Positions 1 through 64,000 of a stretch of 64,000 nt of DNA are shown in pieces. The position numbers were made by a program, and so were the translations under genes. Positions within the stretch are counted from its first letter, which is position 1. Each line of letters begins with the position of its first letter. Location of the stretch: NCBI GenBank assembly GCA_907165135.1, contig OU015569.1:8928001-8992000 (forward strand), written 5' to 3'. Origin of the DNA: Oikopleura dioica. Taxonomy: Eukaryota; Animalia; Chordata. Under the pieces are notes generated by a model. It saw only the letters and a program-made list of their open reading frames with translations. It did not search any database and was not told where the DNA came from.

Positions 1-154
1 ATAAACGCTTGAGTCTCCGAGACGAATCTAAAAATTTCTCTGTCTGCTCCGCCAATCAGCGCTCAAGGAAAAAATAAGCTAAAACAGATCTACTGAAAAG
101 AGCATTTCTTATTTTTTGTCCGGCCGTTCTACCAACATCCTAACAGACGCACAA

Positions 155-990
155 ATGCGAAGAGATAAGAGAGAAAACAAAGCTCAATCAAAAGGAACTC
201 GACCTGCGTTTATAGTTGCGGAGCGATCTGCACCCAAAGGGCTTGAAGGGGTAGTTTCTTTAACACTGACCTAAATTTTCTAATTCGCTCGGCTTTAGAT
301 CAAGAAGGAGAAGTCTTCGATCATCACTGCAATTAACGCCACAAACAATCGTGCAGCCCGCAAAGGAAAGCTACCAGCGGCCAACCAAATCTTCGAAAGT
401 AATCATCAAACACTCAGTGTCTGAGATTTACATCTTTTTTTCTTTTAGCTGGCAAGGAGAAGAGACGCTTCCGTAAATCGGCGACCAATGCTCCTTTGCT
501 TCGGACGAAGAGGATCTCATTGGCGCATGAAATCATGGTCAACAAATGGCTGATGGAAGAGCATGAAGTGAAAGAACTCAGCGATGCATTCCGGGATGAT
601 ACCTTGAAGCGAGAAAATCTTCTTAAAAAATACGCCGAGAATTTGGAGTGCTGTAGAAAAGAGAAGGAGCAGCAGGAGAGTCGTCAAATAGGGAGTTTCT
701 TCGAGGATGAAGCCAGTTCGGGCGAGTTGGATACTGACGAGCTTGCGAGTGATGACTTGAAGGAGGAAAAACAAGTTCGGAAGATTGTTGGTAAGTGTCC
801 GCTTACTTGTTGAAACATGATAACGACGGGAAACTCAGAGTCATTCACCAAGACGAATTCGAAGGTGGGCATGAACTGGCTCAAAGCGTACTACCGCAAT
901 GTCGTAGAGAAAAATGAGAAGAAAGAAACAGGACTCATTTTCAAAATCAACGAGTTACAAGAAGCGGTAATTCGATACGACCTATCGTGA
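155..990 (+). CDS. Uncharacterised basic/acidic protein of about 230 aa, 4 exons
   Basis: ATG at 155 after a taacag acceptor; GT-AG introns starting at 251, about 409 and about 791 join one open frame (MRRDKRENK...RISLAHEIMVNKW...NWLKAYYRN...YDLS*). No recognisable domain. Confidence 0.55.
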
Positions 991-1271
991 AGCCGAGTTT
1001 TTTGACTTCGACGGAGATTTAACTCAAATTTGTACTTTTTTTCTGTCCTTTAATTTTTTACTGCCGTCATCATTGCATTGCCCATCAACTGCTTACTTCA
1101 AGCTTTACGAGAAGAAGAATGACCAAAAGACAGATTATCAAACTATTTTGTATCAGCTATTTTGCCCATTGTGCCTTTTGTGCATGGATTTCGAGCGGGG
1201 GCAGCAACCGACGGGGCGCAACTCAGTTTTTGATTGGTTCCTTTTCTGAACTTCTGACCATCATATATACC

Positions 1272-1591
1272 TAGGGTCTCCGGACAAAAATTATCTTTCG
1301 ATCCTCAAGGGGTTTTTGGCATTTTTATGAGCTCTATCGATAGCTTAGAAGATACTGAGGAAGAATATGAAATAAAAAAGTAGGTGTATAATTTTGGAAG
1401 TTGGTCAAAAAAGGGATTGAAAATTCGTACTTTTTCACATTTTGGCATTTTTGACCAACTTCCGAAATTATACACCTACTTTTTTATTTCATATTCTTGC
1501 TTGAAATCATCTAAGCTATCCATAGAGCCGATAAAAATGTAAAAAAACCCTTGAGGATCAAAAGTTAGCATTTTTTCTACCGGAAACCCTA
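1272..1591. mobile_element. hAT-like MITE (320 bp foldback), intergenic
   Basis: Termini TAGGG...CCCTA; about 150 bp imperfect inverted arms; 8-bp direct repeat TATATACC at 1264-1271 and 1592-1599. Confidence 0.9.
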
Positions 1592-1882
1592 TATATACCA
1601 GTCATAATCGGACAAAGATAACAGAGAACTTGAAAGCAAAAAACGAAAGCCCGTGACGGCTTTCTTGCGTGCCCAACGGCCCGAAATTCTTCACCGCTTG
1701 TAACTGCGGTCGAAAATCCGGCCGAGTAGAGAAATTTGTTTTAGCCCAGAAAAGCTAGTTCTCACCCTCATACGCACACTTATGTTCATTCCCCATTTAC
1801 TGCCCTTAGATTATTGCTAAGAATATTTCATATGGCTGCTATAAATAACGCTCGTTTTTATTCCAGAAGTCGGGCTCTCGTA

Positions 1883-4800
1883 ATGGAGCGAATTCTTGCT
1901 CGTTTCGGTCTCAACGTGGTCGATGAAGATTGGATCAAGTCGACCTGGATGCAGCCACTTCAAGAGAGTCAATTTCACATGGATCTGCCAGAGCCAAATC
2001 TCAAAGATATGATAAGGCTCACTGATTTCCTCAAAGGGAACACGATCTCTGTAGAAGACGTCCCGAAAGAACTTCTTTCATATTTGGCCGTTGTTACAGG
2101 AACGGATACGATTTTGATATTAAGCAGAACTTAACTTCTTGAGATGAAGATTATAAATACGATCCATTACAAAGCCAAGTTAGCGGAATGGAACTCTCCC
2201 AGCGATGAGGACATAATCAGAGACGGGCCTGTTGTTTTACGCTCAATTGAAGCCTACTTGCGTTTGCTCTCCATCGAGAGAGCTGCGGCATTCAACATCT
2301 TTCACCCTCTTCTGTTCGAGCAGTCGTGGGTGATCTTACAAACTGTCATCACAAAAGAACACAGTGCGATCAAAAATCGCCGCAAAAAGCCTGATCACGA
2401 GACAATCATGCTTTCTGCCGTTGAAGATGTAATCGCTGTGCTTGGAGTTCTGTTTGAAAATTTTATTTTAACACGAGATCATGCAGACCGCGCCATATCT
2501 ACCTTCGCATATCTGATCAACTCCAGCGCAAGCCTCTTCTTGGAGACGTCCCCGATTTCCTTCATGCTCTATCATCTTCTCGGTCAGAACATTAAAACAG
2601 AAGTTTTTCCAATCTGTATCCGTATCCTGAATCACAAGCTGTTGCCCCTGAAGTCAAGCTCCATGAATCTGACTGAGCGAAGATGCTTCGATATCGTTTT
2701 GCACGCCTGTGAGATGGCAGGAAAGAGGAAGAATTCGTTCTTTTATGCCCTGATCAGAATATTGGTTTCTCAATCGCATGACAAAAACTCAACCCGAGAA
2801 GCGATAGACGAAGTGATGACCAAGTTTTTTCCTCTTTGCGATATTGAGACGCAACTCAAGATCATTAGTTTCATCAAGAAGAACATGGAGACGAAGAAAG
2901 TTAGCCAACGAGCGCTCAGTGTTGGTGTTTTGAAGAGGATCCTGTACCATATCCCGAGTCAGGAACTGCAGGAAAAAGTTGATGCAAGCATGCTCTTCAG
3001 TAAACTAGCGAGACGTTGCCGAGATTCGAATCACACGGTGGCCGCCCGAGCAATGTTCTCCCTCGCCGAACTTTTGGAAGGATGCATCTTGGGTCCGACA
3101 GATAGTCTTATGGCTCCTGGTGCTCTCCAACCGTCGTATCTGCGTCGCCTTTCCACAGCTACGGCGAACCGATTATCAGTTGCCACATCACAAGTATCTA
3201 CTACGAGTTCGAATATGACAACAAACTCCTTGTTCGGTATCCATCGATTTTCCGATCATGCTACGATGACTGAAGCCTCAAGAAGTACTCTACAGAAAAC
3301 CTTTTGTCTGGACTCCGACGGACTTTCAGTACTTCAGCAGATGCAGAACAGTAAATACCAGCTCGTAAGAAAAAGCGTTATACTGCTAACTAAAGCTTTG
3401 GTTATTCGGCAGTTTGCTAGTTGTGAAGAAAAAGTTTGGCAGATTTTTGCACGAGCGTGCCGCGACCCGCTGTTATCAGTTCGACAAGTCGCGGTCGCCG
3501 CATTTACGAATCTTATGAACGCGCTTGACACGTTCGATCACCCATCTGGCCTGAACAACTCGATGATGGAGTCGACGCGTAGTGAATTCCGACTAGATTG
3601 GCTTAACGTCATGCTCGATGCGTTGGAAGATCCCGAGAGAGCCGTCAAGGAAGTAGCCTTTAATGGGCTCTATCTGAACTTCATCACGGTAATTATCGAG
3701 ACGGGAAATCACGAGATGTGGAATTGCTTGGACTTGGTTAGCGGGAATATGTACGAACCGTTGAAGAATAATTTGATTGCTCTCTTCGAACAAGCGAAGT
3801 CTGACGAGAAAGTGTCTTCTTTTGTGCCACTAGCGAAAAATGCTATGCGCAGATTAGAAATACAAGACGGAGAGTCAGGAGCATGTTGGATTCTATTGAA
3901 GGTCATCTACCAACTGGAAAAAGACTCAATCGCCGTGATGGATGTTTTGACGGTGTTCAAAGAACACATTGAACATTTGATGAAGGATGCAGCTTGTGTT
4001 AGCGCTGTCGCCTTCGAATTGGTCATCGAGCTTGCAGAAAACGAGTTGGGTGAAAATATGCGTCAAGATCTTCTTGATTTTGTGAGCTCCATCCTCAAGA
4101 TCCTCTGTCCCAAAAATCTGAACGTCATTGAACCTCTTACACGTCTCATCCGTATATGTGCTGGCGATGGGCTCAAAGATTGGCTTTCTGGGAGATTTTC
4201 TATTCGCGAGATGGCCCGTAGAGTCAACAAAGTTGGTGATGAAAGTTTGGACCCGTTCGACTACATGTCCAACTGTGGCACTCTCATAATCACTGTTCTC
4301 TTCTACTCCGAGTTTTTAGAGATCACACCAGCTGATGACCGCGATGAGTTTGCCCAATATTTGAACATGGTTTTCTTCAAGGATTTTAAAGGTGTTCTTA
4401 ACACTCCGCTGCCTACGGAGCTGATGACCGCTCTGATTCACGTTCTCGGCAATTTGTGCATTCGAAGAGGGAAGAACAGCGAAGATTTGGTGCGCATCTT
4501 TATCTATTCGCTTTCTGATCGCGCCAACTGCGCGTCAATCAGAATCGTCGCGCTTTCAATCGTAGCCGACCTTTGCGTTGTAAAAACTCACTTGGTAGAT
4601 CGCTTCATGGACATTCTCGCCGCATTACTAGAAGATAATGATGAAACGGTGCAAATTGCTACGATGCAGCATTTGACAAATTTGCTCAAAAAGGATTTCA
4701 TCCGAATGGTGACAAATAGACATCAAAGTTGAATGTTAAAATTATTTTAAGAAACCTTCAATTCTCACTCGGATGTTGATCCTCGCTGCTGATCCCGAGC

Positions 4801-6092
4801 CTAGATCAAAGATCGTCCATCAAAAGGCTTCCTTTTGCTTGCGACAGGTTTTGAAGCCAAGAAACCCGAAAATTTTCCAAGAGAACTTTATCGCAGTCAT
4901 GATTCTTTCTACTGGAGCGTTTTCGATTGACCCGTCTCACGATAGACGATTGCAGATCAGCACACAGACGCAGAGAAGCACTACCTTCGAAACTGGCGCT
5001 TTTCCGGGAATTGAAGGCCGAGCAAGACGCATGCAAATCTACACCTTCTGTATTTGTAACATGGTGAGTCCTTCCAATTCATTTCACCTCTTAAAAGCTT
5101 TTTAGTCGGAAGAGCAACGCTTGACTGTTTTTTGCAATATTACCAATTTGGTTCTCGCAATCCCTCTCCTGCGCAAAGTTGATATCACCAGTGTAGAGAT
5201 GACTGAAGTATTCTTTGATGCTCTTCATCTTCTTTATCGCCATCAAATGCTCCAGTTCCAGCTTGTTGGCCCCAAGAATGCCAGGTAAGAACACCTTATC
5301 TATATTTTTATATTAAAGCGTTTTAAGAAATGCAGAACAAGACCATTTCGACGATGAGCCTTTGCGCAAAGAGGGTATGAAGAGGGCAGCTTTCCTTGAA
5401 ACGTGTGCTAAGACAAGAATACAGTTCATCACGAAGCAGACCTTCCCCATCCTGGTTGACCTTCGAAATGAACTAAAGACTGTCCGTTCCCCGTTACTCC
5501 CAACGATCGGAAAACTCTGCCAGGCTTGGTTGAAGGAGATTCCCGGGTTGAAGGAGTCAGATATTATGTACAGGAATCTTCAAGTAAGCGTTCGTATATT
5601 TTTCAGATTATAAATGCGGTTAAGGATGACCTGTCCGAGGAGTGTGCTCTCTGGGCAAACGATGATAATCCCATTCCAGCCCCAGCTCGAGAAGATGCTC
5701 CAGGCACACCTGCTACGCCGATTCGCAAGAAAAGCAAGCGGAGTGGAATTAACCAAAATGTATCTATTTCTGAGCAAGTGGCCGAAATTTTCTCCGACTC
5801 CGAACCCGAATCCGATGCAAATATCGAAAATACTTCGTCCAACATGACGGTTCTTGAAAAGTCCGTGTTGCAAATAGAAAAAACTCTCGGCTCCGGAGAG
5901 GAACAGGAAAGGTAAACTCGTTAGAATGCGTTTATGTTTGATCGTTGCGCTTTCAGCTTGCTTTCACCAGCGCAGCAAAATATGAATCGACGACGAAGTC
6001 GCAGATCATCTCTTGCTGCTCTTTCGTCCAACTTGACTCCGATTCGCCGAGCCAATCCAGATCACGAGGCGACTCACATGACGCCAAAATGA
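1883..6092 (+). CDS. NCAPD3: Condensin-2 complex subunit D3 (HEAT repeat)
   Basis: N-term FGLNVVDEDWIKSTW; Cnd1-type C-terminal region IRIVALSIVADLCVVKTHLVDRF...LTNLLKKDFIRM, RNPKIFQENF, SEEQRLTVF; short GT-AG introns; stop at 6090-6092. Confidence 0.88.
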
Positions 6093-6445
6093 AGTGGAAG
6101 AAGAATTTTGTACACTTCACTTTTATCACAAACTTCACCTTACTTTCACATTCCACTATTTTTGACTGCCATATTAAAAGTCTTTATTATCACTCATGCC
6201 TTTTAAAATTTCCAAAAGCAGTCAGCGCTTGTGGTGATTTTAAGCTTGTTGTGTTGCTTTGTGTAGAAATAATAGAAACTGTACTTTTCAACGTGAAATC
6301 AAGAAAATTATTTTAATTAAACTAAATCATTTCCGCGAAGCTTACGGGGTAGAATTTGAGACTATTTAGCGCGCAATCATTCTTCATTACTTAAAGTGAA
6401 CCCCTTGGTAGATAGATTTATTGAGTCCGAATTTAAAAAAGAGAT

Positions 6446-7700
6446 ATGAGAATCAGTGCATTGATACTAGCTACGATCGACGCCAAGGTACTTTAGCTTC
6501 TATGCCGACGTGTTTATCGAAGTCTCTTCGTTAGGGAAACTGTGACTGGAAGAAGTGGTCAAGTTGGTCTTCCTGTCGAACAGGACCAACACGTTGTGCT
6601 GGTGCACAAACCCGAATTCGCTTTTGCAACGGGCCGATAGCTTGTTGTAAAGGGAAATCCACAGACTATAGAACTTGTATAACTCCCGAGCCAGCTTGTC
6701 AGCGTAAAATATGTTCCCCCTGGTCGAACTGTTGTCCCTCGGAGAACGCTCCCGGTGAGTATTATCAGGAGAGGTCATGCTCGCGCGCGGGAGCCATCGA
6801 TAGATACAAGACAGCTTCCCTCGAGCAGAAAGAATGCGAGATTGAAGAAGAATGGAGCACTTGGTCTCAGTGTTCTGTTAGTTGTGGAACTGGGATACAG
6901 TTAAGGCAAGTATTTTTCTTGTAAAAGAGTCCTTCTAACAGTTTGAAAAGAGAACGCCAACTGCCTGGATGTGTCAATGGCACCGAGGTCGAAGATCAAG
7001 AGTGCTTTGCAGGGGCCTGCTTGAAAAGCTCTGTGTCCCGAGTTAGCGACACGAACTGTGACGTAATTAAGCAAGACACTTTGCTAAAGCTGCAATTGAT
7101 GATGATCGAAAACTGCGCTCCGTATCAATGGTCGAAGTGGTCGGATTGCACTAATAAATGCTCCGGACGACGAAGTAGAACAGCTCTTAGCCACGAAACT
7201 GAAACCATTCAGTATGAGTGGTGCCACAAGCTCAACAGCTGCCAAAAGATGGATTGCAACGGTACGTGCCTAAAATATTCTCTAATTTACTCGCAGCTTC
7301 AGAAATTTGGCAAGGATGGTCCGCATGGCAGATAACAGATATAAGTGGTATCCAGACGCGATTCCGAACAAACGACTGCAATGATAGCGACTTTGACTAT
7401 AGAAATACTGATCCCGGTAAAATTCTGTACAATTTTAAATTCTAAATAACTGTCAGTGAATTCTTACGTCGAATCTACAAAAACAACTCCGTTGCCGACG
7501 CAAATGAGTCAAACAATAAGTTTGTCTCTCTTCGATCCACGAGGCACTGAAGCTCCAGAAAGACGTTTTCCGTCCTATATTCCTGATTTTGATCCTGGTA
7601 AGCATTTTCTTTCTTGGAAAGTTAGCATCATTTTCTAGTTATCTCTTCCGATGACACCATTCCACAGGCGGGGAATTTTCTTCCCTACCCTGAGCAATAG
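6446..7700 (+). CDS. Secreted thrombospondin type-1 repeat protein
   Basis: Signal-like MRISALILATIDAK; repeated WxxWSxC motifs (WKKWSSWSSC, WSTWSQCSVSCGTG, WSKWSDC, WQGWSAW); Pro/Thr tail; end coordinate approximate. Confidence 0.75.
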
Positions 7701-7808
7701 ATGATTGTTGATTTACTGTGATGTTCATACTGCCTTTACCTCTCGAAATAAACTCAAAACTTTCCTTTTTTACACTTTTACTCGGTATGAAGTCATTTCA
7801 TTTTAAGA

Positions 7809-8186
7809 ATGTCAAAAAAAGAAAAGCTAGATCTTTTGGATGGGATAGTCCAAAAGACGGTCGCTCTTGAAAACTTTGACAAAAGGGCCGAAGATTGGGA
7901 GCAAAAAGTCAAAGAATGGGGTGATAAAAACCTGAAGGATATGCGAAAAAATTACAAAGACGAAAAGATCCCAAAGGAAGAACTCGATAACTACAACAAA
8001 TTATTTGCGGAGATGAAAAACCAAAAGCAAACTAAGATTACCGAAGACCGAAAGAAATTGTCATCATCCCTAGAGCCTCGGACTTTAAAGTTATTGTACT
8101 CTTGTTTGAAAGAATTTGCAATTGGCAGTAACAACTGTTACTTGATTGTGGCATTGTTAGTTACAACTTCCAAAAACCAAAAGTAA
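7809..8186 (+). CDS. Small Lys/Glu-rich hypothetical protein (125 aa)
   Basis: ATG directly after a ttttaag acceptor; helical charged ORF; no homology recognised. Confidence 0.45.
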   Translation: MSKKEKLDLLDGIVQKTVALENFDKRAEDWEQKVKEWGDKNLKDMRKNYKDEKIPKEELDNYNKLFAEMKNQKQTKITEDRKKLSSSLEPRTLKLLYSCLKEFAIGSNNCYLIVALLVTTSKNQK

Positions 8187-8351
8187 ACCCGAGTGAAAGA
8201 AATTGCATGACCTCGCGCGTAAATTTTGAACTCGTCGGAGATTTTTCAAAACTTTCGCCCCTATCAAAATAATCCTTTCACTGCCTCTCCCCTGCTCTGA
8301 GTAGGCTATTTATTCCTTTTTAACTTTGTTTATGAATAAATTAACCAAGAT

Positions 8352-9723
8352 ATGTTGAAATTGGCTTCTCGACTGAGCAGATGTGTTCTTCTCCGTAACC
8401 AGCACGCATTCGTTCAAGGCTACTCTTCTTTCAACACAACTGCCTCGTGGTGCGATAATTCCAGCGATCAAGACTCAAATGAAGTCCAAGATCTTATTTT
8501 CAAAGTAATTCCTGACTATATTAACATCTTATGTAAGTTTTTCCAGGTCGATGAAATCGAAACCGAAGCCAAGCCAGTTCTTGCCTGTGTTAGTGACCTC
8601 ATGAAAACGTCGAAAGTAGAATACCTCGAAAGTAATCTACCAATTCAACTTCGTATGGGAGTCGATTTCGAAACGAACAAAGACAAGATCAAAAAACGCT
8701 TCAACAAATTCCAAATTCGCCACGTGATCGATATGGATAATGGTGGACGTAATGCACGCATAATAGTTGTGTGCGATCCGTCGGAGACGGCGGCTGCACT
8801 CGAGTTCGGAGCACTGTTGGCCGGATCTAGCAGTGAGTTAACGCACTTCCCATTCTATCGATTACTTTCTTTTCAGAAATGATGCTCGACTTTGTGTATG
8901 AAAAGCCAGAAGTTGATTACTGCTTCTGTTTGGAGAACCAATTCGAAGTCTTCAGAAGAAACGACACATTCAAAACAACACTCCAAAAGATGGCTGTAGA
9001 TATTCCTGGTAATTTGATCGTTTGCAGACTCTGTCCTTTTATATTACGAGTCCAAAGTGCACACAATACTCACGCTATCACTGCGTGTCGTATTTATTTG
9101 AACAAGTAACATGTACTCTAACGCTCTCGGGTTAAATTCCAAGGAGTTTGGATTTTGACAGTGGGCGGAATTTCCTTGCTTCATTCCATAGTTCACGCGG
9201 GCAATTCTCATTTTAGTTGTTCTGAACGAGAAAAAGGGCAAGTTCAACGAATATGTGATCAACGATTTGGATGTGATCCAGGTAACTCAGACAATTATAT
9301 ACAAAGAGACGGGTCTACTTTAGCTTCTATTTTATTATTCGACATTTGTAACTCAGACTTATGCTCTTGTAGAAATTCAATAAGCCACTTCTTTGTGGTT
9401 CGAAAGAAGATTTTGGCGTTGTGGTCGGTGACATGTCAATGAGTGAAGAAAAACTTATAGAGAACATTCAAATCGTTACTGACAAGCTATCTAAATTATT
9501 TGGTTTCGCGATGACGAAGCAAGGCAAATCCGCTGACAAGGATAGACTATTTTTGAAGGTGAGTTTTATGAGTTGCGCGGTTGAACATGGGTCGATAAAT
9601 TTTATATCTTTCACGAGAGACTTTATGAACCGCTATGGTGCCCCTATATTTCGAAAGATCGATTCGGAACAGCTAAAGTTTATAGAAAAAAGTACAGCTC
9701 ATGGGCGGGGCTCATCAGAGTAA
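8352..9723 (+). CDS. MRPL1: Mitochondrial ribosomal protein uL1m
   Basis: Transit-peptide-like N-term; RIIVVCDPSETAAALEFGALLAG and VVGDMSMSEEKLIENIQIV match uL1 motifs; last exon boundary uncertain. Confidence 0.75.
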
Positions 9724-9922
9724 GGTTAACATGACCCGCGGTCCTGCGGCATGTCGCCAAAACATAAAGGCCTTCCCACATTATCAGAATTTCCTGCTTA
9801 AACTAATGAGTTACCATTGTGAACATCTTTTTAGAACGCGAGATTACAAGTCGCCGGCTTAGAAGACTTCAACATCGAATGCGCTGATAATAAGCCTGAA
9901 CTTATCTTTTAGCGAATCTTGA

Positions 9923-10831
<909 letters not shown>

Positions 10832-11671
10832 ACGTAACCCTTCATCGAAGTGGAAGGTTACTTCTTTTTATTATCAACCTTCTACCCCAACTGACCAATT
10901 TGTGACATCTAAGATCGAAAGTTGCTACTCTGTTAAAATTATTCTCTTATAAACTCCGATTAGTCTTGCAGTTGTCAACACTCGGGCAGAAATGCAATCT
11001 ATTCTTCTTATGTGTTAGTGCCAAGACCGAAAGCTATACCATATGGCTTGAACTTTGTTCTATATCGCTCATTTTACTTCCAATTCTAACTGCAATCAAA
11101 AATATAATTCACCAGCAGTGTTCATTTTTTCAAGACTCTTTGCAAGCATGCTGACTTCTCTTGGAGGACTAATTAGATAACCTTAGGCTAATTTCAAATT
11201 ATCATGGTTGATTTCGTTGGACTGATTTGGACAATCTCTATTTAGTTACGGCAGGAGTAGTCGCACTTGAAGTAGGGAAAAATGACAGAAAGCGGGCATA
11301 TTACTCATAAGGATTTTATATCGCTCTAGTATTTTTAAATAGCTATCTTTATCAAATAGGTGTGTTACTCCAGCAAAGAATCGTTCAGGTTGTTAGATAC
11401 AACCGCTGTTCAGTTCAGCAAGTACTGTACTGCTACTAATGTTCACCTTTGCCTAAGTTCTCAAAAAAAAAACTATATTTTCTCGGACCATGACCTGGAC
11501 TCGTTGACCTCTGTTAGGATTTTTCAATTTCTCCACTTATTTTCCTGGTTTCTCGTCTCGATTAACCCCTGCAATCTTAAATATATATATACACTGGTTT
11601 CATCGCCCTTGATACGCGCTAGGAAATCAAGGAAGAGAATATTTTTGAAACGAATAAAATCTATTTCAGAA

Positions 11672-12308
11672 ATGCGTTTCACAGCAGTAAAGTGTCTCCA
11701 AGCGCCAAAACTACCAAATCATTGGCGGCCTCTAACGCCTCGCGAAATCGTGACTTTTCCAAGATATCCTCAAACTTTTCCAGAATCCATGACTTTCTAC
11801 GGCGTTAACGCCATCGAGCTCACAACACAAAAGCCAGACTACAAGTTCGTTTCAAAAGTGGAATCAGTTTTAACTCCATGGCGAAAGAATTCATTCCATC
11901 ATAAAAAACTTTGGGTAAATTTTTGTTATTCAGAATTCATAGCAATCTATTTTTAGAAAGCTCTCTATGCGCAGCCAGCGCAAGACTCCAATTTGAAGGT
12001 TGATTTCAAAACAACTGTCGCTCATAATAAAACGGTAAGTTGGTTGAAGATGTATTGTTTTAGATCGCCTCTATTGGGAATGAAGCGGATCTAACACGAT
12101 AATGAGCACTTAAGAAAAGTTAATTACACAAGTCTTAATAGACTTTTATATTCAGGACGAGCCATTCACGAAAATCACATTTGACGATGATTCCAGTTTG
12201 ACACTGAAAGCAGAAAACTTGGAATTCAACTATATGATGTATATTGTAATTAGAGAACTTGCGGAAAGAACGATGAGAGCGGCTTCTCTTGAAGATCCAA
12301 AAATTTAA
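11672..12308 (+). CDS. MRPL53: Mitochondrial ribosomal protein mL53-like
   Basis: Spliced product VSKVESVLTPW...DSNLKVDFKTTVAHNKTDEPFTKITFDDDSSLTLKAENL matches the mL53 pattern; ATG follows a tttcag acceptor. Confidence 0.7.
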
Positions 12309-12340
12309 ATAAATTATATTTTTGCTCAAATCAGTTGAAA

Positions 12341-12350
12341 ATATATTTAG
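12341..12350 (+). promoter_or_regulatory. Putative SL trans-splice acceptor in the 43-bp MRPL53-ACAP spacer
   Basis: atatatttag lies 1 nt before the ACAP ATG with no matching upstream donor; similar sites precede NCAPD3, MRPL53, NSUN5 and IFT46. Confidence 0.55.
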
Positions 12351-12351
12351 A

Positions 12352-15300
12352 ATGGTGTTGGACTTCGAGTCGTGCATCGCAGAGAGGCCCGAATGGTGGG
12401 CTCGCGTATTTTCTGAGCATGAAGTGACGCTTTCAGTTGAAGGCAGAATTAAACCAGTCATCGCTGCGGTCGAGGTTTTGCTCAATAAATACCGCGAAAC
12501 GTCCGCTGCTGAAAAGACTTTCCGCGAAGAGCTCTCCAAGCTTTCTCTACTAAGCAACGGAAAAGCGAACACTTCATGTCTCGAGTCCATAGTGACAACA
12601 CTTCAAGACCTCTCGCAATCGAGGGGAAACTCGAAGAGAATTTAGATCGAAACGTGCGCAAAAGTCTTATAACGCTGTTCAATGGCGGAGATCATCAGAA
12701 TTTAAGCTGCAAGGCAATGAAAGAAGCCAGAAAATCCTTGGAACGGGTTGCAGAAGCAAAAGACGAAAAACTCGCCCGGTATCTAGCAATGACCAACACT
12801 GCCAAGCGAGAGTGGGAAATCAAAGGAAAATGGCTGTTATTTATAATCTTGCGCTGTTCGGTCTATAAGACGCATCTCCATTATTTCAGCCGATAAAAGA
12901 GGCGCATCAAGATTTTGTCTCGCTTCGAAAAAGCTTCCAAAATTTGGCGCTGGACTACACCTTTCGCCAAAATGTCTTTCACTTCGAACACCGAAATGTT
13001 ATCCTGAGCGCACTCGGTCAGATAATGAATGCATACCAAGCTTACCATAAGGTATTTAATCTTTTACAAGGTACTTATTAGTTTAAAAGCTATTCCCGAA
13101 ATAGGAATGTGCTGCGGCGACTGCGGTCGTTCAGCCAGAGTTGTTAGAATTGAGTCAACGGCAACAAGAGCTGCAGATGCAGCAAGAATCGCTCTCTAGC
13201 CGTTGGATAAAAGAGCAAGAATCTGCTCAAGGACAGACAGATCAAGGTGATCCATTAGACACAAGGTGTAATTTCTACATTGGTTTCAGGAGTGTATACA
13301 TGCCCCAATGCTGATGGCAAGATGGAAAACCCCGGCAAAGCTATCATTGAAGGATACCTGTACAAGAAAAGCCACACTAAAGTATGTACTTGTTAAGTTG
13401 TATAAACAAATATACTAACATGGTGGAAAAAGGGAATTATAAGTGTTAACTAACCAAAGTAATGCTAGTTTTAAGGAAAGATCGTGGTCTCAGGTAAAAA
13501 ATCAAAATATTTATCATTTACGGAGAGGGGTGAGATAACTGGTGTCTTGTATTCCTGGTGATAGGACAAACTAATGTTTATCTATACTAACGAATTCGTT
13601 TTAGTTTCGAAGCTGGCAACGACGCTGGTTCCGTGTAAAGGACGGGCACTTTCAGTATACGAAACGAGGGAGTTTTGAATTTGAAACGGTCACTGCTGAT
13701 ATTCGTCTGTGTAATGTTAGAGCGTCGCCAGGTATAAACACCACTCTGCATTTTCCACAAATTTGTATCAGATCTTGACAAGCACGAGCGTAGATTCTGC
13801 TTTGAGATACAACTCCCGACCCGGGCTATGCAACTTCAAGCCGAATCAACAGCGATTCGGGATGCATGGGTACGTGGGCTAAACTCGGCCATTTCCGTGC
13901 AACACAATCAAGCCGAAAGCAATCAAGCTTCTAAATCTTCAAATAAAAACGCAACGAAGAACACTCCGACAAAACCTCCGCGAAACGAACAGCCACCGCG
14001 CCTTGCTTCAAAGCTTATCTCAAACGGACTGAAAGAAATAGTAGCCATCGAGGGTAATGACATCTGCGCCGATTGTGGTGCAAAGGAACCAAGTTGGAGC
14101 TCTACAAATCTCGGCATAACCATCTGCATACAATGCAGCGGTACCCACCGAGCGTTAGGGGTTCATTTGTCAAAAGTACGTTCGTTGACTCTAGACTCGT
14201 GGGAGCTTGAAACCCTCTCTATCATGAAACGGTTGGGGAACGCAAAGGTTAATCGCTTCCTTGAATACAAGCTGCCGGTTAACCAGAAGATCGAGCAAGC
14301 ATGTAGCGCGGGATCGCGAACTGAGTTTATCCACAAAAAGTACGTCGAGAAATCATGGACAGCTGACATCGTCGACATTGCGACCAATTCGAAACAAATG
14401 GGACTTTTAAAAAGCCCTGCCAAGTCTCCAACGAATATGAACATAGACTGCTACTTAAAATATGCGATTGAAGAAGGAAATTTCCCTACTATTCTTGCTG
14501 CTACTTTTGCCGGAGCATCCCCCACCGCTAATAGTATGTTTTTGAAAAAAATAGAATATTTTTATTCATGATTAGTTGGCTCAGAAACGCCTTTGCATGT
14601 CGCAGTGTCTACTAAATCTCTGCTAACAAGTGAGCTTCTTTTGATGAACGGCGCTCAGGTTAATCAACAAGTGCCAACCCTGAATGACGGAACCGTTTTA
14701 AAACGAGCGATCAAGATGAACGATATTGCAATGGTTTCACTCCTCCTTAAGCGCAGAGCTTCTATCGGTTAGTTTCAAAATCTTTCCAGTTTCTAATGCA
14801 ATTTCTAGAACTCAAAGACTCATCCGGAAAGACAGCAATTGACTGGGCCCAAGAAAGCGAAGATGCTTATGTCTTGACAACCTTGCGCTTTAAAAAGATG
14901 ACGGATTTACTGATGCAAGATGGCGGTAATCAGCAAACTGAGCAGCAGTTATCTCAGATGATTAAAGAAAACTTGCTCGCTGGAATCAAAGAGGGTAAGA
15001 CAGGTTTTTCTTTAGTTCTATATTATTCTTATTCTCCCAGAGCTCCTCGGTAAACGCACGATAAAGCCATCACGTGATGATATTCTATCGACTCCGGACT
15101 CATGCGCAGGAAGCACATCAGAGGAAGATACTCTAAGCTATGCCTCTGACTTTGCTTCCAGCAAACGCGCACATGCTCAAAATAAAAAGAAAGCGCGGCG
15201 GTTACAAAGAAAAGCATCAAAAGAATATCATCGTCACATAGTAGAATCGTCCGACACCGACTGTTCTTCAGAACCGAACGAATACGACGGCGGCGATGAT

Positions 15301-15369
15301 ACTAATCCTGAAGACGAAAGGAATCATACACTGCCACAGGATTCAGAAAGCACGGACGGAATAAATTAA
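12352..15369 (+). CDS. ACAP: ArfGAP with BAR, PH and ankyrin domains (centaurin-beta)
   Basis: [12 protein letters not shown] start; [10 protein letters not shown]...FRSWQRRWF; Arf[50 protein letters not shown]; ANK ETPLHVA. One apparent 1-nt frameshift at about 12623-12629. Confidence 0.92.
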
Positions 15370-15712
15370 AACCGAAGCCAGAATTGTTTCAATGTTCACT
15401 TTTATGCTAGTTATCTTCATTCTCTTCTCGTTAACGCTGTCTAGCCAGTCTATATCGTTTATTCTGTCGATCAAACTGTATATATTGATTGGCCTTTCAG
15501 TAGAATAGTGAACTAATTTTCCACGAAGGCTATTTTCCTTGTTTCGAAAGTTTGCATTTTACCTATTCATCAAGCCCAAGAGAACGTATCCTCGTTAGAA
15601 AAATTACAATCTATCTACTGTAGATCCTCAGCCAATCTTGCACACGCAGTTACCACTTTCTTTTCGCTCCAAGAGTTACCAATTATATTCTTTTAACCTC
15701 AAATTTTTAAGG

Positions 15713-17957
15713 ATGAGCGATTGTTATGCTATAGCTGGGAAATGTATTGATCAACTAGGTCTAGGATGGGGGGTGATCGCTGGAGATCCGAAATGAGGCG
15801 CTCGAGATGAATCACCGATGAGTGGTGCGCGGGTTGTTTGGATCTCCAGAGCGCGGAGATCGAAGCTCGATCTCCAAATGAATCCCAGGGATTTAGTCGA
15901 TCTCCAGTTTTCGGTGATCGAAGCTCTGAATTTTCTCGAGTATCTATTTTTCTCGATTATATTCATATTTTGCAGGGACTTTGCGGGTCAGTATCTCAGA
16001 AAATAATAGTTTCTAATGCTAATCTTCAAGAAATTATCGCTCACCCACCGAGCTGAGTCTTTGGAAATTGAAACCGAACCAATTTTAAAATTATGTGATT
16101 TCAAGTGTTCAAAAATTTTGAAAACCATCTTATTGAGAAAAATACTCGAGCAGAGATAGTAAATATTACATTATTATCCAAAATTACAATCCATGCACAG
16201 TGCAAGTGACTTGATTTGACAAAAGATTTGAAATCTACACTGGAGAATAAGTATTGCCTGAGATTTTTAAGTTGATCCGGTCAGTCGCTTCTGATATCAG
16301 TAGGCTGGCAGAAAATTGTTTTAAAGTGACTCATCCGACTTCGGGGATAAAAAATTTTTGGATCTCCAAGAAGTGGAGATCGAGAGTGGTGATCGATCAC
16401 CGCAATTTCGGGGTGGAGATCGCGCGGATCTCCACGCAATCGGAGATCCAAAGAACCCGCGCACCACTCATTGGTGATTCCTCTCGAGCGCCTCATTTCG
16501 GATCTCCAACGATCACCCCCGATCCTAGACCTAGTTGATCAAGTTATTGCCAGAAAAGGAACACCAAAATCGGTTGTATTCAACGAGCGAAAATCAAAGC
16601 AGGTAATATTTTTTTTTGTGAAAAAAATATGACGATTTTTATTAAGACAAAATTGATCTACAAATTGGTAATAGAATCTCTCAAGTATCGAACTGTGCTG
16701 GAAGAGCTGCTCAAGAAAACACAAATCGGGAAAGAAATCAAAGGGCAAGGACCTGGGCTCGGCAAACTGAGCTGTGTAGAAACCTGTCACAGGTCCTGTT
16801 TCCTGTTTTTAGGGAACCTGTCTGAGTACCTGTGTTTTTACACAGCTCAGTTTGCCGAGCCCAGAAGGCCGACTCCTTGCGCTTGGATATGACTTTCTCA
16901 TTGGGGATGGTCTGAAGAATAAGAAGTATTTGAAGATATTCTCAAAATATAAAAGCGTGCTCAAAAATGGCCTGACACTTATGAAAGTAAAACGAAAAGC
17001 GAATTGCAATGAAGATCTCCTCCCGAAAGATGTGACAACACACATGCCAAAGTATGCACGAGTAAATATGCTGGCTGGAAAATCTGTGAAGGAAGTTGAA
17101 ATGTCGCTTCAGGAATCTTTCAATATATTGCGACCTTCTCCTCACGAATTCGTGCAAAGCGCTCTGGACATGTCAGCTAAAGATGTTGTTGTGGACCCGA
17201 GCTTGAGTGGACTCTTTGCATTTCATTCGTCCACGAATATTGCTGATTTGATATTGAACAAAGAAGGCTTTCTCATCATTCAAGATCGCGCATCTTGTCT
17301 ACCACCGTTTGTTCTAGCACCGAAAATCGGTGAAACTGTGCTTGACTGCACAGCCGCTCCGGGAAATAAAACTCACCAGCTAGCCTCGTGTGTAGGAAGA
17401 AGTGGAAAAGTTATCGCTTGTGAAGCCGATCCAAAGCGTTTTCGACTGCTTTCTACCAGAATGAAACAACTGTACGCTGGAGAAATCGTGGACAGTAAAC
17501 TTCAAGATTACCTTAAAATAGATGTAAACCAAAAGCCATGGTCAGATTGCACAAAGATTATGCTGGACCCTAGTTGCTCTGGCTCAGGAATGGCACATAG
17601 AAGGCTGATGCAAGAGGAAGACTCCAAGGAAAGAATAGAAAGTCTAGCGAAGTTTCAGGAAGAAGCACTTCTCAAAGGTAAGAAAAGTATTAAAAATGTC
17701 CCGACATTTATATATTAGCGACGACATTCCCAAACGCAAAGGAAATAACGTACAGCACCTGTAGTACGCATGATAGAGAAAACAATGAAGTTGTGAATGC
17801 TGTCATCGAAAAAGCACCGAATTGGGAAATAGCGAATGCCTTCGAGCGGGTTAAAACTTTCTGTAAAGATGATGTTACGAAAACGATATCGGTTCAGCCT
17901 TTCACTTCTGCTACAAATGGCTTTTTTGTTGCCCTGCTGAGAAGAAAAGAAAAATAA
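15713..17957 (+). CDS. NSUN5: 28S rRNA m5C methyltransferase
   Basis: MSDCYAIAGKCIDQ(LVDQ)VIARKG N-term; PKYARVN, IQDRASCLP, VLDCTAAPGNKT, MLDPSCSGSG, ITYSTCS, GFFVALL. Two introns are TIR elements. Confidence 0.92.
15755..16534. mobile_element. 780-bp non-autonomous TIR element inside NSUN5 exon 1 (intron-forming)
   Basis: About 90-bp TIRs beginning CTAGGTCTAGGAT, with roughly 5 mismatches by eye; flanked by TTGATCAA at 15747-15754 and 16535-16542; internal GGAGATC/GATCTCC motifs. Confidence 0.9.
16753..16864. mobile_element. 112-bp MITE inside NSUN5 coding sequence (intron-forming)
   Basis: 31-bp TIRs (CTGGGCTCGGCAAACTGAGCTGTGTAGAAAC) matching 30/31; flanks AAGGAC and AAGGCC look like a 6-bp TSD with one mismatch. 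Confidence 0.9.
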
Positions 17958-18037
17958 ATCTGAATATATTGAACAGCTTACTGTCTTGACTTTATTCAAT
18001 AAAGTCAAACTCGAAATACTCATAAATGTTAATATTT

Positions 18038-19945
18038 CTAGCAGCGGTAAGGTCTTCGGCGAATCGCAATAACTTCTCGGCATAGAGGGCATTCGTTAAG
18101 TCTTATAATAAGTTTTATTTCCATAAATGCGGAAAAAGTACCTGACGGCACAGTTGGAGCAGGTAATTTGATGCCAGCAGGGTTGAAATACAACTTCCTT
18201 CGTCCCTTCTAAGCAAACTACGCAGGCAGAGCTCACCTAAAAGTAGAATCGAATTTTATACCTGTAAGTTCCTAAAATGTTTACCTCCGGTTTATTTGTT
18301 TCGTTCAGAGGGAATGTTTTTTCAGTAAGTAAAGAGTTGGTCGTAGTAGTCGGTTTTGGAGAAATAGTAGGTCTGATTGAGGCAAGAGGGCTGAATGGCT
18401 GCAGCAGGTAAGGTTCATCGGTTGAAGAAACTGCTTCTCTCCCTGATATCAACGAGGACTGATCGGGAATGTTTGTGTTCGTATGTCGTGGAGAATCGTC
18501 TTTAGACGTATCTCTTTGTTCTCCCCTCAGTAAATCAAGAAGGGCTTCTTCTTCGTCTTTTTTCGTCTCAATGTTGAGCTGTGGATCTGCGGAACTGACG
18601 TCGACGCCAATAATAGATTGCGTCGGGGCAGATGGCGTAGAGCTAGGTTCAAAAACTGGCTCTAGTATATTTGCTGGGGAAGCACGGTTTTCACTTTCGC
18701 TCCAGATCGCAGCAATTGGGTGCTCACTATAGCTTTCGACCGACCGGCGGCCGATGACAATTTTGATTTTTTCCTTTTGATCATGGCTAAAATTGTCAGG
18801 CGAGTTCCAAGAGATGCGGCGGTCATCTGCTCGTGGGTCACTCCTTCTTTCCGATCTGTTACTTAATCAAATATTATTTATGGAGTAATGGGCAGTGGTA
18901 CCTTATAGAGCTTGCTGAACGGAAGATTTTAGAAATGGGCTTTCGGGTCGGTCTCCTGGTTTCTTGCATTGATGTGCGTCTATTAGTTTAATCGAGATAT
19001 CGCCCAATGCCGAGCTTACCTTATCTGTCTTATATCATTAGAGTCATGTACTGGCTGATCGTTAATTGATAAAATTTGGTCGCCAAATCGATAGTCATAA
19101 ATATCACCAAGAGAGCCTGGCTGCACCGACGTAACAAAAATACCGACATTCGTTGTCTGTAGGCCTAGCCCAAGAGGAGTTAACGGCTTCACATTTAGTT
19201 CCGTGATGATTTCTTTCATATCTCTGTAAATAAACAGATCTACTTCATTCTGACAATCTTTCAGTATTTCCTAGCTCAGAGTTGACAAAAGTTTTCTTAA
19301 TAAATATTTAGGTAGTTTTTTCAACTCTTCCTTTATTTGATTGACTGAAGTAGTTCTGTGGAAAGTAGGAATATTCCCTGGTACAACAACGGACCGAATT
19401 CGATCGCCAACTTTAAGTCCTTGTCGATCGGCGCTTGATCCTTTGATGACGGCCGTTACGATGGGTTCAGGCGCTACTGCACTGACAGGTCGAAAGCCAA
19501 ATCCAGATGATTTGTGACGTCTGAGGCGTATCTTGATCTTCTGCGGCGAGGCGCTCAGATTTTGGGTACGTTCAAGGTTTTCCAAGCTTCTAAAATCTTC
19601 GAGTTCTCTCTCGTCTGAAGACTCAGTATCATCTTCGGCCTTTTCGGGGGAATCGTTGAAGACAGGAGTATCAGTATTCCGAGAAGACCCGCTCGAGTTT
19701 TGCAGAGCATCCAAGAGATCATCCTGAAAGCTGCTACCTAATAAAACGATTTATCCTTATTATTACAATTTCTACGAGATAGACTAAAACTACTTACTCG
19801 TGGGCAGGTACATTTCTGCTTGCTCTTGTTCGATTTCATCAATAATCTCGGGCTCTAAATCACCGTCAACGTGTATCGAGCTCGCATCATCAAGATTGTC
19901 CTCAGCAAATGAATTTTCGACGTTTTCACTCGTGTCTTCACTCAT
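18038..19945 (-). CDS. Tandem PDZ protein with C-terminal RING finger
   Basis: PDZ1 SSGFGFRPV...GSSADRQGLKVGDRI; PDZ2 PLGLGL...VQPGSLG...FGDQILSIN; RING CVVC...FQPCWHQITCSNC...ECPLCR; GT-AG introns keep the frame. Confidence 0.8.
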
Positions 19946-22338
19946 TTTTCGCTGTCTAAAATGATTTTACTTGCAGTTCCGTATTATCAATGCATTATTA
20001 ACAATCGACCACGAACTATTCTCTTAAATATGATGAAGGATCTTAAAATCCTTTGAAAGAATGACCGCTGTGATCGAAATAAGAAAATTCGGTTAGCCGG
20101 TCTCTATCTTTTCATCTCACTCGGAGGCTAATATTGGCGCTGTCAACGGACAGTCACAATATTTCCTTCTTGATATGATTCCGCGATGAGTTATTCTAAT
20201 TAACGAGAACGCTATAAATGAACATCAGTTTCTCTGAGATCTACAAATAACTCTTTCTTTTGTGTGCCGCCGGCCAACGGGAGCAGTTGTGAATAATTAA
20301 TTTCAATTTGATTTCTTATTAACTTTACTCACATGCGTTTTGCGCGCGGCACCAGTACCGCCGCAGAAAGGTTGAAAGTCGCCACGACGAGTGCATTTGC
20401 TGAATCTTGAACAAGTTTCTCAGACTGAGTGACTACGGTGGCAAAGGGCGCAAAGGGCCAGCTCATTTAAAATGTAAACTTGATATCGACTTCAAATCGA
20501 AAATCAGAACGACCTGACATCAAGTCTCTTTCTAAGCTACCAAGTTCATTTGGCTAAGACCCAAGCTAGTTGTATTATTTATCAATTTATAGGTCCGTTA
20601 TTGTAGAAATTGCTACAGTATACTGAAACATTCCCATAGCTCACGTAAAGATCGGTACTGCTTCTGGTGAAGCCCTCTTCACATGATGAAATCCGTTGCA
20701 GAAATACTGTCCAGAATATTTTTCTCTATACAAACTTCTTGGTCAATTTTACGGCGATTGCTAGCTGCCCCCGGCAAAGCTACCCAGCAGCGGTTGTAGG
20801 AATTTGGGAAAAGTGGCAAGAATCTCGGTTTTGAATTCAAGCCAGAAGTGAACTTGTGTTTAATCCGGTACAGTCTTTCTCTGTCGGGTCACTCTTGCTT
20901 CGATATTATTTCCCAAGCTACTTTTATCTTCATGAGGGCTTTTACGTCTAAATATTCAATTCTTAATAAGGTCTTAAAAGAAACGACGTATTTTTCGGAG
21001 TTTTCTTTTTTGAAGAGGAAGAAAAGGACAAAGAAAATGAGTCTCTTAGTCACCAGTTGGACCCTCTTTCACTCTCAATTAAGCGAAAACTCAGCATTGT
21101 AATTAGAAAAAAAAAGAAATAATCATTTCGGGCTATAAAGGTCTAACCTAAGGTCGTAATAAGTCAATAATAGCAATTTAGAAATGCATTCGAAGAGACT
21201 GATCAATACGAGTAATTGATAGGAGAACCGGTTATTACTAATAACTTATTAGGGCTCCTTTAGAATCTCAAAGTTCCATTGATTTTTTTTTTGTTTATTT
21301 CTTATCGGGGTTTTGCTTTTGAAAGCCAAGTTTCTATTTCAAAAAGTGATGCTTAGAAGATTTCTAAAAAAGCTGCGACAGTTCTGTTTGGCTTGAATAT
21401 TTAATAAAGTTTACTTAGAAAAAATAATACATGTTGCAATTGAAGATTTGAAGTTCATACTCGAGTTGATGTCCTGCTCAGCATTGACGTTGATCTACGA
21501 ATCTTGGAAGAAATTTTGGAGAAGATTGAAGCTCGTGAGCCAGCCCTCGTCAGCATCAAATGTTTGAGGCCGAAGTGAGAAAGTGGCCGAGAAACGTACA
21601 TCCCGCTGAAATTGGCAAATCAGTTTGCTTTAATGACCTCTTTCGCAGTCAAGCTATTCTACTTCGCCCGCAATTAGTACCTGTATGATGAGTCTTGTTG
21701 TGCGTCCTTGACGGCAAGAACACATTGATATGCACTTTGGTGGATATATAATTATCTCCGCAAGGTTGAGTTCTCTATTAATATAACCATTTCCTCGCAG
21801 CTAGCAGCATAAAAGATGGTAAAAAGGCAAATAGAATTGCTAATATCCCAGCACTTACTCGGGTAAATGATAATATAAATCATCTATGTTTTTTTTTTAT
21901 TTTAGTCGGAATATTTTATTTTACTCTTGCGTAGTATCAAAGATGCTTTACCCGATTCCTATCTGTAAAATTCTCACCGATTCCGGAAAAGGACGGCATA
22001 TTATTTTCTCTGTCCACTTTAAGGTCAGCACATGCACTGAGAATTACTTTTCAAGCACGGTGCTCTCAAGTCTGCGTGACATGACCTCGCCTGGTGATCA
22101 TCGCTGCAACTCTAGGCTGTGGCTACCTTCTCTGTTGTTCTTACAACTCTAAGGTCTGTTAATCATTCACTCACTCTTACTTCATCCATATTCTAGTGCA
22201 TCTACTCCTTTCTACACTCTGATTTCTTGTAAGCTTGTCCGTTGCCAGGCAAGATGTCAGTTCGATCAAAAATCCAACTTCACGAGGGTCAGTTTATTAA
22301 TACAAAAATTTATACAGCGCTGTAACAATCCAAGTTTT

Positions 22339-24896
22339 CTATTTGGAGAAGATCTTCATAGCTTCAAAGTACGGAATTACCCAGCACTGTTTATTCCATG
22401 CATGATCTCGAAGCTTCACTTCTACCTCGTAGCTCTTAAAAGTTAAGTTAGTGATCTAATTGGAATTATTTCATTACCTGGAAGTAGAAAATACCGGTGT
22501 GATCTTTATTCTCGTCCGGGACAACGGAGTAGGCTCCAGGGTTGAGCAACTGACCTAAAAGACCCGCTCCCGTGTCTGAGAGACCCTTAGAGCTGAGAAT
22601 TCGGAAATTGACATTTCCGTACGCCCTGTTAGTTAAAATTTCAAACTCAAAACCAAAATCAAGCTTCGCAATGAGAGAAATGCCCTTGCGTGTGGTTCGG
22701 TAATCTAGAATTCGGAAATCGCCTATCTTACCATCCTCTAAGTTTAATTCTCTATCTGGTCTAGCACTAAGGTAAGTTTTCCAGGACTCTGCTGTCATTC
22801 TGAGTGAATGTCCATTTTCTGAACGAATCTCGATTGACTCAAACAGCATTTGCTTTTTGTTCTTGTGCGGCGTAAATAAAGCGCCGAGAACTTTGACTTT
22901 CTTATCTGAAAGAATTATCAGGTCCTCGCCCGCTTGGCCACTGTAGTCGAAGCAAAGATCTGGCTGAGAAGAAGATTGTCCGAGAATATGGAAGTGGGGA
23001 TCTCCATAAGTACTTGTATGACTCTCCTAAATTTCGTTGAAATTTTTCAAATATTAAATCCATCTTACGTCGACAACACATGAGTCTCCCTCAAGATGAT
23101 AGCCAGTTTGACAAGAGCATTCATACCCACTGCATAAATTCGTACATTCAGAATTAGCGCCGCAAATAGATGCATCAAGGCACTGATCTTCGTCGCAAAT
23201 TTCTTCGCAAACTCCTCCTACCATTTGGAAGCCATCAATGCATACGCAAGCGCAGGTAGATGCGTACACGGTTTCGGTAATAACGACAACTTATTTTGGC
23301 TCAAGATTAGTCCACAAATCGGACTGAAATAGTAAAATAGCATTTGTTATTTCAATCAAAAATTAAGATTCATGAGCCAATCCTTCGCTATTAGGTACGT
23401 CGGCGCAAAAATCAGCAGGACACTCTACGGGAACGCACGAAAAGGAGTCACATGATGGAACACACGTGTGCTCAGCTGGGCAAACGTTTTCAGTTTCTTC
23501 GCACATGTCATAATTACAAGGATCCACGCAAACACCATCAACCATTTCAAAGCCAGCTTCACATTCACAGTGGTATCCATTGCAGTCATTGACACAGAGA
23601 CTGTTCGCACCACAAAGGTCTTCAGGAGCAGTGGCTCCGTCTCCAGCCTCGCACTGATTGATAATTTCGCAACACGCTCCGGTATTCTCGTCAGGCTCGT
23701 AACCAGCATCGCAAGTGCATTCGTAGAGTTCGCAAAGCTCAGTGCATGAGGCGTGGTCACCACATGGATTCGTCGTGCATTGCATTTCATCACAAATTTG
23801 AACGCATTGGTTCGTGTAAGGGTCAAGCTCAAAACCATCGAAACATTGGCACTCATGTCCAGTGCAAAGATCCACGCAATCAGAGAAAACAGGACATTCG
23901 CCGTTGTTGACCTCGCATTGATTCTCGTCGCAGACGACAAGGCACTCACTATTGTCATCGTTCATCGTAAACCCTTCGTCACAAATACATTCAAAGCCTG
24001 TGCAAAGATTTGAACAAGAACTGTTGTCTGGACAGATCGCAATACCCTCAGCGCATTCGTCCAGATCGCATGGAATCGCAGTAGTTATTAACTGCGTGGT
24101 AACAGTTGTTGTTTGCTCAGTTGTCATGGTTGTAGCCGTTGATGTGGTTGATGGAAAGGCTGTAACGGTGGTAGTTGTAGTGAAGTCAGTAGTAAATTCT
24201 GTGTACGCATCTTTTGTCGTTGTCGTCATGGTAGTTGTTGTGCTTGTTGTTGATGTCGTTGTTGTCGTCGTCGATGTTGTGGTCGTCGTCGATGTTGTGG
24301 TCGTCGTAGATGTTGTGGTCGTCGTAGATGTTGTGGTTGTTGTAGTAGTAGTGGTAGTTGTTGTTGTAGTTGTCGAAGATGCAGTTGTTGTAGTCGTGGT
24401 CGTGTATTCTTCTGTAGTTGTTTCCGCCTCTGTGGTTTGAGCAGCTGAACTTGTGTACGGATCGGGTGTTGTGTATGGATCCGGGGATACATATTTTTCT
24501 TGCGCGAGTGGGAGACATTTTCTGCCTTTCTTTTTGAAACCGGAGTGACAGTTACATGTGTATCCAATACATCTGTTTTGACAATCGGCATTTGGGTCAC
24601 AAGCATCTGGAGAATTACACTGATCCTCATCGCACCCGAACTGCTCCTTTAATCGCTTTCTTCTTCCTCTCGCAAGCATAAATTCTGATCCATCTGAAAC
24701 AATAATCAATGGCACTACTCTTGAGACTTCTTCATAAATCTCTATCTCTTTTTTGCCTATTCTCACCATTTTCGGAACCGACAGATGAACTGTCACTATA
24801 GTAAAAATAGTCAGCACTCAAGGAATCTTCAGCGAGAGAGTTATCCTGCGCCTCGCAAAAAGCGCTTAATAAAATGGCTATCCTTTGAATTCTCAT
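22339..24896 (-). CDS. Secreted EGF-repeat, Thr-rich mucin, ITIH C-terminal-domain protein (possible house/ECM protein)
   Basis: Signal peptide MRIQRIAILLSAFCEA; RRKR site; multiple EGF-like repeats; poly-Thr tract; GDPHF...LCF, KGLSDTGAGLLGQ and terminal CWVI match the ITIH C-terminal domain. Confidence 0.82.
24225..24420 (-). repeat. Coding tandem repeat (18-bp unit, TSTTTT) in the mucin segment
   Basis: gatgttgtggtcgtcgt(c/a) repeated about 4 times within a longer ACN-rich tract. Confidence 0.85.
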
Positions 24897-25508
24897 TTTC
24901 TGACGGAAAATCGAGTTCTCGCGGACCCCTTATAGACCAGTGACCATGTCCGATTTACGATACATGACATTGCGGCGGCTTTCTATTGCCATTACGCTAA
25001 TTCTGCTGCTTGCCTGGCGGAAGAATAAAGAGAGGCCCCAAATTATGAGAATTAACCGCGATGCTAATTCGCAGAAAGGAAAATGAAGTAAGTCCCATTT
25101 CATGGTTAATTGTATTACGCGATTGCATGAAACATATCAAAAGGCCCCTGCTTAATATGATTAAATCCCTGCGAGTTTATCATTCCTGTATTTATTAGGA
25201 ATCTCTATTTCCGAACAAGTTTTTCGGCATTTTCCGAAAAAATCACTCGAATTGCAAGCGTGACTGGAATGGGTGTGAAAAGTTTGACTCAAAAAATAGC
25301 AGTTTATCTGATAAACGCGCCGGGATACTTCTTCAAAGATAAAATCTTCTTTTCACAAGTGAGAGAACTTGACTGTTCCAGATTTTTACTGACCTCCGAG
25401 AACTGAACCATTTTCAAAAACCAAAATGGTTTGATTCATATCACTAATCTATAAATATCGCTGTCACGTTTGCTAAAACTATACCACTCCAGTAACACGA
25501 GTGCGAAA

Positions 25509-25984
25509 ATGTCAAAATTTTTTATGATGGCAAAAATCGTCGAAAAAAAGAACAGGAAAGTCGGAGACTGTCCAGATAGCAAGAAGGCAAAGGACGAAAC
25601 CTTGCAGAATGGTATGGATCCAGCGGCCTTTAGCGCCTTGATGAAGGAAAAAATGAATCCATCGCCGAAGTTAAAGAAAGAAGTTGAAGAGCTCGAAATG
25701 AAGCTGGAAAAAGGTAAGAGTCAGATTTTTATCCTGCGAGAAAAAAATTAAAAGCCTCTCTCTCTAAAATATCCCTTTTTAAACTTTATTTCTAACCCTT
25801 TCAAGTGACAAAAGACGCAGATGCCCTGACTGAATCGATGATGAAGAATACGCATCGAACTTCAACCCAAAAACGTGATGACAAAGATGACGATGACAAG
25901 CTCCAGAAACTCATCGATGAGAAAGAAATCCTAGAAAGCAAATTATTCCGGCTCACTGTCTTCAGAGCAAATATATCCATGTAA
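25509..25984 (+). CDS. Uncharacterised Lys-rich coiled-coil protein, 2 exons
   Basis: MSKFFMMAK...EMKLEK|VTKDADAL...ANISM*; GT-AG intron joins in frame. Confidence 0.5.
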
Positions 25985-26194
25985 AATGTTTCTTCTACCG
26001 ATTCTCCTTCTTATTTCCTACTTCACGCCTCTCGCGGCATATAATCAAGCCGACTTTCTCTATCTGGATCACAATCATTACAAGACACCACACCAATGAT
26101 TACCGCTTTTCACAATAAAACTCATCCCCATCGACAGCCGTTTTAATAATGTATTATTCAATTTGAAGTGTTAATTGCCGAATTCCAGTTCTGA

Positions 26195-26830
26195 CTAGAT
26201 ATCAGGACTTGGAAAGGTGAATCTGAGTTTGTCTGATTCTAGCGCTAATGATAATTGCTCGAGGAGATCAGCGATCGACCGCAGAACAGTTGATCTATCG
26301 ATTATCACTCCGCTACGTTTGTTCATTCAATCGTCGTCCTAATTCTGATCCTCGTGGTGTAGCTTACGTAGCAGTAGAAGAATATCACGTCTCCAGCGAC
26401 GTGTCTCACTTTCGTTTTAGGGGCTGAAGGTGAGTGTTACGTTTTCAATGCATTAGTTCTAGTTGAATATGCTAGAACTATAATAGTTAAAATGCTTTCA
26501 GAGATATCGATGCATCGTAGATTCACTCGCAAATGTCTTTTGAATGATGTGGCATTGCTGGTCCAGAGATGAAATTTTCATCAGTATCTGGGTTGTTCTA
26601 TTTCATTGAAGCAGAATTTCGATCGCGCTCTGAGCCAATGAACAGCAGCGCTCTGAGTCGTTACGTAAGCGTCTAGAGGAGAGTTTCTCAGCCACTTCAA
26701 GCCAAGATACGATCTGCTAAACTCCGAAGAGAATCATAAGCCGAAAGAGAAAACCATGGTAGCCAAGACGAAGAACAATGTCGATGCCGTTCAGGAAATT
26801 TGTTAGAGAGTCGCTTATCAATAACCTTCA
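26195..26830 (-). CDS. Possible small gene divergent from ZNF598 (unresolved)
   Basis: Protein-like segments (RSYLGLKWLRNSPLD; IDRSTVLRSIADLLEQLSLALES) separated by intron-like tracts; exon chain not closed. Confidence 0.3.
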
Positions 26831-26957
26831 TGAGTAATTGTCCTCGCTTTTCCCTTTTTACTCCTCCCTTCCCTTTTAGAGACGTTCGCAGCTCTTGTTG
26901 AAAAGATTTCTAGATATCTGCAGTTCGTTTTGTCCAAACTTGTATTTTTGTTTTAAA

Positions 26958-29900
26958 ATGAGTTGGTTGGAGAGAGATGCTCGCTCTAACAAAATAAAGG
27001 TGGTGGAGGACAATGACCGAACCTGCTGCATCTGCGCGAATGAAATCAAAATTTGGGCGATCGGCAAGTGCAAGCACCCAGGTAAAAATGAGCACTGTCA
27101 GATCAGCATTCTAGTGTTAATCATTAGTGTGCTACATTTGCAGCTCTCGAATGCGTGTGCTCAACAAGAAAGAAACGAAGCACAAGGATCTCTGCGCCGT
27201 TTGTAAGACCGAAATTCCTGACGTGATTTTCCACACTTCCATGTTCGAATTCGACGCTATCAATGTGAGAGAGCAAACCGCCTTCCATGTTTTAGAAAAA
27301 GAATTTAGATCAGCTCTCTCGACAGGGATGCAGCGTCTGGCATCTGTTTCTTCAACTCGGACTCAAGAGACAAATTCGAAGATTTGCAAAAAGAAGCTTG
27401 CCATATATGCACTAAGGTTTATTATTCTATATCAAGGTTTATTATTAGAGAAATGAAGTTTGCAACAAATAAAACTGTTGTTAGGCAAAGTCGTTTGTGG
27501 CGGAAGAATTCGACGACCTCAAAATCCACATGCGCCGTAAGCACGACTTGCACCACTGTGAAATATGCAAGTCGCATTATCTTCTGTTTCCACGCGAACG
27601 AAAGTGGTATGGGCACGGCTCTAAATTTAAAATCAGCACTATAATTGAATGAAAGGAACAAACTAACAGCCGATTCAAAGACGCAAAGAGCTAGCTAGCC
27701 ACAAAATTAAAGGAGATGTTGATGATAAGTCCCACAAAGGGCACCCTAATTGTCAGTTCTGCAAGGACCGCTACTTGGACAAGGAAGAGTTGTACCGACA
27801 TTTAATGAAGGAGCATTACAACTGCCACATCTGCGAGTCGAAAGATGGGAAGAAAGAGTTCATGGAAAGCATGCGAGAAATGGTGAAGCATTTTCGAAAG
27901 GACCACTACCTCTGTGAGCATCCGGACTGCAAGGAGAACCCACTGACAGCTGTATTTTCCGACGAAGTTAACTTTCAAATTCACGTCTCGAATAAACACG
28001 GCGGAATCGACAAGAAAGATATTCGGATGGACATTGGTCTTTCAAGGAATGCTGTTGACATGCAGCAAGAAATAGAAGAGCAAATCCAGGAGCAGCAAAA
28101 TCAAACCGCGCCTGACATGGAAAACGAAGAGGAATTTCCCACAATGGGCGGCAAGAAGAAGAACGGGTTCACTTTTCACGCCGCTAAGACAGGCCTTCCT
28201 CAAAGCAACTCGAGTATGTCTAGCAGAATTAGCCAAGGAACGAACCGGAACGTAGCGCACCAGAACTATCGCTCGTTAGGAAACAACAAACAGATCTCGG
28301 ACGCTGAGGAGTTCCCAACTCTCGGAGGCGGCAATGCCCGAGCTCCGATCAATCCCAACTGGAAAGCCAAGGCTATACAAAACAACAAACCTATCACACG
28401 ACCAAATGTGATTTCTTCTTCAAAATCGAAGAACAAATCAGCGCCTACCCCAAAAGTTACTATCCCTGTCCAAAATTCAGCCACTGCCGCTCTCTACGCT
28501 GCTTCTCAGGGTCAATCGTGGAGCCAAGAGCCTGATGTTTTCGTCGAAAAATCGCAGCTACAGCTTGAAGCAGAGCGCAAAACTCGACTCGCTGAAGAAC
28601 GCGCGACACAGCCCAAGAAAAGCGCCCCACAGCGTGACCACAGTCAATTTCCTTCTCTTGGTGGAGGTGCTCCCAAGCCAAATGCGTTCTGGGGCGTCCC
28701 AGGTGCTTCCATTCCCAAGTCTAACACTGGCAAGAAGAAGGGCAAGCAAAAAGGTAGACTCTAATCTATTGCGAATTATTTATCCAAAGAATCGTAGTTC
28801 TTCCGCGTCCAGATATTCTTCCCGGGCAGGCTCCGCTGCCAGTGTCGCATAAACCGTCACCTGCTAAATCAAAAGCGCCAACGCAGACGCCGCCTCCTCC
28901 CCAAGCGCAACATTTCACGAAAAATCAGAAACGTGTTGAATCTGACGTCACACGTGGCGAAGCTAACTCTGCCTCCGATCTTGCTGCTCGATTTGGTGGC
29001 GGATACTCAGGTTCTTTCCTTCGCGTGAGAGCCTTTCTTCATTCGTGTTTTAGGATGGAGTGCTCCACCAGAGACTTTTCAGGAAAAGTCGCTGCTAGAG
29101 ATCGAAGATGAAAGAAGACGGACACACGCTCCTAAAGTGAAAAATCAAAGGGCTCCAAAACTAGAGGAGTTTCCTACTTTAGGAGGAAGCAAACCTGCAG
29201 CACCAGCCGGCTTCTGGGGCGTCCCTGGAGCGGCTACGAAAAAAGCGCCAGGCTCCGGAAAAGGTAAAAATGCGAAGAAACAGCCCGTGCCTATGCCAGC
29301 AAAGAAAGCTGATGTTCAAAAACCCGTCAAAAAACAAATAAAAGAAACAGTTCATGAAACCCAAAAACCCAAAAAGAAGAATGCGGTTATCTATGCAGCT
29401 CCGGAGCCTGTTCCTGAAACTCAAAATGCGTCGCAGCTTGCTCAGAGAATGACTGGTGGCTACTCGGGTTGGTCGGCGCCGCCCACAGTCTTCGTTGAGA
29501 AAAGTTTGCTCGAAATTCAAGATGAAGAGCGAAGAAACAAGCACAAACAGAATGCGCAGAATAACGGAGGGCCGAATTGGAGTCCCAAAGATGACAGGTA
29601 AGATTATTACTTAGTAAAATTAGACGATACATCAAACGAGTTACTTACTTTTTTTTAGTGCGTTTCCCTCTCTAGGCGGGGAATTCGAAGCGGCTGTTCC
29701 AACTGTAAGCGGTTTCGCAAGTATGTTGGCAAAAGAGCCAACAAAGAATGAACAGAAGAAAGTAGCTAAGGAAGAAGAACGAAAAAGTCAGCCTGATTTC
29801 GTTGTTTCAAATGAGCAAGATTTCCCCGCTTTTGAGAATAGTCAACAGATCTATGATGAATCCAGCGAGGAAGAGAGTGACTCAGAAGTTGATATGGCGG

Positions 29901-30231
29901 CGGTTAATCAGCGTCTGCGCGACGCCATCGCTCAGATGAGCGCCAAACTACAAGAGAGATTCAAGGTAAGTTAGGGAGAGAGCAAAAATAAAATAGAGAT
30001 TATTTCTTGAATTAGAATTGTCTGCTCATTCACGCGAGAATTCTCTAAATATTTTTTAAGATTTGCTCGGGCAAATTCCGTACGGGTCAAATCACGGCGG
30101 ACGATTACGTGAAAGAAGGCTCATCGATTATGGGCAAGAAAGCTTTTGTGAAGTTGATTCCTGACCTGCTGGCTACTCTTCCTGATGGCAAACACAAGAA
30201 AGCCCTTGCTACTGCTCATAAAAAACTGTGA
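26958..30231 (+). CDS. ZNF598: Ribosome-collision E3 ubiquitin ligase (Hel2 family)
   Basis: RING CCICANE...CKHPVCYIC...CAVC; C2H2 array (HKGHPNCQFC, HFRKDHYLC); FPxLG-rich tail; C-terminal LIPDLLATLPD helix bundle. Confidence 0.92.
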
Positions 30232-30447
30232 ACTCATCCATTCTGTAACAATTTTTCTTCCCAATAATTGAAAATTTTCATCTGTGCAATTTTTGAAAAC
30301 GAACGAGATAAAGGTTGTTCTCGTGGTCCGATTCTTCTATTTCAGGATGCCTTATTTATTGGAAAATTGCTAAATTATTTTATAATAATTATAATTATTT
30401 AAAGAAAAGGAGTTCCCCCATCATCTCATCATTGTGACAATTTAAGA

Positions 30448-32895
30448 ATGTCGGAAAAGGACAAAATGTCGAGAATGGAGGCTCTCCTCAACAGGAGGCT
30501 TTCGGCAATCGAGTCCAAACTGGACGATCTACAGTGTGAGTGAAGTTAGAAAAAAACATATTCTTTTGATGTAGAGCGCCATTTGTTGCTAGTCAAATTG
30601 TTTGTCAACATTTTATCTAGCCACGTCAGATAGCCGCACCGCCCGACTTTCTGACAAAGTATCAAGTCTTCAAGCGACAGTCGATTACATGACTACTCTC
30701 ATTGAACAGCTCAGCGAGAAGCCCCAGTTTCGGCAGAATGACGAGAAATTCGAGCCCGTTCAGATCGAAGCTTTTGAAGATCAGGTTTGATTCGACAAAA
30801 AGACATTTTTTTTACTTTTAGCTGCTTCCTGCCAAAGACGATGAGATCGCACACGATATGATCGAAGAGAATGCTTCATTGATTGATCCTAACCCCGAAA
30901 CACGTTCGATGGATAGCACCAACTCATTCGCTATTATACCGACTGGTATGGCCACCAACGAAGCTTTGAAACGAGGAAGTCGAACGATCTCAGAGACTTC
31001 GTCTTTTGCTGAGATCGAGGACGACATTTCAGAAAGGTGAAGCGCTCCTAATTATGCATTCTTAGTAACAAATTAGTGGTACATTGATTGAAGATGCGGA
31101 CGAAGTAGTAGAGAAAGAGGAACGCCACGCAAACGCAAGTAATGATGATCAAGTTGAGCGAAACAAAGATGTTTCTCCTCAGAATAACGAGCCACGTGAG
31201 AACGACGAATTGCAGGTCAAAGAAAACGGCGAAGACTGCCTCTCAATTGAATATGCAAAACAGCGGGAGTCAATCAAGAAAATTCAAGATCGAATATTCG
31301 AGGTAAATTGTATAGCAGCAACAGCTCAAAAATTAAATATTTTAAGGAATCGAAGAGCTCATTATCATCTACGTCGTCGCCAACTGTGTCGCGACAGGTG
31401 TCGGAATCAAGCTCAACTGCGTCGAGATGGTCTGAGTCAACGCGTGAACAGCACAATGCCATGGTCGAGAAACAGCTTCGGGAATTGAGAGGGGGTAATC
31501 CGTAAGATAATAAGAGTCGTACTTATGATTTTTTAGAGCTATCAGACGCGAGTATCATAGCGCATAGCGTCGGAGATGGCTTCACCCCCATGAATTCAAC
31601 GAACTCCGTTCCTTCGACTCGATCTAGTCTGACTGACTCGATCAACTTAGACGTTAGAGTTGATCCATTTCTCACGAACGATAACATCATCCCCGCTCCC
31701 GTAAGATAGGAAGCATATTTCAAAGAACTAACTCTTTTTTCCAGCCGCGTACCTCACCGTCAGCTTCTCTGAACGCTCGACAACAGGAAGAATCGAGAAC
31801 ACAAGATCTTGCCTCCAGAATGGCGAGTGCTGCGCCCTTCGAGCCTCGATTTCAGATTCCACTATCCGCGATGGAGACAGACCCCAATCGCAATCAGATG
31901 GCGCTGTCACGGGCATTCGAACAAAATCACAGCTTCGCTACTGTAGTCAATCAGGCGGCAGATAGCACTTCTCATCCACGGTGAGTTTAATTAAGAAATC
32001 CAAGATAAGAATTTTTAGTCTTTCCAACGCAGAAGCCGCTGCTGCTGTTAGTGCGCTGAAGCGAGAGTTTGGAGAGGAGCATGAGCCACTTATCGTCGCC
32101 GCGATGAAGAAGTTTAGCGGAAACGCCAACCAATGCAAAGACTTCCTAAACAGCCGCCAGTTGACTACCCAATTTCTGATTGCTAAGTTTCGACTTGAAG
32201 ACTTGGACTGCCAAGTGGACTTGGAAACGCTCGCCCAACTGACGGTCACCGTAAGATTATTTTAGAGCACTAATATCTGTGTGAAAGTTACGATAAAAAA
32301 TGCTGTAATTACGGCTCGTACACGAAATTGCTTCCCCAGCGGAATTGACCTTAATTTTAGTACGACAACATTTCTCAAGTGGTCAACGACTACATCGAAT
32401 TCGAATTTCAACAGCAAGCAATGTGAGTATTAGTGCACCTAGGGTTAAGATTGTGGTTGAGGTCAGTTAGAACTATTATTGACTAGCGAACATGTCAAAT
32501 CCACATGTTGACACTCTTGTAGAAGCGATCACTTAACCCTGTCGAACATCGCTCTTGAAATTTTTCCTCCCCTAAGAAAAAAAACGGTGTGATGAGAAAA
32601 TTCTTTTGAGGTTTATTGTTAGTGGATTCTAAGTTGAAACGTGCTTTTACTTGAAAGGTGAAAGTAAATAAGACGGTGTGAGCATGTTATTTCGCGGAGC
32701 GGTCAATAATAGTGAACTGTTTGCCTTCGTTATGCGTTCGTTTTTAGACTTTTCGTACTCTAACTTTATTCTAGGGCTCCGGAAGCACCTCGACGACGAG
32801 GTGCCGAACATGATCACCATCTTTTTGGAGTGGACCGACTCATTCAATTCGTCTCACAGAAAGCTAACGAGATCTCTTCTATCATCTCCCACTGA
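30448..32895 (+). CDS. Uncharacterised protein: N-terminal coiled coil, Ser-rich middle, helical UBA-like C-terminal segment
   Basis: ATG after a tttaag acceptor; many short GT-AG introns (MEALLNRRLSAIESKLDDLQ...EPLIVAAMKKFSGNANQCKDFL); 3' end uncertain. Confidence 0.5.
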
Positions 32896-34552
32896 GAACC
32901 ATCCGTGTATTATACAATCCCTCTCCCTTTCAGCACACTACCTTATCTTCTTCCTTTTCCCTCGGCCTACTGATGCACCTGCCCTCTAGTTCATACTCGA
33001 CTGAAACATAATGTTAATGAACACATTCAAACTCCGTTTTTATTTTATTCGCCCGATTTTTTTCAATTTCGATTCCTTTTCTTCTAACAGACATTCGTAT
33101 TTTTTCTTCCACTATTTCAATTGAGTTATTTTCTCCTTTTACCAGTTGAAAAATCATTGACAGTTAAACAAGCATTTATCTTCGGTTTCGTTAACGACCT
33201 TCTCTTGTCGTGTACCGACCATTCATTATTTGAAAGTTTCAAATTGAAACTATTTCGTTTTCAACTCACAATTTACCATTTGTCTTCAAAATACAATAAA
33301 AAACCCATTTTCGTACGTACTCCGTGCGGCAAAATGAGAGCCAATATTCTCTAACTACGCGCGGTACTAATTACTCGGCTAATGGCAACTTTGCACAAGC
33401 ACTTCCAGAAAAAAGCATTGAATACCTAATATAAGCAAACTTAAGTGCATGCATATGAATTCGGAATTCCTCGTCAAAGTTAACCCATTTCAAGAAGTGT
33501 TTTTCATTAAATTTCATTTAGCGAAATTCTGCCGATCAGGAGGAACCTTACATTTTTAGTGAATTAGTATCTATGAGTCAGAGTTTACCAGGAGGTAAGG
33601 CGATCTACATAATTTACAAATGTACACTGACAGAAAATCGTGGAAATATGTTTTGTTTGTGTGTTTCAAGCTTGACGTATGTATTCGATTGCGTTTCTTG
33701 ATATTCTGCTGACTGAAATGAAGACATATGAATTTGATATAGGGTCACTGCGGCGCGAGCCGCAAACGTTTTATTTTTGGCGAACAAGATTTATGTTTGG
33801 TGAGTTTTGTTGATGCGTCTTCTATTTACAGTGAAGGTCATTTCTGCTTTTCGTGGTTTTCGTCGTCTTCTGGAGAGCGCGAATAAGTATCTCCTCGATT
33901 TGGAAATTTTGCCTCCACTGCGGGCCGAAATGGCAGCGGTTTCCGCCGACAGCTTTGAAAATTTCTGAAAGCACAATAAGTTTTTGAAAGTAGTTTCCTA
34001 ACCAACCTCGCTCCAACGATAGGAGCACCATCAAGAAGGAAGAATGCGGAGGTCATTTCGTGTCAGGTGTGACCTCCCTAAACTCCCCACTTGATTTCGT
34101 CCACAGATCATCCAGTACGACAGTGATTGTTCTTTCAATCAACCAAGCGTCAATCGATCTTCGGTTTTGATTTCATCATTTTTCGATTTGTTTTTTTCAT
34201 TTTTCGTCATTTTAGGTCATTTAGGATATTTATACATTACGGGTGTTATTAATGAGTTCAGGATAATTAATTTAATTCTCAAAATCAAAAGTTGAATTTA
34301 CATTGCGGCATAAGCAAATGCCAAGTCGAAGTTATTTCCTGAATCGATCAACGCTTTTGAAAGCCTTTTCCGATCGATTACTCGGGGTACGCGAAGGGGT
34401 AGAGTAATTTACGCATGAAACTATTTACAAATGTTACTGTGCTAACTACCCACCAAACTAGTCCTGCTTCTATGATAAGAACTTTTTTTCTTTTCAAAAA
34501 TATTTCAGCACCGGATTAATATTGGTGAGTAGACGCGCGTAAATCTATCGTA

Positions 34553-35830
34553 AGTCTAGTTGCCCTCAGCAGCAGCAGCGGCGAGTTTGGCTTCACGTTC
34601 TTCCTTTCGCTTTCTCTTTAAGATAATTTTAGTTGTTTTGAAAAAGCAAGATAAATTCTTTTCCACTTCTTTGAGTTTATTTTCGCGCTTTCAGCCTGAT
34701 AAGCTTCAGTTCGCTCCACTCAATGTTAGAAGTTTTGACGGTGATCGCACGTTCTCTAATTTCAAGTTGAACTGACCTTGAGTTTCTGTGGATTGGTTGG
34801 ATAGCTTCGTCTTCGCTTTTGCATTCGGCGCATGTTCTCCTGGATCCTGTCGATGTAGTTACCTCGTTTGTCCTTGCACCAGGGGCCCTATTCGGTTAAC
34901 GCAAAGTAAAACACTGCTTCTGGCTGAAGCGTCAAGTACCTTAGAAACGTAGGATCGAACCCAGTTTGACATAGCATTGTGCATTTTGTTGATTCTGAGG
35001 ATGATCTCTGCTCGTTCCTTGATTTCTTCATCCAAATCACCACCACGGCTTATAGCAGCGTCTTTCATGTCTTCGATGAGGTCTGTTAGATCGTTGCATT
35101 CCTTGAAACATTATTTTCTAAATTCTTGAACAGACAACGAACCTCAGCTGTAGCTTCGTCGACGGAGTAGACATCCATGCCATCACAATTTTCGAGGTAG
35201 AGTTCTTCCAGCATGTCAACGCTTACTGGCCCATCAACCTGAATATTAATGCTCAGAGGACGACTGAGCTCACGTCACAAACCTGCGAGAGTTCGGTATC
35301 AATAAGGTCTCGGGCAACCTGATCGACGACGCCATCATCTTCATCGAGAATGTTGTCTTCGTTTTCTTCAGCGTCGCGTCTGAAATAGGTTAATTAACGT
35401 TCTAATTTTCTTAAATTAGAATGTGCTCTCTCTCTCTTCCTCGTTTCGATAGAAATTTCTCCATGTGGAGCATTATTAGTAATATCCTCGTACGCAGCGG
35501 GATAATGGGCTTACCGATCTCTGTTCTTTCTCTTGTTATGTTTCTTCTGTCGATCACTGCAAACTCGCCGGGCCTTGATGAAGGTCCAGTACATTTTCTT
35601 CTGCTTTTTGAGACAGCGGCATTGGTAGGCCGGCCTAAACACGTTTTGTTACAACCCGGCTGACGGGAAAAAACCTACTTGTCAATGTAGAATTTGCAGA
35701 CTTTGGTCAGATTGTCAACAATTTTCGTCAACCGACCGCCGCGTTCAGGATATTCCCAATCCTTTCTGATGCATTGCTTATTCGATCTTGCAAAGCGATG
35801 CAATTCGGCTGAAATAATACAAATAAGAAA
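34553..35830 (-). CDS. Uncharacterised basic/acidic protein, multi-exon
   Basis: In-frame exon chain KDWEYPERGG...DKPAYQCRC...SNWVRSYVSKGPWCKDKRG...EAKLAAAAAEGN*; start not identified. Confidence 0.5.
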
Positions 35831-36936
35831 TAAGCCTTCAAGTGCTTCTTGACTTGATGTTTTGACTTATGTTCGTTCTCTTGGCTTTTGTTAGTGATAA
35901 AATTGTCTTGCTGTCAGCGCATTCTGCTTTATCGCTGCTCTGCGCTATACACTAGTAAACCTAAGTTAATTTAGACGGGGCCGTTCCGTCTCCAAGTTCA
36001 TAATTATAGAATTAGAAATTGCGAGAGGAAAAATTCGTCGGTCCACTTATGTGATAAATGGCAGTGTGCGAGCAAGCCACGTTTTCACGTTTCGATAAGG
36101 GCACTTGCTGAGTACCTCATCAGCTTTTATCTGTTCTTTGAATGAGGAGCGGAATTCCTCAAAATCTTGGCACGTATTTTAAATCGAGTCTTTAAAAGTG
36201 TCTGTTAGTCAATTTAACTAGCCCAGATTCAAAAATAAAAACATCCAATTTAATCGCTCGTTTTGGCTTTGTGACGATTTTTGTGTTTTCAAACAGCAAG
36301 ATCGACTCATAATTTGTGGCGCACATTCGAAGCCTGCATAACTGCCCTCCTCATCCTTATTTTCACAACGCTGCTTTTGCGTAAAAAATAAGAAGCCGGA
36401 TCTCTTTCTTACCTTCAGTTCTTTTCGGATTGACTCCAATCGCACCGAGCGCCAAAAACGTGCTGAGTTTCATGATGATATTTCACTAGAATTCAAAGTT
36501 GAGAAACAGTCGTAGACAGATGCCGTCATATTACCTTATTTGATACACGCGTGAGAGGGTCAGCCCTGCGTCGTTGCCAGTTGAATTTCGTTTCAATTCA
36601 CTGTACTTTGGTTTAGAAATGCAGAGCTCAAACAAGAGACATTCTTGTATATTAAACTCTTTCATCAATGTCCCGCACGCAGTGGTAATGAAAACCTCTA
36701 CTACGCTTAGAGTTTTGTTTTTTTTTTCTTATAAAAAAGCGTTGAACAAGAATCGAATTTCGATCACTAAAAAATTCACCAGCAAGAATCTCTCTGCTGA
36801 CTTACTGCGTACGTTTTGATGTTTCTAAGTCGTGTTAATTACTTTTACAAAGCTCTTTTTCAAAACGTTCCACGTTCCAGATATTCTGATATTGGCGCTT
36901 GAAAATATCAATAAGGGTCCCTTCAGAGGGCAATGA

Positions 36937-37440
36937 TTAGAGATGATGTTCATGTGTAGCGGACGATCGCGTAGGAACCGGTGGCGTTTCTAGTACTCTC
37001 CAGTCGCGGAGATCAAAATCACCCCACACACGTCCAAACAAAATGTCCCCAATTCTGATCTTTCGATTGAAATCGCCCATTACCCTATCGCTTCGATTTT
37101 GGGTAATGTGTATTCAAACATACTCAGTGGAAGGAGCGGACGCTTATCGAAAATTAAAATAATTCTTTTCGCTCGTAGTGTTATTTTTAGGAACTGTGCG
37201 CATTGAGATAGGCGGAATCGAATATTTGCATTACGACATTGAATTCGAGCTCCAGGATCTTTGTTTTTTGATCGTCAATCTTCAAAGCAACAGCTTCGGA
37301 ATAACAATCTCCCACTGGATCAAGAACTAGACTAGGGCTCAATCCAAATAAAAAAGCTCAATAGACACTATTCTCCTGAGTCAGACCATCGGTTAGAACG
37401 GTAAGAACTCGTGAAGTTGATTGATTGAACAGCGAACAAC
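36937..37440 (-). CDS. 3' exons of an unresolved gene, possibly VWA-domain
   Basis: SRVLTVLTDG resembles the VWA xxLTDG motif; following GT-AG introns join to ...VMGDFNRKIRIG...HEHHL*. Confidence 0.35.
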
Positions 37441-38651
37441 TAGCCGCGACAGATCACAATGCTTTGCACCCACAAATTACATACTGTCATGGTGCTTTTC
37501 ACAGCGCGAAAGAGAAAGATGTTTAAAATGGTAATTGGGCTCTGATTTTGGTATTTTCGTGAGACGTCATCCCGGCCAATTAAAATTAGCGCACGCAATT
37601 GTTTGTGCATTCCGCGCGCCACACATTTTGTTAATCTCCTTTGCACCACATGCGTCCTGGGCGAGGATTCGAAAGCCCATCTTGCAATATCTTACAAAAT
37701 GTACCCCTTTGAAGAAAAAAGAAATGGTTGATTACAACTGCCCTCACGACAATTTCAAAAACCGCTTGATTCAATACTATATTTTTATATCTACTGAATT
37801 TGAAAACTATTATCTTTTCTTTTGGCTTATAAATCTACGTAGTTAACCATAAGCAATTGTGACTAGCTGATATATTTTCGTCAAAATGATTCTGGATTCT
37901 GCTCCCGTTAATCCAAGCATTTGTGGTGCCTGTAAATTGAGTCCTTCAAAAAAAGTTCTTCCTCGTAAAATAAGCACAGTTTTAAGAAAAATCTAAAGAG
38001 TGAGCTTCTAAAAAAGACTAAAATAAAAAATACTATTCATCCCTGATGAAGTATCGAAAGATCGAAATTGCAACTTAAAATTTAAGCTTTATCTTAAAAT
38101 TAATATCGAAATATTTTTTTTTAATTTTGGTAAGTTTGAATATTTAGTTTTCGAGTACCTGGAACGATGAATCTATGAAAGCGTAAGTTTCTAAATCTCT
38201 CTGTTTCTAAACCTATGCCTGAAAAGTGCAGTAGCTAGGACGGAAATTGGCGTTGGTGCTGGTGTTGATCTCTCTGAGTGATCGTCTCGATTCCTCTTCT
38301 TTGAGTACTGATTTACTCGATCGTATTCGCTCCGTGCCCCGCTTGCAGCGCTAGAGCGCGAAAACGCGCCGTTTTCATGAAAATGAATTTTTTATGAAGC
38401 GCCAGAGAGCGGCACCTAGCATTCAAAGCTTAGCACAGCTGGATCGGGGTTTTTGATCTTCTGATCTTCATGAATAAGTAGCTCATGCTTTGTAGTAAAC
38501 GTAAGAAACAAGCCGAACATAAAAATGACAAATTTACTCGATTGACGCTCTTTCCAATTGAAGAAATCCAAATTTAGTTTTAATCTGACTGCTCTTAATA
38601 AAATTGAACATTTAACAGAGTATCTGTTATGATCTGAAATAGAATATTTTT

Positions 38652-38911
38652 GGGTGGCGGGCGCCCAGGTTCACAATCGGTTGGTTCACAATTTTGTGAA
38701 CTTGGTTCACAATTTCGGTCAAAAAAGTGACTCAAATTGACTGAAGGCCCGGTTGTAGAGAAAGTTAATAACTTCAAAAATGAGTTTCTCTATGAAATCA
38801 GGCGCGGAGCGCATACAGACCCCTGATTTCGTACTTTTAAAAAAATTGTGAACCGGGTTCACACAGATTGTGAACCGGGTTCACAATTGTGAATCTGGGC
38901 GCCCTACACCC
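38652..38911. mobile_element. 260-bp MITE in non-coding DNA
   Basis: TIR GGGTG(GC/TA)GGGCGCCCAG(G/A)TTCACAAT; 8-bp TSD ATATTTTT at 38644-38651 and 38912-38919; repeated GGTTCACA subterminal motifs. Confidence 0.88.
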
Positions 38912-41900
38912 ATATTTTTTGATTGCATTTATTGGAGCTCGATCAATAATGAGAGCAGAAAATTTTCGAAACTTTCGTAAAAAAAATTTTTTTTTTAATT
39001 TTTTCCGTCGATTCGACGATTCCTTCGAGACGATCATTCGGAAAATAATAAAGATATCTAAGCCGTACAGTATTGAGTACTTGAAGATCTTATTTCATGT
39101 ATTTGAGCCTGAAAATGAGCTAGAGCCAGAGAGATTTTCGAGAAAGCAGTTTTTGTTGTTCTTGAAAATTTCTCTAGAATTGACGTTGTTGTCAGAGCAT
39201 TTTTCGGAGTTTTGGTCAGTCTTCGGATTTCGACTGTCCGAAACACGCAAATAACAGGTAGTAAATACTTTAATCTGCGCAAAAAATAATTTCACTTTCA
39301 AGCCCGAAGAAAAACGAGCACAGGCTCATGACTTGGACCAACTCTGAGAGACACGGATGGATTCAATCCGTGTTCCAAGTTCAACAATATCCTGAAAGAG
39401 GGAGCACTCAAGATCACTGAAACCTGAATAAAATCAATTTCTTACTCTATATTGTGTTATTAGTTTATTGTAGAGCTGAGTCGAATCGTAGAACGGTGGC
39501 AGTGTAGTTTCGATTTGAGCTGAGATTTATTCTTCAAGTTTGAAGAAGGAACGAGTTGGTTTAGAAAATTTCTCGAAGCGTAAGTGATGGATATCTAATT
39601 CAAATTCATCTGTTGCGATGGACTTAAGAATTTCCCGGGCTGCCACCACTAGAATGTCTCCCGTTGTGGCCGCCGCATTAGTTAGCTGAGTCGCGATCCA
39701 AAAAGGATGGGGACTGGGAAAGACGTACAGAAGAACGTGGAATGCAAGCTTACACACTTTCAATACGCTTCTTAAACTCGAACTTGAAGACGGTGACGTC
39801 GCTAAACAAGTAGCTAGAAAATGCGAGCCGGCGCGAGACTCAGCTGCAGAGGATTCAAACTGGCTGAATTAGATTTACGCAGTTATGTTTTTGTTACGCG
39901 GAGTAATTGCTCCAAACAATTTAAACTTGACAAAAATAGAAGATTGTTGTTTCTACCGCTTTAATCCCTTGTTTGAGAAATCCTTCTGCAAATTAGTGAG
40001 ATTATGATGCCCTCTATTTACGCGGCAATTAGGAAAGTTGTCGGTAATTAGTGAGCACAGCTTTCGCCAATCAAAACCAGTCATTGTCTTGTCAATTAAC
40101 TTTGTACATTCGAGCGGGCCCCAAACACAGGAAACACGAGTTCCTTGCTAGAAGCTTTTGAGTCGCCCAGTTCAAGTCATAAATCCGAAATAATACTGAG
40201 ATTAATCTGGGCCGATAATATCGGCATTATTTATCAACAAATATGTCTCGGCACCAGCCGCGCGAGTTCTACATTTTCATCATCAATTTACGCGCCAGTC
40301 TTATCACGAAAAGGACTGCCGGAACTCAAAAATCCCAGAAGCGGCCGGCTCCTAGAGAAGATAAGGAGATTATCGCTCCAGTGTCCTTACTGACGCATAT
40401 TTACTCGTAAGAACGCGGGTCAAAACGTGAAGGAGAACCACAGTGAAGCGTTGAATCGATTGTTCGATAGAAAGAGGGATGATATTTTATGACCGCGGGC
40501 GAAATCTCACACTGAGAGTGTGATGGTGCATTTTATCGGTTCAAAGCGTAAAAAATCCGAGTTTGAAGTAAGCAGCTTATAGTTGATGCTTGATGGGGGC
40601 AATTTTGAGCAGTTAACCTTTTTGTACCTAATTTAAATGACCACTGTTTTTTGCTGGCTCAAAACCGAAAAAATCATATTAAAATTATAAGGGCGGGGAT
40701 TTAATGAGCCTGTGAATTGAGTTCCACTTGCTAAGCGATGAAGCAATGCGAATAGAAGCAGCCCAGAAGCTTACACGTGTAGACTAGCATCGCCATCTTA
40801 GCTATGACGGGAATGCCGCAAATAATGCCAGCAGCACGACGAATTCCCTGCATCTTTAAGAGTACAACCGTATATTGCGCCTCTTCTAGCTTCTCGCCGA
40901 GAAATCGTTTTTTTTCCAAAATGGCACGTAAAATTCTTCCTGGAAAAGAAGTAGTCTGCGTCGTGGCATTGTTTCAGGTACGTGGCGTTGTAATTTAGGC
41001 CGCAAAACACTCAGTTCCAGACCCATGCTTACTTTCTGCGGTAATTAATTTGAAAGTTTATTTGAAAACGGCCGCCAGCGAGTCACAGCTGAGAAGACCA
41101 GCATATTCCCCACAATTCACCAATTTGTAAGTGTCGCCTTGGAGTATCCCAAGCCACGTTCTCAATCAAACTTCGTGGAACTGGCACCAGTCGACGCACA
41201 GGAAACGAGTCCCTTTTAAACGCAGGTGCTTACTGCGTCGCCTTGGACAAGATCGAATGCGCCAAAAAAGCATATATGGAGCTGAAGGTGTCGAGCAAAT
41301 TATGCGTCTTGTGGTCAGCGAATTGCCAGCAAGCGCTCTAAGCTGTCAACATCATGTGAGTCTATTTTTTTAATAAGCAAGATGGCCCTTGAGATCTGCT
41401 TCGAATCTCTTTCTGAATTTAGCAGAAAGCAAGTCGCCACGTTGAATGCTTTAGAGCGCGCTTCTTTTATCTCCACAAAGTGAATTTCATACCGCCAAAA
41501 TAGATATCGCAAACGAATTCTGAATTTTCCAAATATCTGCGGCCGGCAATAAACGAGACCTAGATCGACTTAATTATGGAATGGCTGTTGACGGCTGCTA
41601 AAAGAAGCGGCGGATCAGAAGCAGACAAACTTAGATTTTTTAGAAATGCAGGCGGTCAGTAATGACAGCGCGGGTGCCTGAGAACGTGGAATTGTGGCGT
41701 CTCAATCGCAACAGTCCCGCACCAAATTTAGATAACTCTTTCCACGTTCCACAATAATGAATACCTCCCCCTTCAGAAACATGCCAAAGCCATGTACAAT
41801 CCAGAACTCGCTTCCATTCATTTCAGCCGTCCAGGAGAAATTGCTGTTACAAACAAAAAGTACGCCGATGACGAAAGCGAATTAATTTTCAAAATTAGCT

Positions 41901-44900
41901 TGAGACTCTGTTCCTCCTCTCATCAAATCAGTTTCGCGCTCCTCGGCGCAGGTGCATCAGCATTAAGACCGTTGCCAACATTACCAACTACGAGGCCAAA
42001 TTGACACATGAAATTGCGAGTCTCTCTCGCGAGGACGTGGAAACATTTTTGAGAAAACAAGCAGTGAATTTACTTCTTGTAAGGCTCCAATTATCTTCCC
42101 AATGCGAAAGTCCAACTCGATGAGCGTGACTTTGACAAGCATCAAACTCATGTCAACATTGATTGCCAGATTTTCGCTTTTAAAATCAATTGTCCAGCAG
42201 AATACATTATTTTTGTTTTGGAAGACTTGCTCGGCGAGACAAGGAAGTCCGTGGGCGTTGCTCAATGTCAACATAATCATAGTGATATAAAAAGAAGTCC
42301 CAGCAGGTAAGAGTCATGATTACAATGTAGATTGAAAATTTGAATCAAAATCGTACAGCTCGATAATTGAGAGAAAATCGTAACGTTGGAAACAACATGA
42401 AAGCGCCTGAAATGTACAAAGTAAACCCGCAATTACCTACTTCATCGTCATCATGACTGGAGATCATGACGAGTCGTCGACGACTGGCAAACGTCAAGTT
42501 AAAATGATTAAGCGCTGGTCGCTCTATCACTTTCTCACTAACACTTTTGAAGAATCACTCTAAGAAACCTACCTTTCCTCTGATCCACTCTGATAATTAA
42601 TTTTAATCCTGTTTTCTTGATTCTACTGATAGAAACGAATAAATGATTATATGTGATTGTAAATCCTATTTTTCTTTTGAAGACCGTATTCTCATTTCGT
42701 TCACGTTTATTTTTGGTTTGTTAAAAATCTGTTTCCCGGAGCAAAAATGCTACGACAACTGTCCGAACAAGAATTGATGGTCCTTTTCTCAGGATCCATT
42801 TTAGCTCGCTTTGGTTTCAGATTTGAACCGATCTCCAAGTAGTGCTTTGTGTTCCGCCTTCTTTTACTTTAATACGCCGCTCGTTCCAGCACCAGGCGAA
42901 GCTGTAAGGCTCTGAATTGAGATTCATGACTATTTTTTCCTTCTTTTTCAATTATTGCTGCGAGTTATAATTTAAATTTGTGAAGATTTTCTTTTGCTCT
43001 AGTAGCCAGAGTATTTTTATCAGACGATCAAGATGCTCTTGAAAGGCAAAGGACAATAAAACGACCACAAAAAACATCGTGGGAGATAAGGGTGGCCCTC
43101 AAAACATTTGAAGCAAAGTTTCAGTGGAAATGTTTCTGTGGCTTCTGAAACAAAGCTCTTCAATGTTTATCGATCCTTAAAATTCTGTCGTCGCCATCTA
43201 ATTGGCATCCTTAGTACTTCATATTCTCTAGAATTTTACAATACTGAATTAAACTGGTTCAGAGCAAAGCTACCACAGTAATTACCTGTTGAGTAAGGCT
43301 TCTTCTTTTTGCATTTTGAAGAAAGTCGGCGACGGAAATGAACATCTATGAATCGACATTCCAATTCCAGCCAAACCAAAAGTTGCTAAGAAAGAGATTT
43401 ACAAATTGATTCTCTTTGGAAAATGCAAATCTCCAAGAACAAGAAGTTTATTGAAAAACGGGCTAACTCGCTAAACCCGTTAATTATTTTCGAAGTCTCG
43501 ACTTTGGCGTTGACCGCAATTCCTGACTATCGTTTATTTTCAAAACAATGCGTTTCCTTGTCTTTTAAGTTTACAATTGGTTTGACGTGGAAATCTACTA
43601 ACAAAATATTCACTATTTTTAGACAACGCGGATTAATAATAATTGCCCTCGAATTCGAGGTACGCTATTAATGATCCTTTGTCACTTGTCTTCGGAGTTA
43701 ACCTTGTGCTATAAAGATTGAAAGCCTTTGCTTACAAAACATAGATCGGGGGTAAAATAATTTAGAGAGGGCCACGCTCAGTCCTCATATAACTGGAGCG
43801 CTTGTTTGCTTGCCTAGGATCATCCTATTTACGCCGTACACAAGTACAAATAATTAACACTCGACTTCGTCCTTATTCCTACAAAGTAGCTTATTTACTC
43901 CTCGCACTGAAACGTTCCATAAGTGATAAATTTAGTGAACTCGTTATTCACTCACTTCGAAGAAATCGTTTCTCAAATGTTTCTGTTTAGAGCTAATTTA
44001 ATCCTGCTTGATGATTTTATTGCAATAAATTGAGCATTTTGAATGTATTTCCGCTAATTTTGAGACTTCGATTTCTTCCGATAGAGATTTGCTTTCTTGA
44101 AAAAAAAAGAAACTGACTTTCTAAAGAACGTCATCGCTAGTAATACTCTGTTCTGGACTTGAGTTTTATGAGCTGGCCTAAAATTTTTATAATTTGATGT
44201 AAATCACGTGTCTGGTATTCTCTGTCAATCTGCTGCTGTAATTCTGCTCGCGCTGCTTCGTCCATTCGTAATTACGAAGAGGTGGAAATCGTTGAATTCT
44301 CGAGAGGAACGAAGATCGCAGTCTTGGCGAAATTTAGGGGATGTAATGTAGTGGCAAAATTAAATTAATTCGGCGCAGAAAGCGCTCTGCCCCCCGCGGC
44401 TGGACGGCTCATTATCATGCTCGACCATTGTCGTCCTCTCGACGTGGACGCCCTTCAACTGCTCCAATACTGTAGTGCGCTTCTTCTTGAGCCAATCTGT
44501 CTGTGAGCTTCACAAGCAAGGCATACTTTATGTTTATACGTTTTTTTATTCCAGCGTCTTCCGCCTTCTACAACCGACATACAGCAAGTGCGACAATTAA
44601 AAAATCATTTTCCGGCATAATGTTCATTCCCAAGTCCTAACGCATCTACAACGACACCACATTTAATTGCCAGGATGTGGAAGAAAACGATGTTTTTTAG
44701 AAAATGTTTCGTGAATTATTTTTGTGAAATCAGCGAATTTATAAATATTGCTGTTTTGAAAAAGGCAATAAATAGCGTAAAGATCGTGGGAAATCGAGCT
44801 CGAATTTCGTTGAAATAGTATGAGAACGCAGGTAGAACTGGGAAGTGGACAATGGATGGGGCTAACATAACCGTCCCTTTCATTATTTTTTGTTAGTGTT

Positions 44901-45109
44901 ATTACAAGTATTTGGAAAGCTTGCACAGTAGCTTCAACCAGAAGATTGCCACGATATCGTTTTCTAAAAAGAACGTCTCGAAATAAATGAATTCAAACGT
45001 TCAGGTGGCGTTGGCGAAACTCGAAAATGGAAATAAAAAACAATGTCGCACTAAGTAAATTCAGGAACATTGTTGGCGTCGATTTTCTAGTATTTAGACT
45101 AACTTAATC

Positions 45110-47230
45110 AAAATTTACTGCCAACAGTACTGATTCTAGAGCGCACTGGATGTACAAATAGGGTCCATTATCTGACAGAAATAGGGGAAGGATAAATATT
45201 TCGGCAACGTTAGACAACACTTTCGACATTGGTTTATAAACACGTAGCACTGGTGATTTCGCTTTCAGAAACTCAGATTTATGGCTTTTGATTTTCACCG
45301 TTTTTAAATTGAGAGATAGCTAGCATGAATGAGATTTGCGAAGACAAACAAGTAAGCTCACATACTTTAGTCTAACTCATCAATCTCGAATTCTAGCCAC
45401 AGCTGCTCTGTCTTCAAACTATTCTAGTCAGGAAAGTGATTTATTTCCGATATCATCAGATTCAAAGAGTTGGCCCTGGAGTTTTAGCGTAGCATTTCTC
45501 TTTGATGATTTTTGATCACTTTTGGTAGACACGGCGAGGGCCCATGCCATCGTCTATCACCTAAAGAAAAGGCTCTTTGTCCAAAAACATGTCAGACTTG
45601 CAATGGACCTGGTTGCCAGCCAAGTTTTTCACTTTCAATGCATACAGTATTCTCATTCTTATTTTATTAGCTCTAAGTTTACCGATTTATCTGGACCATC
45701 GTCTATGTCTTACATGAATCGTGCAACGCAGGAATAAGGGAGCTCAAATTGCGTTTAAAACTAAAACGTCATTGCATTAGATTTCTAGGTCGATACCGCA
45801 AATTGTAATTTCAATCACAAATATTAAGGCGCCGGGTAAAAACGATGACCTTGTGGTGACGCCATGTTCCGAGTCGAGTAAAACACGTGTCCTCTTTTAA
45901 TTGAACCCTTTCCGTAACTGGTCCGAACAATTCGCTCGCCAAAGCAGCTGTTACCACTCGTGATCGCTGACGAGTAAAGAGACCCTTAACCAGAGCTCGC
46001 CGTTACGTGCTCGGAAATCTCATTCGGTATCAATTGTTTTTACGCGTTTTGTTTGAAAAACTGAAAAAGGATCAAGTTGTACGATGCGACTTGGAGTTTA
46101 TTTCACCATATTACAATTGTGACTTGCTTGAAGCGAGTGAGCGTTTAAGCTGCAAAAGAACATGTCGTCTGTGCCCGGACCAGGTCGCAACTGTGTCTAT
46201 TGATTATTCCGATAATCCGATGGGCTGGGGCTCACCTAATTACGATTATGAAAGTACTACAAGGAGTTTTGACACAAGCACGACGAGGTATGAAGTAACT
46301 GGATATACCACAGAATATATTGCGACGACTTCCGGGCCACCCAACCTCGAACAGGATTTGGTCAACTCATACTAGCTTGTTCTCAAGATGATCATATTTT
46401 ATAAAAAAAACTGCTAGTTCACCCAGAAATAGAGCACACGTACACAGCAGTCGTCTCCAAAGATAACCGAGTCAGTCAAAACGACGAAAGAGCCAAGCCT
46501 CGTCCCTTCTGAGAATGGAGTCCCGATAATGCCGGTCCAGCCTGGTATCCTTTGGCCGAGTTCTACCGATTCACCATTTTTAATGCCGCTATGGCTTCCT
46601 CTGTGGGTGGTGATTCTCGTCGGTATCGGATCAATTCTTGTAACTTCTATTTGTTGCTGCGCGTGTTTCAGGTAATCTACGCATTTTTTCGCATTAATTG
46701 ATGGCTTATGGATGGTCGTTTGTTCAAAAAACAAGCAGCGAAATATTTTGAGACAAGTTGGAGGGACGTCTACATAAGCATCCTTTAGGATCAATTTTTT
46801 AGGTTCAGAATGTGGCAAATGCGAGTACAACATTATAACGAGGTCAAGAAGCTTCAGAAGCGAGTCAAGAAGGCTGAGAAAGATAAAGAAAACGACAAAG
46901 AAAACGAGAAGAATAAAGAAAGACCAATCGACTCTTCCACAATGCCCGGGTCGCCACCACAGTACTCTGAACGAATGTCGGACATATCAAGCATTCGCAC
47001 GGCTACCACTATTCGTACTGATCGTGAAACGCTGAAGGTTTGTCAACGAAATGTAAATCGAATTAACTTCCTTGGTTGTTAAGGCGTTGTGAAAAACAGT
47101 AAGAGGAGTAACACTTTTTAGAGTGCGAAACGCTCACGGAAGCCCGATTTGAAAGATATTTCGGAAGAAGTGATGGAGGAAGCAGAGCCCCTTAAATCCA
47201 AGGACGTGTCTCCACGGGCGTCATCAACTG
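45110..47230 (+). CDS. Single-pass membrane protein with ShKT domains
   Basis: CHRLSPKEKALCPKTCQTC and CDLLEASERLSCKRTCRLC; Thr-rich stalk; TM LWVVILVGIGSILVTSI followed by CCCAC; charged cytoplasmic tail; both ends approximate. Confidence 0.65.
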
Positions 47231-48185
47231 TAAGTCTTCACTAGATTGCAGTGCTAGAATAGATTTACCACTGTGGCTATTTATGAGAGCGGCGAAGCTA
47301 ATACCCGCAATCAGTGCGACTAAATGCGTTTTGTACTTACGTGCTTCTGACTATCGGGTTTCAATTGAACCTTCCAAAGGTGGCACTTTAACTTTGCAGA
47401 CGCTAACTAACCCCGGGTGTTATGAGAGCGAATAGGCACCACAGAGGCCAACCACAACCGGAAGCAGAAGCGCCGAGTTACGAATGGATAAGCACACGCG
47501 TGTTGACTTTCCACCGAATTCGATAACGCTTCTAACCAATCTAAAAAATATTTTCTGTATCAGTTTTACTGAACCTATCGTAGGGCAGTAGGTCGTATGA
47601 TCGATTTGCCTAGAATCACTCAACTTATTTATGATACCGCTTTTCTCTAGCTAAAAACACTGAAATACGCGATTACTCCGTCGACCGCGTTTTCTTTAAC
47701 GTCATTTCGCTTTCAGCTGGGTGCAGTGGTTTCTTATTTAGCCGCAGTCTTAGTGCCCCGGAATCCAAAATCCTGTTATAGAGGGACTTTGGGCGTTCAC
47801 GAAGTTCCGTCAACAACAGGGCGATGACGAGTTTGCTTTAATCAAAATAATGAAGTAAAACGAATATTAAAAAAGCGGTCGCGTCCCCAAACAGGACGGA
47901 CGTGTAAAGATTGAACAAGCACCATCGTTTATAGTCGATACACAGGCAAGAAAATGACGTGCACGCCCGTTTCTTCAGCGGAATAGCACATTTCTCTGTA
48001 GGTGACATGACCACGTTTTTAATAATTATCCTTAATGACGCCGTAATTAAGCGATATCAGAGTTAAGTGTCTCGCGATAAATTTTTCTGTCGCGCACACT
48101 GATATCTCTATAAGAAGGTTTTCTTGAAACATTCTCCAAATGAATTGACATTCCGCAGCTTTGATCACCGGTGTACTTTCAGAAT

Positions 48186-51018
48186 ATGACTGTAAAAGAA
48201 GAAGCAACGAAGAATGTAGCACAGCCCCAAGAAGAAAATTACTTGGAAATAGAAACAACGAAGGAAACCTCAAAATCGGGCTTGGGTCCATGCGACATTT
48301 TCTTCTCTATATTATGTCGCGGCAGAATTTTTTCTAAATCACTTAATTCTTAGCGGCACAGGTGGCCAAACTATGTAGTCACTTATTTATGACAGGTATT
48401 TAATGACAATGTTCCACTCGGGGCGCGTCCTTCCGACAATTAATTGATTTGTTTAGACCTAAAGAACTAAAAATAAATCGCCAAATTAATCCCAAAAGTA
48501 CTATTATTTCTGATCCCACTAAGACACATCCGGCAGTGCCGGAGAAACCGCTGAATCTTGAGAAATCAACTAGCACTGAAAAAGAAACCCAATTGCCGAA
48601 AAATATCCATGCTAAGAAGGTGAGTATTTCGGGAAAAATGTTCACTGAAATTTTGTTTAAAAATGATGTTTTTTGATTATAGTACAAAGCTGCCCCTCCA
48701 CCAAGACCGAATGAGCCTCCACCAGTTCCAGCTGCTCAAAGAAGATCTTTTATAACGACTAAAACTACTGCCACTCAGATCGAAGAAGAACCCCTTCTAT
48801 GGAGGTAATATAATGATTTGAAGCATGATGCCTCAGGCATCTAACAGTAATTTTAAGACTTTTAATTTCCCTTCGCCGAAAATGGAATCGATTGACCTCA
48901 ACTTGAAAAGACCACAAAATCGAGCTGGCGAAGACGAGCTCATACAGTTAGAAACCGAAGTGCGTAAGAAAATAGGGAAAATTTACGAAAAGATTACTGG
49001 ATTTGTACAACAAGGAGCTCTCACTCCAAATACAGTGAGACAAAGTTTTCCTAATTACGAAAAAGGGCATGGTTTAGAAAAATATAGATAGTCGATAAAA
49101 CGAGTGAAATCACGAACGTAAGAAAATAGTAGACTTCCTTTTTAAAACCGAAGATGTGCACGGAGGTAATCCTTCAGGATCCGCGAGGACAACGCATTGC
49201 TGGCGGTTTAGTTACGTTTACTCAACCATCTTTATCAGTGGTGAACAATAACACGCAAGAGGTTTTGTCACGACAAGTCACACCTGAAGCAGGAGCTTTC
49301 GATTTTACTTGTGACAACATTCTGTCGCAGCAAGGTAACGATTTGAACAGTAGTGGTGAAAACAGATTCACTTAGAAATTATGGAATACGCGAGCCTGAT
49401 TATATCACCGTTATAATCACCGCAAAATTGGAATATTTTACGATAAACCTAAAAGGGCCGTTTTAATTCATCGAAGTTATGTAAATTAAGGTCGCGAATC
49501 CCGGACAATGAGTTATTATTCTATAAAGGAAGTGGTTGTTATTCCTTGATCAAGAACATTTAAGGCTATAACCTCTCTTTTGGCCTCTCTGGAAAACGGA
49601 CTTCCCTTGGTCGATTTCAAAAATTTTAAGGGCAAACATACTTGTTTTCTCCTAAAAAATTCAAAAATGTCATCAAGAAATAGTTTTCTCAGGTAATTTT
49701 TTGCTCTAGAATCATTCAAAAATCGCCATTCGGTTTTCCGAGAAAACTGGAAGTTCTGAGGTAGAATTTATCCGATAATAATATTAAACAGAGCAAATTC
49801 TATGATTCTCACGGAAAAAATTACAAGAAATCGTCCAAATAATGATTATAGTTCTCTCTTCTTTTAAAACTCTTTTGTTTATAGACTGACGCTTGAGATC
49901 CGCGCAGCCAATCAGAGCGCGATGAATCGATTGACTCACACGCTCGCCAACAGCGCTCTCTTTTTGGCCTGGAGGATAGCACTCCGCGCAGCGCGTCCAC
50001 GCGCATTTTTATCCTCAGGTGCCAGCACTAACATGGCGCTAGAATGAAAATTTGAACAGATATCGAAGATTTTTTCCGTGGGGATTGTAGAGAAGGCTTT
50101 AATCTATCAATTTATCTAAAAAAATCTACCTCTGTAATGGTAAAATTCTTCGGAAAACCGAATGGCGTTTTCTAAATGATTGTAAAGTCGTAATTTCGAG
50201 AGAAAAAAAAATTTTTGACCGTATTTCTGAAATCAACGATAGATTTTGAGTATATAAGTCCTTTTAATTTTTGAAATCGTCCAAGGGAAGTCCGTTTTCC
50301 AGAGAGGCCAAAAAGGAGGTTATAGCCTTAAGTTTACAATTCGGATCACTTAGAAAGGATGTTATCCCAGAAACAATTCCTGAAGAGACCTCACTAGAAG
50401 CGGTAAAATCTGAGATTCGACCACCATCATACGGTAACTTGATTCTTTTTAGACAAACACTTTACTAACTGAATTTTAAGATCAAGTTCAAATGATTTCA
50501 GAAAAGGGTTCATTCACATTTATGCCTCTTTTGATTATGAGACACGATATTTCGAGGGTAAGATGTTACGTCCAAAAGAGTGGAACCTAACCGCACAGGC
50601 CACAATAATTTTGTTCTGAACAAAATATTTTAAGGCGGAATTTCTGGAGCTTTTTGACCTCCGTATTAACACACTTGATGAGTATGTTTGAACCCTCTCT
50701 TTTGACGCTAACGAACTTCAACTGAAGCTGTTGGAGCAACAAAAAAAGGAAGTTTGCGATCCTCAAGTTGGAGACACCCCACCGCGTCCCAAACAAGAAC
50801 CAGTGGCAACTGATGAGTTTCCGAAACAGGTCGCCAATGACCACAAATTAAGTGAGAACATGCAATCGAAAATGAGGATCTACGAAGAGAGTGCGAAAAA
50901 TGATGATTATGACAGGGACGATGATGTGTGTTCTGAAAGCTCAAAGAGCACGCTTACCTCATCGAGCAGCTCCTCAATCTTGACATCGGGACGAGTTGAA
51001 AATAAAAGACTATTTTAA
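48186..51018 (+). CDS. Uncharacterised Pro-rich multi-exon protein interrupted by a TIR element
   Basis: GT-AG introns 49335-49375, 49410-49455 and 49481-49532 give ...SQQEIMEYASLIISPAVLIHRSYWLLFLDQEHL, continuing as SLQFGSLRKDVIPE after the element; full model not closed. Confidence 0.55.
49564..50327. mobile_element. 764-bp foldback element with TTAA TSD (Kolobok-like RR...YY ends), exonic
   Basis: TTAA at 49560-49563 and 50328-50331; about 60-bp near-perfect TIR GGCTATAACCTC...CCCTTGG(T/A)CGATTTCAAAAATT plus diverged inner arms. Confidence 0.88.
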
Positions 51019-51474
51019 TAGACACAAACTCTATTGATAATACTCGAAGTCACGTTTGATTAATTCATTTTCCGCGTGTGTTATTAGCGATAACCTAGCG
51101 TAATTAAGAAAACGCGACTTTTATTTTGACACTACTAAGTAAGTCTGGATCCCGCGGCTTTCATCGTAAACATTAATTATTTCCTTTTGTGCTAATGATA
51201 GCTTCTTGTCCACGTCAGTCTTGAAACTCGACAAAAGTATTCCGAAACAACACAAACTTTCTCAAAGTCGACGAACATTTCAAAGGGAACTACTCACGAC
51301 CCTTCTCACACAGAATTTGTTAAAAAACTTTTCGACTAGAATAAGGCGTTACTGCGGCTGCTGTAAATAAACCAATGCAAAAATATGACAAAATTGAAAC
51401 TTGAATAGATATCTTGTGTCTATTATTGGAATGTGAGTGAGTAGTGGCAATGGTGAAAGATTATTCAGTTAGAG

Positions 51475-53434
51475 TTATATCAGATGAAAACAGCCGTCTG
51501 CTAACCGAGAGATTCTTCCAAGTACTTGTAATGCTGGCTGTGCTTTGGACTCTACACGGGTTAGCGCGTCAAGCTTGAATGTATGTGCTTTGTTTCCATT
51601 CGAGGTTTTGTAGAGAGAGTACAAAGCTTCGTTTGCCTTCGCTACGTCTAGGCCGAATCGACGGTAGCTTGGAAGCTTCAGAAATTCTTCTTCTGTGATT
51701 TTCTTAAGCCTTATAAACTTGTAACTTTCTAACAGCTAAATTCGTTAATACCCGTGATCTCTTTGCATGATTTCGAAAGGTGAAGATAGGCCTTTAATTT
51801 TGATGGTTAGCTGAGGTTCTTGCAGAGGATTTCCTGTCTCGTCGTCTTAGAGAAGGATAATGCTTGTTATTTGCTCCTAAACTTACCAATCGTAATGTTT
51901 CGCAGATTGAATGAGCAGTTCTTGTCGGGCGTGTTACCTACAAACTCGTCGGAGAAAACTCGGCTTGTTTTTACAGGGGTTAAAAAGTCAAGATCAGCTC
52001 TCGTTTGGTTTGCGTGCGGAATAATGTTTTCCTTTTCATGAACTTTTATCGGCGTGAACGATAAGGAAGGAGTGATGTCGATCTTATCAATTTTCTTCTT
52101 GAAAGTGTCCATCGGATTAATTGTATTTTCGTCAATTCCGAAATCTGCCGGTGTGAGCTCAACGGCAATAGGATTTCTTCTTAGTCCAGGAGTTGGGATT
52201 TCAGACAGTTCTTTCTTATCAAGTGCCTTTCCGAAATCAATTAGCGGATCTTCTTGAGCTCTTGATTTCACAACAGTTCCACAGACGATGTTTGGCTCAC
52301 GAACTTGACTCTTCAGTGGTGTTAGATTCCAGGACGGCGGACGCATATCAGCCGTAATGCCGAAGTCTGATTCTGATAGGCGGTCTTTTTCCTTTTTGGC
52401 CCCTTCTAAATTTCCTTCCTTGCTTTTTTTGAGTTTAAAATTGCATCGGCCATGTATGCTACACTAAAGTACCCAAAGTATAACACTCAATATAAGAATG
52501 AGGTCAAACTCAACACTATTGTGGTCATGCTTCGATTGCATAGAAGGCGGTTTCATATCTGCTGTTATTCCGAAGTCAGACGCTGTAAGCCGCTTCTTTC
52601 GCTCATCGCCTTTACTCAATTTGGGATCGCTTGGAATAGACCGTTTATCGAGATTTGGACGGATCGTATTTTCTGTTATTCCAAAATCAGCCTCCGTCAA
52701 TGATTTTTGTAGTGCACAAGTTGTCTTTTACGGAGATACTTTTTATGGAACTAATTAAACAAATAGAGTTCTTCCGCTCTCTGTCCTTCATAGTGTCGTA
52801 TTCTTGGAGCATTTTCTTCGCAAGAGGAGGAGTTGGCTGTGCAACTTCTTCTTTCGTCAAGCCGAATTCTGACGGTGATGGCATATTCTCACTGGCTATG
52901 AGGTCGATTTTGTCAGTACGAGATCTAGATGCCAGAAGATTCTTCGGTGCTGGCGAATCGTAATCTTATATTGTCTTGAGAAAAATTTATTATGAGCTTA
53001 TTTATACCGTCCATTTTTTTCGCGATTTGCGCTATTGTCGGGCGCTTCAACTTTCCGTCGCTGGCAGCTATAACGGACTCCATAGTTTCCTCCAATCTAC
53101 TCAAAAGATCATCATGGCCAGCCAAGAGGCGGTCGCCTTCTTCTACTGTCTCTCCAAACTTCTGATGGCGGTAACGTCCTTCGACGACATCTCCCAAGTA
53201 CTCCCCAAACTTGAGCTCGTGTTTTCTTTAGGATAATTTATAAGTTATCAGATGTAAATACATCAAAACTCACGATGGTGTGGTTTTCATTTTTTGGCGT
53301 CGCCATTCACTTAAGTTTCTGACCATCTCATCTGACTCTATGTGCACTACATTGTCTCCGTAATCGTAAACAAATGATTCTGAGAAGCTAGAATGCTCAG
53401 GGTTCACTATTGAACGTAACTTTCGAGATGCCAT
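51475..53434 (-). CDS. SKA3: SKA3-like kinetochore subunit with Ska1-type C-terminal domain
   Basis: N-terminal coiled coil; PSPSEFGL, TPADFGIDENT and IPTPGL resemble SKA3 motifs; C-term LKKITEEEFLKLPSY...ANEAL resembles the Ska1 winged helix. Confidence 0.6.
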
Positions 53435-54032
53435 TTATTCCGTCTAAATTATTAAATTGACTCTTGAGAGCAAGTAAGTACACGTTGATGCAGGATCACT
53501 GTACAGTTAATCGTGTTTCTCTGTCTCTTGCTTCAATAAAAACACAAACGGGTGTTTTTCTTCGGCGCGTGTTATTCCCCACTTTTACCCCTGGTAGAGT
53601 GAAGACATTAACGTAAAAGTTGCAAGGAATGGGGCAGATGCGAGATCCTTATCAGATCATATAACCGACTTCAACTCGACGCCTCTATTTTTTTATTATG
53701 CGTTGAAACTTTTTTTAGAGTTTTCGTTTTCTAATCACCCTGACCCATACGTCGACAACTTGCCTCTACTTGACCTCTACTCGTTGATTAGAACTAGAAA
53801 TATGCATCCATCGACCTCGTCAAACATTTAAAAAATAAAAGATTGACTTGGGAATAACTTTTGTAACCACTAGTTTATTTAGTAGCTTTAGAAAGAAGTT
53901 TCAAGTGAAGAAATAGTAGTTGCTTGAAGAAATAATTATGAAGGTAGGTAAAGGCGGATAGGTACAGTTATGAAAGAGAATCAGTCATGCTGGCATGGTT
54001 CGCATTTTCTATTGACTTTTTACATAATTGGT

Positions 54033-56193
54033 TTACTGTATATTGCATGATTTTTCGTCCTGAGGGCCTTGATTAGCTTTAGTGCGCATTTGTTCTGCTA
54101 GATCGCGTCTGTCAATATAGCAAAGAGCTTCGAAAATTCCTTTGATTGGGTTTTGCTTGGACAAAAGACATCCGTGGAGCCAAATAAGAAGCATTCGATG
54201 TGCATGCTCCCGGTACGATTTTTCTCCGATCCACTGTTCTTCGATGGAACGAATCTGTGTGTCCGAAAACTTCCAGTAAGTCCCGAGCAGTTTCCATTCA
54301 TTCCGGCGCAGATACTAGAAATTATTCAAATTGCATCTTTTCCACAGTGACTACTACCTTAGTACTCAGCTTGAAGAGCAAGTTTCGAATGAACTGGGTG
54401 TCAATTGAGGAGTCAGGCTTGAAATTTATTTTGGCGAGGACTTCCTTGCTGAGCTCGTTCTTGAACTAGTTTCTGGATTTTAAAAACTGCGTGCTTCAAA
54501 AATATATAAAATTGTTGGTGAATAATTATAACGTAAACAAGAAGAAGGCACGTACGTATGAAAATCCATCACAAAAGGTGGCACCTTTCAGCTTTTATAA
54601 TCATATCAACGATGGTAACATAATTGCCCCTGGCGGCCACCATAAGTGGCGTTTTCCCTTTGCCATCTCGCACTTTCGGTGGGTTATGAAAATGCATAAT
54701 TCAAATGCTAAGCATCTAAAAAAGTAAAATCGTCGACCCAATCCTTTAATGTCTGCACCGTGCTTTAAAAGAACTTCGGCGAGCTCTGTTGAGCCATTCT
54801 CGGCAGCCAAATGGAGAGCCGCCTCGGAGCGATTATCGCGGATATTAGGATTTATCCCGAACTTGAGCAAAGCCTCGGCGCCCTTAAATCATATTAAATT
54901 ATAGAATCTTTTTGAAAAAGAACGAAAGCATGGCGTGTTTTTGGCAGGCGAAGAACTTCCATTTTTCGCCGTCTATATTAAATTAGGACTAGACGGGTTC
55001 TTTGGCTAAATTAGAGACATTGTTTACCTCTAGTTGCGAATGAATGGTCGCTAAATGTAGCGCCGACTGTTTAAGCTCGGTGACAGCGTTAATAGAGGCG
55101 CCCTTTTGCACCAAACGACTGATGATTTCTCGATTGCCGATTTGACTGGCGTGATGAAGAGGACGCGTGCCAACTCGCAACACTTCGCGCTCGTCCATCG
55201 AGCTTGAAGCGACAGTGCTCGGTGTCTCCGCGCAACTGCCCGGGCCAGAGCAACAGTTTTCCATTGACAAAAGCTCTCCATCGGCATACGCATTCGCATC
55301 GAGCAGGATCATCACAATGTCGCTATAACCTCCAAGACATGCCAGATGCAGAGGTGTTTCGTTATTCTTGTTCAGCTAAATCAAAAATGTATCATTCTAT
55401 GTTGCCTTTCATGATTACCGAGTTCGGATCCGCGCCGAAGTCAACTAGGCACTGTACGCATTTGACATGACCATGCTTCGCGGCTAAATGCAAGGGAACT
55501 TCTCCGTTTTTATCGTCGAAGTGTGGATCTGATTTTAAATCAAGCAGGCCCTCAACGGACTCCAGATTGCCCCCTCGAGCAGCTACGTGAAGTGCTGTTC
55601 GTTGATGCCCGTCCACGGTATCCAAATTAAAGTCCTGGAGTTCCTGTCGGCAAATATCAATAATGTTCACGTGGTTATTGGTTGCTGCACAATGAAGAAA
55701 TGAAAGGCCGTTTTTGTTTTTTGATTCAGTGGCTGCTCCAGACTTAACTAAAAAGCAGAACGCTTCGTAGTGGCCGAACCAAGCTGCCCAAAGAATAGCG
55801 TTCATGCCAAATATGTCCTACGAAAGCAATTAATCACTTTCAAAGCGGCGAAAGGACAAACCTTCGCATCGACAGAAGCCCCAAATTGAATCAGTACTTT
55901 GAGTGCGTCGACATTATTATTCCCCGCAGCCCAATGAAGAGCAGTTCGATCGACAGCGTTGCGTGAGTTGACATCCACCGGTGGAAAGCCTAGCTGGCCG
56001 GATACCAAAAGACTTATTTCGTCGATTGAGTCAGCTAAAAGAAAATTCCAACGTTTGTCATGAATTGGTGCGATTTACCTGTGCAGCATTTGGCCGCGGC
56101 GTGAAGCCTCTGCTCTTCGGGAGTGAGGATGTCATCTGAGTTGTCGGACTCAAAGTTAGCTCCGCGCGAATAGCTCGCTTCCGTCGATGACAT
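54033..56193 (-). CDS. ANKDD1A: Ankyrin repeat and death domain protein 1
   Basis: RTALHWAAG, FGMNAILWAAWFGH, DMIIKAE; death domain YLRRNEWKLL...EEQWIGEKSYREHAHRMLLIWLHG; ends CNIQ*. A versus B paralog cannot be resolved. Confidence 0.9.
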
Positions 56194-56378
56194 TAGTGGT
56201 TCTACATGAGTCTCATTGTCTCCGTTTCATTTCTGAAGTAAACAATCAGTCGTTTCGTAATTCGATTTGGGTTTATCTATGAAAATTGTTTTCAAGGGTA
56301 CAAAAATAACTCGAAGAATATAAAAAAGATGTTTTGTGAGGCGCCACGGGCAGAAGGCGTAGAGGGAAAGAGAACTGC

Positions 56379-57707
56379 TCAGAGGGTTTCGTTGACAGAC
56401 TGGTAGAGGCTTAGGAGCTGGTGCAATCCGTGTACTCTATTGGTGATTGGAATGTCGAAAATGCCGCAACTGAAGTCAATTAGCACGTCGATAGGGCCTT
56501 CCGGCAGTTTGAAATCTTTGAGCTGCTCTTGCAGGTGCACTGGCCACTCTTCCATTAATTTCTCGATATCCGGAACAGGCCCATTATACTAAATAGAAAT
56601 GAATATCTTTTTTTCTTATTGGTGCGATCTGGAATGAGGCCATTACACTTTATTTGGTTAATAGGCTAATCAATAAGGGATGGGCGCGGAGGAGTGTTCC
56701 AGAGGAGACTGAAGTGCCTTTTTCTCACCTGGACACTAGGAGCTGGTGCGCCTGAGTGAATCTCTCTGACGGATTGAACCCATTTCTGCAAACCAGCGCT
56801 ATCTAAAGGCCAATTAATGATTGTGAAAGTTGCATTAAATATCGACAGATCCGATTTAAATTGTCGCTATGCATAATTGATGAACCATTACCTGTCGCCT
56901 TTACTCGCCGCACCGACGTCTGGATCGCTGATCCTTTGTGCATCTGGTGAAGTTTCAGTTCAAGCGCCCCTGCGTCACTCTGATTAGGCGCAGGCTCATC
57001 CAGAACTAAGATTGAAGTTAGCCTAATATTGTGAAATCAAGGAAGAGAATCTTTCAGTAGCCTTCTCACCCATAAGTCCGATGCCGTCGGGATGTCCGTC
57101 AGGACGGGGAATTTTCAAGAAGGCGTCAATATCACCAATCGCCGGAATGAACTCAGGGACGAATGGCAAAAGCTTTGTTTCGAGCTCAATCTTCCTGGGC
57201 TGGAATTCCGTGATGCGCTCGAACATGTGCCTGATATCATCGCTACAAATGTATAAATAACAGCGTAGAAAGTAGTCCATTACTTGACATCCAGTTCTGC
57301 AAACTCCGCCTGGTCATATTTGAGCGAGTTCGAGTCTCCTTCTTCGTCCTCGACATCGCACTCCTCTGATGACGAGCTTGATCCTTCGTCCTCTGTCTAC
57401 GCAACTCATTAAAACTAGGCTTCGATAATCGCAATTCATTTTAAAAGTGAACAACTCGAATAACTCTGGAAAGAAATAAATCTATTAGGATTTGTGGCTA
57501 ATCAACGAAATCGAGCTGTATATCTTCTGAATATTTGCGCGATTAAGATTAAAGTTGCAGGAGAGATCGACTGTGGACTAGTACCTGATTGAGGCTCTGC
57601 TTTCCAACCGAAACTGGCTCATTCCGTGGCGAAGGCGTATACATATCCGCCACGCTGGGCTCGTCTTCTTCGACCATGTACATCTCGTCGTACGGCGACG
57701 AATCCAT
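56379..57707 (-). CDS. IFT46: Intraflagellar transport protein 46
   Basis: IELETKLLPFVPEFIPAIGDIDAFLKIPRPDG...GLMVLDEPAPNQSD; IDRWIQSV; MPDIEKLMEEWP. Confidence 0.95.
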
Positions 57708-58320
57708 ACTAGAAAGGATAAATGGTCAGCGAGGATCTTCTGCAAGCGCGCTTTCAATGTTATCAGCTGATTAATATGCAAACGCGCATTTGTGGCGTTT
57801 CTGACCACGATCGAAGGCGAGTAATTGGCGCATTCCTTCGCAAATCAGCGAAAGGTGAATAATTTCTTCCGTACAGTAATTCGTCTCAGGGAATGTTCTT
57901 CAGTCGCCAACCGGGGCGGAAAAGAAGTAATCGAGCCTTGAAAACTCTTCGATGAATGAAAGTTTCTCTCCGAGCTTTTTTGTGCGTCCACACACAGACA
58001 CGAACAAATCCCTATCCTACATTCAATTGGATACTAATTTGTTCGAACACTACTGAATAAAACGTTTTCTCTAAATTACGTCTTGAATATTTAGGGAAGG
58101 CGAACTAATAATCCTTTCAATTTTTAATTCACGTCACTGTTCCCTTACAGATATTTTTCTATGACGAATAATAATATTCTCTATAATTTTCTCAAAAATG
58201 GATAAGCCAGATATCAAACGACGAATGTATTGAGATGGTTGGAAAATTCAAATAACTTTTATTTTTAAATCTCCATATTTCAAAATGTCTTTTTCAGTTT
58301 TTCTCGTTTTTTTTTTCGGG

Positions 58321-58385
58321 GAAGCGTCGGAGAAGCGCGCAAATGTCGCGCTCCAGTCGATTGGCCGTGGGCGCCTGCGCCTTCT
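58321..58385. promoter_or_regulatory. GC-rich island with reverse CCAAT box; likely bidirectional promoter for IFT46 and the MFS gene
   Basis: CpG-rich patch in AT-rich DNA; ATTGG at 58360-58364; lies between divergent genes. Confidence 0.4.
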
Positions 58386-58924
58386 TTTATTCACTTCCAA
58401 AAATTACTTTACTTTCGCACTGTATCAAGACTGAAAACTCTTCTGCTCGGAAAGAAAGAGAAAGAATGTTTATAAACCAATGAGTTGATCATCTTATTGA
58501 AATAATTTGTGTTGAATAATTATCTCTCATTTTCTTTTGAAGCTCTTCCACTGATTTAATTCAGTAAATTCTTTTAAAAATTAATGATTAGCTTGTTAAT
58601 TATCAATTCTTTTGGAGGTATTATGCATTAACTACAAGGAGAAGATAGAAATCAAAATATTTTTTTAGAAAAGAACTGCCTTGGCGAGAATATATTTATT
58701 CTTAGATTTTCACTGAATAATTTAAAAAAAAAACGTTGATTTATTTTTTCTATTTAGCTGTTTTAATTCAAAACTTTTGAAATAAATGAAGCTGGAAGAA
58801 TCTGTGTCAGTACCTCTTCCTCACGGATGAGTAGCTTTTAATATCTATATAAAGTGTCACTATTTAAAGGCACGCTCAAATTTAGATGTAGCGCAAAATT
58901 GAGAAGAATCGTTTTTTGTTGCTG

Positions 58925-61437
58925 ATGGTTCCCGCGGAGAAAGAGCTCTTGCTGAAGCTTCTCTCTGGATGGTACTTTACTGCGGGCATCGAATACGGAC
59001 TCTACTTCAGTTCCATTTATTCGCGCCTAGTCGATGATCTAGGTCAGGGTTGCCCAACCGGATCGGAATCCGATCGGAAATTCGATCCGATCGGAATCGG
59101 ATCGGTAATTGGTCGGACGAGGCAATGAAAATTTGGTCATGTCCGATCGGTAAAATCGGTTTCGATCGGTAAAATCGGATCCGATAATCCGATCGGAAAA
59201 TGGGTAAAAAAGTCGGATTCATTCATTCAAAAGCCACTAAAATCCGTGACTTAGGCTTAAAATACACTTATAAAAAGTAATATTTGTGTAAATTCACCAA
59301 TTTTTAGGCATGTTTTTCTTAAAAAAGAGCTTAATTACGTCCTTTAAAACCTTCGTCACGGTGATTTAGTGTTAGATTGAGAATGTCAACCATTGAAATG
59401 GTTGTTTTTGCGAACGCCATTTCAAATGGCCCATTTGTTACTTCGTTTCTAGGAAATTCTAGCGCCGAGGCGGCTTTTATGAAAGCTCTTTCAGGACCCT
59501 TATATGTTTTGTACAAATGTTGCGGATCCAAGCCCCCGAAAACCCAAAATTATCCATAAATTTTCACGGAAATAAGAGGTAAAATGGTTAGAAGGGCGTT
59601 TGTAGCGAAAGAACTTGATATTTCCGAGTTTTTTTCTTCATATTCAGTAGTCTAAATTGAAATTTTAACTTGAAAATTTTCGAATATTTTTCCGATCGGA
59701 AAATTGTCCGATCGGACATGAACTTTAATCGGAATCCGAAAAATCCGATCGGAATCGGTAATCGGATCGGTAATCGGTCGGATTGGACGAGGTCCGAATC
59801 GGATCGGATCGGAATCGGATCGCCAAGACCAAGATTTTTTGTCCGATTGGGCAACCCTGATCTAGGTAATTCTACGAAATGACTAGCCACTATAATTTAT
59901 AGTCTATAAATTAATTCGTCGTATTTCATTTCTCCAGAGCTTAATTTTCCCTTCTCAGGTGCTCAACAAAGCCTTTTTGCCTATGTTATTGCTGTATTTC
60001 CACTGGCCGGTGCCCTCCTTGCCACTTTTATTGGCAAACATACGGACAAACGCGGCTCCATCGACCTGACAATCATTTTTGGCCTGTTTTCCTCAATCCT
60101 CGGCAATCTGATTTACTGCTTCGCCTCGTCCGGACTTTTTGTCATCCTTGCGAGATTCGTGGGTGGCATCGGAAATGCCATCGACGGAGCAATAATGGGC
60201 TTTGCTGGCCGTATTGTCCATCCAGAGTAATTTTTCACCATCTCTTTCTTCAATTAAAATTGTTTTTAGTGACCGTGGCGCTACATTCGCTCGTCTCCTA
60301 GTCGCCAAGCAAGTGGGTACTATATCCTGCCCAGCGTGGGTTGCGATAAGTAAGAAGCTCATCAAGCCAATACTGTTCAAAAACGTCTCAATTAATGTTA
60401 TTTTCGCCTGCATTATAACGCTAATGTGGCTCCTCGTTCTACTTGGGTACGAATTTAGCATCTGACAAAACAACGAGCAATTTAGGGCTTTCTACGTTTT
60501 CTTCGTACGCAAGCTTGCATCAAAGCCTTCTGAAGCCGTATCAGCAGCACTAGAAACTACCGCTTCAGTGGAGCCTGATCCAAGCTCAAATCTTGTCGAC
60601 GAAACCACGACGCCTGCAATCGAAGACGCTGCTTCAAAAATTCTTCCGAATTATATTAACGAGCCCTTTGTTGTGGCGAATATGGCCGTTTTCAGTTCAA
60701 TTTTTCTTCAAGGTAGGTTTTCTCTCTTGCGCTATCGGGACGCGACATACTTTTAGCTTCTAATGAAACCCTCGTAACACCGTTCAATAAGTCTTATTTC
60801 GGCTGGGGAACCAGCCAAAACGCCTTAGAATTTATGATGATCGGCTTCTGCGCGCTCATCGGATACATGTTTGCTAAATATCTTATGGCCACTCTAGAAT
60901 CAAGGCCAAGAGTGGATCCAAAGAAAGTTTTTGGTGCTGGGGTTGGCGGATGTGTATTGTAAGTCCAAAGAAGCCGTCACCTTTCTTTAATCGTTCTTTT
61001 TAGCGTCTGCTTTTTCACTGCCGTTGTGTTAGCTCTCGCAAGCTTCCGTGCGACCTGGGTTTACACTTGCATCGCACTCTCCATTCTTATTTTCTGCATA
61101 ACTTTTGTGAGTCTTCATTTTCCATTCCTCCACGAAATTTACGCGATTTCTAGCCTTTATCATTGGTTTCATCGGCTTCTATAATTGCCAAAAATACGCC
61201 TGAGGAATATCAAAGCTTTACGCAGTCGATTCGCGTCGCTTCAGAGAAAATCGCCCAAGTTCTTGCGCCATTATGGGTCGGTGGACTCCTTCCAGGTAGC
61301 CTTCAGCATTCAAGCTTTGCACTACACCTTCTTCAGCCGAAACGAATGGATTGAAAGGAGTCTTGATAATGGCGCCGTCGATTTTCTTCTTCATTTTCAC
61401 TTCTAGCGCGCTTTGTTCCGTCTGGCAGTATCTGTAA
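58925..61437 (+). CDS. Major facilitator superfamily transporter, MFSD8-like
   Basis: Motif A region GKHTDKRG; ILARFVGGIG; SNETLVTP...FGW; multiple TM segments; frame closes across GT-AG introns. Confidence 0.85.
59045..59859. mobile_element. 815-bp hAT-like non-autonomous element at the MFS intron-1 donor
   Basis: TIR CAGGGTTGCCCAA...TTGGGCAACCCTG; 8-bp TSD ATCTAGGT at 59037-59044 and 59860-59867; dense GATCGG/CCGATC subterminal repeats. Confidence 0.95.
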
Positions 61438-61607
61438 TTTTCAACCGCCAGTGACTAAAAAATTATCTCTCCTCGATAAGCTCAACAAAAGATTTACCTG
61501 CTTCATCAAATTTAACCAAAATACCTGAAAATACACCCATATTTACCATGTTCTCTTTGTAATCTAGCTTCTTAAAAACATGTTGTTCAGTTGATCGATC
61601 CTCGAAA

Positions 61608-63991
61608 ATGGGGGAATTCGAGATCGAAGTGTTTATAGAGGCCGAGGAAGCCGGCTTCAGTCTCGTTAAAGAATTCGACATCGGTGATGAGATCAATTGC
61701 GATAACCGAATGCACATGCTTGACTCTTGCTCGCGCTTCGGTAATGTCTTCGTCGGCAGAAAGTTTGGCTTCGATCTATTCAAGGTCACTGAGCTCGAGG
61801 CGAAGAAAGAGTCGCCAAAAGCGATCGTGAAAGTTAACACGAAAGGGCAGCTTCAGTGGCTCGCTGTTTCTAGCTGTGGGTTGACACTGCTCGTGTCGAC
61901 GATCACTGACGGCAAAACGGAGAACATCTTCTACGACGTGCGATCATTGATGAAGGGATCCAATGGGTATTTTGCGAAGCAATCTCCTGCCACTTCCCCG
62001 TCCAATGGCGCACTCTTGTCAGCGGCGTGGAATCCCTCGATCTCCGAGTTAATCACCATGGTCTACTCTTCCGGTGCTGTCGAAGTCCTCAAAGTGGAAG
62101 ATACAGTCTCCGTTCATTCGTCTAGACCACCGATGAATGCTAAATGCGTAGCTTGGTCTCCAAAAGGCAAACAAATGGTGCTCGGCTTTGGTGACGGAAC
62201 CTTGGCGCAATTCACTCCTACTATGGAAATCAAGAAGAAAGTCAATGCCTGCCCTTTGATAAATGGCAACGCAAAAGTGACTGATATTGTGTGGATTTCG
62301 ACTTACAAATTCGGAGTCGCTTATGCTGATGACGCCAGCGACGCGGGTGCTAATTTGTTTACTGTTCACTTGCCAGAGAAAGGAGAAAAACGCGATCCGC
62401 TGTGGCGATGCTTCGAAGATCCCACATTTGCCGCGGCGGCTAAACGAGATTCGCAGATGTATCTGCCTCTTATTGTTCCTTGGGGTATGTTTGCGGTCAC
62501 AAACTCTAACTCTGGAGATTGCGCTCTGATGGGAACGAAGAATAGTGAGGTGCAGGTTTGGTCGCTTGCCGACGAAGCTAGAGCGGAGCTTCCTCTCAAC
62601 GAAGACTCAGACGAGACAAGTTGCGTGATTGGTGCATGTTGGAACATGAACTTCAAGGATCCTCTGCAGATTCTTTCGAAGCAACAAAATGCTCCTTGTC
62701 TCTGGGTTCTCTCAAATAGTGGAGTATTGGTAGCTTTCCGTCTTTATAACTTCCTGCCTAATTTTCCTGATCAAAAACAGCTTACTGACTCGATCCCTGG
62801 CGGTGACAGAAAAACACTTGCAGTCGAGGAGGCAGTACCGCCAGCAAGAGTATCTCTTCCTCTTCAGAGAACATCATCAGTTGCTCAGCCGAATCTCGCA
62901 AATAAATCCGCCTTTGGAAATAATACCACACTCTTCGCGCCACCTTTATCATCGACTCCAGCGATGGCTAAAATTGAGCAGAAAACAAAGCCAAGTCCGC
63001 GAAGTTTTTCAATCGTTAAGGAGCAGCCTTCGAGTGCAACTATTTCTGAGACAACTTCATCTTTTGGTATCCCTAAACCCGCTTCAACAAGGCAAGCGGA
63101 ACCAACAACAGCATCTGTGGTTACCAAACCATCTGTGATGCCCACTCCAAAGGAGCCTTCGAGTGTGTTTACTCAAGAAGATCTAGCTTCTCTTGTGAAT
63201 GATTTTGAAAGGGAAATGGATCTTTACAAGCTCGAAAACGCCAAAACAGATCTTTCTTTTTTCAACGAGGACGCGAAGAAAGAGCTCAAAACGAAAACAG
63301 ACCAACTGAAAAAGTTTGCCTCCGTCGCCAAAAGTAATTCTGAAGAAACTATCGACGAAGTTCAACATGTCAAACTTCGGTCATTAGAGGGATTTGCTTC
63401 TTATGAGGCCGCGCACGAAGCGAGTAAAAGAGGACATTCAAAGAAGAGAACAAGTATTGCAAATCTGGTAGAAGTGAACCTATTTACAAGAATTAACAAG
63501 AATTTAGTGTCACTATGCCCGCTTCTTGCGAAGAAAGTGGAGTCTATTCGCACAATGAAGCGGTACCTCAACAGCTCCGTCTATGAAGTCACTCAGATGC
63601 TGGACGAAAAAGTGACAGAGAACAAAGAAAATACGTCGTCTATGTCAGACTTTTATAAATGTATTGAAACGAACGAAAGATTGGTTCATTATCACTCGCG
63701 GAAGATGCAACAACTTAGTGCCCAATTGAATAAAGTTCGACTTTCTCGCCGATCTGCAGTAACTCCTCGAGGTTCGCCGATGAAGCAATCTTTCGTCGAG
63801 CAACTTTCGAACGAGAGCTGTAGCCAAGAGAAACTTGCTTCTTCACCGCGCAGTCAAATGCGCCCAGAACATGTCCAAAAGCTCAAGTCTCAACTCTCTG
63901 GGAGAAAGTCAATTCCTGTCCGTTCCAAATCTAAAGTAGATACTTCTACCATAATTGTGAACAGAAAACCACGAGCAGTAATCGAAAAGAG
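61608..63991 (+). CDS. NUP214: Nucleoporin 214 (5' part; continues beyond the window)
   Basis: Beta-propeller with VAWSPKGKQMVLGFGDGTLAQFTPTMEIKKKV, then Ser/Pro linker and coiled coil; GT donor follows near the window end. Confidence 0.88.
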
Positions 63992-64000
63992 GTAAATTCC

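Follow-up and report, generated by a model that had tools for sequence, protein, structure and literature searches.

What becomes of a gene when a transposon lands in its first coding exon? The question is raised by the NSUN5 gene of Oikopleura dioica, which lies in the stretch of 64,000 nucleotides analysed here (contig OU015569.1, positions 8,928,001 to 8,992,000). We call this whole stretch the window, and its numbering is used throughout. A first-pass annotation of the window had NSUN5 exon 1 split by a 780-bp element bounded by terminal inverted repeats (TIRs), and the coordinates, the sequence and the identity of the gene are all borne out.

A young transposon inserted in NSUN5

The element is a DNA transposon of the cut-and-paste type, young and non-autonomous, that sits in single-copy NSUN5 on the haplotype assembled for Okinawan O. 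dioica. The gene and the insertion, with its target-site duplication (TSD), are laid out as follows.

15713..15754, plus strand: 5' part of NSUN5 exon 1, from the ATG (15713) to CAA, 14 codons, MSDCYAIAGKCIDQ
15747..15754, unstranded: left copy of the TSD, TTGATCAA
15755..16534, unstranded: non-autonomous TIR transposon, 780 bp, with an 8-bp TSD, a hAT-like target preference and no open reading frame (ORF) with a family match
15755..15847, unstranded: left TIR, carrying GGAGATC-type subterminal repeats
15791..15793, plus strand: TGA ending the unspliced frame (ORF 15638..15796)
16442..16534, unstranded: right TIR, pairing with the left arm in the RNA fold
16535..16542, unstranded: right copy of the TSD, TTGATCAA
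16535..16602, plus strand: 3' part of NSUN5 exon 1, VIARKGTPKSVVFNERKSKQ after the TSD copy
16603..16646, plus strand: NSUN5 intron 1, GTAATA...TTAAG, 44 nt
16647..16745, plus strand: NSUN5 exon 2, where the NSUN5_N domain begins (PF21153 profile positions 1-29)
16754..16863, unstranded: second inverted-repeat element in the NSUN5 coding sequence, 110 bp, unrelated to the 780-bp element
16864..17677, plus strand: NSUN5 exon 3, with the rest of NSUN5_N, the ferredoxin-like domain and the first part of the methyltransferase domain
17678..17718, plus strand: NSUN5 intron, GTAAGA...TATTAG, 41 nt
17719..17957, plus strand: last NSUN5 exon, with the YSTCS motif and a TAA stop

The host gene is identified as NSUN5 by the match of its exon translations to PF21153, PF21148 and PF01189 (NSUN5_N, NSUN5 ferredoxin-like and RsmB/F methyltransferase). 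NSUN5 is an rRNA methyltransferase whose target is a cytosine of 28S rRNA, methylated at C5. The gene is single-copy in the genome. The model of 417 codons shows no indel and no stop relative to the sister lineages, and dN is 0.09, with dS saturated, so the ratio of ~0.03 is approximate. By eye against orthologues, the model retains the catalytic cysteine motifs DPSCSGSG and YSTCS and the SAM-binding motif DCTAAPGNKT. The gene still looks functional. The closest NSUN5 protein in the collection is 89% identical, and no same-lineage transcript or empty-allele product was found in that collection. The ORF that spans the right end of the element has no match there, two window ORFs have no exact record, and Rfam places no RNA family in 15300-18100.

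The transposon sits between NSUN5 codons 14 and 15, starting with CTAGGTCTAGGAT and ending with ATCCTAGACCTAG. Its inverted-repeat arms (I1, 15738-15847 and 16442-16551) are ~110 nt long and 92% complementary; the RNA fold of this ~110-bp stem has an energy of -390 kcal/mol (z = -25.6). Direct-repeat families D1-D4 were also detected in the element region. As the first-pass annotation had it, the unspliced frame stops inside the left TIR, at the TGA of 15791-93, and the protein of the empty site reads MSDCYAIAGKCIDQVIARKG. In DNA, an empty allele of this lineage would read ...AAATGTATTGATCAAGTTATTGCC... at the insertion point.

The site is empty, with a single copy of TTGATCAA, in five sister-lineage metagenome contigs (L031, L032, L062, L075 and L086) of two sequence types, where the first 14 NSUN5 residues are identical to those in the window. 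A metagenome scan for exon 1 gave 39 matches, only 3 of them real NSUN5 loci; all 3 come from sister lineages and have no element at the site. At the insertion point, four orthologues of greater distance (P0002-P0005) have the sequence CIDKVIARKG or CIEKVLAKKG, with no insert of four residues such as the LVDQ that the first-pass annotation had expected splicing of the element to add. The insertion is absent from the sister lineages. So is the 110-bp element at 16754..16863.

Among the RNA runs over the locus, X6-X8 come from another O. dioica lineage and supply 2 reads matching at 90-95%; one read pair of X6 skips intron 1 (16603..16646). Run X1 is a plankton metatranscriptome with no contig for exon 1. 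One X1 contig covers 17743-17941 of the last exon with 0 differences. Another stretch of X1 contig sequence, from this RNA library, is unspliced over 16783-16958, where it begins within the 110-bp element and continues into exon 3; it weighs against removal at the RNA level, but may be pre-mRNA or DNA. The runs contain no junction read across the 780-bp element and so point neither way on its splicing.

The element family and its age

The palindromic TTGATCAA could at first be taken for part of the TIR, and the first-pass annotation had suggested counting the element ends in the genome. There are 55 genomic occurrences of the exact 13-mer terminus and one of its reversed control, well beyond chance, and the matches assemble into 26 paired elements of 207-1048 bp. 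Every one of the 26 has its own perfect 8-bp direct repeat, different for each copy, with 0 mismatches in 208 paired positions. Therefore, TTGATCAA is a true TSD, and its palindromy is a coincidence. A perfect TSD and exact family termini are also what an assembly error would not create, which argues against the insertion being an artefact. Trans-splicing occurs in O. dioica, and a start of transcription or translation downstream of the element might be imagined to bypass the insertion. From the element to Met-110 (empty-site numbering, in exon 3) the frame contains no ATG, and a start at Met-110 would lose almost all of the NSUN5_N domain. Nothing positive speaks for an artefact or a downstream start, and we hold this pair of explanations to be very improbable.

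The family resembles the non-autonomous elements of the hAT superfamily in its 8-bp TSD, its nTnnnnAn target preference and its short subterminal repeats. Position 2 of the TSD is T in 13 of 26 copies (p = 0.022) and position 7 is A in 14 of 26 (p = 0.008), relative to a base frequency of 29%. The terminal motif that defines hAT elements is YARNG, however, and the terminus CTAGG breaks it; the inverted repeats, at ~110 nt, also differ from the 10-25 nt of hAT elements. The genome has 9 matches to PF05699 that might mark an autonomous partner, and none of the three inspected (L049-L051) shares sequence with the element; L049, a hAT locus, ends in CAGGGTGTCAAATCG, unlike the element terminus. 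A cluster of three related copies on C1 contains no transposase, only the host genes TTL and RabGAP.

All the copies are young. There are 11 full-length copies; L048 has an extra internal segment. Their BLAST identity to the NSUN5 copy is 77-96%, or 88-99% when counted over aligned columns (~93-99% without L012). The NSUN5 copy itself has 6 private substitutions in 780 nt. Whether dated by gene decay or by its terminal branch, the insertion shows no more than 0.9% divergence, which is too young to separate the hypotheses considered below. Among the 26, there are neither decayed exonic copies nor copies fixed as old introns, and a family that is only young fits the purging of exonic insertions as well as their tolerance. 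Coding exons hold six copies with confidence and at most 11 of the 26, most copies being outside exons. Three further loci were dropped as exonic copies: L041 (Vps52) is probably inside a 44-nt intron, L040 is possibly inside a 51-nt intron, and L033 (GH31) is at an acceptor site.

The youth of the insertion bears on the reading that it is left unprocessed, or is processed unproductively, and that the NSUN5 allele is null or nearly so and persists only through extreme youth. The perfect TSDs fit this, as do the private substitutions, whose share is below the species diversity of 0.022 (PMC4122922). The single male assembled may have carried the allele in the heterozygous state, and other organisms tolerate the loss of NSUN5. 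The assembly represents that one male, with two haplotypes merged from 99.3 to 64.3 Mb, and the genome is gene-dense, at one gene per 3.7 kb (PMC8008620). The exonic share of 6-11 in 26 is close to that of unfiltered insertion into such a genome, if the coding share is about a third or more, which is an estimate and not computed. On the other side, this reading would need one small family to have produced such alleles in at least six conserved genes within a single haploid assembly. NSUN5 shows no decay either, although this says nothing if the element inserted very recently. We consider a null or near-null allele somewhat unlikely.

Possible removal of the element from the transcript

It is probable, judging from the ends of the element, their pairing and the functional look of the gene, that the transposon is removed from the NSUN5 transcript at the RNA level, at or near its ends. 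Such removal being the most likely outcome, the NSUN5 allele would be leaky rather than dead. Two routes may be considered, and the sites that bear on them are these.

15759..15760, plus strand: candidate 5' splice site GT, TAG/GTCTAG, 4 nt inside the element, read from the sequence only
15773..15774, plus strand: competing GT, GGG/GTGATC, out of frame with the AGs ending at 16528, 16534 and 16543
16527..16543, plus strand: three AGs in frame with GT 15759, ending at 16528 (+18 nt), 16534 (+12 nt, LVDQ) and 16543 (+3 nt, one Leu)

In one route, the spliceosome would join GT 15759 to AG 16534, 16528 or 16543 and add 4, 6 or 1 residues to the conserved N-terminal segment. The first-pass arithmetic for the proposed junction (15758^16535) is correct: removal of 15759-16534 (776 nt), with the AG at 16533-34, leaves 12 nt in frame and gives ...CIDQ-LVDQ-VIARKG. 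The element would then be a newborn GT-AG intron with an LVDQ insert in NSUN5. Canonical GT and AG stand at the element ends, in frame and stop-free, and O. dioica gains introns readily, with a permissive spliceosome, 11-12% of introns other than GT-AG and many lineage-specific introns (PMC8008620; PMC4122922). Introns of transposon origin are well documented elsewhere among eukaryotes, the larvacean Fritillaria included (PMC11282704). Against this, the donor TAG/GTCTAG is weak and fits the U1 consensus at AG/GU only. The rival donor GTGATC at 15773 is the hexamer of the intron-1 donor in sister-lineage NSUN5 genes, and none of the three AGs at the 3' end of the element is in frame with it, its only in-frame AG partners being at 16488, 16587, 16599 and 16602. 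Moreover, GT 15759 and AG 16534 are both buried at the base of the ~110-bp RNA duplex, and the identical splice leaves an in-frame TAG in three of the six confident exonic copies. A donor-site matrix was attempted from the short window introns supported by ORFs, and its 36 unique candidates gave a weak consensus too noisy to use. Taking the sites together, spliceosomal use of GT 15759 appears unlikely.

The first-pass annotation had both splice sites carried by the ends of the element. As to the GT and AG there, this stands; a reading of the element as built to be an intron fails at the level of the family. Since the element has symmetric termini, every family insertion would leave a scar of 4 nt + 8 nt = 12 nt whichever way round it lies, which at first sight favours a family whose CTAG/GT...AG/ ends have evolved for splicing with a harmless scar. 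In one phase out of three, however, this scar puts TAG in frame. Three of the six confident exonic copies are in that stop phase (C/TAG in frame after the splice): L004 in an RA-domain gene, L043 in a 570-codon ORF and L047 in a WD40 gene. A stop-free frame at NSUN5 is thus a two-in-three outcome and is no evidence that the element was built as an intron. Most copies also lie outside exons, and there are only 26, all young and none fixed as an old intron. The 12-nt frame-keeping scar is a side effect of the CTAG terminus together with the 8-bp TSD and no adaptation of the family. An adapted introner family is already contradicted by the phase data, and we give it hardly any credence.

The insertion phases of the family look random, the stop phase included. 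A null allele would fit this as well, but the absence of a phase filter is also expected if removal is independent of the GT/AG register. This would be so in the other route, an excision of the element triggered by its inverted repeats and independent of the spliceosome (SOS splicing), which would produce several junctions close to the repeats, of which only some would keep the frame. Zhao et al. (Nature 2025, PMC12779559) described SOS splicing of DNA transposons that lie in exons, in C. elegans as well as in human cells. In their system, pairing between the terminal repeats is both required and sufficient, excision works with an efficiency of 90-100%, and few of the sites are GU-AG (PMC12779559). 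By its sequence, the stem would make the element RNA a textbook substrate, and SOS splicing seems at least as plausible as the spliceosome.

The O. dioica genome encodes homologues of AKAP17A (RBD_AKAP-17A, PF25015, 129.8 bits), CAAP1 (PF15335, 41.1 bits) and RTCB (RtcB, PF01139, 360.8 bits), all above the Pfam cut-off. The AKAP17A-like gene, at C5:10771373-10772059, stays in open frame over short introns; the CAAP1-like gene is at C1:15195633-15195818. Finding these homologues does not prove SOS activity, and we know of no case in which SOS splicing has been shown in a tunicate. We tentatively favour SOS excision as a possible route, slightly likelier than the spliceosomal one. For the NSUN5 allele to be null instead, the spliceosome and any SOS-type system would both have to fail in spite of the usable GT/AG and the long stem.

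If the element is removed from the RNA, the NSUN5 locus would show a chordate intron at the moment of its birth, while sister lineages still have the site empty. As a natural substrate in a wild animal whose DNA transposons are active, it could also serve to ask whether SOS splicing or the spliceosome deals with exonic transposons. One can imagine an intron birth in two steps, in which SOS-type excision first buffers the many young exonic transposons with inverted repeats in Okinawan O. dioica, and those with GT and AG at the base of the stem, as in NSUN5, pass to the spliceosome and become fixed as introns. We regard this as doubtful. If true, it would account for the lineage-specific and non-canonical introns of O. 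dioica and for its intron-phase distribution, which is uniform (PMC3488318). If the element is not removed, the locus would be an ordinary young loss-of-function insertion in a single-animal assembly, and a warning that the ends of a transposon should not be taken for introner design.

Comparison with known systems

In the maize Ds and dSpm alleles and the Tc1 alleles of C. elegans, an exonic element is removed imprecisely from pre-mRNA, giving leaky alleles with small in-frame scars. The C. elegans Tc1 cases have been reinterpreted as SOS splicing (PMC12779559). All of these are laboratory mutants with direct RNA evidence, while the NSUN5 insertion is natural and comes from the sequence of a reference assembly.

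The SOS substrates Tc1::rsd-3, Tc3::unc-22 and HSMAR2-GFP (PMC12779559) share with NSUN5 an exonic DNA transposon with pairing terminal repeats, in a host gene that may stay functional. Those are Tc1/mariner elements, whereas the present one has an 8-bp TSD and is known from sequence alone. Because its stem has a canonical GT and AG at the base, the spliceosome is a real competitor to SOS splicing here.

Introners have been reported in Micromonas, Aureococcus and dinoflagellates (reviewed in PMC11282704; see also PMC9860276, Gozashti et al. 2022); the 2022 survey does not name Oikopleura in its main text. The NSUN5 element is like them in being multi-copy, with inverted repeats and a TSD, inside coding sequence, and with splice signals supplied by the element ends. 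Introners number hundreds to thousands of copies, are mostly working introns and are removed cleanly, often with the TSD as one splice site. The family described here has 26 copies, mostly non-exonic, and its splice would leave a scar, with a stop in one phase.

Closer to home, the larvacean Fritillaria borealis, of the same animal class, has non-canonical introns derived from MITEs, with inverted repeats, TSDs and species-specific positions (Henriet et al. 2019, summarised in PMC11282704), all of which recall the NSUN5 insertion. The view given there is that the spliceosome has adapted to neutralise transposon insertions. Splicing has been demonstrated for the Fritillaria introns, which are numerous, short and of the AG-AC or AG-AT type, whereas the NSUN5 element is 780 bp long and its candidate splice sites are GT-AG.

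The NSUN5 insertion and its family

The window spans C2:8928001-8992000 of a genome of 64,281,565 bp in 19 sequences; the OKI2018_I69 assembly represents a single Okinawan male (64.3 Mbp on 19 scaffolds, after merging of the haplotypes in a draft of 99.3 Mbp; PMC8008620). The genome has a single NSUN5 gene, in whose translated exons NSUN5_N, the ferredoxin-like domain of NSUN5 and the RsmB/F methyltransferase domain are recognised. The first-pass annotation had exon 1 split by an element with terminal inverted repeats, and this layout is confirmed.

15713: ATG of NSUN5, then 14 codons
15747-15754: left copy of TTGATCAA
15755-16534: 780-bp element, starting CTAGGTCTAGGAT and ending ATCCTAGACCTAG
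16535-16542: right copy of TTGATCAA, after which the frame runs on as VIARKGTPKSVVFNERKSKQ
16603: GTAATA donor closing exon 1

The arms are inverted repeats of about 110 nt, 92% complementary, with GGAGATC-type subterminal repeats. Eleven full-length copies occur in the genome, with BLAST identities to the NSUN5 copy of 77-96%; over aligned columns only, they are 88-99% identical, or about 93-99% without the divergent copy L012. A count of the element ends, as the annotation suggested, gave 55 exact matches to the 13-mer terminus (one for a reversed control), which pair into 26 elements of 207-1048 bp. All 26 are flanked by their own perfect 8-bp direct repeat. Therefore, the palindromy of TTGATCAA, which had raised the alternative that the 8-mer is part of the terminal repeat, is coincidental, and TTGATCAA at NSUN5 is a target-site duplication.

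Among the duplications, T is over-represented at position 2 (13/26) and A at position 7 (14/26), a hAT-like base preference. The CTAGG terminus misfits the hAT end motif, and the terminal repeats are unusually long. Of the genome's hAT transposase copies, L049, with ends examined, has the terminus CAGGGTGTCAAATCG, and the three compared (L049-L051) have no sequence in common with the element. Hence, we class the family by its inverted repeats and 8-bp duplication and not as hAT. Locus L049 contains at 2492-8567 (C5:13843991-13850066) a classical ~6-kb hAT element, of which there are at least seven near-identical copies (others at C1:636914, 641782, 732634 and 737494 and C4:380299 and 393172). 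It has the duplication GTGTTAGC, the terminus CAGGGTGTCAAATCG and, at 6479-6946, an internal tandem array repeating about every 30 nt. Among the family copies, L048 (C5:13971535-13972465, 931 bp) contains about 160 nt of additional internal sequence and has the shortest terminal branch (0.0026), making it the nearest to the source of a star-like burst. Three related elements (910, 949 and 1006 bp) within 15 kb at C1:10876082-10891132 (L035-L037, L103, L104) may have arisen by local hopping; the cluster, set among TTL and RabGAP-TBC genes, contains no transposase ORF.

Age of the insertion and state of the gene

The insertion is young. The duplications of the 26 elements have no mismatch in 208 paired positions, and BLAST of the genome found no decayed family copies. 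The NSUN5 copy has six private substitutions in 780 nt and a terminal branch of 0.009, less than the reported O. dioica diversity of 0.022 (PMC4122922). The insertion could well be a polymorphism, or the assembled male a heterozygote.

The empty site is present in five marine-metagenome contigs, each with one TTGATCAA and the protein MSDCYAIAGKCIDQVIA(R/K)KG. They represent two sister lineages, L031 with L032 and L075, and L062 with L086. P0001, the exon protein of the L031 type, shares 89% identity with the query exon, and over 417-codon models, both types have about 86-88% protein identity to the window NSUN5. The collections searched yielded no protein or contig of the assembled lineage. 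In four orthologues at greater distance the segment is CIDKVIARKG or CIEKVLAKKG, and the LVDQ insertion for which the annotation proposed comparing orthologs is absent from these and from the sister contigs.

A second, unrelated inverted-repeat element of 110 bp (16754-16863; arms 31 nt, 97% complementary) lies in the coding sequence between ...EIKG and EGRLLALGYDF and is missing from every sister-lineage gene; its genomic relatives correspond to the 82-nt end of a larger element, which continues AAAATCGGGTAATAAT. Minus both mobile elements, in models joined and translated in scripts only, NSUN5 is 417 codons with no indels or stops relative to the sister genes (dN 0.09, dS saturated), and the catalytic motifs are intact. 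Since the insertion is young, this intactness says little on whether the allele works, and a young null allele is a possible, if somewhat unlikely, reading.

The candidate splice and the family-level phase test

The annotation proposed that the element ends supply splice sites, and its arithmetic was reproduced from the sequence: GT 15759 to AG 16534 takes out 776 nt, and CTAG plus one duplication copy stay as an in-frame 12-nt scar, LVDQ. Further in-frame AGs end at 16528 (+18 nt) and 16543 (+3 nt, a single Leu). The candidate donor TAG/GTCTAG agrees with the U1 consensus at AG/GU only. GGG/GTGATC at 15773 has the hexamer that forms the donor of intron 1 in the sister lineages, and none of the three AGs is in frame with it. 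Folding of the RNA places both candidate sites at the base of a duplex of about 110 bp (-390 kcal/mol vs. -243 for shuffles, z = -25.6). The weak U1 match, the out-of-frame GTGATC and the duplex position all count against efficient use of the donor. The interpretation is partly supported, in that the insertion, the duplication and an in-frame GT-AG option are real; spliceosomal splicing itself we consider unlikely.

The scar is 4 + 8 = 12 nt at every family insertion and so is always "in frame", but in one insertion phase of three the retained CTAG reads C/TAG, a stop. A stop-free outcome at NSUN5 therefore has a 2-in-3 prior. Empty sites of all 26 copies were rebuilt in scripts, crossing reading frames were sought, and flanking pieces were checked against Pfam.

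Confidently exonic family copies and insertion phase
L001, NSUN5: phase 0
L004 (C5:4372364-4373131), RA-domain gene: phase 2
L043 (C2:10266540-10266913), 570-codon ORF with a weak CNDH2_N match: phase 2
L047 (C5:12542501-12543410), WD40 gene: phase 2
L006, coiled-coil ORF: phase 1
L007, C2H2 gene: phase 1

Three of the six are in phase 2, where the candidate splice leaves an in-frame TAG, so there is no sign of family filtering for it. Individual G*-AG alternatives occur among these three, such as an exact GA-AG removal at L043. L033, L040 and L041 were set aside as probably in or at short introns. The exonic share, 6-11/26, is roughly that to be expected of unfiltered insertion into a gene-dense genome (one gene per 3.7 kb; a coding share of about a third or more is our estimate). 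The reading of the element ends as designed for intron making fails.

RNA records and proposed routes of removal

Among three raw RNA runs carrying the species label, X7 and X8 had no read over the locus and X6 had two, at 90-95% identity. Since these match the L031-type gene, the runs belong to another lineage. The plankton metatranscriptome X1 contains the assembled lineage, with contigs at 17743-17941 (0 differences) and 16783-16958 (1 difference) and none over NSUN5 exon 1. The latter runs unspliced from inside the second element into exon 3. Element-like X1 contigs derive from other family copies; one holds the flank and end of the copy at C2:9344858-9345249 (L042, 392 bp, same termini), so that insertion is common to the assembled animal and the wild sample.

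On balance, we favor removal of the element from NSUN5 RNA near its ends. SOS splicing, reported from C. elegans and human cells, clears exonic DNA transposons out of 90-100% of the host mRNAs; it is triggered by base pairing of terminal inverted repeats of any sequence, resists a spliceosome inhibitor, and depends on AKAP17A, CAAP1 and the RNA ligase RTCB (Zhao et al., Nature 2025; PMC12779559). Its cuts are spread over several positions in or beside the repeats, rarely GU-AG, and leave small indels, only some in frame; in C. elegans, exonic transposons are nonetheless purged with time (PMC12779559). For each of the three factors, the Oikopleura genome contains a match scoring above the curated cut-off, kept despite its gene-poor content.

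C5:10771373-10772059: AKAP17A RNA-binding domain (RBD_AKAP-17A, 129.8 bits), in a gene reading open across short introns
C1:15195633-15195818: CAAP1 (41.1 bits)
C2:4189849-4191311: RtcB (360.8 bits)

Excision of this type would account for exonic family copies in any phase. Argued from homology, it is a tentative proposal for NSUN5, slightly likelier than spliceosomal splicing, with which it may act together; other readings of the insertion are improbable. The NSUN5 element resembles the substrates described in C. elegans and human cells in being exonic and having a long, near-perfect stem (PMC12779559).
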